DNA from: a virus
Strand: one strand, 5' to 3'
Virus record (IMG/VR): IMGVR_UViG_3300045988_090449
DNA length: 37,757 nt
Shown: positions 1 through 37,757 of the stretch, in pieces
How positions within the stretch are numbered: position 1 is the first letter of the stretch
Layout: every line of letters starts with the position of its first letter
Position numbers and translations under genes: made by a program
The notes under the pieces: generated by a model
The model's database searches: none
Seen by the model: only the letters and a program-made list of their open reading frames with translations
What the model was told of the DNA's origin: nothing

Positions 1-141
1 AGCCATATAAAACAACTGTTATTAAAAATAAACAAAAAAATATTTTTAAGCATAGTTGTTCTTATGCAAGTCTTGTGCCTATTATTCATAGACCTGATGC
101 GGTAAGACCTTTTGGTAGAAGTAGGATCACAAAAGCTTGTG
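1..141. repeat. Terminal overlap copy 1 (identical to 37617..37757)
   Basis: Base-by-base comparison shows 141/141 identity. It lies inside the portal reading frame, so it is an assembly/circularisation overlap rather than a biological terminal repeat. Confidence 0.95.
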
Positions 142-755
142 AGTATCATCAAACTTATGCTAAAAGAACTCTTGTGAGATCAGATATAACTGCTGAATTC
201 TATTCATTCCCACAAAAATACATTTTAGGAATGAGTTCAGAAGCTGAGCAATGGGATAACTGGAAGGCGACTATATCTAGTATGTTAAGAATTGATAAGG
301 ACAGTGATGGTGATAAGCCGGTTGTTGGTCAATTCACAACACCAAGTATGAGTCCATTTACTGAACAGTTAAGAACTGCTGCAGCAGGTTTTGCTGGAGA
401 GTCTGGTTTGACTTTGGACGATTTGGGATTTGTTTCTGATAATCCAAGCTCTAGCGATGCTATTAAAGCAAGTCATGAGACTTTAAGAGTTATGGGTAAA
501 AAAGCTCAGCGATGTTTTAGTAGTGGTTTTTTAAATGTTGGATATGTTGCTAGTAGTATGAGGGATGAATTCGATTATGAGAGAAGTCAATTCTACAAAG
601 CTACAGTAAAATGGGATCCTGTATTTGAATCCGATGCATCTACTTTGAATTTGGTCGGTGACGGATTGATTAAATTAAACCAAGCTATTCCAGGATTTGC
701 AGATAGTGAGACTGTTAGAAAACTTACAGGATTAGAGGGAAAAGATAATGGATAA
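1..755 (+). CDS. Portal protein, C-terminal part (continuation of 37082..37757)
   Basis: In-frame continuation (codons start at position 3). The motif HRPDAVRPFGRSRIT is typical of SPP1 gp6-type portals. Lies immediately upstream of the MuF-like gene. Confidence 0.85.
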   Translation, partial: PYKTTVIKNKQKNIFKHSCSYASLVPIIHRPDAVRPFGRSRITKACEYHQTYAKRTLVRSDITAEFYSFPQKYILGMSSEAEQWDNWKATISSMLRIDKDSDGDKPVVGQFTTPSMSPFTEQLRTAAAGFAGESGLTLDDLGFVSDNPSSSDAIKASHETLRVMGKKAQRCFSSGFLNVGYVASSMRDEFDYERSQFYKATVKWDPVFESDASTLNLVGDGLIKLNQAIPGFADSETVRKLTGLEGKDNG

Positions 756-1983
756 GGATATAGTCCCTGATTTGTTAGATTTGATTGAAAAATCATTTCA
801 GAATAAATTTAAAAAAGATGAAAAGATAAAAAAACTTGAAACTCTTTTATTCGAAAAGAAAAGTAATCATATGAGCTCTAATGAATACGCTATGAGGTTA
901 GGTGATATTTTATCTGAGTGTTATCTGGAAAATATATCAGAAGGGATACTTCCTAATGATACTATGTATTATAATATTGCTAAGCGAATAATAGAGCCTA
1001 CATTGAGAAAAAACTATGAATTGGTATCAACGTATGCCTCAGACACTCAAACGAGTTTAAACAGGCAAGCTGGCTTAAATATTAAGGGTTTAAAACCAGA
1101 GATTAATCAAGACAGAATTGACGGTATTATAAACAGAGTTAGCGAGGACAAATTTGACAAAACAAAATGGGTGTTAAAAGAACCTATAGCAAATTTCACT
1201 CAAGCTGTTGTTGATGATACAGTTAAAACTAATGCAGAATTTCATAGTAATTTGGGTCTATCTCCAAAAATTGTAAGAAAAGAACACGGAAATTGCTGCG
1301 ATTGGTGTAAAAAGCTAGTTGGATCACATGAATATTATGATGTTAGCAATTCTGGAAATGATGTGTTCAGACGTCATAGGCATTGTAGATGCACTGTGGA
1401 GTATGTTCCGGATAAAAAAAGTAGACAAAACGTGCATACTAAAAGAAAGCGTAATTCTAATTTTAGTAACCAAAGAATTAAAAAAGCACAAGAATTACAG
1501 GATATCAGAGCGTTAAACAGACACGAGGATTCATTGCAGTACAAACAATATATTTCTGTGTTAGGAAAAGATAAAATGCCCAAATCTTTAAGCGCATTTC
1601 AAAAACTGAAATATGAAAATATCGAAGAATATGAGAAACTAAAAGACCATGTGTTTATTCAAAATAATTTCAATAAAGGTATATGGAAAGATAAGGTTAA
1701 TTTTGATAAACAGAAAAGGCATATGCAATCAACTGCTGGGGGAAATAAAAGTTATTTTTATGATGACATAGATATAGAAAAGTTGTATAATGAGTATAAG
1801 ATGACAGGTTATATTGAAAAAGACAGAAACGGCAAGAGAAAAAGTACAGAAAAAATTACGTTAAATGAAAAAAAAGAATTAGGGATAGATTTTTATACCA
1901 AGCGATCAATAAATGCTATGACTATACATTATGGCAAAACAGGTGTTCACTTAGTTCCTACATTTTTTGATACAGGAGAATAA
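748..1983 (+). CDS. Minor head / head morphogenesis protein (SPP1 gp7 / Mu F-like) with a ~190-aa C-terminal extension resembling MuF-linked polymorphic toxin modules
   Basis: CCDWC...HRHCRC Cys/His motif (aa 183-215) is typical of gp7/MuF proteins. Position is directly after the portal gene. The C-terminus carries KQKRH ... IHYGKTGVHLVP (aa 321-404). Confidence 0.8.
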   Translation: MDKDIVPDLLDLIEKSFQNKFKKDEKIKKLETLLFEKKSNHMSSNEYAMRLGDILSECYLENISEGILPNDTMYYNIAKRIIEPTLRKNYELVSTYASDTQTSLNRQAGLNIKGLKPEINQDRIDGIINRVSEDKFDKTKWVLKEPIANFTQAVVDDTVKTNAEFHSNLGLSPKIVRKEHGNCCDWCKKLVGSHEYYDVSNSGNDVFRRHRHCRCTVEYVPDKKSRQNVHTKRKRNSNFSNQRIKKAQELQDIRALNRHEDSLQYKQYISVLGKDKMPKSLSAFQKLKYENIEEYEKLKDHVFIQNNFNKGIWKDKVNFDKQKRHMQSTAGGNKSYFYDDIDIEKLYNEYKMTGYIEKDRNGKRKSTEKITLNEKKELGIDFYTKRSINAMTIHYGKTGVHLVPTFFDTGE

Positions 1984-1985
1984 AT

Positions 1986-2174
1986 ATGTTACAAAAATAC
2001 AATAATAAATTAGTTAAAATAACAGATATAGATAATCAGATGTTTTCCGGAAGGTGTCTATATGAAAATAGAGAAGACTTTGAAGAGGAATTTGATGGAT
2101 TATCAGTAAAAACAGATAGTGGTTGGATTAAACTACTTGAAAATGAAATCAAATCGATAGAAATATTAGACTAA
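1986..2174 (+). CDS. Small acidic protein (62 aa), candidate immunity protein for the MuF C-terminal domain
   Basis: AGGAGA Shine-Dalgarno 7 nt upstream of the ATG. Starts 2 nt after the MuF stop. Acidic, with no TM segment. The function is inferred from position only. Confidence 0.4.
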   Translation: MLQKYNNKLVKITDIDNQMFSGRCLYENREDFEEEFDGLSVKTDSGWIKLLENEIKSIEILD

Positions 2175-2177
2175 TTA

Positions 2178-2223
2178 AGCACACTAACTAATTACGACTG
2201 TAATAGATTAGAGGTGCTTTTTT
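2178..2223 (+). terminator. Candidate intrinsic terminator (long imperfect stem AGCAC...GTGCT followed by T6)
   Basis: 5-bp GC-containing outer stem with interrupted inner pairing, followed by TTTTTT. The structure is imperfect. Confidence 0.3.
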
Positions 2224-2246
2224 AGTGCAAAAATTTAGGAGGGGTA

Positions 2247-3644
2247 ATGACAAGACTTGGTAATCAAAATCCAACAACAGCTGTTTTATTGCCCTACGAA
2301 AAAACATACGGAGATTGTGCCATTGAATGGTACGAAAAATCTGGGAGAAAGGCTCAGCAATGGCAGAAAAACTTAATTAATCATATATTGGCTATTAATG
2401 ATGATGGCTTATGGACTCATACAAAATTTGGTTTTTCTCTTCCACGTCGTAATGGTAAAAATGAGGTTGTTCTTATTCGTGAGTTATATGGTCTCTTAAA
2501 AGGTGAGGAAATGCTCCATACAGCACATAGAACTAATACATCACATACCGCTTGGGAGAGAATTATTAAAGTGCTGGAGTCTATGGGTTATGTCAATGAT
2601 GAAAATTTTACAACTTTAAAAGCTAAAGGAAATGAAGAGATAAGATTTGTTGACGGCGGTGTTTTAAAGTTTAGAACAAGAACATCAACAGGTGGTCTTG
2701 GTGAAGGATATGATCTACTTGTTATTGATGAGGCTCAAGAATACACCGATGACCAACAATCTGCTCTTAAATACGTGGTTACTTCTAGTAAAAATCCACA
2801 GACGGTGTTTATAGGAACACCACCAACTACAGTATCAGCCGGTACTGTTTTTTTAAATATGAGAAACAATGCTATCGATGGTGGTAGTAAAAACACAGGC
2901 TGGGCTGAGTGGGGAATTAATGAAGAATCAGATGTTAACGACGTAGAGCTTTGGTATAAGACAAATCCATCACTTGGTACGATATTTACTGAAAGAAGTA
3001 TTGAGGATGAAATTGGTACGGATGATTTAGACTTTAATATTCAGCGTTTAGGTTTATGGATTAGATATAACCAAAAATCAGCAATTACTCAAAAAGACTG
3101 GGATTCTGTTATGGCTCCAAGTTTACCTGTTCTTACTGGTAAGATTAATGTCGGAATTAAGTATGGTAATGATGGCAAAAATGTAGCTATGGCTATTGCT
3201 ATAAAGACATTATCGGGTAAAATCTTCGTTGAAGCTATTGATTGTAGGAGCATTCGTATCGGCAATGGTTGGATTATTAATTTTTTAAGACAAATCGATT
3301 ATGAAAATGTCGTTATAGATGGTGCTAGTGGACAAGAGATTTTGAAAAAGGAAATGGATAGTTTCAAGCTTATTAAACCTATTTTGCCTACGGTTTCAGA
3401 GATTATTGTTGCAAACTCAAAATGGGAGCAAGCAATATTTACAAAAACAATATTGCACAAGGATCAAGCTAGTTTAACTGATGTTGTGACTAATTGTTTG
3501 AAGAGAAATATTGGTAGTCATGGCGGATTTGGGTATAAGTCGCAGTTTGAAGAAAATGATATTTCCTTAATGGATGCGTGTATTTTAGCACATTGGATAT
3601 GTAGTGAAAAAACAGAAAAGAAAAAACAGAAAGTTTGGTGTTAG
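2247..3644 (+). CDS. terL: Terminase large subunit
   Basis: Walker A-like PRRNGKNE and Walker B LLVIDEAQE. C-terminal nuclease-type region (ISLMDACILAHW). GGAGGGG SD upstream of the start. Confidence 0.8.
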   Translation: MTRLGNQNPTTAVLLPYEKTYGDCAIEWYEKSGRKAQQWQKNLINHILAINDDGLWTHTKFGFSLPRRNGKNEVVLIRELYGLLKGEEMLHTAHRTNTSHTAWERIIKVLESMGYVNDENFTTLKAKGNEEIRFVDGGVLKFRTRTSTGGLGEGYDLLVIDEAQEYTDDQQSALKYVVTSSKNPQTVFIGTPPTTVSAGTVFLNMRNNAIDGGSKNTGWAEWGINEESDVNDVELWYKTNPSLGTIFTERSIEDEIGTDDLDFNIQRLGLWIRYNQKSAITQKDWDSVMAPSLPVLTGKINVGIKYGNDGKNVAMAIAIKTLSGKIFVEAIDCRSIRIGNGWIINFLRQIDYENVVIDGASGQEILKKEMDSFKLIKPILPTVSEIIVANSKWEQAIFTKTILHKDQASLTDVVTNCLKRNIGSHGGFGYKSQFEENDISLMDACILAHWICSEKTEKKKQKVWC

Positions 3645-3670
3645 TAGTCTACTATTGTAGGCTATTTTTT
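3645..3670 (+). terminator. Rho-independent terminator after terL
   Basis: TAGTCTAC-TATT-GTAGGCTA forms an 8-bp stem (one G.U pair) followed by TTTTTT. Confidence 0.6.
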
Positions 3671-3721
3671 AATACAAATTTCCTCGTAAGAGAGGCTAAA
3701 TCGAGAAAGGAGAATTGGATA

Positions 3722-4195
3722 ATGGGAGAATTTAAACCTATTACAACTCAAGAAGAGTTTAATTCTGCAATTGCAGAAAGACTCAACAGACAAAAAGAAA
3801 GCATTTTGAAAGATTATAGTGACTATGATGATTTAAAAAAAGAAAATGAGTCACTAAAGCATGAGTTATCAGATACTAAGTCTGTATTAGAAAAAAACAA
3901 ACTAAATTCTGATGAGTTCAACTCAAGGATTGAAGAATTACAAGGAAAGATTAATTCTTACGAACTAAAGAATTTAAAAACGGACATAGCCTTAAAAAAT
4001 GGCATTCCATACGAGTTGGCCGGTAGACTTGTAGGAGATACAGAAGAGGATTTGATGGAAGATGCAAAAAATTTATCAAATATGCTAGTAAGAAATGAAC
4101 CTGTAGCGCCACTTGCAAGTGTGGAACCTATAATCGATGATGAGGATTCAGCTTACAGGAATTTAGTTAGAAATTTAGATTTACAAGGAGAGTAA
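3722..4195 (+). CDS. Capsid scaffolding protein (DUF4355-like)
   Basis: ATG at 3722 with AAAGGAGAA SD; the ORF-track start at 3635 is an upstream extension. Charged coiled-coil protein directly upstream of the major capsid gene. Confidence 0.7.
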   Translation: MGEFKPITTQEEFNSAIAERLNRQKESILKDYSDYDDLKKENESLKHELSDTKSVLEKNKLNSDEFNSRIEELQGKINSYELKNLKTDIALKNGIPYELAGRLVGDTEEDLMEDAKNLSNMLVRNEPVAPLASVEPIIDDEDSAYRNLVRNLDLQGE

Positions 4196-4196
4196 A

Positions 4197-5087
4197 ATGG
4201 GAAAAACAGAATTACAAAGAGGAGAATTATTCCAACCACAATTAGTAAAAGATTTAATCAATAAGGTTAAGGGAAAATCGTCAATTGCACAAGTTTCAGG
4301 TCAAACTCCAATTCCATTTAATGGATTGAAAGAATTTACTTTCACTATGGATAATGAGATTGATGTTGTAGCTGAAAATGGAAGGAAATCACACGGTGGT
4401 ATATCTTTAGATTCTATAAAGATTGTTCCAATTAAGGTTGAATATGGTGCTAGAATTACAGATGAGTTCATGTATGCATCAGAAGAAGAAAGAATCAATA
4501 TATTAAAGGCATTTAATGATGGATTCGCAAAAAAACTTGCTAAGGGTTTGGATTTAATGGCTATGCACGGTATTAATCCTAGAACTGGACAAGCTTCTAC
4601 TGTTATTGGGGCAAATCACTTTGATGCAGCAGTAAGCCAAAAAGTTGTATATGATGAGGCAAATGTTGAGGATAATATCGAAACTGCTATTGGGTTAGTT
4701 CAAGGTAGTGAAGCTGATGTGTCAGCAATGATTGTTGCTCCACAAGTAACTACTGCATTATCAAAAATAAAAGTAAATGGTGTTAGACAATATCCTGAAT
4801 TGCGTTTCGGAGCAAATCCTGGCAACTTGAATGGGTTAAAAATTGACATTAATAAGACTGTTAATTCTAAACCATCAAAAGATGTTGCAATCCTAGGAGA
4901 CTTTGCTGGATCATTTAAATGGGGTTATTCAAAACAAATTCCACTTGAAGTTATTCAATATGGTGATCCAGATAACTCAGGTCGTGACTTAAAAGGATAT
5001 AACCAAGTTTATTTAAGAGCTGAAACTTATTTAGGATGGGGAATCTTAGATGCTTCTGCATTTTCTAGAATTGAGGCTGCTGAATAA
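4197..5087 (+). CDS. Major capsid protein (HK97-fold type)
   Basis: 296 aa. Position after the scaffold gene. N-terminal LFQPQLVKDLINKV and overall composition are typical of Firmicutes siphovirus major capsid proteins. Confidence 0.75.
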   Translation: MGKTELQRGELFQPQLVKDLINKVKGKSSIAQVSGQTPIPFNGLKEFTFTMDNEIDVVAENGRKSHGGISLDSIKIVPIKVEYGARITDEFMYASEEERINILKAFNDGFAKKLAKGLDLMAMHGINPRTGQASTVIGANHFDAAVSQKVVYDEANVEDNIETAIGLVQGSEADVSAMIVAPQVTTALSKIKVNGVRQYPELRFGANPGNLNGLKIDINKTVNSKPSKDVAILGDFAGSFKWGYSKQIPLEVIQYGDPDNSGRDLKGYNQVYLRAETYLGWGILDASAFSRIEAAE

Positions 5088-5359
5088 TGATATTAATTAA
5101 CACTAAAACAGGAGGAGTGTTAAGCTCCTCTTCTGTTGCTATGGGAGGATTTTGGGTAGAAAAAGGAAAAGAAATCACTCAAGAAAAGAATGAAGAAATG
5201 ATTGAAACAAAATCTGACCAAACAGAAAATCAAACAGAAAATCAAGATGATAAATCGACGATTACAAAAAAAGATATCATGCAGGAGCTAGATGCACTTA
5301 AGATTGAATACGACTCTAAGATGACAAAAGATGAGTTATTAAAATTACTTCAAGGGTAA
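5087..5359 (+). CDS. Small head-associated protein with C-terminal HeH/Rho-N-like motif
   Basis: The motif TKKDIMQELDALKIEYDSKMTKDELLKLL resembles HeH/SAP-like helix-extended-helix modules that are common after capsid genes. Confidence 0.45.
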   Translation: MILINTKTGGVLSSSSVAMGGFWVEKGKEITQEKNEEMIETKSDQTENQTENQDDKSTITKKDIMQELDALKIEYDSKMTKDELLKLLQG

Positions 5360-5363
5360 TATT

Positions 5364-5798
5364 ATGAAAGAATTTGCAACTGTAGAAGATGTAATGCTTT
5401 TATGGAGACCGCTGCAAGATGAAGAAATGGATAGGTGCAAGGCCCTTTTAAAAACGGTGAGTGATATGCTAAGGTTAGAGGCAGAAAAAATGCAAATCGA
5501 TTTGGATAAGAAAGCCGAAAATGAAGTATATTTAAGCGTTTTAAAATCAGTTGTTACTGATATTGTGTCAAGGACTATGATGACTGCTACTGATGGAGAA
5601 CCTTTGAGTCAGTTTTCTCAGTCTGCACTTGGATATACTGTCAGTGGTACTTATCTTACACCTGGTGGAGGTATTTTCATAAAAAATAGCGAGCTTCAAA
5701 GGTTAGGATTGAAACGTCAGAGATATGGGGTGATTGATTTTTATGAAACTGAAAGGAATACCGGTTACTTTGGTGAATCTGGTGAAGACTGGGACTGA
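5364..5798 (+). CDS. Head-tail connector (gp6/gp15-like adaptor)
   Basis: Size and position. N-terminal ATVEDVMLLWRPL...EEMDRCKALL matches the pattern of gp6-like connectors. Confidence 0.55.
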   Translation: MKEFATVEDVMLLWRPLQDEEMDRCKALLKTVSDMLRLEAEKMQIDLDKKAENEVYLSVLKSVVTDIVSRTMMTATDGEPLSQFSQSALGYTVSGTYLTPGGGIFIKNSELQRLGLKRQRYGVIDFYETERNTGYFGESGEDWD

Positions 5799-6078
5799 TC
5801 CTTTTGGAGCAGATGTTGTAACTGAAAAGGCGACTGTTGTTGATAATGTTCTTGTGGCTCCATTAAATAGTGATGAGTTAGTAAATGAATTGAATTTAAC
5901 TGGTAGACGAATTTCATATATTCTTGGTATTCCAAAAGGGGATTCTCACAATTGGGAGAATGCTATTGTTGAGTTTTTCGATGATAGATTCAAGACTGTT
6001 GGAAGTCCTACTCAGGGAATTGAGGATATGATTCCACTTCAATGGAATAAAAAGGTTAAGGTGGAGCGTATTGAATAA
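5743..6078 (+). CDS. Head closure / head-tail joining protein
   Basis: ATG at 5743 (the track start at 5734 is TTG). Overlaps the upstream gene by 56 nt. Position is in the neck gene cluster. Confidence 0.5.
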   Translation: MKLKGIPVTLVNLVKTGTDPFGADVVTEKATVVDNVLVAPLNSDELVNELNLTGRRISYILGIPKGDSHNWENAIVEFFDDRFKTVGSPTQGIEDMIPLQWNKKVKVERIE

Positions 6079-6307
6079 GTTTCGTTTTAGATTAAATAAA
6101 AAAGGAGTATCTCAATTACTTCATTCTGATGAGATGAAAAATATTCTTGAAGAAAGAGCTGCGGTTGTCAAAAACCGTTGTGGTGATGGTTATGCATCCG
6201 ATGTTGTAGATGAGAAAACAAGAGCATTTGTAAGTGTATATGCTAGTAGTTCTAAAGCAAGGCAAGAGAATATCAAGAATAATACTTTGTTAAAGGCTTT
6301 AAAATGA
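6071..6307 (+). CDS. Neck / head-tail joining protein (small)
   Basis: TTG start with AAGGTGGAG SD. Gene-order context only. Confidence 0.4.
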   Translation: MNKFRFRLNKKGVSQLLHSDEMKNILEERAAVVKNRCGDGYASDVVDEKTRAFVSVYASSSKARQENIKNNTLLKALK

Positions 6308-6642
6308 TTGAAATAACGATTAAAAAATATTTGGAAGAAAAAATGAAGAAAACTGTGTTGTTGGAGCATAAAGAAAATGAACCGGCACAGTTTTTTTTAA
6401 TTCAAAAACTTGGCGGAGGTTTTCGTGATGGAATAAGCAATGCAAGCTTTGCAATTCAAAGTTATGCTAACAGCAAATATGAGTGCGCTGTTATGAATGA
6501 TGATTTGAAAAAGGCGATGCTATCTGCAATTGAGCTTAAAGATGTATCAAGTGTAAGGCTTGATAGTGATTACGATTATACTGACGTACAAGAGAAAAAA
6601 CACAGATATCAAGCTGTGTATGATATCTATTATAAAGATTAA
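6304..6642 (+). CDS. Tail completion / tail terminator-like protein
   Basis: ATGA start/stop overlap with the upstream gene. Position is immediately before the major tail gene. Confidence 0.45.
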   Translation: MIEITIKKYLEEKMKKTVLLEHKENEPAQFFLIQKLGGGFRDGISNASFAIQSYANSKYECAVMNDDLKKAMLSAIELKDVSSVRLDSDYDYTDVQEKKHRYQAVYDIYYKD

Positions 6643-6653
6643 AGGAGGATTGT

Positions 6654-7223
6654 ATGGCTAATTCTAGTAATGTTTCTGCTGCAAAACCAAGAGTTGAGGG
6701 GGCTATTTGGGTGGCACCGACTGGAACTGAACTTCCAAACGATGCTAATACTAAATTAAATGTTGCTTTTAAGGAACTTGGATTTGTATCAGAAGATGGA
6801 ATGATTAATGCTGACAACTTAGATAGTGAAGATATTAAAGAATGGGGCGGTCAAACTGTATTAAAGATTTCTACAGAAAAGACAGATGATTTTACATTTA
6901 AACTAATTGAATCGTTAAATGTAGAGGTGTTGAAGTTTGTCTATGGTGATAAGAATGTTACAGGTACTGTCGAAACTGGAATCAAAGTGAAATCAACTGC
7001 AGATTTTAGGGAACCTAGAGCTGTTGTGGTGGATATGATTATGAATGGTGGATATTTGAAAAGACTTGTAATTCCTAAAGGGCAATTATCAAATTTATCA
7101 GATATTGAATATGTAAATAATGATTCTATAGGCTACGAAGTTACGGTGTCTGCTTTATCTTACACAGAGGGCAAGGAACAATATAACCACATTGAATATA
7201 TTTCTAAGCCATCAGAAGTGTAG
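6654..7223 (+). CDS. Major tail protein
   Basis: 189 aa. GGAGG SD. N-terminus ANSSNVSAAKPRVEGAIWVAPTGTELP is typical of phi13-type major tail proteins. Followed by the G/GT chaperone pair. Confidence 0.75.
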   Translation: MANSSNVSAAKPRVEGAIWVAPTGTELPNDANTKLNVAFKELGFVSEDGMINADNLDSEDIKEWGGQTVLKISTEKTDDFTFKLIESLNVEVLKFVYGDKNVTGTVETGIKVKSTADFREPRAVVVDMIMNGGYLKRLVIPKGQLSNLSDIEYVNNDSIGYEVTVSALSYTEGKEQYNHIEYISKPSEV

Positions 7224-7232
7224 GAGGCATGA

Positions 7233-7511
7233 ATGACTAACAAAAATAATTATATTAAAGGGATCACTAAAAGTGGTTTCAGATTTGCGATTGATAAGGA
7301 TAGATTAGAAAACTATGAGTTATTTGAACTTATAGCAGAAAATGAATCTAACCCAATGGTTATGCCAAAGATTTTGGTGTTGCTTTTAGGAGAAAAACAA
7401 AAAAATAATTTGCTTGATTTTCTTCGTGATAAAAAGGGCCTAGTCAATGTTAAAAGAGTAGAGGAAGAATTGACTTCTATTTTTGAACAAGTAAAACCTA
7501 TAAAAAACTAA
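7233..7511 (+). CDS. Tail assembly chaperone (gpG-like)
   Basis: 92 aa, between the major tail and tape measure genes. Ends in the slippery heptamer. Confidence 0.75.
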   Translation: MTNKNNYIKGITKSGFRFAIDKDRLENYELFELIAENESNPMVMPKILVLLLGEKQKNNLLDFLRDKKGLVNVKRVEEELTSIFEQVKPIKN

Positions 7512-7903
7512 TATTCCTCGCTAGTGTGGTAAACAAATGTGAAGATGAATTGATTTGTGATTTGGCTGAATACTATCACATTTACAATTACAAGAAGATT
7601 CCTTTATCGACTGTTGCGGTACTAACAAGAGGACTTAGAGAGGATAGCCGAGTAATGATGTGTATGGGTGGTGAAAAGGGAGATTTCAAAACAAAACTTT
7701 TTGCTCTTATGACTGATTACTTGGCTTTTATTACTTGGTCCAAGACTAAAGATGCGCAAAAAGGAATTAATGCTCCAAAATCGATATTTGATTCTGTTTT
7801 TGCTAAGAAAATGGATGACGATGTCAAAGCGTACTACACTGGTGAGGAGTTTTTAAAAGCAAGAGAAAAGATATTAAAGGCAGGTGAGACAAATGGCAAC
7901 TGA
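7233..7903 (+). CDS. Tail assembly chaperone G-T fusion produced by -1 programmed frameshift at 7502..7508
   Basis: A_AAA_AAC is in the correct zero frame (AAA 7503-5, AAC 7506-8, then stop TAA). The -1 frame from 7508 is open and runs in frame into ORF 7526..7903. That ORF has no good independent start. Confidence 0.75.
7502..7508 (+). promoter_or_regulatory. -1 ribosomal frameshift slippery heptamer A_AAA_AAC
   Basis: Seen directly. This is the canonical X_XXY_YYZ pattern, 1 codon before the gpG stop. Confidence 0.75.
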
Positions 7904-9836
7904 TTTAGGCAAGGCTTATGTTCAAATAATTCCTTCTGCAAGAGGCATATCAGGAATGATATCTAATGAGCTTGGAGGTGAAGCCATGAGTGCAGGTACT
8001 CAAAGTGGATCTAAGCTTGGTGGAGCATTAGTCGGCATGGCTAAAAGAGTAATTGGGGCAGCCGCTATTGGAAAGTTTATCAAAGACAGTATATTTCAAG
8101 GTGGTCAGCTTGAACAATCTCTTGGTGGTGTGGAAACACTGTTTAAGGATAGCTCCGATAAGGTAAAACAATATGCTGCAAAAGCTTTTGAAACGTCTGG
8201 TATATCTGCTAATGAATACATGCAAAATGTAACTAGTTTTAGTGCTAGTTTGCTTCAATCTTTAGGCGGTAATACTTCGAAAGCAGCAGATGTAGCCGAC
8301 ATGGCTATGCGCGATATGAGCGATAATGCAAATAAGTTCGGTTCAGATATGGAAAGCATTCAGAATGCATACCAGGGCTTTGCCAAGGATAATTACACGA
8401 TGTTGGATAACCTTAAACTTGGTTACGGAGGAACGAAGTCGGAGATGCAACGTCTACTTGCCGATGCAACTAAGCTTACCGGAGTGAAGTATGACATAAA
8501 CAACTTGTCTGATGTATACAATGCAATTCACGCTATACAAGGCAAACTAGATATTACTGGAACTACTGCAAAGGAAGCGAGTGAAACTTTAGAAGGCTCT
8601 TTTAATTCTATGAAAGCCGCCTTTAAGGATTTTCAAGGTGCGTTGACTACAGGTGGAGATATTAATGCTACATTAAGTAATTTGGTACAAACAACAGGTA
8701 CTTTCTTATTTAAAAACTTGGTTCCAATGGTAGGAAGACTTGTGGGAAATCTTGGGTTGGTAATTCTTCAAGGAATACCTAAACTGATTAATGCTCTTAA
8801 TCCTGCTATTGACCAAATATTTACATGGTTGAAATCGAATTTCCCAAGGATTTTACAGCAAGGTAGTGAACTTGTCGGTAATCTGATACTTGGCATAATT
8901 AACGCCCAACCTGAACTTTTAAGCGCAGCGGGTAATCTGTTGAACTCATTTGTTCAGTTTGTATTGAGTAATCTTCCGGCTATATGGGAAACAGGAAAGA
9001 GTTTGTTTTTCAAATTAGTTGACGGAATTATCAATGTACTTCCTCAAATTTGTGATACTGCATTAAAGATTATTACTGAATTTATTAATTACGTAACTAA
9101 TAATCTGCCACAAATACTACAATCAGGTATTAAGATTCTAACGGAATTAGTTAATGGGATTATACAAAGACTACCTATGATCGGTGCTACAGTGTTAAAG
9201 ATTGCAGCGTTATTTTTGGCTACTTTGTTGGAGAAATTACCAGATATATTGGCAATGGGTGTTAAACTCATTGTATTTTTGGTTAAGGGTATTTTCTCAA
9301 TGCTATCAGAAATTAATAATACAATGGGAAATATAACAAAGACCATTATTGATGCTGTAAAAAATGTGGATTTGTTTAGCGCTGGTAAGGCTATAATTGA
9401 TGGATTCTTAAAAGGGTTGAAATCCGCTTTCGAACATGTCAAATCATTTGTTGGTGGAATTGGTACATGGATTAAAGATCACAAGGGTCCATTGTCTTAT
9501 GATAAAAAACTTTTAATTCCTGCAGGTAATGCAATAATGGGTGGTTTGTATGAAGGATTAGATGATGGTTTTTCTAGTGTTCAATCATTGGTTAGCTCAA
9601 TGGCACCACAAATTCAATCCGGATTTAACCTGGATGATTATAGGGTTAATTCTACTGGATCTAATTACAACGATTTAACAGGATTAACAAATAATGATAA
9701 CAGCCAAAAACCTATTGAAATTACTGTTGTAAGTGAATTAGATGGCAGAGAAATCTCGAGAGGAACTTATCGCTATGATAAAGAGTTCATTGAAAGAGAA
9801 ACTAAGATTAATAATAGAAGAAGAGGGGTGTATTAA
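7893..9836 (+). CDS. Tail tape measure protein
   Basis: ATG at 7893 after AGGTGAG (the track start at 7884 is GTG). MATDLGKAYVQIIPS start, long helical/hydrophobic repeats, and position after the G/GT pair. Confidence 0.85.
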   Translation: MATDLGKAYVQIIPSARGISGMISNELGGEAMSAGTQSGSKLGGALVGMAKRVIGAAAIGKFIKDSIFQGGQLEQSLGGVETLFKDSSDKVKQYAAKAFETSGISANEYMQNVTSFSASLLQSLGGNTSKAADVADMAMRDMSDNANKFGSDMESIQNAYQGFAKDNYTMLDNLKLGYGGTKSEMQRLLADATKLTGVKYDINNLSDVYNAIHAIQGKLDITGTTAKEASETLEGSFNSMKAAFKDFQGALTTGGDINATLSNLVQTTGTFLFKNLVPMVGRLVGNLGLVILQGIPKLINALNPAIDQIFTWLKSNFPRILQQGSELVGNLILGIINAQPELLSAAGNLLNSFVQFVLSNLPAIWETGKSLFFKLVDGIINVLPQICDTALKIITEFINYVTNNLPQILQSGIKILTELVNGIIQRLPMIGATVLKIAALFLATLLEKLPDILAMGVKLIVFLVKGIFSMLSEINNTMGNITKTIIDAVKNVDLFSAGKAIIDGFLKGLKSAFEHVKSFVGGIGTWIKDHKGPLSYDKKLLIPAGNAIMGGLYEGLDDGFSSVQSLVSSMAPQIQSGFNLDDYRVNSTGSNYNDLTGLTNNDNSQKPIEITVVSELDGREISRGTYRYDKEFIERETKINNRRRGVY

Positions 9837-11572
9837 TGTTTTTTTATAATGGTACTGATTTTAGGGATTTGATTATTGTAGAAAATATAGAGCGCCCCGT
9901 TCTATCTTCTACTGAGAACAAATTGAATCCTTATATTGTGTTCAATGGATCAGATTTTATTAGCAGCAGAAGACAAGAAGCGAAATTCAAGATTACTTTT
10001 AGTTATGTTCAAGAAAACTTGAATACAATTAGAAGAGTTCTTGCTCAATTTTTAGGAACTGAAGAATTATCGGAATTATACTTTTATGATGATCCAGATA
10101 TTATTTACTACGCAAAGGTTGATGGAGAAATAAAATCTTCTGAATACAAGGCTAATAATTACACTAAAGGATATGGGAAAGGCGAACTAACTTTTATCAT
10201 TCCATCTGCTTGTGGATATAAGAGAGAGCCTGTGGAGCTGTCACAAGCCAATGCTAAGAGTATTATGTGTGAAAACAAGGGTACGGATAAGACGTATCCT
10301 ATTTTTGATTTCACATGTCATGGCAAGGTTACAATGATTGGTGTGACTAGTAAATACGGCAGTTTCCAATTTGGGGATAGTAAGGAGTTTGCACCAATTA
10401 AGCAGATGAAGATCCACAAAGAGCAAACTAGTAGTTTGTTCAAGAGTGGCAAGGGGACTTTAACTATTATTGATAGGGTTATGAAAACTAGCGACGGTTG
10501 GGATATTGTGGATGCATCTAAACTTGTAGCTGATAGTGATTTTGATGGGAAGGTGTCTAATACTACTACATCAAGTCCAAAGACTTCTAATGGGACTGTT
10601 ACTGTGTCAAAGAACGCAAGGTATTGGGACAATGGAGTGAGGATTGCTAATTGGGTAAAAGGTAAGTCTTTTAAATTTGATAAGACAAAGGCTGTGAATA
10701 AGTCAAAATCAAAGAAGGCATACAGACTTAAAGACAAAGAGGGATATCTTGGTTGGTTGCTTGAAGAAGATATTCAAGGTCAAAGCCAAAGTACTGTGAC
10801 TGGTGTCTATCCTTTTTGGAATAGCTCAAGTTTAAAGACGTTCTCAACACTACCTTTGCATCGCAAGGTGACTAACAATGCGACTGATTGGGAAATGACT
10901 TTCAAATTCAATTACAAAGCAAGTCCTGGACAATTTGGTTTTATGACATTTGGCATAACTGATAAGAATCAAAACATGATTGGTGGTATGAGAATTGAAA
11001 CTATAAACGGTGATGGAAGAATGGCAATGGTGTGCTTGTGTGGTAGTGATGGTAAACTTCACACTGGATACAACAAAGCTGACTGGACAGGTGCTGTAAC
11101 TATTACTAAAAGAGGTGCTATGGTTACATACTACATGTATAATCAGTTGAATGGTAAAAGCTACACTTATAGGCTAATGAATGCTGAGATTGATGATGTA
11201 GTGGCTAGTGATGTTTATGTGTTATGCACTAAGAAGAACAACTACGACTTTATTCAAGCTTGTAATCCAATGCACATGACTATTACTGGTTATGATGCAG
11301 ATATTTATGTTGAGAATAAAAGCAAGGAAGAGTTTTCTATGATTAATGTAGCCATTCCTAGGTTTAACTTCAACGATGGCGACACTGTGAGAATCGATAT
11401 GAATACTGGATTTTGTTATCACAATGGGCACAGATGTTTGATGCCAATTGCGTTTGGCTCGAGACCTACACCGATTTATCCAGGGACAGAGGAGATAGTG
11501 ATAACTACTGAGGGAGAGTTTGGTTCATTCGTTGATTGTGATGTAAGTTACAGAGAGGTGTTTAAATGTTAA
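9836..11572 (+). CDS. Distal tail protein (Dit), enlarged 'evolved' form with internal insertion
   Basis: Position after the tape measure gene with an ATGT overlap. N-terminal Dit-like region. 578 aa against ~250-300 for a minimal Dit. Has an internal basic SH3b/GW-like segment (aa ~255-315, nt ~10598..10780). Confidence 0.65.
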   Translation: MFFYNGTDFRDLIIVENIERPVLSSTENKLNPYIVFNGSDFISSRRQEAKFKITFSYVQENLNTIRRVLAQFLGTEELSELYFYDDPDIIYYAKVDGEIKSSEYKANNYTKGYGKGELTFIIPSACGYKREPVELSQANAKSIMCENKGTDKTYPIFDFTCHGKVTMIGVTSKYGSFQFGDSKEFAPIKQMKIHKEQTSSLFKSGKGTLTIIDRVMKTSDGWDIVDASKLVADSDFDGKVSNTTTSSPKTSNGTVTVSKNARYWDNGVRIANWVKGKSFKFDKTKAVNKSKSKKAYRLKDKEGYLGWLLEEDIQGQSQSTVTGVYPFWNSSSLKTFSTLPLHRKVTNNATDWEMTFKFNYKASPGQFGFMTFGITDKNQNMIGGMRIETINGDGRMAMVCLCGSDGKLHTGYNKADWTGAVTITKRGAMVTYYMYNQLNGKSYTYRLMNAEIDDVVASDVYVLCTKKNNYDFIQACNPMHMTITGYDADIYVENKSKEEFSMINVAIPRFNFNDGDTVRIDMNTGFCYHNGHRCLMPIAFGSRPTPIYPGTEEIVITTEGEFGSFVDCDVSYREVFKC

Positions 11573-14500
11573 TAGTAACAGATAGAAATCTACAAACACT
11601 GACAATAGTTAGTAATGATTATCCTGATGGCGTACATTTTCAAGATGATAAGTTCAACGAAGACCTGGAAACTGGAACTTGTATGCTTACTTGCAGTATT
11701 GACAAGGTTGTTGAAAAGGATGTTGAACTTATAGAAGCTGGCTGTCTGGTTGTAGCTACTGGATATAAGAAAAAGCCTGTTTTACTTGAGATTACAGAAG
11801 TTGTTGAGAATAGATACTCAAAAGAAATAGTCGCAGAAGATTGCGGACTTGATTTGCTTAATGAAGATATCGCGGAGCAAGATTTCAAAGGAACACTTGC
11901 AGAATGGGTCAACAATACTCTTGGTGAAAAATCAGACTGGGTTGTTGGAATTAATGAGGCCAAGGATAAAAACTTAGCTTTTAAATTTGATGGAACAACG
12001 ACTAAGACTAAGAGACTTGCTATGATTGCAGGTCGTTTCGGTTGTGAGATTAGCTATGATGTTAAATTAAATGGTAATGCAATAGATAAAAAGGTCATTA
12101 ACTTTTATAAGAAACGTGGCAAAGAGACTGGGTATAGGCTTGAGTTCGGGCGTGATTTAAGTGATGTTAAGCGTACTGTATCAATTGCGGACTTGTGTAC
12201 TGCTGTAAGAGCTGTAGGTAAACCTCACAAGGAGCAAATCAGAGAAGTAAAGCAAGTTGAAATCGAAGAAGATAAAAAGAAACCTGCACCAAATAGCAAG
12301 ATTGAGTTATTCGTAAAATGGATGAAATCGCGTGAAGGTAAGGTCAGATATTCACAAGCTAGACGTGAAGGTCCTAACTATTATGACTGCTCAAGTTCTG
12401 TGAGTAGCGCGGCAAAATTTGCAGGACTGTTTCCAAAATCTGTGGGACTTCCAACAACTGGGACATTATGGGCTTGGGGAAATGCTGGAACGTATTTTCA
12501 TCAAATCAATCAATCAGAAATTCAGTACGGAGACATATTCGTATCAAGACACAATAACAAGGGTCATACTGGTGTAATATTAGATAAAAACACGATAATA
12601 CACTGCACATTGTATGGATCAATCAATGGGATTGTAACGACTAAGCTAAAAGGCTGGACTGGTCCAAATGTTAGGTTCTACAGATGGAATGAAAACAAAG
12701 GTGGAACTATAGTTGATGCTACTAAAAAGACATACTGGACTAATTCTGATGTTACAAAACACGATTTGGGTAAGAGATTGCAAGGAATAACTGCGACTCA
12801 AATAAATAACTGGATAAGAGCAAAAGCACCTAACAGTCCTTTTAATGGACAAGGTCAAGTATTCATAGAAGCACAAAGTCAATCTGGATTAGATGCAAGA
12901 TATATATTAGCTCATGCAGCACTAGAAAGTGCGTGGGGCAGCAGTAGGATTGCAAGAACATATCATAACTACTTCGGCATTAATGCTTATGATAGTAATC
13001 CTGATAATGCTAAGAAAAGCAGTAACAGGAGTTTACAAGCAGGTATTATCAATGGTGCTGTGTGGATAAAAGAACACTACTATAACCGCGGACAAAAGAC
13101 GTTGTATGCTATGAATCATGATAAAAATGGACATAACTATGCTAGTGATAAGGCATGGGGAGATAAGATTGCTAATATCATGAAAGGTTCTGAACGATTC
13201 ACAAATCCTGGCGCTACTGCTTCTAGTACAGAGCAAGTATTGTACAAAGAACATGAAGTTAACACGGATTTGGTTGGATACAAGTATGATGATGGAAGAT
13301 TCTATGTTACTGATGATGGTCTGATTTGCGATAGAGAAGCAGCTAAGAAGTGGACTAGATTCAATAAAACAGGTCAAAAATATTTCATAAGAATGTATGA
13401 TAGTGAGGCTACTAGTCAAAAGACGTTGTTTGATGAGGGATTGAGGTTCTTAAAAAACAACAATGAGGCCAAGATTAGCTATGAGGTATCACTGAGACAA
13501 CTTCCAGGTGAGCTTGAAATTGGGGACTACATCAGAATTATAGACCACGGATTTAAGCCGGCGTTGTACTTATCCGCTAGACTTGTGGATATTACAAGGA
13601 GCTTGTGTGATGAGCTTAGCAACTCTGCTATATTTGCAAACTTCGAAGAAGAAAAGGCAGGTATTTCTGAAAGACTTCTAAGTCTTGAAAAATCTGTGTA
13701 TAGTAGTAGGTTTAATTGGCAAAATGTACCGTTTGAGATGACTTTGAGTTCAAGCCAAGGTAATGTGTTCAAAGATGGTGTGCTGTCAACGGAAATCACC
13801 GCTATTGTAACTAAAGCAGGTGTGGATCAAACTGCTACGATTGATAAGTTTGTATGGGAAAGAGTGTCAGAATACCAGGACAAGATTACTACGAGTGATG
13901 ATGATTGGAACAAATCAAAAGAGGGCTCAACGGGTAATATTCTTGGGATAAATAATTCTGATGTGGATTTACAAGCGACTTTTACATGTTCTGCGATGTT
14001 GAATGATGTTGCTGTGGCTACAAGTTTTATAACTATCAAGGATTTAACGATAGGGATATATAAGCAAGAAAAAGAGCCTGATAGACAACTTTTAAGTTGG
14101 GGCGATGTGTGGCAGTGGGACGATGGCAAAGGTACTCACTTCAAGAGATTATGGAAAGGCGATAGATGGGAAGATACTATCACTAAAAGGGACTTGGAGA
14201 TATTGGAGTTTGCTCCAGGTCCTCCAGGAAAAGATGGTGAAAATGGTATGCCTGGTAAAGACGGCAAAGACGGAAGAACTTCGTACGTACACTTCGCTTA
14301 TGCTGATAGTGCAGACGGGACTGTTGGCTTCACAAGAACTGCTACAACGAACAAAAAGTATATAGGTTTTTATACGGATTTTGAAAAAGCTGACTCCACA
14401 GATCCAAAAAAGTACGAATGGTCAAAGTATGTTGGAGATGACGGAAAACCAGGAAAAGATGGTGAAAATGGAATACCAGGGAAAGCAGGAGCGGACGGAA

Positions 14501-15213
14501 AGACCCCATATTTCCACACAGCTTGGAGCAACAGTGCTGACGGTAGTAAGGATTTTAGTACAAGTCAAGCAGGAGAAAAGGCATATATTGGAACTTATAC
14601 GGACTATGTGAAAGAAGATTCAACAGATCCAACGAAGTATACTTGGATGTTTGTAAAAGGAGAGAAAGGTGATCCTGCTGATACATCCGGGATAAAAAAA
14701 GATATCAATGCGATTAAATCTGAGCTTGAAAATAAAGCCGATTCACAAACTGTAACTGACATCGAGTCGAGGCAACAAGCCGTTGAGGTTTTGATTAGTC
14801 AGAAAGCAGACAAGGACAGTATAACTAAGAGCTTTGTTGAGATAGAAAAGACTAAGGCATACGCAGATACTCTGAAAAAAGCGTTGGAGAATGAGAGTTT
14901 ATCACTTCAAGATAGGATTAAGATTATCGAGGAGAATGTCGGGGCTGGTAAGTTTACAATCGAAGCTATAACGACGTATTTTGATTTCGGTGAGGAAGGT
15001 ATTCTCATCGGTAAAAAAGACGAAGCGGTGAAGATGATTCTTAAAAACAATGCTCTTGAAATTATAGACGGAACTAAGACTGTAGCAAGATTTGCTAATT
15101 CACAAGTTCAAGTTCCTAACCTAAAAGTAGACGGGGTATTGGAGTTCGGATATCACATGGTAACAAAGTACGATAATGGTACTAACAAATACACGATTAT
15201 TAAACCAATATAG
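11566..15213 (+). CDS. Tail-associated lysin (Tal / prophage tail endopeptidase) with NlpC/P60 and glucosaminidase domains and collagen-like repeats
   Basis: Position after Dit.
- NlpC/P60-type Cys/His motifs: YDCSSSV, GHTGVIL, IIHC (nt ~12298..12690).
- Glucosaminidase motif: GLDARYILAHAALESAWGSS...YHNYFGINAYD (nt ~12778..13200).
- G-X-Y runs at aa 884-903 and 958-979. Confidence 0.8.
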   Translation: MLIVTDRNLQTLTIVSNDYPDGVHFQDDKFNEDLETGTCMLTCSIDKVVEKDVELIEAGCLVVATGYKKKPVLLEITEVVENRYSKEIVAEDCGLDLLNEDIAEQDFKGTLAEWVNNTLGEKSDWVVGINEAKDKNLAFKFDGTTTKTKRLAMIAGRFGCEISYDVKLNGNAIDKKVINFYKKRGKETGYRLEFGRDLSDVKRTVSIADLCTAVRAVGKPHKEQIREVKQVEIEEDKKKPAPNSKIELFVKWMKSREGKVRYSQARREGPNYYDCSSSVSSAAKFAGLFPKSVGLPTTGTLWAWGNAGTYFHQINQSEIQYGDIFVSRHNNKGHTGVILDKNTIIHCTLYGSINGIVTTKLKGWTGPNVRFYRWNENKGGTIVDATKKTYWTNSDVTKHDLGKRLQGITATQINNWIRAKAPNSPFNGQGQVFIEAQSQSGLDARYILAHAALESAWGSSRIARTYHNYFGINAYDSNPDNAKKSSNRSLQAGIINGAVWIKEHYYNRGQKTLYAMNHDKNGHNYASDKAWGDKIANIMKGSERFTNPGATASSTEQVLYKEHEVNTDLVGYKYDDGRFYVTDDGLICDREAAKKWTRFNKTGQKYFIRMYDSEATSQKTLFDEGLRFLKNNNEAKISYEVSLRQLPGELEIGDYIRIIDHGFKPALYLSARLVDITRSLCDELSNSAIFANFEEEKAGISERLLSLEKSVYSSRFNWQNVPFEMTLSSSQGNVFKDGVLSTEITAIVTKAGVDQTATIDKFVWERVSEYQDKITTSDDDWNKSKEGSTGNILGINNSDVDLQATFTCSAMLNDVAVATSFITIKDLTIGIYKQEKEPDRQLLSWGDVWQWDDGKGTHFKRLWKGDRWEDTITKRDLEILEFAPGPPGKDGENGMPGKDGKDGRTSYVHFAYADSADGTVGFTRTATTNKKYIGFYTDFEKADSTDPKKYEWSKYVGDDGKPGKDGENGIPGKAGADGKTPYFHTAWSNSADGSKDFSTSQAGEKAYIGTYTDYVKEDSTDPTKYTWMFVKGEKGDPADTSGIKKDINAIKSELENKADSQTVTDIESRQQAVEVLISQKADKDSITKSFVEIEKTKAYADTLKKALENESLSLQDRIKIIEENVGAGKFTIEAITTYFDFGEEGILIGKKDEAVKMILKNNALEIIDGTKTVARFANSQVQVPNLKVDGVLEFGYHMVTKYDNGTNKYTIIKPI
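14215..14673 (+). repeat. Tandem ~75-aa module duplication inside Tal (collagen-like G-X-Y run plus conserved beta-rich domain)
   Basis: GPPGKDGENGMPGKDGKDGRTSYVHFAYADSADG...KYIGFYTD..DSTDPKKYEW aligns with GKPGKDGENGIPGKAGADGKTPYFHTAWSNSADG...AYIGTYTD..DSTDPTKYTW. A 23-nt identical DNA stretch, ccaggaaaagatggtgaaaatgg, occurs twice. Confidence 0.85.
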
Positions 15214-15222
15214 GAGGAATAA

Positions 15223-17043
15223 ATGGCAACATATACTGGTACAGCACCATCAAGCTTGTATGCGTATTTTAAGCTGGATATGATTGTTACTAGTCAATCA
15301 GAAGCTGATAACACGTCAAGAATTAAATACAGGTTGTATCTTGAAAGTAGAGGTGGCGGAAGTGGGTATTCTCAAACAAAGAGGCCCACTTCTTTAATTT
15401 GTAATAATCAAACGATAGAAAATACTACGACAACGTATAGTTTTGATAAGGGTGGAAGTTCTACATTGTGCAGTGGTGCTTTTACAATTACGCATAATTC
15501 AGATGGTACAATGTCATTTCCTATTGAAGCGAGTGCAGGAACGCACAGAGGAACTTGTTCTTTAAGTGCTACTATGACTTTGCCGACGATTGCAAGAAAA
15601 AAGCCTATGAGTATGAGTATTGTCAATTCTGTGGCGGATACTGTGTATTCTGCTAACATCGGAGATACTGTGACTATTAATCTTACAAATACTGAAAACA
15701 GAAGTGGAAGTATTAGATGGGAAACTGACAACTATAGTGGTTATGTTGGTAGTCTTGCAAGTAGCACAAATTTCACATTCAGTTCGAGTACATTCTCTGA
15801 TGTATTCGGTAGTGATTCTAGTGGATATGTGACTTTTACTGCTAGTGCTGATGATGGGACGACTGCTTCAAGGACGATTACTCTTAGAATTTTTGAGATA
15901 AAAAACCCAAGCATTTCATATGTGCTAGTTAGTGAAAACAATTCACAGGTTAAGAATGTATTCGGTAGCGATTACTTCTACACCAACATCAGTGATATTA
16001 GCGCTTATGTATCTGCAGAAGCTTATAATGGTGCAAGTATTGAAAAGTACCTGGCGACATTAGATGGATATACAACCTACTCTGATAGCTCAACTATCGA
16101 TATCGGTAGTGTAACAAGAGCCGGAGAAAGAAACATCACTTTTGAAGTTGTGGATAGTAGAAATCAAAGAAAATCTTATGGCCAGAATATAAGAGTTAAA
16201 GAATACAATCCACCAACGGCTGAATGCAGTGTTACAAGACAAGGAGAAGGATTGAATGCTTCTGTTAAGGTACAACACACTGTGTCTGGTAGTACTGATA
16301 ATAATACTTGTAATGTAACTGTTGATGTGAGGGAGCTACCAAGTGGAAGTTTTTCAACAAAGTACAGTGCAAACATAAATATTGCATCTACTACTCAATC
16401 AGTGAATTTGGGAAGTGGTTATAAGGAGTTTGCATCGTATGAGGTTAGGGTTACTGCAACGGATAAGTTCAGAAGTTATACTGCTTTGGTTACTGTTCCA
16501 ACTCAAGCTGTTGGGATTTCGATTAATCCTAAGAGTAATTGCGTTGGGATTGGCAAGTTTCCTGATAAACTTGTTGGAAATGACAATTTGGAAGTAAAGG
16601 GAGATATTTTCGCAGGAGGTATTGAGGCTGATTATACTCTTAAAGCTTGGAAAGCTGATATCGACCATCTTAATATTAAAGATGATTTAAAAATAAAAGA
16701 TAAAGTGGTAAACTTAGAGCCTTTTGCAGAATTTAATTCATCAGAAAGGTTGGATACTGATAATACTAGAGATCTATTTGGTACGGCTGATTTGGGGCCT
16801 GTTTATTACACAGGTACTATTGGGGGCTTTTCCTACAGTGATGTAATGAAGGTAAATTTCCCATATTACGTTAATTCGGTTAACTACTTGAACACGTGTG
16901 TGGTTGGCACTAGTGATACAGGCATATTTCCTATTATTATCAGTTATGATTCGTCGGGGTTTAGGTTAAGAGTGCTGAATATTGTAAACAGTAATACTAC
17001 TAACAGATTAGAGATTTCATATCATGTGAGAGGAGCAAGGTAA
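15223..17043 (+). CDS. Tail fibre / receptor-binding-type structural protein (DUF859-like N-terminus)
   Basis: 606 aa, Ser/Thr/Asn-rich, predicted beta-rich. Position is between Tal and the BppU-like fibre. The N-terminal pattern (IKYRLYLESRGGGSGY...ITHNSDGT) recalls the siphovirus DUF859 family. Confidence 0.5.
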   Translation: MATYTGTAPSSLYAYFKLDMIVTSQSEADNTSRIKYRLYLESRGGGSGYSQTKRPTSLICNNQTIENTTTTYSFDKGGSSTLCSGAFTITHNSDGTMSFPIEASAGTHRGTCSLSATMTLPTIARKKPMSMSIVNSVADTVYSANIGDTVTINLTNTENRSGSIRWETDNYSGYVGSLASSTNFTFSSSTFSDVFGSDSSGYVTFTASADDGTTASRTITLRIFEIKNPSISYVLVSENNSQVKNVFGSDYFYTNISDISAYVSAEAYNGASIEKYLATLDGYTTYSDSSTIDIGSVTRAGERNITFEVVDSRNQRKSYGQNIRVKEYNPPTAECSVTRQGEGLNASVKVQHTVSGSTDNNTCNVTVDVRELPSGSFSTKYSANINIASTTQSVNLGSGYKEFASYEVRVTATDKFRSYTALVTVPTQAVGISINPKSNCVGIGKFPDKLVGNDNLEVKGDIFAGGIEADYTLKAWKADIDHLNIKDDLKIKDKVVNLEPFAEFNSSERLDTDNTRDLFGTADLGPVYYTGTIGGFSYSDVMKVNFPYYVNSVNYLNTCVVGTSDTGIFPIIISYDSSGFRLRVLNIVNSNTTNRLEISYHVRGAR

Positions 17044-17291
17044 TGATAAATATTTTTATAAATGACGATAAAATAAGGTTTGAATATTCTAAGAAAGAGG
17101 GGCTTATTCAAGGTGAATTAAAAAACGCTGATGAAAAGCTGTCTGATATCATAGCGAATATTAAGAGTATGAAAACAAATGATGAGTTAGAAGAAAATCG
17201 TAGGTTAGAAATCGAAAATCAAGCACTATTAGCACAAGCTGAATTGTTTGAGAGGATTATAAAACTAGAAGAAAGAAAGGAGGCGAAATAA
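17043..17291 (+). CDS. Small coiled-coil structural-module protein
   Basis: ATGA overlap with the upstream gene. Charged helical C-terminus. Function unknown. Confidence 0.4.
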   Translation: MINIFINDDKIRFEYSKKEGLIQGELKNADEKLSDIIANIKSMKTNDELEENRRLEIENQALLAQAELFERIIKLEERKEAK

Positions 17292-17292
17292 T

Positions 17293-17427
17293 ATGGCAGT
17301 AGTATATGCGACATTAATAATAAGAGGATTGAGAACATATAAGAGTGTTCCAGAGTGTATTATAAAGGAAGTTAAAGAAGTTTTAATTGCTATGGGATTA
17401 GAGAAATTAGCAACTGAGGAGGAGTAG
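17293..17427 (+). CDS. Small conserved tail-module protein (44 aa, XkdX-like size and position)
   Basis: This ORF is not in the track (under 60 aa). ATG at 17293 and stop TAG at 17425-7 abutting the next ATG. Sequence: MAVVYATLIIRGLRTYKSVPECIIKEVKEVLIAMGLEKLATEEE. Confidence 0.5.
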   Translation: MAVVYATLIIRGLRTYKSVPECIIKEVKEVLIAMGLEKLATEEE

Positions 17428-19803
17428 ATGGAAAATACTTTGGAAAATATTGGCTTAAAAAACGTCAGTATTGATTTTCTTGATAGCGAAATCAATAACT
17501 TGTTTGTAGTACAAGGCGATACAAGGACTAGAGGTCTTTTAGTTAGAGTTAAAGACAATAAAGGTAATACAGTGCCATTATCAAATGAGTACGAGTTAAG
17601 GCTATATGCTAGACGTTCTGACGAAGATAAATTGCTATATAGTGTTGCAGAAAAGATAGACGATAGATACAAGGTGTATCTAACAAGCGACATGTTGAGT
17701 AAAACAGGAACACTAAAGATACAACTTGCATTATATAAAGGTGATGTGTCGCTTATTCAATCAAGACAAAGTTCTATTCAAATTCATCCATCAATGACTT
17801 GTCAACTTGAACTAGGACAAGACAACGTAATTGATATTTTAGAGATACAAGAAAGTATCAAAGGACTTGAAAAAGAGTTTGAAAAGGTTAAAAGTCTTGA
17901 CGGATTAGAGGGATTGAATGACTTTAAGAAGAAAGAAACAGAAAGACAACAAGCAGAAGAACTAAGAGTTCAAGAAGAATTAAAAAGAAATGAAAGTGAA
18001 TCTATCCGAAAAACTAATGAAGATATAAGGATTGATTCAGAAAGCCAAAGAAATGCTTCCGAGTCTACTAGGGTAGACAACGAAAAACAACGTATTGCAA
18101 ATGAGGAAATAAGAATAGCTAACGATAAAACAAGAACCGAAAAAGATACGTTGAATGATGAAAAAGAACAGACTAGAAATAGTAATGAAGAAGCTAGAAA
18201 ACTTGAAGAACAAAAACGTGCAGAAAGTGAAATCAAAAGAGTTGAGCAAGAACAAGCAAGAACATCAGATGAAGAACTAAGACGTTCGAAAGAACAAGAT
18301 AGACAAAGCAATGAAAATTCAAGAGTTCAAGTAGAACAAGAACGTGTTGAAGATGAAAAGACAAGAACAGCAAATGAACAAGCTAGAGTTAGTCAAGAGC
18401 AAACAAGGCAATCTAATGAAGAAACTAGAGTTAGTGATGAACAAACTAGACAATCCAATGAAGAAGAACGAAAAAAGAATGAGTTGGAGCGTATAAAAGC
18501 TGAACAACAAAGGTCGGCTAAAGATACGGAACGTGATAGCACGTTCAAATCGTGGGATATCAAGATAAAAGCGTTAAGTGGACTTCCAGACGAAATGCCA
18601 GAACTTAAGATTGAAAAAGCAACAAGCGAAAAAGCTGGTATTGTCAAGCTAAAAGGCTTATCAGAAGAAGATGATACAGCAGTATCATATAGCTTATATA
18701 ACAAGTCTATATCAGATATCAACTCAAATATAGATGGTAAATTAAGTGAACATAGCAGCAGTATAAGTAGCAAGCTTGAAGAACAAAATAATAAAATATC
18801 ATCTAATGATAAAAACATACAGTCTTTAAATGCAAAAACTGATGGGATATCAAATCAAGTAACTGAATTATCAACAAGTATAGATGAAAAGATAAGCAAA
18901 AATAATTCAAGTATTGATGATAAATTAAAACAACAAAACGCAAGTGTAGCAGAAAAATTATCGGCACAAGATACAAAAGTTAATGGTAAATTAAAAGAGT
19001 TACCATCACAAGATGTGATTGACAACTTAACTAATGATTTAAATGAAAAAGCTAATCAAGGAGAAGTGAATACATTAAAAACTTTGATTGATAGCAAATC
19101 AGAAAAAGCACATACTCACTCAATAGCAGATGTAACTGGTTTACAAACTACACTTGATAAAAAGCTTGAAGCAAAAGACATAACTGAATTATCTACAAAA
19201 ATCAGTACAAACACAGCAGAAATAGACAACACTAAAAAGATAGCAAATGCAAACTCAAAAAGTATATCAACATTATCAACAGCACTTGACAATAAGGCAA
19301 ACAAGGCTGATTTGGATAATAAAGCAAGCAAAACTCACACGCATACTATACCAGACGTTGAAGGGTTGAAAAGCGAACTTGACAAAAAAGTTGGTGCTAG
19401 TGATTTAACTAATTTACAAAAAAAGATTGATGGTAAATCAGATATAGGACATACTCACAGCATAGGTGATGTATCAAACTTGCAAACTACATTGAATGGC
19501 AAAGCAAGTACAAGTCATAAACATGGTATTAGTGATATATCTAATTTGCAAGATACACTTGATAAAAAAGCTAATACAAGTCACATACACAACATTAGTG
19601 ATATAAACAACTTACAATACACACTTGATAGAAAGGCTAGTGCTAGTGACTTATCGAGTTTACAAGCCAAAGTGAGCAACTTGTCAATGGATAAAATATC
19701 GAACAAAAATGGTGGAAGTTTAAGTTTTTGGACTGGAACACAAAGTCAGTATGATAGTATTTCTTCTAAGGACAGTAACACAATTTACTTTATAACGGAG
19801 TAG
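17428..19803 (+). CDS. Baseplate upper protein (BppU)-like tail fibre with long heptad-repeat stalk and HxH repeats
   Basis: - N-terminal BppU_N-like domain (VVQGDTRTRGLLVRV...YELRLY).
- Arg heptad array at aa 173-369.
- EKAGIVKLKG motif.
- Five H-x-H..I.D(V/I)..LQ..LD.K repeats (aa 562-745).
- C-terminal SFWTGTQSQYDSI..KDSNTIYFI. Confidence 0.7.
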   Translation: MENTLENIGLKNVSIDFLDSEINNLFVVQGDTRTRGLLVRVKDNKGNTVPLSNEYELRLYARRSDEDKLLYSVAEKIDDRYKVYLTSDMLSKTGTLKIQLALYKGDVSLIQSRQSSIQIHPSMTCQLELGQDNVIDILEIQESIKGLEKEFEKVKSLDGLEGLNDFKKKETERQQAEELRVQEELKRNESESIRKTNEDIRIDSESQRNASESTRVDNEKQRIANEEIRIANDKTRTEKDTLNDEKEQTRNSNEEARKLEEQKRAESEIKRVEQEQARTSDEELRRSKEQDRQSNENSRVQVEQERVEDEKTRTANEQARVSQEQTRQSNEETRVSDEQTRQSNEEERKKNELERIKAEQQRSAKDTERDSTFKSWDIKIKALSGLPDEMPELKIEKATSEKAGIVKLKGLSEEDDTAVSYSLYNKSISDINSNIDGKLSEHSSSISSKLEEQNNKISSNDKNIQSLNAKTDGISNQVTELSTSIDEKISKNNSSIDDKLKQQNASVAEKLSAQDTKVNGKLKELPSQDVIDNLTNDLNEKANQGEVNTLKTLIDSKSEKAHTHSIADVTGLQTTLDKKLEAKDITELSTKISTNTAEIDNTKKIANANSKSISTLSTALDNKANKADLDNKASKTHTHTIPDVEGLKSELDKKVGASDLTNLQKKIDGKSDIGHTHSIGDVSNLQTTLNGKASTSHKHGISDISNLQDTLDKKANTSHIHNISDINNLQYTLDRKASASDLSSLQAKVSNLSMDKISNKNGGSLSFWTGTQSQYDSISSKDSNTIYFITE
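17944..18534 (+). repeat. Array of ~28 heptad units (x-x-[NSD]-E-x-x-R) within the fibre gene
   Basis: Counting residues gives Arg at aa 173, 180, 187 and so on to 369. That is 28 of 29 consecutive positions spaced by 7, with 243 the only exception. Glu is usually at R-3. The coding strand is purine-rich. Confidence 0.9.
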
Positions 19804-19806
19804 ACA

Positions 19807-20160
19807 ATGATTAAATTAGGAAGTAAAAAGATAACGCCACAAGGGTTCTCAAAAGTGATGAAAGGCAGCAGTTTGGTGTGGGAGAATTTTAAAAATTTTA
19901 AAAACTTGTCAATTAATGGATATGAAAAGATAACTATTAATGATGACGGTGGATACAACTTGCCATTAAATACTCCGCTTAAAATTCTATCAAACTATTA
20001 TAATTACAAGTTTGTTATAGAAAAGGATGGCAAAGAAGCAATAATAAGGTGGGGAGTAACGTTTGAAATAACGTCAAAAGGAGCGTTCACTCTATATCAA
20101 GAGGGATTTTGGAGTATAAACATAGTAAAAAGTTCAGACAACCCTACAGTATTTATATAA
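19807..20160 (+). CDS. Small tail-module protein, paralog A (MIKLGSKKI... family)
   Basis: 117 aa, directly after the fibre gene. Shares the N-terminal MIK(L/I)G.K...(K)V..G...VW pattern and a Y(K/R)FV...DG(K/E).AI(I/V) motif with ORF 20230..20607. Confidence 0.55.
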   Translation: MIKLGSKKITPQGFSKVMKGSSLVWENFKNFKNLSINGYEKITINDDGGYNLPLNTPLKILSNYYNYKFVIEKDGKEAIIRWGVTFEITSKGAFTLYQEGFWSINIVKSSDNPTVFI

Positions 20161-20200
20161 AGGAGCGTGAAACGTTGAAAAATACACATTTACACGGGGG

Positions 20201-20229
20201 GGGTAGTACAGGTTATGTAGTACCCTTTT
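20201..20229 (+). terminator. Hairpin plus T-tract between the two paralogs (candidate terminator / translational barrier)
   Basis: GGGTAGTAC-AGGTTAT-GTAGTACCC forms a 9-bp stem with one central G-G mismatch, followed by TTTTA. The stem starts in the last 3 G of a G8 run (20196..20203). Confidence 0.45.
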
Positions 20230-20607
20230 ATGATGCCTATGATTAAAATAGGCAAAAACTTAAAAGATATAAAAATCGGAAACAAGCAAGTGTTGAAGGT
20301 ATATCGTGGTATTGATGTTGTGTGGCAAAAGAAATTTGAAACTCTGATATATTCTGATACAGGAAGTTCAAGGTACGCTATCAGCGTCAACGGTTGGAGC
20401 AAGCTTAATCCAAACAAAAATTATAGGTTTGTTACAAATAGAGATGGCGAATACGCAATAGTTATTAATGGTTCGTACACTACTATCAAAAATAACGATA
20501 TATTCAGAATCTCTAAAAATTGTGATATGAAAATTCAAAACATAAATTACAATTACTACGATATCAAGATTTATGAAACAAAAGAAGAAGCGACAATAAT
20601 AATATAG
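20230..20607 (+). CDS. Small tail-module protein, paralog B (probable true start ATG 20239, MIKIGKN...)
   Basis: 125 aa ORF with no SD before either ATG. N-terminal similarity to paralog A begins at M4 (20239). Confidence 0.5.
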   Translation: MMPMIKIGKNLKDIKIGNKQVLKVYRGIDVVWQKKFETLIYSDTGSSRYAISVNGWSKLNPNKNYRFVTNRDGEYAIVINGSYTTIKNNDIFRISKNCDMKIQNINYNYYDIKIYETKEEATIII

Positions 20608-20620
20608 ACAAGGAGGGCGG

Positions 20621-20965
20621 ATGGAGCAATTTTTAAAACTTTTAGACACAGGTTTTACTCTTGCTTTTGCAACAGGAGTGTGCGTGTTTGTCTTCAAATA
20701 CGCACCGCTTTTTTTAAATGCTTGGGTAAATTTTAATAAAGCAATAGACAAAAATACAGAAGTAACCAATCGACATTATGATGAAACAGTAGACCTAAAA
20801 AAACAACTTCTTGATTTAAAAGAAAAGTTGGAACAGCATAATACCAACGCAATGGACTTACAAAGAGATCACGACGAGTTGTTGAAAAATCAAGAAGAGA
20901 TGTTGAAGATATTAGGAGAGATGAAGCAAATAATTCTGGGAGGAGGTAGAAGATATGACGATTAA
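20621..20965 (+). CDS. Holin-like protein (BhlA/UviB-like architecture: N-terminal TM plus charged coiled coil)
   Basis: One hydrophobic segment (FTLAFATGVCVFVFKYAPLFL) followed by a charged helical tail. AAGGAGGG SD. Overlaps the endolysin start. Confidence 0.5.
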   Translation: MEQFLKLLDTGFTLAFATGVCVFVFKYAPLFLNAWVNFNKAIDKNTEVTNRHYDETVDLKKQLLDLKEKLEQHNTNAMDLQRDHDELLKNQEEMLKILGEMKQIILGGGRRYDD

Positions 20966-21920
20966 AAAATTTGGAGTAGATATATCAAAATACAATGGAA
21001 ATGTTGATATGAGGCTTGCGAAAAGCAATGGAGTAGATTTTGTTATTTTAAAAGCTGGTTCTGGAGCAAGAGGAGAGGATCCATATTTCCAAAGAAATTA
21101 TACAAATGCTAAAGCAACAGGAATGCCCGTTGGTGCATATTGGTATAGTTATGCTATGAACGTAAGAGAAGCTAAAGGAGAAGCAATTAGATTTTTGAAA
21201 TTGCTTGAAGGTAAACAATTTGAGTATCCGGTGTATTTAGATTTTGAAGATCCAACACAAAGAAATATAAGTAAAGCTACAAAGACTGATATGGCTATTG
21301 CATTCATGAGTATTTTAGAAAAAAATGGCTACTATACGGGTTTGTACAGTTCTGGGGACTGGATAAATAATAAATTTGATAGAGATAGATTAAAGAATTA
21401 CGATATATGGATTGCGCATTGGTATGTAAATTCTGCAAGGTGCTATAGAAGTTATGGGATGTGGCAATTTACGAATAAACAAAAAGTACCTGGAGTACCA
21501 AGCACTAGTGAGGGTGGAGTAGATGCAAACTACGCATTTGTAGACTACCCTAAAATAATTAAAGCAGCTGGACTTAATGGATACAAGAAAGAAAAAACAG
21601 AAGTGAAAGGACTTACGAAGATGGAAGAAGAAAAATTACTGGATCAGATTAAGCACACAGTAGTGACATACGAATCTAAAGATTATGATTTAGCACTAAA
21701 GATTGCTAAGCAACATAAGGCTATATTAGTTCCTGCTGAACTTAATTTAGATTTCGGAAAGATGAAAAAATCTAAGGATACAATTATAGGGATTGGAAGT
21801 TCGACAGGTAAAATTCCAGGGAAGAATTATGGCATTACTGGGTACTGTGATTATTTGGTATCAAGTGACAAGGTTGATGAATTTTTGAAAGAAAGAAGCA
21901 AGTTTTTGGTAAGAAAGTAG
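20955..21920 (+). CDS. Endolysin: GH25 muramidase with CD27L/CTP1L-like C-terminal domain
   Basis: - GH25 motifs: FGVDISKYNG, DFVILKAGSG, GAYWYSYA, YPVYLDFED.
- C-terminal KHTVVTYESKDYDLA...IIGIGSS pattern resembles the C-terminal domain of the clostridial endolysin CD27L (recalled KHTIVYDGEVDKISA...YVVGGG). Confidence 0.8.
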   Translation: MTIKKFGVDISKYNGNVDMRLAKSNGVDFVILKAGSGARGEDPYFQRNYTNAKATGMPVGAYWYSYAMNVREAKGEAIRFLKLLEGKQFEYPVYLDFEDPTQRNISKATKTDMAIAFMSILEKNGYYTGLYSSGDWINNKFDRDRLKNYDIWIAHWYVNSARCYRSYGMWQFTNKQKVPGVPSTSEGGVDANYAFVDYPKIIKAAGLNGYKKEKTEVKGLTKMEEEKLLDQIKHTVVTYESKDYDLALKIAKQHKAILVPAELNLDFGKMKKSKDTIIGIGSSTGKIPGKNYGITGYCDYLVSSDKVDEFLKERSKFLVRK

Positions 21921-21928
21921 AGGTTAAA

Positions 21929-22132
21929 ATGAAATTAAGTAATAAAAATTATGATGCGTTGAAGTGGATTGCTCAAATATTGTTACCTGCTACTGCAACT
22001 TTATATGTTGCTGTGGCTGGGATATGGGGATTTCCATACGCAAAGGAAGTAGCAGGAACAATATCTGCTGTAGATCTATTTATAGGAGCACTTTTGGGAA
22101 TTAGTTCAATGAATTATTATAAAGAAAAATAA
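21929..22132 (+). CDS. Holin (67 aa, two TM segments)
   Basis: Two hydrophobic helices (WIAQILLPATATLYVAVAGIWGF and ISAVDLFIGALLGISSM) and a polar C-terminus. Adjacent to the endolysin. Confidence 0.7.
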   Translation: MKLSNKNYDALKWIAQILLPATATLYVAVAGIWGFPYAKEVAGTISAVDLFIGALLGISSMNYYKEK

Positions 22133-22164
22133 AGTTGAGTAAAACGGAGTAAAGTTGAGTAAAA
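22130..22164. repeat. Phased direct repeats in the lysis-integrase intergenic (attP-candidate) region
   Basis: TAAAGTTGAGTAAAA occurs at 22130..22144 and again at 22150..22164. The GAGTAAA core starts at 22137, 22147 and 22157, an exact 10-bp phasing. Confidence 0.85.
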
Positions 22165-22220
22165 AGAAATATAAAAAGGCGGGTTACTCTGCCTCGATGT
22201 TTGAAATCGTTTCGTGATGA

Positions 22221-23681
22221 TTATGCCGCTTGTAGATGTACTTTTAATAACTCGTATACTAAACCCATTGGTTCGCCAAATACAGCGTTATACGAACTCT
22301 CATCTACATCTCGAAGTTCAACATATACTTCGTGATCGTCACGATATTCGATGCGCTCAAATAATGAATGGATTATAGTCTTCAATTGATGAGGACTGTA
22401 GTCCATTTTTTGTTTTTGTGCTAAGATTTGAGCTTTTATATCTTCTAGTTGTACGTTAGTCGATGCTTGTTTTTCTGCAAGTTGTGATTTATAGATTTCC
22501 AAATCTTTTTCTGATGTGTTTAGTTTATTAACTAATGTATCTGATAACACTCCTTGTGCTATTGCATTCGTTATATTTGATATTTCTTTTTCCAGTTGAT
22601 TTACTTTTTGTACAAGTGCTTTTACTTCATCAACGTTGACTTTATTAAGAAGTGTTTCATATTTTGATTTTACAAGCTTATCTATGTTTTCTTCATTGAT
22701 TAGCACTTGCTTTAGCATTTCTATTATTGCTTCTTCAATTTGCTCTTTTGGTATTGTAAATCCACAATTTTTGCACTTATAGTAGTAATATTTTCTTCCA
22801 GTTTTACTTTTACCGGACACTCCTACCATTTTGTCATTGTAGTGATACAATATTCCTGTTAATAAATAAGGGCTATCGGCTTTTTTAGATGATTTGAATT
22901 CTTTGTCTTGTAGTAGTTGTTGCGCAAGTTTGAATTGCTCTTCTGTAATTATGTTAGGAACACCATGTTCTTTTTTTATTGTTTCTTTTTTCATGTTAAA
23001 TGTGTATACTCCTTTATACAAATCATTTCTTAATATTTTACTTAGAGATGTTCTTGTGAAATTCTTTCCTAGTTTTGTTTTGCATCCAATTGCATTTAAT
23101 GTATCTATTATTTTTCTTTGCGAGCTTCCATTTGTAAACATATCAAATATTAGTCTAATCGTTTTTGCTTCCAAATCGTTGATTACATATTTTTTATCTA
23201 CTATGTCATATCCCAGAGGTATTCTGCCACCATTAAACCAACAGTGGTATGCGTTCTCTTTCATTCCTTTGATTACTTCACGTGATAAGTTTGCAGAGTA
23301 ATATTCTGCCATACCTTCTAATAAGGACTCCATTATAATCGACTCTGGGCTGTCTGTGAGGTTTTCTACTACGGAGAGTAGTTTTGTACCATTTAGTTTC
23401 AATTTACGCTTGTATACGGCGCTGTCGTATCTGTCACGACTAAAGCGATCCAGTTTATGGACTATAACATAGTCGATATCTCCGACATCAGTTCTTTTAA
23501 TCATTTTTTTAAATTGTGGTCTGTCATCGGACCTACCACTAAGTGCGTGATCGCAGAATGTATCCATTATTTGAATGCCTTGTTCTGTTGAGAATTTCCT
23601 TATAGCCCTAAGTTGTGCATCGATTGATTCATCTCTTTGATTAGTACTTGAAAATCGTGCATAAGCTATTGCGGTTTTCAC
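22221..23681 (-). CDS. int: Large serine recombinase (phage integrase)
   Basis: N-terminal resolvase motif AYARFSSTNQ...DAQ. Recombinase domain. Zinc-ribbon YYYYKCKNCG. C-terminal coiled coil. GTG start overlapping the upstream stop (TAGTG). Confidence 0.9.
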   Translation of the reverse strand: MKTAIAYARFSSTNQRDESIDAQLRAIRKFSTEQGIQIMDTFCDHALSGRSDDRPQFKKMIKRTDVGDIDYVIVHKLDRFSRDRYDSAVYKRKLKLNGTKLLSVVENLTDSPESIIMESLLEGMAEYYSANLSREVIKGMKENAYHCWFNGGRIPLGYDIVDKKYVINDLEAKTIRLIFDMFTNGSSQRKIIDTLNAIGCKTKLGKNFTRTSLSKILRNDLYKGVYTFNMKKETIKKEHGVPNIITEEQFKLAQQLLQDKEFKSSKKADSPYLLTGILYHYNDKMVGVSGKSKTGRKYYYYKCKNCGFTIPKEQIEEAIIEMLKQVLINEENIDKLVKSKYETLLNKVNVDEVKALVQKVNQLEKEISNITNAIAQGVLSDTLVNKLNTSEKDLEIYKSQLAEKQASTNVQLEDIKAQILAQKQKMDYSPHQLKTIIHSLFERIEYRDDHEVYVELRDVDESSYNAVFGEPMGLVYELLKVHLQAA

Positions 23682-24046
23682 TATTTCACCTTCTTTTTAG
23701 ATCTATACGTTACTCTAAATTTAGCCCTATATTTATTTTCAGAGTAATCATTTTCACTTATAACGATATAAGGATTTTCTAAATTCTTCAGTAGTAAATA
23801 TTCATCACGATCCTCTTGATAAAAATATCCGATTTTCACATTATACGCATATATTGCTACTGCTCTTGGGTCATACTTATTGTTTGGTTCCTTTTTTACT
23901 TCTATATACTTTGAATCAATAGTATTGTGTCTTTTGCCTCCAGATTTTTTAAAAGCATATTCTATTTCCAAAGGGCACAAATTAACAAATAAATTTGCTT
24001 CCCATAACTCTTTTTTATTTCCTACTATATCTGATAATATTCCCAT
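23681..24046 (-). CDS. Stand-alone HIRAN-domain protein
   Basis: The motif EPNNKYDPRAVAIYAYNVKIGYF matches the HIRAN core pattern (EP.N.YD.NAI.V......IGY). GGAGGA SD. Its stop overlaps the integrase start. Confidence 0.6.
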   Translation of the reverse strand: MGILSDIVGNKKELWEANLFVNLCPLEIEYAFKKSGGKRHNTIDSKYIEVKKEPNNKYDPRAVAIYAYNVKIGYFYQEDRDEYLLLKNLENPYIVISENDYSENKYRAKFRVTYRSKKKVK

Positions 24047-24091
24047 AATATCCTCCTATATATAATTAATTTCATTAGTATTTAAAATCAT

Positions 24092-24709
24092 TTATCTATA
24101 TCCATAATAAGTTCTGCTAAATTCTGACATATACTTTTCTGGATGAATTATAGCTAATGATGGAAGATAAAATTCTTCATCATCATCCATCTTAGTTTTA
24201 TCTAAATACCACGTTAGGTTGTGTAATACAATGCGCATAGCTTCTTCGCTAACAATAAAATCACTACTTAATCTTTCAACTATTTCGTCGGTAATATTCG
24301 TATAGTACCTGTAACTTTCCAGAGTTTTTAAAACGATAAAGGGTGGGCATAGCAGCAGGCTTGCAAATGTATTAGCTTCAGTTTCACGAACATTGTCAGG
24401 TATGGAATCTAATTCTAATTTATGATTCAGCGCAATGTGTCCTAATTCATGCGCCAATGTAAATCTCTTTCTAGTTATATACTGATCTTTGTTTATGAAT
24501 ATAACGTTCTTATTATCATCCCCATACGTGAACCCATCTTTTGAGTATTCATAAAAATCTAATTTTGTTACATCATAGTGCATTATTTCTATTTGTAAAA
24601 CATCTTTAATTACTTGTTCTATGTCCAGACTTGGATCATAAACATTAATGCCGTTATTTCTTACAAAATTCACAAAAGTTTCAAAAACATAGTCATATCT
24701 TGCCTTCAT
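24092..24709 (-). CDS. immA: ImmA/IrrE-family zinc metallopeptidase (anti-repressor protease)
   Basis: HEXXH motif in FTLAHELGHIALNH. Its ATG overlaps the stop of the HTH repressor gene (TAATG), as in ImmR-ImmA pairs. Confidence 0.8.
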   Translation of the reverse strand: MKARYDYVFETFVNFVRNNGINVYDPSLDIEQVIKDVLQIEIMHYDVTKLDFYEYSKDGFTYGDDNKNVIFINKDQYITRKRFTLAHELGHIALNHKLELDSIPDNVRETEANTFASLLLCPPFIVLKTLESYRYYTNITDEIVERLSSDFIVSEEAMRIVLHNLTWYLDKTKMDDDEEFYLPSLAIIHPEKYMSEFSRTYYGYR

Positions 24710-25206
24710 TAATTCTCCTCATTTTTATCTATCATCAAGTCAATCATTTTAATTATTGCATCCATTTGCTCTTCATTTAAATCTTCAGCCTTTCTGGCTA
24801 TGAGCTTTTGATTGTTGGATTGGATGTATTGTTTTCTAAAATATGGATAGTAATTTTCAACAAATGTATATATGTTGTAGTAATCATAACTTCCATTTAA
24901 TTTTCTAATAGCTATTTCAAAATTTTTATCCATATCTATTTCATAGCTATATCCCCAACTCTCTAATTCTTCAAGTATTTCTGGGAGCTGTTCGAGTGGA
25001 TCAAAATTTTCTATTAACATCTCGATTGGAATTTCTAATGCGTTACATAGTTTTAGAACATTTTCAACATTACTTTTTAATATATTCCCATTGAGCATAT
25101 CTCTTAGAGTAGTATATTTTATCCCAGCAGCTTCGGAACATGCTTTTAGATTTCCATATTTTTGCTTAATTTTTTCCTTAATTATTCTGATAGTATCTTC
25201 GTCCAT
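24709..25206 (-). CDS. immR: cI/ImmR-like XRE-family HTH repressor (no S24 peptidase domain)
   Basis: N-terminal HTH (LKACSEAAGIKYTTLRDMLNGN). Divergent from the cro-like gene. Followed by ImmA. Confidence 0.75.
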   Translation of the reverse strand: MDEDTIRIIKEKIKQKYGNLKACSEAAGIKYTTLRDMLNGNILKSNVENVLKLCNALEIPIEMLIENFDPLEQLPEILEELESWGYSYEIDMDKNFEIAIRKLNGSYDYYNIYTFVENYYPYFRKQYIQSNNQKLIARKAEDLNEEQMDAIIKMIDLMIDKNEEN

Positions 25207-25226
25207 GTCACACCTCCGTTTTATTT

Positions 25227-25255
25227 ATTATATACGATATAACGTTATATTTCAA
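25227..25255 (-). promoter_or_regulatory. Leftward (lysogenic) promoter TTGAAA-17-TATAAT
   Basis: On the minus strand: TTGAAA (plus-strand 25250..25255), an exact 17-nt spacer, then TATAAT (25227..25232). Located ~20 nt upstream of the repressor ATG. Confidence 0.6.
25232..25250. promoter_or_regulatory. Operator-like palindrome in the leftward promoter spacer
   Basis: ATATAACGTTATAT (25237..25250) is a perfect 14-bp palindrome. The overlapping ATACG-N6-CGTTAT resembles the second operator. Confidence 0.5.
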
Positions 25256-25307
25256 TTAAAAATATTTTTAAATCGTAAAAAAATATAAAAAATTACGGTA
25301 AAGCGTA

Positions 25308-25336
25308 TTGTATATTATGATTAAGTACGCTATAAT
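25308..25336 (+). promoter_or_regulatory. Rightward (lytic/early) promoter TTGTAT-17-TATAAT
   Basis: TTGTAT at 25308..25313, a 17-nt spacer, and TATAAT at 25331..25336. Flanked by the inverted AGCGTA/TACGCT arms. Confidence 0.6.
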
Positions 25337-25354
25337 GTATTTAACAAGAAAAAC

Positions 25355-25370
25355 ATACGACATATCGTAT
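25355..25370. promoter_or_regulatory. Operator-like inverted repeat ATACGA-CATA-TCGTAT downstream of the rightward promoter
   Basis: Perfect 6-bp arms with a 4-bp spacer. Located between the -10 element and the cro-like SD. Confidence 0.5.
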
Positions 25371-25390
25371 AAGATAATCGGAGGTGTACT

Positions 25391-25627
25391 ATGTACAAAA
25401 ACTTAGCTCATGAAATGAAGCAAAGAAAAGTATCACAATTGATGTTATCAAATCTATTAGACGTAAGACCTGCTACGGTTTCAGACAAAATAAATGGAAA
25501 TAGTAAATTTTATTTTGATGAGGCTTTGAGGGTCAAGAAAGTATTTTTTGATAACTTGGACATTGAGTACTTATTTAAAACAGATGAATGTGAAGATGAG
25601 TTGTTCAGTCCCGAATACTATAAATAG
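25391..25627 (+). CDS. Cro-like XRE-family HTH regulator
   Basis: HTH (VSQLMLSNLLDVRPATVSDKINGN). GGAGGTG SD. Divergent from the repressor gene. Confidence 0.7.
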   Translation: MYKNLAHEMKQRKVSQLMLSNLLDVRPATVSDKINGNSKFYFDEALRVKKVFFDNLDIEYLFKTDECEDELFSPEYYK

Positions 25628-25641
25628 CCAAGGAGATAACA

Positions 25642-25803
25642 ATGCTAGAAGTAGGTAGTAAATTTGAATTTAACGGTTTCAAGATTACCGTTATAAAAAG
25701 CGATAAGCCACAAAAAGCAAACATTGAGAGGGTTGCAGATATTATGGCCAAGGATCTTTATGAAGGAGTGTTAAAAGGTAAGTATGGAAAAAAGAAAATC
25801 TGA
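25642..25803 (+). CDS. Hypothetical early protein (53 aa, not in ORF track)
   Basis: AGGAGA SD 5 nt upstream of ATG 25642, with stop TGA at 25801-3. Sequence: MLEVGSKFEFNGFKITVIKSDKPQKANIERVADIMAKDLYEGVLKGKYGKKKI. Confidence 0.45.
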   Translation: MLEVGSKFEFNGFKITVIKSDKPQKANIERVADIMAKDLYEGVLKGKYGKKKI

Positions 25804-26011
25804 TTTCAACGATAGAGTTTGGAATGATATTAAAAGAGAAAATAAAAAGATTAATGCAGATGATAGTAAAAAACCAAAACAATGCTTAATTAAAAAGAGC
25901 AAATCTGATGATTATGTTTTAACTTTTATGTTTGCATTGAAGATTATTAACAGGGTATTAACTGCATTTATCCTATGGAATTTGTTAGTAATTACAGGAA
26001 GGATGCTTTAG
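25784..26011 (+). CDS. Hypothetical small membrane protein (basic N-terminus, C-terminal TM region)
   Basis: Hydrophobic C-terminal stretch YVLTFMFALKIINRVLTAFILWNLLVITG. Overlaps the upstream ORF by 20 nt. Confidence 0.4.
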   Translation: MEKRKSDFNDRVWNDIKRENKKINADDSKKPKQCLIKKSKSDDYVLTFMFALKIINRVLTAFILWNLLVITGRML

Positions 26012-26194
26012 ATGAAGATTTATAATGTTAAAGCACAAATAATCGTTACAGAGGGTTGTATGACTGAGTTTTATGATAACGATCCACAAAAAGTATGTGA
26101 TGAAATTAGAAGAGTTATGTATAAAAAGTATGTGATGAAATTAGAAGAGTTATGTATAAAATGTATGACACTAAAAATGTGGGTATGGCCATAA
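26012..26194 (+). CDS. Hypothetical early protein whose C-terminus is frameshifted by a 35-bp tandem duplication
   Basis: The ORF abuts the previous stop (TAGATG). Translation reads KVCDEIRRVMYKK from repeat copy 1, then a different frame (YVMKLEELCIK) from copy 2. Confidence 0.4.
   Translation: MKIYNVKAQIIVTEGCMTEFYDNDPQKVCDEIRRVMYKKYVMKLEELCIKCMTLKMWVWP
26091..26160. repeat. Perfect 35-bp tandem duplication (2 copies)
   Basis: AAGTATGTGATGAAATTAGAAGAGTTATGTATAAA occurs at 26091..26125 and identically at 26126..26160. Confidence 0.95.
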
Positions 26195-26215
26195 ACAGAT
26201 TAAAGGTTGAACTAG

Positions 26216-26449
26216 ATGAAATATAGGCAATGGCAAGAGGCAAGAGATCCACATGGCCACAAAGGTTTTAGATATAGGTCATGGAAAGAAGAACAACACG
26301 GACTCAGAATGATGAACGCAATAAAGCGTGAATGGCTTAATAAATTAGAAAAACGTGATGATGCTGTTCTGTTGAGAGCAGAAGTGTTTAGGATTTGTGC
26401 TAGAGAAGGAGTATTAGGTGAAAAAAGATTATTCTCCAAAAAGGACTAG
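26216..26449 (+). CDS. Hypothetical early protein (77 aa, basic)
   Basis: ORF with a weak AAAGG SD. Locally higher GC than its neighbours. No recognised motif. Confidence 0.4.
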   Translation: MKYRQWQEARDPHGHKGFRYRSWKEEQHGLRMMNAIKREWLNKLEKRDDAVLLRAEVFRICAREGVLGEKRLFSKKD

Positions 26450-26600
26450 TAAAGATGTTGTATGTGTAATTTGTGGAAGAAGCATATCAAGTGATGATTT
26501 GACATATAAGATTGGTTTCAAAGGTGGTGGATGTGCTTACGTTCACAACACTTGCTGGAGATATAAGGAAAAGGGAGATTTTAAAAATGACAGCAATTGA
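26418..26600 (+). CDS. Small Cys-rich (zinc-ribbon-like) protein
   Basis: GTG start 6 nt after GAAGGAG. Motif CVICG...(20 aa)...CAYVHNTCW, paralogous to the N-terminus of the next ORF. Confidence 0.5.
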   Translation: MKKDYSPKRTSKDVVCVICGRSISSDDLTYKIGFKGGGCAYVHNTCWRYKEKGDFKNDSN

Positions 26601-27171
26601 GTGCGAAAGAATTTGCAAATGCTCTATTTGTGGCGGAATTATTTATGTTAGAAATCCATGCCATGTAATTACACATAATGACGCAAGCAGTTCTTATGTG
26701 CATGAGGATTGCTGGAAAGGATTAAAAAAAGAAATAAACGCTCAATCCTGCAAAGATAATGAGCGCTTATATAATAAACTTCAATTAGATTATAACACAA
26801 AGGAGGATTTTATGGAGTTAAAAATTGTATTTGATGATAAGACACTTGATGTGTTAACAAAGTTAGCTGATAGACTAGGCTGTGGTTGTGTGGATAAGTC
26901 TGAGATTGTACCGAAAGCCACTGATGTTCGTGTTGAAGAAAGTTCAACGGAGAAAAAAGAAGAAAAGAAAGAAACTGCTGTTCCAGTAAGTGAAGTTGCG
27001 TATAGTTTTGAACAACTTCAAGCATGTGCTGGAAAGCTTGTTCAAGAGGGTAAGAGAGAAGAGCTATTCAAGATTATTCAAGATATGGGTATAGTTTCTC
27101 TCCCTCAATTACAAGAAAACCAATATAATGATTTCGCTTTGAAACTTAGAGAAATTGGCGGTGTGTTGTAG
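26587..27171 (+). CDS. Replication-module protein with N-terminal Cys-rich zinc-ribbon-like domain
   Basis: ATG at 26587 after AAGGGAG (the track start at 26512 is an extension). Motif CSICGG...(20 aa)...SYVHEDCW. Acidic linker and helical C-terminus. First gene of the DUF2800/DUF2815/PolA block. Confidence 0.55.
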   Translation: MTAIECERICKCSICGGIIYVRNPCHVITHNDASSSYVHEDCWKGLKKEINAQSCKDNERLYNKLQLDYNTKEDFMELKIVFDDKTLDVLTKLADRLGCGCVDKSEIVPKATDVRVEESSTEKKEEKKETAVPVSEVAYSFEQLQACAGKLVQEGKREELFKIIQDMGIVSLPQLQENQYNDFALKLREIGGVL

Positions 27172-28340
27172 TGCCTGATATTCACGCAAAATTAAGTGCA
27201 AGTGGTGCGCACAGATGGATAAATTGTCCTGGTAGCGTGAGACTCGAAGAAGACTTTCCAGACACTACATCAAGCTATGCAAGAGAAGGAACTTTGGCTC
27301 ATGCTCTTGCTGAGGCTAAGCTTAAAAAGTATTTTACAAAGGGATATGGAAAGAAGGCTTATGACAAGGAAGTTGAGCCTATCAAATCTGATGAGCTTTA
27401 TGACAAGTCTATGGACAGTTATACGGATGTATATTTTGATGAGATAAAAACTAGGGCATTATCATACAAGGAAAGCCCTTTTGTAGCAATAGAGGAAAGG
27501 GTCGATTTTTCAAATTGGGTTCCTGAGGGTTTTGGGACTTGTGACTGTCTTATGATTTACGGAGATACTATGACTGTTATCGATTTGAAATACGGAAAAG
27601 GCGTTGAAGTAGATCCAGAAAACAATCCTCAACTAATGTTGTACGCATTAGGGGCTTACGCTGGATATGGATTTTTGTACAATATCAAGAAAGTTACTTT
27701 GTGTATTGTACAGCCACGAATAGATAATATTAAGTCATGGGATATATCGGCTGAAGACTTACTTGCATTTGGAGAAAGGATAAAACCAATTGCAAAAGAT
27801 GCCTACACTGGTTCAGATAAGTTGTGTCAAGGCGAGCATTGCAGATTTTGTAAGGCTAAAAGCAGATGCCCTGAGAGAGCAAAGGAAATGTTCAAGGCAG
27901 TTGTAGAAATACAACCACTACTTGATAAAAGGATTGAGGGCTTGTTATCAAATGATGATATATCACACTTCTTAAAAGAAAGTACAGGTGTTATCGATTG
28001 GATAAAGGACTTGGAAGATGAAGCCCTAAAAGCAATCCTTGCTGGAGAAGAGATTGACGGATACAAGGCTGTTGAAGGCAGAAGTATTAGAAAGTTTTCT
28101 GATGAGTCAAAGGCTTTATCTACATTGATTGAGTGCGGATATGATGAGTCAGTTTTGTATGAAAGAAAGGCTCTTTCATTATCAAAGTTAGAAAAATTAG
28201 TAGGTAAGAAGGAATTTAACGAATTACTACAAGATGAAATTATTAAACCAAAAGGAAAGCCTACTCTAGTTACAGTAGATGATAAAAGAGATAACTACGT
28301 AGTAAATGATGCAGAGAATATGTTTGAGAAATTAAATTAA
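27171..28340 (+). CDS. DUF2800-family PD-(D/E)XK (Cas4-like) nuclease
   Basis: The hallmark N-terminus HAKLSASGAHRWINCPGS. C-terminal Cys cluster CQGEHCRFCKAKSRC. GTG start overlapping the upstream stop. Confidence 0.75.
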   Translation: MPDIHAKLSASGAHRWINCPGSVRLEEDFPDTTSSYAREGTLAHALAEAKLKKYFTKGYGKKAYDKEVEPIKSDELYDKSMDSYTDVYFDEIKTRALSYKESPFVAIEERVDFSNWVPEGFGTCDCLMIYGDTMTVIDLKYGKGVEVDPENNPQLMLYALGAYAGYGFLYNIKKVTLCIVQPRIDNIKSWDISAEDLLAFGERIKPIAKDAYTGSDKLCQGEHCRFCKAKSRCPERAKEMFKAVVEIQPLLDKRIEGLLSNDDISHFLKESTGVIDWIKDLEDEALKAILAGEEIDGYKAVEGRSIRKFSDESKALSTLIECGYDESVLYERKALSLSKLEKLVGKKEFNELLQDEIIKPKGKPTLVTVDDKRDNYVVNDAENMFEKLN

Positions 28341-28355
28341 AAGGAGATATAAATT

Positions 28356-28940
28356 ATGAGTCAAAAATTAACAACAAGCAAAGTAAGATTAAGTTATGTA
28401 AATGTATTTAAACCAAAGGAAACTAAGCAAGGTGATCTAAAATATTCAGTTACTTGTCTTTTACCTAAGTCAGATGCTAAAGGCTATAAGATGTTAATGG
28501 ATACTATTAATGCTGAATTTGAAGCAGAAAAAAATGGAAAGCTTAAAGGGATTGCAAGTCCTAAAAATCCGGTTCACGATGGTGACGGAGTAAGTCCAAC
28601 TGGAAAAGCATATGGAGATGAGTGTAAGGGACATTGGGTGTTCACAGCAAGCGCATCAAGTGATTACCCACCTGCTATTGTTGATAGAAATGTACAACCA
28701 ATTATCAATCCTACAGAATTATACAGTGGTTGTTATGGCCATGTAGCTTTGAGTATATATGCGTATAATACTGGGTCAACTGGAATTGGATTTGGATTAA
28801 ATGGGATTCAAAAAGTAGAAGACGGAGAAGCTCTTGGCCATAGCTTTAATGCTGAAGATGCTTTCTCAGCAGTTGCAGATAATTCAGATACTCCGTTTGG
28901 AAACAGCGATATAGATCCTCTTACAGGACTTCCACGCTAG
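28356..28940 (+). CDS. DUF2815-family ssDNA-binding-like protein
   Basis: N-terminus TSKVRLSYVNVFKPKE is typical of DUF2815. Position between DUF2800 and PolA. Confidence 0.7.
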   Translation: MSQKLTTSKVRLSYVNVFKPKETKQGDLKYSVTCLLPKSDAKGYKMLMDTINAEFEAEKNGKLKGIASPKNPVHDGDGVSPTGKAYGDECKGHWVFTASASSDYPPAIVDRNVQPIINPTELYSGCYGHVALSIYAYNTGSTGIGFGLNGIQKVEDGEALGHSFNAEDAFSAVADNSDTPFGNSDIDPLTGLPR

Positions 28941-28946
28941 GATATT

Positions 28947-28973
28947 GAGAGGGATTTATCCCTCTCTTTTTTT
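28947..28973 (+). terminator. Strong rho-independent terminator inside the replication module
   Basis: GAGAGGGA-TTTA-TCCCTCTC forms a perfect 8-bp stem followed by T7. Confidence 0.8.
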
Positions 28974-28990
28974 ATCATAGAGGAGGTATT

Positions 28991-30973
28991 ATGAGAGATT
29001 TAAGTATAGATATTGAGACGTACTGCGATGTAGATATTAAGAAGTGTGGGCTATACAGATACGTAAGAGACGATAGCTTTGAAGTTTTATTGTTTGCGTA
29101 TTCTGTAGACTTCAAGGAAGTACAGATTGTGGATTTGAAAAACGGCGAAGAACTTCCAAAAGAAATCATTGAAGCAATGAGAGATGGTAATGTTAATAAG
29201 CACGCGTACAATGCAGCGTTTGAATACAATGCGCTACAGGCCTACGGATTTGACGTCGGGGATAGATTTGCCTGGAAGTGTTCTATGTTTCACGCAATGT
29301 ATTTAGGGTATCCTTCTGGTCTTGCAAATACTGGTGCTGCTTTAAACTTATCTGAAGATAAAAGCAAATCAAATACAGGTAAGGCTTTGATTAGATATTT
29401 TTCAGTGCCATGTAGGCCAACAAAATCGAATAGTGGGAGAAGAAGAAACCTACCAGAACACGATCCAGACAAATGGGCATTGTTCAAAGACTACTGTAAG
29501 CAGGACGTTGTTGCAGAAACGGAGATCTATAAAAGGCTTGCTATGTTTCCAGTGCCAGGTGAGGAGCAACGAATCTGGGTGCTATCAGATGAAATGAATG
29601 CACGTGGAATTGGTGTTGATATGGATCTAGTATTTGGCGCGTTGGAAATCAATGATAAGTTAACTGAAGAGCAGGAAGAAAGAGCAAGAATTATTTCAGA
29701 TGTTCAAAATCCAAACTCAACTAGCCAAATACTAGAATGGATCCAAAAATTTATGCCTGATGTAGATAATGTAAGAAAAGCTACTGTTTCTGATTTGTTA
29801 AGCAGAGATGACCTGCATCCAGATGTCAGAGAATTTTTAGAAATAAGACAAGAGTTATCAAAAACTAGCGTAAAAAAATATGATGCTATTAAGACGTGCG
29901 TATGTGATGATAATAGAGTTCGTGGACTGTTACAAGTTTATGGCGCAAATAGGACTGGACGTTGGGCTGGAAGACTTGTTCAAGTACAAAACCTGCCAAG
30001 AAATTACCTGGTAAATTTACGACTTGCAAGAGACTTGACCAAAAATAGAGATAAAAGGGCGCTTGAAGAGTTATTTGGAAATGCTACGGATACTATTAGT
30101 CAGTTGATTAGAACTGCATTTATACCACAAAACGACAAGAAGTATGTGGTAAGTGACTACTCAGCTATTGAGGCTAGAGTAATTGCGTGGCTTGCTGGGG
30201 AAGAGTGGGTAAACGAAGTATTTAGAACTCACGGCAAGATTTATGAGGCTACTGCTAGTCAGATGTTTAATGTTCCGATTGAGAAGATAAAAAAAGGAAA
30301 TCCTGAGTATTCTTTAAGACAAAAAGGCAAGGTTGCAACTCTTGCACTTGGATATCAAGGTGGCGAAAATGCTCTTATTGCTATGGGTGCAGATAGAATG
30401 GGATTATCTCCTGAAGAATTAACAGAAATAAAGGATAAGTGGAGAGCAGCAAACAAGAATATAGTTAATTTGTGGTATGCGGTTGACAATGCTTGTATCG
30501 ATGCTATTAGAACAGGTATTACTCAATATGTGAACAACAAATTGATTATAAATTATGAAGCTGAGGGAGTTTATGGCCAATCATTTTTAACTATAAGACT
30601 ACCTTCGGGAAGAAAGCTATTCTATCCAAATCCAGAATTAAAAGACAATCAGTTTGACCGTCAGAGTGTTCACTTCGGAGGTATCGGCTTAAATAAAAAA
30701 CTAAAATCAGAATCCACTTACGGCGGTAAGCTGACAGAAAATATTGTTCAAGCTATTGCAAGAGATTGTTTGGCACTGCTACTCGTGAGATTAGACAAGA
30801 AATACCATGATAATCCTGTGGTTATGCATATCCACGACGAGGTTGTACTAGAGTGCGATAAGAGTATTACCGTTGATGAGATTAACGCTGTTATGAGTGA
30901 ACCTATTGATTGGGCTGAGGGACTTGTTCTAAAAGGTGCAGGATTTGAAAATGACTTTTATATGAAGGATTAG
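28991..30973 (+). CDS. Family A DNA polymerase with 3'-5' exonuclease domain
   Basis: - Exo I: SIDIETY.
- Motif A: VVSDYSAIEARVIAW.
- Motif B: RQKGKVATLALGYQGG.
- Motif C: MHIHDEVV. Confidence 0.9.
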   Translation: MRDLSIDIETYCDVDIKKCGLYRYVRDDSFEVLLFAYSVDFKEVQIVDLKNGEELPKEIIEAMRDGNVNKHAYNAAFEYNALQAYGFDVGDRFAWKCSMFHAMYLGYPSGLANTGAALNLSEDKSKSNTGKALIRYFSVPCRPTKSNSGRRRNLPEHDPDKWALFKDYCKQDVVAETEIYKRLAMFPVPGEEQRIWVLSDEMNARGIGVDMDLVFGALEINDKLTEEQEERARIISDVQNPNSTSQILEWIQKFMPDVDNVRKATVSDLLSRDDLHPDVREFLEIRQELSKTSVKKYDAIKTCVCDDNRVRGLLQVYGANRTGRWAGRLVQVQNLPRNYLVNLRLARDLTKNRDKRALEELFGNATDTISQLIRTAFIPQNDKKYVVSDYSAIEARVIAWLAGEEWVNEVFRTHGKIYEATASQMFNVPIEKIKKGNPEYSLRQKGKVATLALGYQGGENALIAMGADRMGLSPEELTEIKDKWRAANKNIVNLWYAVDNACIDAIRTGITQYVNNKLIINYEAEGVYGQSFLTIRLPSGRKLFYPNPELKDNQFDRQSVHFGGIGLNKKLKSESTYGGKLTENIVQAIARDCLALLLVRLDKKYHDNPVVMHIHDEVVLECDKSITVDEINAVMSEPIDWAEGLVLKGAGFENDFYMKD

Positions 30974-33427
30974 ATGCGTATGATTAACGATAAAAAAATA
31001 GTAATCTCCACTGGTGCAAGTAGAAAATCCACAAACTGGCAAAGACTGGAATTGAATTATTCTGAATTTGTAGAGAAATTAAGAAAGCCGATAAGGTCAA
31101 CGGAGTCCTTGGATGAATTCTTAAAGATGAAAAAGAGAGACCAGGACAAGCTGAAAGATGTTGGTGGTTTTGTCGGTGGCGCTTTAAAGGGATCAAGACG
31201 TAAGGCTTTTAATGTTGAAAGTCGTGATTTAATAACTCTTGATTTCGATAATATTCTAAGTGGAGAAACTAAAAATGTAATTAAAAAGGTAATGAGTCTT
31301 GGCTGTGGATATGTAATATATAGTACCAGGAAACACTCTGAATACAAGCCTAGGTTGAGAATTATCATTCCTAGTGATAGAAGTATGTCACCTGATGAAT
31401 ATGAGCCTGTAGCACGTCGTGTGGCGTTAATGATTGGTATTCAAATGGCAGACCCGACTACGTTTGAAGCGAGTAGGCTTATGTATTGGCCAAGCTGTTC
31501 GAGAGATAGCCAATATGTTTTTAAGTATGAAGATAAGCCTTTTTTATCCGTAGATGGGATATTAAAGACTTACAGTAATTGGAAGGATGTATCGAGTTGG
31601 CCACAAGTTCCAGGAGAAGATACTAAGCACAAAACTCTTTTAACTAGACAACAAGATCCAACTACAAAAACCGGACTTGTAGGGGCTTTCTGCAAGACCT
31701 ATGACATATATTCTGCGATAGATAAGTTTATTCCAGAGGCTTATGATGCAGAAGATGATGGTAGGTTCACATATCACAATGGTTCAACTGTTGGCGGTGC
31801 TGTTGTGTATCAAGAAGGCTTGTTCTTATACTCACACCATGCTACAGATCCTTGCAGTAATAAGTTGGTAAATGCTTGGGACTTGGTAAGGTTGCACAAG
31901 TTTTCCGATTTAGACGAAGAGGCGGACGAGGATACTCCCGTTGTTCGTCTTCCGTCTTATACTGCTATGAAGACTTTGGCCAAGGAAGATGATTCAGTTA
32001 TGGGGCTACTTTCAAAAGAAAAGCAAGATAGTGCGAGTGATTTTTTTGAGAGTATAGGTCAGGCTGAAAAGCAAGATGATGTTAGCGAAGATGATAATAG
32101 TTGGTATGAGTTATTAGAAACGGACAAGAACGGAAACAATACTAAGACTATAGCAAATGTTGTTGCAATTCTTACCCACGATCCAAATTTTAAAGGCAAG
32201 ATTTTTATAGATGAGTTTGCGAACCGCGGTATGGTTAGTCTCCCTCTTCCTTGGGATAATGGCGAAGGGGACAGAATGTGGAGTGACACGGACGATGCAC
32301 AACTTGCTTTGAGGCTTGAAAAAGAGTTCGGAATAACTGGAAAAGACAGGATTGAAAATGGTTTGAAGGTTGTTGGATTCAACAATCGCAAAAATGGTGT
32401 TAAAGATAGAATATTGTCCTATAAATGGGACGGAGTTAAAAGGATTCCTACACTTTTGAGTGATTATCTAGGTGCTGAAGAGAGTGAATACACGGCTGAT
32501 GTAATGAAAAAAGCACTTACAGCAGCAGTTGCAAGGGCATTTGATGATAAAGGTGTTAAATTTGATTATATGGTCGTGTTTTCAGGAAAACAAGGAATCG
32601 GTAAGAGTACTTTTTTATCTAAGTTGGGTATGGAGTGGTTTTCTGATAGCTTATATTCATTCGAAGGTAAAGAAGCAGCAGAGCTTATTCAAGGTACACT
32701 TATTAATGAGGTTGGGGAGCTTTCGGCGATGAATAAGAGTGAGACGGAGACTGTTAAGCAGTTTTTAAGTAAGACACATGATATCTATCGTGAAGCTTAC
32801 GGAAGAAGGACAAATAGGTATCCGAGAAGGTGTGTGTTCTTCGGTTCTACTAACTCAGATGAGTTTTTAAGAGATGTAACAGGTAATAGACGTTTCTGGC
32901 CAGTAAAGGTTGGAGAGTTTCCAATAAAAAAGGACATATTCAAAGATTTGGATTGTGAGATAAGTCAAATTTGGGCTGAGGCATATTTTTATTATGTAAT
33001 GGGAGAGCCATTGTATTTGTCTGGAGAAAGTGAGATTCAAGCGAATGCACTTCAAGAAGATTTCAGAGAAAAGGATCCACGAGAAGGTGTTATCCTTGAA
33101 TTTCTTGAAAAGAAAATTCCAGAAAATTGGTATGAACTTCCTATACAAAATCAAAAAGCATTTTTCAACAATACGTTTGATGTTGGAGATGTTGAGCTTG
33201 TAGAAAGAGATAAGGTGTGTGTTGCGGAGATTTGGCAAATCTGTTTTCAAAGTGACATCAAGTGGATGAAAAGACGTGATTCAAATGAAATCACAAATAT
33301 ATTAAATGGAATCCAAGGCTGGGTTAGAAATAAAAACGTCAGAAGATATGGTAAGTACGGAGTGCAAAAAGGTTTTGAAAGGTCGAAAATTATTAATATT
33401 AATGAAATAAAATCCATTAAAAAATAA
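30974..33427 (+). CDS. Primase-polymerase (AEP) fused to VirE/D5-like P-loop ATPase
   Basis: AEP-like LDFD and YVIYSTRKH motifs in the N-terminal third. Walker A FSGKQGIGKST and VirE-like C-terminal region (GNRRFWPV). Confidence 0.8.
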   Translation: MRMINDKKIVISTGASRKSTNWQRLELNYSEFVEKLRKPIRSTESLDEFLKMKKRDQDKLKDVGGFVGGALKGSRRKAFNVESRDLITLDFDNILSGETKNVIKKVMSLGCGYVIYSTRKHSEYKPRLRIIIPSDRSMSPDEYEPVARRVALMIGIQMADPTTFEASRLMYWPSCSRDSQYVFKYEDKPFLSVDGILKTYSNWKDVSSWPQVPGEDTKHKTLLTRQQDPTTKTGLVGAFCKTYDIYSAIDKFIPEAYDAEDDGRFTYHNGSTVGGAVVYQEGLFLYSHHATDPCSNKLVNAWDLVRLHKFSDLDEEADEDTPVVRLPSYTAMKTLAKEDDSVMGLLSKEKQDSASDFFESIGQAEKQDDVSEDDNSWYELLETDKNGNNTKTIANVVAILTHDPNFKGKIFIDEFANRGMVSLPLPWDNGEGDRMWSDTDDAQLALRLEKEFGITGKDRIENGLKVVGFNNRKNGVKDRILSYKWDGVKRIPTLLSDYLGAEESEYTADVMKKALTAAVARAFDDKGVKFDYMVVFSGKQGIGKSTFLSKLGMEWFSDSLYSFEGKEAAELIQGTLINEVGELSAMNKSETETVKQFLSKTHDIYREAYGRRTNRYPRRCVFFGSTNSDEFLRDVTGNRRFWPVKVGEFPIKKDIFKDLDCEISQIWAEAYFYYVMGEPLYLSGESEIQANALQEDFREKDPREGVILEFLEKKIPENWYELPIQNQKAFFNNTFDVGDVELVERDKVCVAEIWQICFQSDIKWMKRRDSNEITNILNGIQGWVRNKNVRRYGKYGVQKGFERSKIININEIKSIKK

Positions 33428-33435
33428 AAATAGAG

Positions 33436-33682
33436 CGTAAACCAGCATTTCAAAACGTAAACCAGCATAAAATATTGGTTTACGGGGGCGTAAACCAATA
33501 AAAAAAATATTATTTACACCTGTAAGACAGTAAATTCAACGGTTTGAGATACTATGTAAACCAATATTTAATATTTACTATATAGAGGTATTAAAAAAGG
33601 ATATTAAAGAATATATAGCGTATTTATGTTTCTTTAATTCCTTTGTACGATACCTACATATACGCGTATAGGATTGGTTTAC
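33436..33682. repeat. Iteron-like cluster (six copies of GTAAACCA in both orientations) in an AT-rich intergenic region; putative replication origin or regulatory hub
   Basis: - Direct copies at 33437, 33457, 33490 and 33556.
- Inverted copies at 33476 and 33675.
- Copies 1 and 2 are CGTAAACCAGCAT, spaced 20 bp apart.
- Copies 3 and 4 form a perfect 12-bp inverted repeat: TATTGGTTTACG-GGGG-CGTAAACCAATA (33473..33500). Confidence 0.6.
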
Positions 33683-33699
33683 ATAGAAAAGAGGAAGAC

Positions 33700-34011
33700 A
33701 TGAGAGAGCGAGAAATAGAAAAAATATTCAGAAAAAATATTCAAGATTTGAACGGCATATGCTATAAGTTTGTGAGTCCTGGAAACTCAGGTGTGCCGGA
33801 TAGAATTGTAATATTAGAAAATGGAGAGGTGATTTTCGTGGAGCTAAAAACCGAAAAAGGAGTTTTATCCGCATTGCAAAAATCACAAATTAGAAAATTT
33901 AAAAACCATAATCAGAGAGTGTGTGTTGCCTATGGATTGAATGGGATACAAAATCTGATTGATAAAATTAAGAGATCAAGACTAGATTTGATAAAGGACG
34001 AGGAAAGATAA
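33700..34011 (+). CDS. VRR-NUC domain nuclease
   Basis: ATG at 33700 after AGAGGAAG (the track start at 33643 is an extension into the intergenic region). PD-(D/E)XK pattern GVPDRIVIL...VFVELKTEKG..S..Q. Confidence 0.75.
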   Translation: MREREIEKIFRKNIQDLNGICYKFVSPGNSGVPDRIVILENGEVIFVELKTEKGVLSALQKSQIRKFKNHNQRVCVAYGLNGIQNLIDKIKRSRLDLIKDEER

Positions 34012-35384
34012 TGGGGGATTTGGTATTACACGATTATCAAAAGTACTGTGTGGATAAGATTGTGGATAACAATAATATCGGATTGTTCCTGGATATGGGG
34101 CTAGGTAAAACTCTTATAACTTTAACAGCAATTAAGGATCTTATTTATAATAGATTTCAAGTTGGCAAGGTTCTTGTAATTGCACCTAAAAAAGTGGCGG
34201 AAGCTACTTGGCAAAACGAGATTGAAAAATGGGACGAACTACAAAACCTAAGAGTGTCTACTGTTTTGGGAAATGTAAATCAAAGAGTTAAGGCACTTAA
34301 CACTCCGTCCGATATTTACATTATCAATCGCGATAATGTTGTATGGTTGGTAGATTATTATAAAAATAATTGGCCATTTGATTTTGTGGTGTGTGACGAA
34401 TTTTCAAGTTTTAAAAACCACGAATCGAAAAGGTTCAAGGCACTTGCAAGTATCAAACCTCACATAAAAAGGCTTGTCGGGCTTACAGGAACACCAAGCC
34501 CTAATGGAATGTTAGATTTGTGGGCGCAAGTGTATTTATTGGATAGTGGTACTAGATTAGGTAGGAGCTTTTATGGTTTCAGAAATACATTCTTTGAAGG
34601 AGACTATATGGGATATTCTTATGATTTGCGAGAAAATTCAGAAAGTGAAATCACAAAAAGAATATCGGATATTTGCATATCAATGAAAGCGGACGATTAT
34701 TTGGAGCTTCCTGAATGCAGCGAAAATATAATTCCTGTGGCTCTTGATAGTAAATCCAAGAAAGCTTATGAGACTATGGAGAGAGATGCGATCTTAGAAA
34801 TTGAAAATGCAGATGATATTGATGCAACTAGTGCCGCTGCACTTTCTAATAAGTTATTGCAGTTGGCCAACGGAGCAGTTTATGACGAAGACCATAACTA
34901 TCACGTTATTCATGATTGCAAAATACAGGCGTTCCTGGAAGTGCTTGAGCAATTAAATGGAAAATCGGCGTTGGTGTTTTATAACTACAAGCACGATTTG
35001 GAGAGAATCCAAAAAGCCTTGACAAAAGCAAAAATCAATTATAGGAAATTGGAAACTCCACAAGACCAAAAAGATTGGAATGCAGGAAAAATCAACGTGC
35101 TATTAACACATCCTGCATCAAGTGCTTACGGACTGAATTTACAACAGGGCGGAAACCATGTCATATGGTTTGGGCTTAACTGGAATTACGAACTGTACAC
35201 ACAAGCAAATAAGAGACTACACAGACAAGGACAAAAAGAAAAAGTTATTATACACCATCTAGTCACGCAAGGAACTAGAGACGAAGATGTGATGGAAGCA
35301 TTGAAACGAAAAGAGAATGTACAAAATTATGTATTAGAGAGTTTGAAAGCAAGAATTAGAAAAGTAAAAGGAGAAGTTAAATGA
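34011..35384 (+). CDS. SNF2-family helicase/ATPase
   Basis: - Motif I: DMGLGKT.
- Motif II: VCDEFSSFKN.
- C-terminal helicase motifs: SAYGLNLQ, QANKRLHRQGQ. Confidence 0.9.
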   Translation: MGDLVLHDYQKYCVDKIVDNNNIGLFLDMGLGKTLITLTAIKDLIYNRFQVGKVLVIAPKKVAEATWQNEIEKWDELQNLRVSTVLGNVNQRVKALNTPSDIYIINRDNVVWLVDYYKNNWPFDFVVCDEFSSFKNHESKRFKALASIKPHIKRLVGLTGTPSPNGMLDLWAQVYLLDSGTRLGRSFYGFRNTFFEGDYMGYSYDLRENSESEITKRISDICISMKADDYLELPECSENIIPVALDSKSKKAYETMERDAILEIENADDIDATSAAALSNKLLQLANGAVYDEDHNYHVIHDCKIQAFLEVLEQLNGKSALVFYNYKHDLERIQKALTKAKINYRKLETPQDQKDWNAGKINVLLTHPASSAYGLNLQQGGNHVIWFGLNWNYELYTQANKRLHRQGQKEKVIIHHLVTQGTRDEDVMEALKRKENVQNYVLESLKARIRKVKGEVK

Positions 35385-35740
35385 GCAAAAATTTAAATGG
35401 AAACGGGCTAACATTGAATTCAGAACTAGAACTTAAAACTAGAAAAGTACTTGATGAGGAAATCACAACTTTGAAAACTGAGTTTTGGGACTGTTGTGCA
35501 TTAGAGGTTGAGGTCGGAACTAATGGATTTCATGGGGGAGATTCTGGCCATGGAGGAAGAGTCTTCTTAGGACTGAAAAATTTAGCAGGTACAGGAATGT
35601 TACTTAATGGTGAAGATGTTGAGAAAATGGAAATGGCTTTTGCTGGTGACGCAGAAATAAGAATCTTTTTAAAAATGATAGATTATGTAAAAGACGCATT
35701 AGAACTTCAGTTACAAATTTTAGAAAGGACAAGAAGATGA
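35381..35740 (+). CDS. Hypothetical protein (Gly/His-rich motif GFHGGDSGHGG)
   Basis: ATGA-coupled to the SNF2 gene. No recognised family. Confidence 0.4.
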   Translation: MSKNLNGNGLTLNSELELKTRKVLDEEITTLKTEFWDCCALEVEVGTNGFHGGDSGHGGRVFLGLKNLAGTGMLLNGEDVEKMEMAFAGDAEIRIFLKMIDYVKDALELQLQILERTRR

Positions 35741-36078
35741 ACAGAGCGCAAAGACGAAAAGCAGGAATAAAGAAAAAGGTTGCAACATATACATTCACAC
35801 AAGAACAGCTACACGCTGAAATAAATAAAGGAATTGACAAATTTAGAGAAGAAATAAGAGACGATGTTACAGATAAAGCATTGAGAGTTATAGCGTATGT
35901 GCCACTTATTGTGCTACACGATAAGTGGGGATTTGGAAAGAAAAGACTTGAAAAATTCTTGTATGAGTTTGCCGAACAAATAGATTGTCTTGAAAATAAA
36001 TATGTTGAGTTTGATGATATGATTGCAGCGATTAAAGAAGAAACTGGATTAAATGTAGACGACTATATTAAGTTTTGA
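35737..36078 (+). CDS. Hypothetical protein with basic N-terminus (MNRAQRRKAGIKKK)
   Basis: ATGA-coupled to the upstream gene. No recognised family. Confidence 0.4.
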   Translation: MNRAQRRKAGIKKKVATYTFTQEQLHAEINKGIDKFREEIRDDVTDKALRVIAYVPLIVLHDKWGFGKKRLEKFLYEFAEQIDCLENKYVEFDDMIAAIKEETGLNVDDYIKF

Positions 36079-36089
36079 GGTGATAGGAA

Positions 36090-36497
36090 TTGGATAGACA
36101 GACTTTAAATCAGTACAATTCTTTAAAAAAAGAGATTAAATATTTAACAGAAAAAATAAAAAGACTTGAGCATAAGAGCATTGTAAAGGATTCTGTAACT
36201 GGATCTAGTTGTAAATATCCATATTCTGAAAGAAGTTTTAGTATTTCAGGAATACCTATTATTCCTAGCAGAGAACTAAAGAGGCTTAGAAGTAGGGAAT
36301 CCGAAGCATATACTTTAAAATGCGAGATTGAGAAGTTTATTGATAATATTGACGATTCACAAGTTAGGATGATATTCGAAATGAGATACTTCGATTGTAA
36401 AAGTTGGGGATATATTAGTATGCAACTTGGGAGTTGTCATGAAAGTTATTCAAGAAAGATTCACGATAAGTACTTAAATAAAAAATTGGGCGATTAG
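36090..36497 (+). CDS. Sigma-70 region-4-like late transcriptional regulator (ArpU/RinA/DUF1492-class candidate)
   Basis: TTG start 6 nt after GAGGTGA. C-terminal HTH pattern RMIFEMRYFDCKSWGYISMQLGSCHESYSRKIHDKYL. Position is immediately upstream of the packaging/late genes. Confidence 0.55.
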   Translation: MDRQTLNQYNSLKKEIKYLTEKIKRLEHKSIVKDSVTGSSCKYPYSERSFSISGIPIIPSRELKRLRSRESEAYTLKCEIEKFIDNIDDSQVRMIFEMRYFDCKSWGYISMQLGSCHESYSRKIHDKYLNKKLGD

Positions 36498-36510
36498 GGC
36501 GATTTTGCCG

Positions 36511-36519
36511 TGCTACAAT
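36511..36519 (+). promoter_or_regulatory. Extended -10-like element TGCTACAAT (candidate late promoter)
   Basis: TGnTAnAAT match with no good -35, as expected for an activator-dependent promoter. Weak evidence on its own. Confidence 0.3.
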
Positions 36520-36592
36520 AGTATTGGTGAAAGAAGATTCAAATATAACTACAATTGTTAATTTCACCTCCTTTTAAATAAATTACCTTAAG

Positions 36593-36619
36593 GTCGATAC
36601 TTGATGTATCGACTTTTTT
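36593..36619 (+). terminator. Rho-independent terminator between the late regulator and the HNH/late genes
   Basis: GTCGATAC-TTGAT-GTATCGAC forms a perfect 8-bp stem followed by T6. Confidence 0.8.
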
Positions 36620-36641
36620 GGTGAAAGAAAGGACTGATTTT

Positions 36642-36980
36642 ATGAATACCCGCCCCGATAGAAAAGGCCCACATAGAGCTAACTTTGAAAGAAATAAACA
36701 AAGAATACTGAAGACTCAGAATACATGTGGCATATGTGGCAAGCCTGTTGATAAGAGTTTAAAAGCACCTAATCCATTAGCGCCATGCATAGATCACATA
36801 ATACCAGTGAGTAAAGGCGGACATCCAAGTGATATAAGCAACTTGCAACTAGCGCATTGGACATGTAATAGACAGAAGTCAGATAAGTTATTCAAAGAAA
36901 AAACAATTAAAGAGAAACAAGTACTTGGAAATAGGAATTTGCCTCAATCAATGGATTGGACTAAATACAAATCCAGATGA
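36642..36980 (+). CDS. HNH endonuclease (packaging-associated)
   Basis: Motif CGICGK...CIDHIIPVSKGGHPSDISNLQLAHWTCNRQKSDK. ATG at 36642 preferred over the TTG at 36618, which lies within the terminator T-tract. Confidence 0.85.
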   Translation: MNTRPDRKGPHRANFERNKQRILKTQNTCGICGKPVDKSLKAPNPLAPCIDHIIPVSKGGHPSDISNLQLAHWTCNRQKSDKLFKEKTIKEKQVLGNRNLPQSMDWTKYKSR

Positions 36981-36981
36981 T

Positions 36982-36998
36982 GGGGGGATACCTCCCCC
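36982..36998. other. GC-rich imperfect palindrome GGGGGGATACCTCCCCC (candidate cos/packaging-site element)
   Basis: A G6 and C5 inverted pair immediately after the HNH stop, in an otherwise AT-rich genome. The surrounding 36981..37030 is locally GC-rich. Confidence 0.35.
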
Positions 36999-37081
36999 TG
37001 TAGGGTCTAAGCGGACTTCATCACCGTTACTGTACATATTTTCACACGAGGTATTTTTGGAATTGAAAGGAAGTGATATAA

Positions 37082-37757
37082 ATGGAACAATTAGTTTCTC
37101 AAAATTATGAAATTAACAAAGATATTGTTAAGAAATACGAAGACACTCAATCGGGAATTGATTATCTACGTAAAAAATTAAAACTATACCAACCGAGAGT
37201 TGTTGAGAGATATCTTAGGTATGATATGAAAAAAGAAGACTATGATAGAGGGATTATGATAAGTAATGATTTAAAAAGACAATACAAAGCTGTATTAGGG
37301 TGGTGTTCAAAAGCTGTCGATTGTCTAGCTGATAGACTTGTGTTTAAAGGCTTCGACAATGATCCATTCGATATGAACAGTATTTTTAACATGAATAATC
37401 CCGATGTGTTCTTCGATAGTGCTATTCTTAATGCTTTGATCGCTTCATGTTCTTTTGTCTATGTATCAAAAGACGATGTTGGTGATATTAGATTGCAGGT
37501 TATAGATGCTGCGAATGCGACAGGTATTATTGATCCCGTAACAGGTTTGCTAAAAGAAGGCTACGCTATTTTACAGAAAGATAAAGAAGGTCACGCGATT
37601 ACTGAGGCTTATTTTGAGCCATATAAAACAACTGTTATTAAAAATAAACAAAAAAATATTTTTAAGCATAGTTGTTCTTATGCAAGTCTTGTGCCTATTA
37701 TTCATAGACCTGATGCGGTAAGACCTTTTGGTAGAAGTAGGATCACAAAAGCTTGTG
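37082..37757 (+). CDS. Portal protein, N-terminal part (SPP1 gp6-like); ORF runs off the window end and continues at 1..755
   Basis: ATG at 37082 preceded by AAAGGAAG. Open frame with no stop to the window end. The frame is continuous through the 141-bp overlap into 3..755. The joined gene is 1290 nt (429 aa). Confidence 0.85.
   Translation, partial: MEQLVSQNYEINKDIVKKYEDTQSGIDYLRKKLKLYQPRVVERYLRYDMKKEDYDRGIMISNDLKRQYKAVLGWCSKAVDCLADRLVFKGFDNDPFDMNSIFNMNNPDVFFDSAILNALIASCSFVYVSKDDVGDIRLQVIDAANATGIIDPVTGLLKEGYAILQKDKEGHAITEAYFEPYKTTVIKNKQKNIFKHSCSYASLVPIIHRPDAVRPFGRSRITKAC
37617..37757. repeat. Terminal overlap copy 2 (identical to 1..141)
   Basis: Same as copy 1. Confidence 0.95.

Follow-up and report, generated by a model that had tools for sequence, protein, structure and literature searches.

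A probable MuF3::Ntox50 toxin-immunity pair among the head genes of a temperate phage of Finegoldia magna

The locus described here raises the question of what function is served by the long C-terminal extension of a MuF-type head protein, and by the small acidic ORF that follows it directly. The window, i.e. the whole stretch of viral DNA analysed (IMG/VR record IMGVR_UViG_3300045988_090449), is 37,757 nt long, and the original prediction had read the two genes as a toxin and its immunity protein. We consider it quite likely that a temperate SM1-like cos siphophage of Finegoldia magna carries here, within its head module, a MuF-class toxin-immunity cassette. Both ORFs were found as predicted (Table 1). 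The MuF core with its CCDWC...HRHCRC motifs is followed by an extension consisting of a linker, basic as had been claimed, and an Ntox50 domain. The toxin gene ends with TAA at 1981–1983 and the small ORF starts with ATG at 1986, leaving a gap of 2 nt; reading of the sequence also bore out the acidity of the small protein and its own AGGAGA.

Table 1. Features of the MuF-toxin region and its surroundings (positions in the window)
Feature	Nucleotides	Strand	Residues	Basis or remark
Portal gene, C-terminal part	1..755	+		PHROG 104, E=5.5e-61
MuF3::Ntox50 polymorphic toxin gene	748..1983	+	411 aa	ORF, PHROG 2494, Pfam Ntox50, Streptococcus prophage homologues
MuF3 head-protein core	748..1437	+	aa 1-230	SM1 gp35 alignment; sub-threshold Pfam VG15
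CCDWC motif, MuF3 core	1294-1308	+	aa 183-187	
HRHCRC motif, MuF3 core	1375-1392	+	aa 210-215	
Basic linker / pre-toxin region, pI 9.8	1438..1647	+	aa 231-300	Ends in conserved junction SLSAFQKLKYENIEEYEKLKD
SLSAFQKLKY			aa 280-289 of 411-aa protein	
C-terminal toxin cassette	1648..1980	+	aa 301-411	PF15542, invariant residues, Foldseek, profile search
KQKRH			aa 321-325 of 411-aa protein	
MTIHYGKTGVHLVP			aa 391-404 of 411-aa protein	
Putative catalytic residue H325	1720-1722	+	H325	
Putative catalytic residue H394	1927-1929	+	H394	
Putative catalytic residues H401-L-V-P404	1948-1959	+	H401-P404	
Sigma-70-like ATGACA-17-TATAAT, candidate internal promoter	1763..1791	+		Inside toxin CDS, 195 nt upstream of immunity start
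Shine-Dalgarno AGGAGA of small ORF	1974..1979	+		Within last codons of toxin gene; 6 nt before ATG
Acidic Sm-like protein, candidate cognate immunity	1986..2174	+	62 aa	PHROG 1865, E=1.9e-19
Acidic loop NREDFEEEFD	2067-2096	+	aa 28-37 of 62-aa protein	Between predicted β2 (aa 19-27) and β3 (aa 38-43)
Terminator-like stable hairpin + U-run	2170..2226	+		Directly after immunity stop, before terL
Large terminase gene terL	2247..3644	+		PHROG 9, E=1.6e-71; context, outside module

The N-terminal part of the 411-aa protein belongs to MuF3, the prototype of which is gp35/gp36 of the Streptococcus mitis phage SM1 (Jamet 2017, PMC5576092), with the first 250 aa of gp35 as the family seed. In a tblastn search, gp35 shared 41% identity with the 411-aa protein over aa 1–302 (E=1e-68); the homology covers the N-terminal domain and the linker and, in our alignment (A2), ends directly after LKD, at the conserved end of the linker (...YEKLKD, aa ~300). 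Orphan Ntox50 fragments start within the MuF linker region. Full-length homologues with 40–46% identity are present in Streptococcus prophages, and the match to PHROG 2494 ('minor head protein') spans all 411 aa (E=4.5e-117). The classical Pfam MuF models PF04233 (Phage_Mu_F) and PF06152 gave no match at E<=1, and VG15 (PF25310) matched aa 115–227 only below threshold. Since MuF3 was defined precisely as the family missed by the Pfam models, this result is expected, and a Pfam MuF match is not a requirement for MuF3 membership. Homology to the MuF3 seed, the position of the gene after the portal gene and a swappable C-terminus all place the protein in the MuF toxin class, as had been predicted, and the region is clearly an ordinary additional example of this class as already described.

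The likeness to SM1 extends to the genome. In both phages, which are temperate siphophages, the gene lies after the portal gene, carries a swappable C-terminal cassette and is followed by a small ORF, and the order HNH-cos-portal-MuF-small ORF-terL is the same. However, SM1 itself has a different cassette with a CPCC-type partner, and the host here is Finegoldia (Peptoniphilaceae) instead of Streptococcus; the nearest described phages share about 45% identity. A megablast search of nt 1–4200 against 50,697 phage records gave no match; relatives exist at the protein level only. Single-sequence word-indexed protein searches returned just near-identical Finegoldia proteins or short fragments, and recovery of the homologues needed a profile search and an exhaustive phmmer search. 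The phage is temperate; a serine integrase gene is present in the window (E=1.3e-98), and F. magna chromosomes carry the same genes as prophage copies. The portal gene starts at 37084, wraps round the circular contig and shares 8 nt with the start of the MuF gene, and a 141-nt repeat is common to both window ends.

The toxin and small ORF had also been described as separating portal/MuF from terL. This is literally true, but the implied insertion splitting a packaging module did not stand: the order portal-MuF-(small ORFs)-terL is conserved throughout the SM1-like lineage, including phages whose MuF lacks an extension and is followed directly by terL, and displacement of terL by the pair was thus ruled out. 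Streptococcus relatives have an extra variable ORF before terL; these ORFs fall into three unrelated PHROGs with no known function, whereas the window has no such ORF. The unit looks to be closed ahead of terL, after portal, MuF and immunity genes, by the hairpin at 2170..2226 (ΔG -19.7 kcal/mol and z=-4.7 by RNA folding, with 0/200 shuffles reaching this stability), which escaped a simple terminator scan owing to interruptions in its loop and stem. The sigma-70-like site inside the toxin gene is a good consensus match but was demoted as a promoter of the immunity gene, as sites with at least 11 of 12 matches are not enriched in the window (3 found versus 1.9 expected) and this one is not conserved in the Streptococcus relatives.

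An HMM search of the C-terminal region matched a toxin family, Ntox50 (PF15542), on aa 318–404 (nt 1699–1959; E=2.9e-17, profile positions 2–92/92), so that the 'toxin type 50' identity, originally suggested as a resemblance, was confirmed over the full profile. Since this match scored 63.6 bits against a curated gathering threshold of 22.2 bits, and given the E-values of PHROG 2494 and PHROG 1865, the ORF pair and its motifs are not due to chance. Ntox50 is explicitly among the listed MuF toxin domains, and its signature, H...S,K...T,H,K,HxVP (Zhang 2012, PMC3482391), was found here as H325, S328/K334-S335, T392-I-H394, K397 and H401-L-V-P404. H325, H401 and P404 are invariant among 30 distinct homologues; H394 is variable, being replaced by K in the OlisA2 homologue. 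Neither the 411-aa nor the 62-aa protein matched NCBIfam or PADLOC.

The only two solved relatives of the toxin domain are MafB2-CT of Neisseria meningitidis B16B6 (8HHJ; PMC9970974) and YxiD-CTD of Bacillus subtilis 6633 (9V8I; PMC12700104), for both of which RNase activity was shown experimentally. Our model of the domain is of low confidence (pLDDT 61.6); in Foldseek, its top and only credible hit was MafB2-CT (8hhj_B, prob 0.99, E=0.034, TM 0.38–0.44, 27% identity), and a profile search matched YxiD-CTD (9v8i_B, E=0.014). MafB2-CT, the best structural match, shares TIH.GK.GVH.VP with the domain, and its three histidines required for toxicity, H335/H402/H409 (PMC9970974), are equivalent to H325/H394/H401. 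Similarly, YxiD-CTD is an Ntox50/PF15542 BECR RNase in which the HxVP histidine is conserved, and its H528, needed for toxicity (PMC12700104), is equivalent to H401. The carriers differ, YxiD being an LXG/T7SS-type protein and MafB2 leaving its Gram-negative producer through the Maf system, whereas the present carrier is a phage MuF protein. YxiD was shown to be a metal-dependent tRNase (PMC12700104), and MafB2 is a non-specific RNase; by analogy with the two relatives, the aa 301–411 domain would be an Ntox50 (BECR/RNase-A-like) ribonuclease. The searchable literature contained no experiment on this or any other MuF::Ntox50 protein. The only MuF toxins studied experimentally are those of the Apk2 type (PMC12226406), a (p)ppApp synthetase from a Streptococcus pneumoniae prophage with IapK/Aph1, which follows the same logic of MuF N-terminus, toxic C-terminus and downstream immunity in a temperate phage but has an activity (nucleotide pyrophosphokinase) and immunity proteins unrelated to those here.

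The 62-aa protein (pI 4.48, net charge -6) belongs to PHROG 1865, for which there is no Pfam or NCBIfam family. Its AF2 model (pLDDT 96.9) has one short helix and five strands, and the Foldseek matches were Sm/Hfq, LSm, Gemin6 and YaeO folds (TM 0.7–0.79). The β2-β3 loop is acidic throughout the family. These properties resemble those of YxxD, the partner of YxiD, which is likewise small and acidic, folds as an Sm-like barrel with an acidic loop between β2 and β3, is encoded directly downstream of its toxin and has the same reported structural neighbours (YaeO 6JIE, Hfq 3HSB, Lsm); in YxxD this loop plugs the YxiD active site (PMC12700104). YxxD is larger, however, with 110 aa, two helices and six strands. 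Single-sequence and profile searches of the family against PDB chains gave no sequence match, and the family profile run against all PDB sequences, 9V8I included, did not match YxxD at E<=10. Since no sequence similarity is detectable, convergence may account for the shared Sm fold, and it is by analogy that we propose the binding mode; since there is no profile match, our suggestion concerns a YxxD-like mode of action of the 62-aa protein and not membership of the YxxD family. MafI2, which blocks the basic RNA groove of MafB2 by charge complementarity (PMC9970974), has an α/β (CzrB-like) fold, unlike the Sm-like 62-aa protein; the charges are opposite here too, with pI 9.3 for the toxin domain versus pI 4.5 for the small protein. 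A 2585-aa hit (P0034), an RTX/VCBS adhesin, was discarded as a repeat or compositional artefact.

The association of cassettes with downstream ORFs was followed in 90 MuF3 loci. An Ntox50 cassette was followed by the 62-aa family in 50 of the 51 loci with such a cassette, a count that overstates the number of independent events because many of the 90 loci are closely related, while the family was found at 0/39 loci in which MuF3 had another cassette or none. The SM1-type cassette was followed by a CPCC protein in all 21 loci. MuF3 cores carried 11 cassette types, of which 10 had a private downstream small ORF: the nine types other than Ntox50 and SM1, including CdiA_C, Gln_amidase and M91-like domains, had a partner of their own each, except CT9, after which terL follows directly (locus L119). 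After extension-less MuF genes there was no small ORF, and the one with a called downstream ORF had terL in that position. Degraded prophages of Peptoniphilus, Helcococcus, Ligilactobacillus and Sharpea still carry the toxin-immunity pair. No LXG, Maf or Rhs toxin was found beside family members in Geobacillus, Ligilactobacillus, Sharpea and Finegoldia, where only MuF3 carriers, fragments and orphans occurred; wherever the 62-aa family was seen, it either accompanied a MuF-borne Ntox50 or was an orphan.

Orphans occur in toxin-less chromosomal arrays. In 44 loci of mitis-group streptococci, members of the 62-aa family lie beside CPCC genes, and one protein (P0027) is a fusion of a 62-aa family protein to a CPCC domain. 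The immunity types in these streptococcal arrays are precisely those belonging to the two commonest MuF3 cassettes. Toxin-less arrays are also present in F. magna, and the arrays join 62-aa family, CPCC-type and DUF4926-type partners.

The co-variation, the toxin-less arrays and the Sm-like fold with its acidic loop support the small ORF as the immunity candidate that the original prediction had made of it, and the 62-aa protein is very probably the antidote of the MuF-borne Ntox50, which assigns a probable function to PHROG 1865. We think it most improbable that the ORF encodes instead an Hfq/Sm-like RNA-binding regulator or a small packaging accessory such as a terS substitute, although its fold does match Hfq, LSm and Gemin6, the OlisA2 homologue is annotated 'gemin6', some UniRef members are called 'LSM domain protein', and no terS was recognised within the window. 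A pI of 4.5 and a net charge of -6 are unlike those of RNA-binding Sm proteins, other cassettes are followed by unrelated small proteins, and the family is missing after extension-less MuF genes; it has been kept alongside toxin fragments in decayed prophages devoid of packaging genes, occurs in chromosomal arrays and in fusions with CPCC immunity-type proteins, and has in the Sm-like YxxD a counterpart proven to be an Ntox50 immunity protein (PMC12700104). A role as terS was ruled out by the co-variation and the fold. Similarly, there is little to recommend the C-terminal domain as a decayed, non-catalytic Ntox50 remnant with a structural role in the head only: the variation of H394 and the low-confidence model would fit such a remnant, but the Pfam profile is matched over its full length, H325 and HxVP show no change across 30 distinct sequences drawn from several genera, and the partner gene is strictly retained.

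If the pair works as a toxin and its antidote, the MuF3 core would dock the 411-aa minor head protein in the capsid at the portal, as in MuF proteins of the SPP1 gp7 type, and its last ~110 residues would act as the Ntox50 ribonuclease. The 62-aa Sm-like protein would be translationally coupled, made along with the toxin, and would bind the toxin's basic RNA-binding cleft 1:1, most likely through the acidic loop NREDFEEEFD, thereby protecting the producing cell and lysogens. The toxin would travel in the virion and enter the next cell with the DNA, as assumed from SPP1 gp7 and StB12 proteomics cited in PMC5576092. In the recipient it may then cleave RNA, probably tRNA, unless the cognate immunity gene is there. 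A different purpose, which we hold to be possible but doubtful, is that the virion-delivered RNase is a host-takeover or counter-defence effector in the style of a 'polyvalent protein', hitting host or rival-phage RNA early in infection, with no role as an interbacterial weapon and with the small protein shielding only the producer during assembly. The gene sits in the late head module and not in the position of a lysogeny-expressed moron, the unit is closed by a terminator-like hairpin, and BECR effectors fused to MuF have been considered effectors of the phage (Iyer 2017), all of which agrees with such a purpose. The toxin-less immunity arrays, on the other hand, suggest that bacteria profit from immunity and, therefore, that the toxin harms recipients; the sequence itself discriminates neither purpose from the other.

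The MuF3::Ntox50 pair leaves the current picture of polymorphic toxins unchanged. It offers a clean, testable MuF::Ntox50/Sm-like immunity pair from F. magna, a clinically relevant Gram-positive anaerobe, and suggests that neutralisation in the manner of YxxD, through an acidic loop carried by an Sm barrel, is used again by a far smaller protein. Of the side findings, the orphan arrays of mitis-group streptococci are the most interesting and could help to explain why temperate phages carry MuF toxins. As a tentative proposal, which we regard as rather less than likely, PHROG 1865 may be an unrecognised minimal Sm-fold immunity family for phage-borne Ntox50, stockpiled by bacteria against injected phage toxins. 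If this were true, MuF toxins and orphan immunity genes would form part of a phage-host arms race, beyond warfare between bacteria alone.

As a contig, the window is circularly closed at ~37.6 kb, since its first 141 nt are repeated as its last 141 nt in a direct overlap, and the portal gene spans the contig junction. The original prediction had described, in the head module, a MuF protein carrying a toxin-like C-terminal domain and followed by a small acidic ORF; both ORFs are as described, and the motifs quoted for them were all found in place when their coordinates were checked in the 411-aa protein (Table). The toxin stop codon and the ATG of the small ORF are separated by 2 nt, with AGGAGA located within the last toxin codons, 6 nt 5' of this ATG. 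The 62-aa product is acidic (pI 4.48, net charge -6), and the linker and C-terminal domain of the 411-aa protein have pI values of 9.8 and 9.3, respectively.

Table. Coordinates of features in the window and of motifs in the 411-aa protein
Feature	Position	Strand	Description
Terminal repeat	1..141 and 37617..37757		direct overlap
Portal gene	start 37084, end 755		spans contig junction
Toxin ORF	748..1983	+	411 aa
Sigma-70-like site	1763-1791	+	ATGACA-17-TATAAT
AGGAGA	1974-1979		
Toxin stop codon	1981-1983		
Small ORF	1986..2174	+	62 aa
Hairpin and U-run	2170-2226	+	
90-aa ORF	5087..5359	+	between major capsid and head-tail adaptor genes
Tal protein	11566..15213	+	1215 aa, host-specificity tail protein
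Sigma-70-like site	25227..25255	-	in front of lysogeny-module genes
CCDWC	aa 183-187		411-aa protein
HRHCRC	aa 210-215		411-aa protein
SLSAFQKLKY	aa 280-289		411-aa protein
KQKRH	aa 321-325		411-aa protein
MTIHYGKTGVHLVP	aa 391-404		411-aa protein

Right after the immunity stop codon, and before terL, is a stable hairpin with a U-run (ΔG -19.7 kcal/mol, z -4.7), which is terminator-like although the genes around it would be expected to form a late operon. A near-consensus sigma-70-like site (11/12 matches) is present within the toxin coding sequence, starting 195 nt before the immunity gene. Just three such sites, which are not enriched, occur in the window, and this one is not conserved in the Streptococcus relatives.

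Pfam detected Ntox50 (PF15542) at aa 318–404 (E=2.9e-17; profile positions 2–92 of 92; 63.6 bits, with a gathering cut-off of 22.2 bits), and the earlier assignment to 'toxin type 50' was therefore correct. Ntox50 was predicted to be a BECR-fold RNase with conserved H, S, K, T, H, K and HxVP residues, and MuF is among its listed carriers (Zhang et al. 2012, PMC3482391). All of these residues are present in the 411-aa protein; across 30 distinct homologues H325, H401 and P404 are invariant, and H394 is variable, being K in phage OlisA2. For the AF2 model of aa 290–411, only moderately confident (pLDDT 61.6), the best and sole credible PDB match in Foldseek was MafB2-CT (8hhj_B, prob 0.99, 27% identity), an RNase whose toxicity needs H335, H402 and H409 and which is blocked by MafI2 occupying its basic RNA groove (PMC9970974). 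The domain profile also matched YxiD-CTD (9v8i_B, E=0.014), a metal-dependent tRNase assigned to PF15542 and inactivated by H528A (PMC12700104). Since a reverse primer in the supplement of that paper encodes ...AHIVPSRP, H528 is the HxVP histidine, equivalent to H401. The Ntox50 domain on the MuF3 protein is catalytically intact-looking.

The whole 411-aa protein was matched by PHROG 2494 ('minor head protein', E=4.5e-117). No nucleotide-level relatives were found among 50,697 phage records; protein-level matches occurred in 99 of them, nearly all Streptococcus and Lactococcus prophages, and were full-length in 21 (40–46% identity). Many of the others match aa 1–~300 only, including gp35 of phage SM1, which served as the seed for MuF3, a subfamily of the MuF toxins (Jamet et al. 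2017, PMC5576092). In the alignment, homology between Ntox50-type and SM1-type proteins ends exactly after ...YE.LKD, at aa ~300, a point which marks a recombination junction. The classical Pfam MuF models did not match the 411-aa protein, which is why MuF3 needed its own profile. The gene order in the window, HNH endonuclease, portal, MuF::toxin, small ORF, terL, scaffold and major capsid, is identical in SM1, Javan118 and OlisA2, and is also kept where MuF lacks an extension and terL follows directly. The idea that the cassette splits the packaging module was thus not borne out, and its position between portal and terL is normal for the lineage. In the Streptococcus relatives, but not in the window, one more ORF is placed after the immunity gene and before terL; it falls into three PHROGs that are unrelated to each other and of unknown function.

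No match to the 62-aa protein was found in Pfam, NCBIfam or PADLOC; among the PHROGs, it is a member of PHROG 1865 ('unknown function'). Its family is small and restricted to Firmicutes, with 21 clusters at 50% identity in an exhaustive phmmer search and 135 clusters at 90% identity in a profile search, and its members are labelled 'hypothetical' or 'LSM domain protein'. The nearly identical copies come from Finegoldia magna and identify this species as the phage host. The AF2 model is very confident (pLDDT 96.9), with a short helix and five strands, and Foldseek matched it to the Sm/LSm/Hfq fold (Gemin6, Hfq of M. jannaschii and B. subtilis, and YaeO/Rof; TM 0.7–0.79). The loop between predicted β2 (aa 19–27) and β3 (aa 38–43), NREDFEEEFD, is acidic in all members of the family. 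For the Ntox50 tRNase YxiD, the proven immunity protein is YxxD, which is also Sm-like and neutralises the toxin by inserting its acidic β2-β3 loop (D33–D46) into the basic active site (PMC12700104). The 62-aa protein and YxxD have the same structural neighbours, whereas MafI2 has a different, α/β fold. Since the sequences of the 62-aa protein and YxxD show no detectable similarity, the former is suggested to work like YxxD and is not assigned to its family.

Ninety MuF3 loci (the window plus 80 viral contigs, three phage records and six genomes) were compared in two separate clusterings, one of the sequence that follows the MuF core and one of the ORF next downstream. The Ntox50 cassette was followed by the 62-aa family in 50 of 51 loci, the sole exception being followed by a small ORF whose sequence pattern is similar, and the SM1-type cassette by Cys_rich_CPCC proteins (PF14206) in 21/21. 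Eight of the nine other cassette types (13 loci) each had a private partner, one type having two. Where MuF had no extension (3 loci), terL followed in one and no downstream ORF was called in two. Many of the 90 loci are closely related (30 distinct sequences per partner), but the pattern is qualitatively unambiguous. The other C-termini, in L119 (1193..2404), L133 (3001..4362) and L126 (3001..4605), include domains like CdiA_C, Gln_amidase (papain-fold toxin 1) and domains like peptidase M91. In L119, the single locus of cassette type CT9 (weak CdiA_C match), terL follows directly; as no small ORF was found before it, its immunity gene, if any, lies elsewhere.

The rest of the sequence is that of a complete temperate siphophage, encoding scaffold, major capsid, connectors, major tail, tape measure, Dit, Tal with lysin domains, endolysin, a replication module, an ArpU-like regulator and HNH; the minus strand carries the genes for a serine integrase (E=1.3e-98) and a protease resembling ImmA. 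No terS was recognisable anywhere in this cos/HNH-type window, including 36090..37083 and 2175..2246. The Tal protein contains embedded lysin and amidase-like segments, with aa ~245–566 matching PHROG endolysin and tail-associated lysin. The PHROGs hit by the 90-aa ORF carry the label 'Arc-like repressor' (E=1.3e-11), which is odd in a head module; the OlisA2 ORF at this position is annotated as a HeH/LEM domain protein.

The toxin-immunity pair is kept together in decayed prophages of Peptoniphilus, Helcococcus bovis, Ligilactobacillus and Sharpea. In Peptoniphilus sp. KCTC 25270 (L134, 4926..5940), all that is left is the MuF linker with Ntox50 (188–213 aa), the immunity homologue and ~25 codons from the start of terL; this remnant immediately adjoins a long CRISPR array and cas1/cas2 genes. 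In H. bovis, MuF is broken into three ORFs, and in one database ORF (P0044) '...MTIHYSKTGVH' continues directly into immunity sequence. In mitis-group streptococci, the 62-aa homologue lies directly 3' of one to three CPCC genes of the SM1 gp36 type in 44 chromosomal loci (within L005–L053; e.g. L043, 2905..4201, and L013, 3280..4210), sometimes with a 77-aa paralogue. These arrays of small same-strand genes occupy two or more chromosomal sites, and their immunity genes are of the types that go with the two most common MuF3 cassettes; within ±4 kb of the 44 loci, none of the reading frames contained a remnant of an Ntox50 or SM1-type toxin. The 62-aa and CPCC families are also fused in a single protein (P0027). 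In F. magna, a 74-aa paralogue is found in a small-ORF island (L139/L140, 4001..4225, chromosome/metagenome contigs) near a gene for DUF4926, the proposed immunity partner of the MuF-borne BECR toxin BECR-Tox3/DUF6883 (bioRxiv 10.64898/2026.08.28.747851); in L140, a large SIR2_2 protein is encoded nearby. Such arrays and fusions, in which the toxin is missing, are a typical feature of immunity genes and argue against a role of the 62-aa protein as an RNA regulator or in packaging.

This temperate phage thus has a MuF3 head protein fused to Ntox50 and followed by a co-varying, translationally coupled, acidic Sm-like partner. MuF toxins with Ntox50 were already catalogued in 2012 and 2017, and an Ntox50/Sm-like immunity pair was solved in 2025; what is new is the host genus and an immunity protein that is minimal in size (62 aa) and whose family has no curated model, not the kind of system. 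Judging from characterised relatives, the Ntox50 domain would be an RNase, possibly a tRNase, and the partner would bind it 1:1 via the acidic loop, blocking RNA access. From MuF biology, including SPP1 gp7 and StB12 proteomics (PMC5576092, PMC12226406), a few toxin copies may be packaged at the portal and pass into the next cell along with the DNA, where they may be harmful if the immunity gene is absent. The pay-off may be interbacterial competition, kin discrimination between lysogens or host takeover, among which sequence alone cannot discriminate. The orphan immunity arrays are the aspect most deserving of follow-up.

Follow-up and report, generated by a model that had tools for sequence, protein, structure and literature searches.

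Organisation of the lysogeny operon

The window, a stretch of viral DNA of 37,757 nucleotides (IMG/VR record IMGVR_UViG_3300045988_090449), carries four co-directional genes on the minus strand, encoding in order of transcription proteins of 165, 205, 121 and 486 residues (Table 1). The ORF coordinates and the letters at the junctions agree with the arrangement given in the original prediction, including its overlaps and its SD sequence. The stop codon of the repressor gene overlaps the start of the ImmA gene (TAATG at 24709) and that of the 121-residue ORF overlaps the GTG start of the integrase gene (TAGTG at 23681). A scan for terminators between the four lysogeny genes found no convincing terminator.

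Table 1 Features of the lysogeny operon and the adjoining switch region (positions are those of the window)
Feature	Position	Strand	Evidence or remark
Large serine integrase, 486 aa, GTG start	22221..23681	-	Resolvase PF00239, 4e-28; Recombinase PF07508, 1e-21
TGGCGAAC	22271..22278	-	Inside integrase 3' end; attP crossover region
Integrase translation-initiation region AAAGAAGGTGAAATAGTG	23679..23696	-	Inside last codons of cargo gene
Stand-alone soluble HIRAN-domain protein, 121 aa, cargo gene	23681..24046	-	Family profile, AF2 fold, motif
Spacer between ImmA gene and 121-aa ORF	24047..24091	-	45 nt; SD AGGAGGA at 24051..24057
ImmA/IrrE-type M78 zinc metalloprotease, 205 aa	24092..24709	-	Peptidase_M78 PF06114, E = 1.6e-19; HELGH
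ImmR-like repressor, 165 aa	24709..25206	-	N-terminal Xre/Cro-C1 HTH; stop overlaps ImmA start
Divergent switch region	25225..25377		21-nt inverted repeat 25225-25245 / 25357-25377, 81% complementary
Candidate operon promoter	25227..25255	-	Best sigma-70-like site in region, TTGAAA-17-TATAAT, 11/12
Cro-like gene	25391..25627	+	Faces repressor gene; 78-aa product, phrog_3 transcriptional repressor, E = 1.8e-6

The only Pfam match of the 165-residue protein is to HTH_3 and lies below threshold (20.2 bits against a cutoff of 23). Residues 1–65 of its model resemble the HTH of SinR, 434 repressor, P22 c2 and DdrO (Foldseek probability 1.0, TMt 0.7–0.8), and a profile search of the protein for an S24 domain found none, in keeping with its earlier description as a repressor lacking that domain. 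The first two genes have the make-up of an ImmR/ImmA module, that of the HEXXH M78 protease directly following, and overlapping, that of a non-S24 Xre-type repressor. The layout of the window, immR–immA–(x)–int, also agrees with that of ICEBs1, the paradigm invoked beforehand, where a non-S24 HTH repressor, an M78 anti-repressor protease and then an integrase are encoded in the same direction from the repressor promoter (PMC9956884). In ICEBs1, however, nothing lies between immA and int, whereas the window operon has a cargo slot inserted there, and the integrase is of the tyrosine type in ICEBs1 but a large serine recombinase in the window.

The Resolvase and Recombinase domains establish the latter as the large serine integrase that had been predicted; further matches are to Zn_ribbon_recom (weak) and to the phrog_95 integrase (4e-99). 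The protein is 486 residues long in the excised-form sequence of the window and 471 residues long in integrated copies. Within the 3' end of its gene lies TGGCGAAC, beyond which prophage copies leave the phage sequence and run into a host tRNA-Arg(ACG) gene; this stretch provides the tRNA with its 3' end (…GTTCGCCA) and thus marks the attP crossover region.

A distance of 20 nt separates the candidate promoter from the HTH repressor gene downstream of it, and the two arms of the 21-nt inverted repeat could be operators. The spacer ahead of the 121-residue ORF has in common with that of an S24-type relative only its last ~22 nt, before the HIRAN ATG; the cassette therefore brings its own SD, in a shared stretch too short for a promoter. 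Having an SD of its own and no promoter, the gene probably shares a transcript with the repressor gene, starting at the promoter ahead of the latter, and its product would be made in lysogens.

HIRAN identity of the 121-residue protein

The proposal that the 121-residue protein is a HIRAN domain holds at the level of its family profile, although the window protein itself lies below the gathering score of Pfam HIRAN, PF08797 (20.9 against 24.7 bits, E = 3.2e-4), in an alignment that covers only profile positions 24–54 of 96. PF08797 is matched by 10 of 11 family members (best E = 6.7e-9), and the Streptococcus-type member L020 scores 38.7 bits, above the cutoff. Compared with the PDB, the family profile matches lp_0118 (3k2y) at 2e-5 and the HLTF HIRAN at ~5e-3. 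The AF2 model (pLDDT 89.1, pTM 0.80) resembles only HIRAN structures: the best 16 Foldseek matches in the PDB are all of this kind (probability ~1.0, TM 0.42–0.61), the next having a probability of 0.12 or less, and HIRAN-annotated phage proteins are among its top matches in BFVD.

The motif EPNNKYDPRAVAIYAYNVKIGY, at residues 53–74, contains the pocket motif N55-N56-x-Y58-D59 and then K71-I-G-Y74. N55, N56, Y58 and D59 align with NNPYD of HLTF; across the family, N56 and D59 do not vary and Y58 hardly does. The N-x-Y-D pocket residues of HLTF grip a free 3'-OH DNA end, its 3'-end pocket reportedly comprising N90, N91, Y93 and D94. Judged from its codon differences, synonymous to non-synonymous, of 20:2 against L017 and 19:2 against L018, the 121-residue ORF is a real coding gene under purifying selection; judged from profile, model and motif, its product is a divergent but genuine HIRAN domain, and it would be expected to bind 3' DNA ends.

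The fold and core motif, including N-N-x-Y-D, are shared with the HIRAN domains of HLTF/Rad5 (4s0n, 4xzf, 5bnh) and with lp_0118, but identity to these is ~12–13% and the window protein has a helix inserted after the first strand. Nor is it fused to an SNF2/RING motor; it is encoded in a prophage lysogeny operon and is not part of a fork-remodelling enzyme. Prokaryotic stand-alone HIRAN proteins have been described as uncharacterized (PMC11090510).

Placement behind prophage repressors and variability of the slot

As the survey of synteny suggested in the original prediction has now found, the order repressor module, HIRAN, integrase recurs widely. A HIRAN gene lies 12–61 nt downstream of a repressor module and in the same direction in 13 of 15 independent contexts, in one of which (L013) a 187-residue ORF stands between the M78 gene and the HIRAN gene. 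These modules are of the ImmR/M78 type (window/L018, L003-5, L012, L013, L019-21/L023), the S24 type (L001/L016/L017, L009-11, L014/15, L022, L035, L037-39) and the wHTH type (L040/41), and a near-identical HIRAN gene is found also behind an S24 repressor with no ImmA there. The gene that follows HIRAN varies; it encodes an integrase, of the serine or the tyrosine type, or is an Abi gene. Streptococcus-type prophages and a Streptococcus MAG are the source of several family members. The same slot is occupied by longer, membrane-anchored HIRAN proteins (P0013, P0017, P0014; TM segments with KD19 of 1.73–1.83), whereas no such anchor is present in the window protein (KD19 maximum 0.75 against a threshold of 1.6). 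Defence genes adjoining family members comprise AbiD/Abi_2, McrBC, an OLD/GajA-like gene and DUF6414, but the association is one of neighbourhood, and the metagenomic contigs behind it are short and few. A position so strictly next to the repressor would suit a defence factor and, just as well, a gene that tunes lysogeny or induction.

The HIRAN gene had been described as hard-wired into the operon, and this does not hold. In contig 097144 (L031), where ImmR, ImmA and integrase are 97–100% identical to those of the window, the slot holds a gene for a 316-residue TerB_N protein, which precedes the 97%-identical integrase with the same start/stop overlap as HIRAN; HIRAN was not found in the 38.7 kb of this contig. 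The initiation region AAAGAAGGTGAAATAGTG is identical with either cargo, HIRAN or TerB_N, and is thus the right-hand boundary of a swappable cassette. In relatives that have the replication module in common (L115-L119), the slot holds a TM-HNH nuclease, RNase_T plus BRCT, TM-DUF4352 or an unknown protein, the TM-HNH nuclease and the RNase_T (DEDD) exonuclease with BRCT being nucleic-acid-directed. The 121-residue HIRAN gene is therefore interchangeable cargo of the repressor-to-integrase slot and no fixed part of the lysogeny switch. It has the characters of lysogeny-module cargo, lying between repressor and integrase in the same orientation as both and without a promoter or terminator of its own, in a slot whose occupancy varies among close relatives.

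Two known systems are similar. In a pneumococcal prophage the HIRAN-domain gene thaL lies in the lysogeny module beside the repressor (PMC12637031), and szaL and spaL ("associated with lysogeny") at the equivalent place in other prophages show that this slot, too, is variable. ThaL, a transmembrane protein by its description, is encoded after a C1-type repressor, whereas the window protein is soluble and has 121 residues, its gene lying behind those of ImmR/ImmA and in translational coupling with that of a serine integrase; the homology of the two was compared at the domain level only. Superinfection-exclusion (Sie) and other cargo genes of Gram-positive temperate phages, such as Sie2009 and TP901-1 orf2/3 (PMC7693887), share with the window gene the slot between int and repressor, the orientation of the repressor, variable occupancy and, probably, expression from the prophage. 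The characterised Sie proteins are, however, small membrane proteins that block DNA injection, whereas the window protein is a soluble predicted DNA-end-binding domain, without the membrane association typical of Sie by the KD19 criterion. It is the membrane-anchored HIRAN proteins that resemble the membrane-associated Sie proteins of lactococcal phages, whose genes lie between int and repressor (PMC7693887).

Proposed role in exclusion or defence

Taken together, we see an even chance that the gene is mobile "moron" cargo of a temperate low-GC phage, encoding a soluble HIRAN protein expressed in the lysogen with a probable role in exclusion or defence. Among the three functions originally suggested, that of a prophage-expressed exclusion or defence factor most likely fits best. 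The protein would be present in lysogens by way of its own SD and the promoter upstream of the HTH gene, with the ribosome-binding site of the integrase built into the last HIRAN codons. Its targets would be free 3' ends in foreign DNA that is entering the cell or replicating there, for instance cohesive ends, resected ends and the primers of rolling-circle replication or of recombination, and this binding would block end joining, priming or recombination with no need of an enzymatic effector. HIRAN is part of a predicted defence pair, PDC-M03 (HipA plus HIRAN), and has been proposed as a sensor of phage DNA ends (PMC8262856).

In its most specific form, which we put forward tentatively and regard as unlikely, the proposal is of an effector-less "3'-end cap" on the superinfecting phage genome or on transforming ssDNA that stops circularisation, priming or recombination. 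Since the window protein comes without a membrane anchor, an effector domain or a partner gene, a purely steric mechanism is speculative. A constitutive 3'-end binder could affect host replication or repair too.

Alternative explanations

The HIRAN protein could instead bind 3' ends at ssDNA gaps or stalled forks and set the induction threshold, by activating ImmA or by dampening RecA-filament signalling. The genes lie directly after repressor modules of the S24 or the ImmR/ImmA type, both of which respond to RecA-dependent signals, the pocket residues are conserved, and we know of no established mode of damage sensing by the ImmA of ICEBs1. TraDIS also classed a HIRAN cargo gene of an S. Typhi prophage, like prophage repressors, as "required" (PMC3632133), though this gene does not belong to the same family and the result may reflect polar or antitoxin effects. 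The variation of the slot, however, makes a modulator of the lysogeny switch improbable: TerB_N replaces HIRAN in the same functioning ImmR/ImmA/Int backbone, and unrelated cargo takes its place in relatives. Membrane-anchored or partly extracellular HIRAN versions would be ill-suited to sensing forks or gaps. The damage sensor feeding ImmA that had been suggested is likewise disfavoured, since a near-identical HIRAN gene is found after an S24 repressor, for which ImmA is not required, and this ImmR/ImmA pair also works in the absence of HIRAN.

Less probable again is an anti-curing or anti-transformation factor, with HIRAN capturing the 3' end of imported ssDNA and so lowering the homologous recombination that could delete the prophage. 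Transforming ssDNA enters 3'-end first, which speaks for this explanation, as do the family members in Streptococcus-type prophages and a Streptococcus MAG and the membrane-anchored HIRAN versions in the same slot. Pneumococcal prophages are, moreover, in an arms race with transformation, and one of them carries thaL, a transmembrane HIRAN lysogeny gene, but this gene is known by annotation only (PMC12637031). The window protein, by contrast, is soluble, and the host of the window may not be naturally competent.

It had further been noted that the parts of HLTF are present in the window as split genes, and the SNF2 helicase (34011..35384) and VRR-NUC nuclease (33643..34011) are both confirmed there. 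That HIRAN acts with them in fork remodelling during phage replication, as a split HLTF/Rad5, is nevertheless very doubtful. Another HIRAN-bearing phage (L013) also has an SNF2 gene, but close relatives of the window SNF2 occur in 70 viral contigs, only 3 of which have a member of this HIRAN family; in contig 097144 the SNF2 is 98% identical but HIRAN is missing, and the Streptococcus-type HIRAN contigs are absent from the SNF2 matches. The SNF2 gene is on the opposite strand from HIRAN, in a different transcription unit, and belongs to a widespread early replication module (DUF2800 – Enc34 ssDNA-binding – PolA – VapE – VRR-NUC – SNF2).

We give even less credence to an RDF or other integrase accessory that controls integration versus excision, a form of the modulator of integrase directionality first suggested. 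RDFs of serine integrases are small and diverse, the HIRAN stop codon overlaps the integrase GTG, and HIRAN and integrase remain together when the immunity module is swapped. The 97%-identical integrase of L031 is, however, preceded by TerB_N in a contig with no HIRAN, relatives precede tyrosine integrases, Abi genes or McrBC, and an RDF made in the lysogen together with the repressor would favour excision. HIRAN is thus not co-inherited with its cognate integrase, and L031 largely refutes this reading.

An antitoxin-like HIRAN of the HipN/PDC-M03B type, neutralising a HipA-family kinase, is the least credible explanation: the PADLOC matches to PDC-M03B are weak (E = 6.9e-4 for the window protein, 5e-8 for P0013) and confined to the shared HIRAN core. 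HipN/PDC-M03B is likewise a prokaryotic HIRAN in a conflict or defence setting with proposed sensing of phage DNA ends (PMC8262856), but HipN, a putative antitoxin of HipI kinases, has an additional HipS-like domain and is encoded beside a kinase gene. With only 121 residues, the window protein lacks a HipS-like domain, no HipA-like kinase was found in the window neighbourhood or at any of the related loci, and membership of PDC-M03/HipI-HipN was rejected.

Significance

To our knowledge, no function has been demonstrated for any of the prokaryotic HIRAN domains, which were recognised in sequences as early as 2006. Small HIRAN genes, like their membrane-anchored counterparts, are recurrent repressor-to-integrase cargo, found with two repressor types and two integrase types, and thaL in pneumococcal prophages is an already known precedent of the same kind. 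Since the HIRAN gene is a permanent part of neither the ImmR/ImmA switch nor the control of the integrase, these are poor premises for experiments. The exclusion or defence role offers a candidate mechanism of prophage-encoded immunity or self-protection that would bind DNA ends instead of cutting them. If true, the 3'-end cap would shield the lysogen from other phages, or the prophage from deletion by transformation; it would give prokaryotic stand-alone HIRAN proteins their first demonstrated function, and would explain why soluble and membrane-anchored HIRAN genes recur behind prophage repressors.

A divergent HIRAN domain

Taken alone, the 121-residue product of the cargo gene between immA and int falls short of the Pfam gathering score for HIRAN (PF08797; 20.9 versus 24.7 bits, E = 3.2e-4), and its match covers the core region only. 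The profile does, however, recognise the family to which the protein belongs, since 10 of 11 members match PF08797 (best 6.7e-9) and a Streptococcus-type member, at 38.7 bits, is over the threshold. Word-indexed protein searches returned near-identical copies alone, and the family was recovered when HMMER was run exhaustively on 1.84 billion representatives, yielding just 12 relatives. Against GenBank phages, megablast of the 3.3-kb region found no match, and tblastn gave at most weak partial matches to SPbeta-like HIRAN proteins for the 121-aa protein and weak partial matches to Pseudomonas phage HIRAN proteins for a Streptococcus-type member; by these searches, no cultured phage has this HIRAN subfamily. 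The SPbeta-like phages carry a 211-aa annotated HIRAN protein about 3 kb from the gene of the arbitrium receptor AimR (Bacillus phage BUCT083), which matches that of the window weakly and only in part.

In the family alignment E53, N56, D59, A62, K71 and G73 are invariant, within a signature E-x-x-N-x-Y-D…A…K-I-G-Y. The family profile, run against PDB sequences, finds the bacterial stand-alone HIRAN protein lp_0118 (3k2y, 2e-5) and the HIRAN domain of HLTF. From the family alignment AF2 gives a confident model (pLDDT 89.1, pTM 0.80); its top 16 PDB structural matches are all HIRAN (prob ~1.0, TM 0.42–0.61), the next ones having prob ≤0.12, and in BFVD its top matches include phage proteins annotated as HIRAN. 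The stretch N55-N56-x-Y58-D59 aligns with NNPYD of HLTF, residues which grip the 3'-OH nucleotide in the HLTF structures. The protein is soluble by prediction, with no hydrophobic segment, and the codon differences of its gene (20 synonymous and 2 non-synonymous against locus L017, 19 and 2 against L018) point to purifying selection. Family profile, predicted fold and pocket residues thus uphold the original assignment, and the protein is a divergent yet genuine HIRAN domain.

The lysogeny operon

The gene lies in a group of four co-directional minus-strand genes arranged just as first described: the repressor and M78 genes overlap at TAATG, a 45-nt spacer precedes the 121-aa ORF, with AGGAGGA 4 nt ahead of its ATG, and that ORF overlaps the integrase at TAGTG. 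The immR-immA-int backbone corresponds to that of ICEBs1 (PMC9956884). No credible terminator was found between the four genes, and the best sigma-70-like site of the region, TTGAAA-17-TATAAT, is a candidate promoter 20 nt 5' of the HTH gene. On either side of the divergent repressor/Cro-like promoter region lies one arm of a 21-nt inverted repeat (81% complementary), and the two arms are candidate operator sites. The repressor does lack an S24 domain, as had been stated. Profile searches give it sub-threshold HTH matches only; in a single-sequence AF2 model its N-terminus is a confident five-helix region, the helices of which superpose on SinR, 434 repressor/Cro, P22 c2, TP901-1 CI and DdrO (Foldseek prob 1.0, target TM 0.7–0.8). 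NCBIfam holds no model for this protein, for the HIRAN protein or for the TerB_N protein described below.

Coordinates and gene order of the features discussed (window positions unless a related locus, L, is named)
Feature	Location	Strand	Evidence or arrangement
ImmR-like HTH repressor, 165 aa	24709..25206	-	ORF call
M78/IrrE-type peptidase (ImmA), 205 aa	24092..24709	-	PF06114 E=1.6e-19; HELGH motif
HIRAN protein, 121 aa	23681..24046	-	ORF call
Large serine recombinase, 486 aa, GTG start	22221..23681	-	Resolvase 4e-28; Recombinase 1e-21; phrog_95 integrase 4e-99
Inverted repeat, candidate operators	25225-25245 and 25357-25377
Putative attP crossover region	22221-22278; L031 6989-7065		Int C-termini, junction divergence
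SNF2	34011..35384		Confirmed; VRR-NUC gene likewise real
TerB_N protein, 316 aa	L031 4636-5586		PF13208, 6e-20
Slot cargo of replication-module relatives	L115 1566-2570; L117 1637-2623; L119 1241-1873; L118 1301-1648
HIRAN protein, 211 aa, BUCT083	L002 10270-10905
HIRAN context	Window, L018		ImmR/M78 module → HIRAN → serine integrase
HIRAN context	L003-5		ImmR/M78 module → HIRAN → 186-aa ORF → tyrosine integrase
HIRAN context	L012		ImmR/M78 module directly upstream of HIRAN
HIRAN context	L013		ImmR/M78 module → 187-aa ORF → HIRAN
HIRAN context	L019-21, L023		ImmR/M78 module → HIRAN → ~72-aa ORF → tyrosine integrase
HIRAN context	L001, L016, L017		S24 repressor → 98-100% identical HIRAN → serine integrase
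HIRAN context	L009-11		S24 repressor → HIRAN → AbiD
HIRAN context	L014/15		S24 repressor → HIRAN → DUF6414
HIRAN context	L022		S24 repressor → HIRAN → tyrosine integrase
HIRAN context	L035		S24 repressor → 258-aa Zn-ribbon+TM+HIRAN protein
HIRAN context	L037-39		S24 repressor → 271-aa Zn-ribbon+TM+HIRAN protein → serine integrase
HIRAN context	L040/41		Winged-helix protein → 428-aa HIRAN+TM+extracellular protein → serine integrase
Exception 1	L006 191-4221; L007 1-1801		OLD/GajA-like gene → HIRAN (P0005) → 214-aa ORF → McrB-McrC
Exception 2	Streptococcus MAG		Truncated HIRAN adjoining Abi_2

Genomic contexts of HIRAN genes

The comparison took in the contexts of the family and also those of remoter HIRAN proteins that its profile picked up. 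Whether the arrangement recurs in related prophages had been raised in the original prediction, and it does: the order repressor module, HIRAN, integrase is found with S24 and with ImmR/M78 repressors, and with serine and tyrosine integrases. The distance from the HIRAN gene to the gene upstream is 12–61 nt. Both contexts that lack an upstream repressor are defence-flavoured. In one of them the gene for the HIRAN protein P0005 begins 28 nt 3' of an OLD/GajA-like ATPase-TOPRIM gene (PADLOC GajA, 2e-177) with no GajB; the locus may represent a defence island, or OLD and HIRAN may form an unusual pair. Next to the longer, TM-bearing HIRAN proteins, the serine integrases carry Mn_catalase fragments as fusions or have them downstream (L037 6869-8800; downstream of int in L038 and L041), so that a manganese-catalase (cotJC-like) gene may be the integration target.

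Cargo of the slot between repressor and integrase

The gene had been described as hard-wired into the operon, and this is contradicted by a close relative, IMG/VR contig 3300045988_097144 (L031), which has the same ImmR, an ImmA and an integrase each 97% identical to those of the window, and a TerB_N protein in place of HIRAN. In the alignment of the two, identity resumes at AAAGAAGGTGAAATAGTG, the right boundary of the cassette, which comprises the Shine–Dalgarno sequence and start codon of the integrase and lies within the final codons of the HIRAN or TerB_N gene alike. The HIRAN and TerB_N proteins have MGIL at the N-terminus and KKVK at the C-terminus, and each gene has a stop codon that overlaps the integrase GTG. 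At the left boundary, phages of the S24 type and of the ImmA type have just ~22 nt in common, containing the SD of the HIRAN gene. A single phage lineage thus holds three combinations, ImmRA-HIRAN-Int, S24-HIRAN-Int and ImmRA-TerB_N-Int.

Nor is the gene constant among phages with the replication module of the window (DUF2800 protein 64–65% identical in L115–L118, 39% in L119). In these the slot is occupied by an HNH nuclease with a TM segment, by an RNase_T (DEDD 3'-5' exonuclease) protein with a BRCT domain, by a TM+DUF4352 protein or by an unknown 115-aa protein. Judged by their domains, several of these alternatives would work on DNA ends, as HIRAN would. The slot behaves in the classic way of the variable int-repressor slot of Gram-positive temperate phages, in which superinfection-exclusion genes have been found by experiment (PMC7693887).

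Several unrelated cargo proteins have a similar short N-terminal motif (MGILSxI, MGFLSSLF or MGLFKKK), as seen when the HIRAN proteins P0004, P0007, P0011 and P0018, the 121-aa protein and the TerB_N protein of L031 are compared; the N-terminus of P0004 is instead hydrophobic, like the TM segment of P0013 and P0017. This common motif might serve as an amphipathic start that targets the membrane, or it might be a scar of recombination.

The integrase and its attachment site

In the window and L018, int is followed by phage holin and lysin genes, and the 486-aa Int ends …GEPMGLVYELLKVHLQAA (…VHLQAA). In L001, L016, L017 and L031 the last sequence in common with these two is TGGCGAAC (window 22271-22278); a host tRNA-Arg(ACG) gene, which heads a tRNA cluster, follows directly, and Int is 471 aa, ending …GER. 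The divergence and the differing Int ends therefore place the attP crossover inside the integrase ORF. The first two appear to be excised-form copies and the other four integrated ones; the large serine integrase would target the 3' end of a tRNA gene, with integration swapping the Int C-terminus. No convincing inverted repeats were found around the presumed crossover. The tail lost on integration ends in AA and resembles an ssrA-type degron. Integration-dependent immunity occurs in mycobacteriophages, and the swap of the Int tail recalls it.

Elsewhere in the window, a 411-aa head-morphogenesis-like protein (748-1983; weak VG15 match) has at its C-terminus the 'bacterial toxin 50' domain Ntox50 (E = 2.9e-17) and may be a virion-delivered toxin or a polyvalent protein.

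Discussion

The promoter-less HIRAN cassette lies within the repressor operon, and we consider it very likely that the gene is swappable cargo expressed with the repressor. What the cargo does is a more tentative matter. Defence or exclusion is the best fit, given the probable co-transcription with the repressor, the cargo slot, the defence neighbours, the nucleic-acid-directed alternative cargo and the membrane-anchored relatives, and we put such a role at close to, or a little below, an even chance. The protein, apparently a soluble HIRAN domain with its end-binding motif intact, would be produced in lysogens, bind free 3'-OH DNA ends and so occupy those of incoming or replicating foreign DNA, such as cohesive ends, rolling-circle or recombination primers, or resected ends. 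Action by occupation is proposed because the protein has no effector; its membrane-anchored relatives could occupy ends at the point of entry. More adventurously, HIRAN might capture transforming ssDNA and shield the prophage from curing, which would fit the pneumococcal arms race (PMC12637031).

A DNA-damage sensor feeding the ImmA switch had also been proposed. HIRAN may have a general role in tuning induction; an obligate, ImmA-coupled sensor is unlikely, because ImmA is missing in half of the HIRAN contexts, an S24 repressor precedes a near-identical HIRAN gene, and this ImmR/ImmA pair is also found where HIRAN is absent. The proposed split counterpart of HLTF stands as far as its genes go, SNF2 and VRR-NUC both being present, in an early replication module DUF2800 – ssDNA-binding – PolA – VapE – VRR-NUC – SNF2. 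The best PolA match is Fusobacterium phage phiPaco (55%), and GC is 29–39%. A functional pairing with HIRAN is not supported, for want of co-occurrence: the HIRAN family of the window is found in only 3 of the 70 viral contigs with close SNF2 relatives, and contig 097144 lacks HIRAN while having an SNF2 that is 98% identical. A modulator of integrase directionality is contradicted by the same integrase without HIRAN in L031 and by relatives that precede tyrosine integrases or Abi genes. An antitoxin of the HipN kind (PDC-M03B) is dismissed, both the kinase and the HipS-like domain being absent.

Stand-alone HIRAN proteins were reportedly noticed in bacteria and prophages by Iyer, Babu and Aravind in 2006. 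Prokaryotic HIRAN domains are still called uncharacterized (PMC11090510). ThaL, a transmembrane HIRAN lysogeny protein of pneumococcal prophages, is named a single time, in annotation only (PMC12637031), and P0013 and P0017 have the same architecture. HipN/HipL of the HipA-family systems (PADLOC PDC-M03) likewise contain HIRAN, there with a proposed role in sensing the ends of phage DNA (PMC8262856); these systems, unlike the window gene, have a kinase partner and a HipS-like domain. In S. Typhi, TraDIS scored a prophage HIRAN cargo gene as required, as it did prophage repressors (PMC3632133); this could point to a part in lysogeny maintenance or to an antitoxin function, in a different HIRAN family.

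Thus, the finding is not a new system; the window gene is a new, minimal, soluble HIRAN protein tied to prophage lysogeny modules, of a kind already noticed and uncharacterised. It documents a robust positional association of HIRAN with lysogeny modules across repressor and integrase types, and the cargo gene is a very tractable entry point to what prokaryotic HIRAN domains do.
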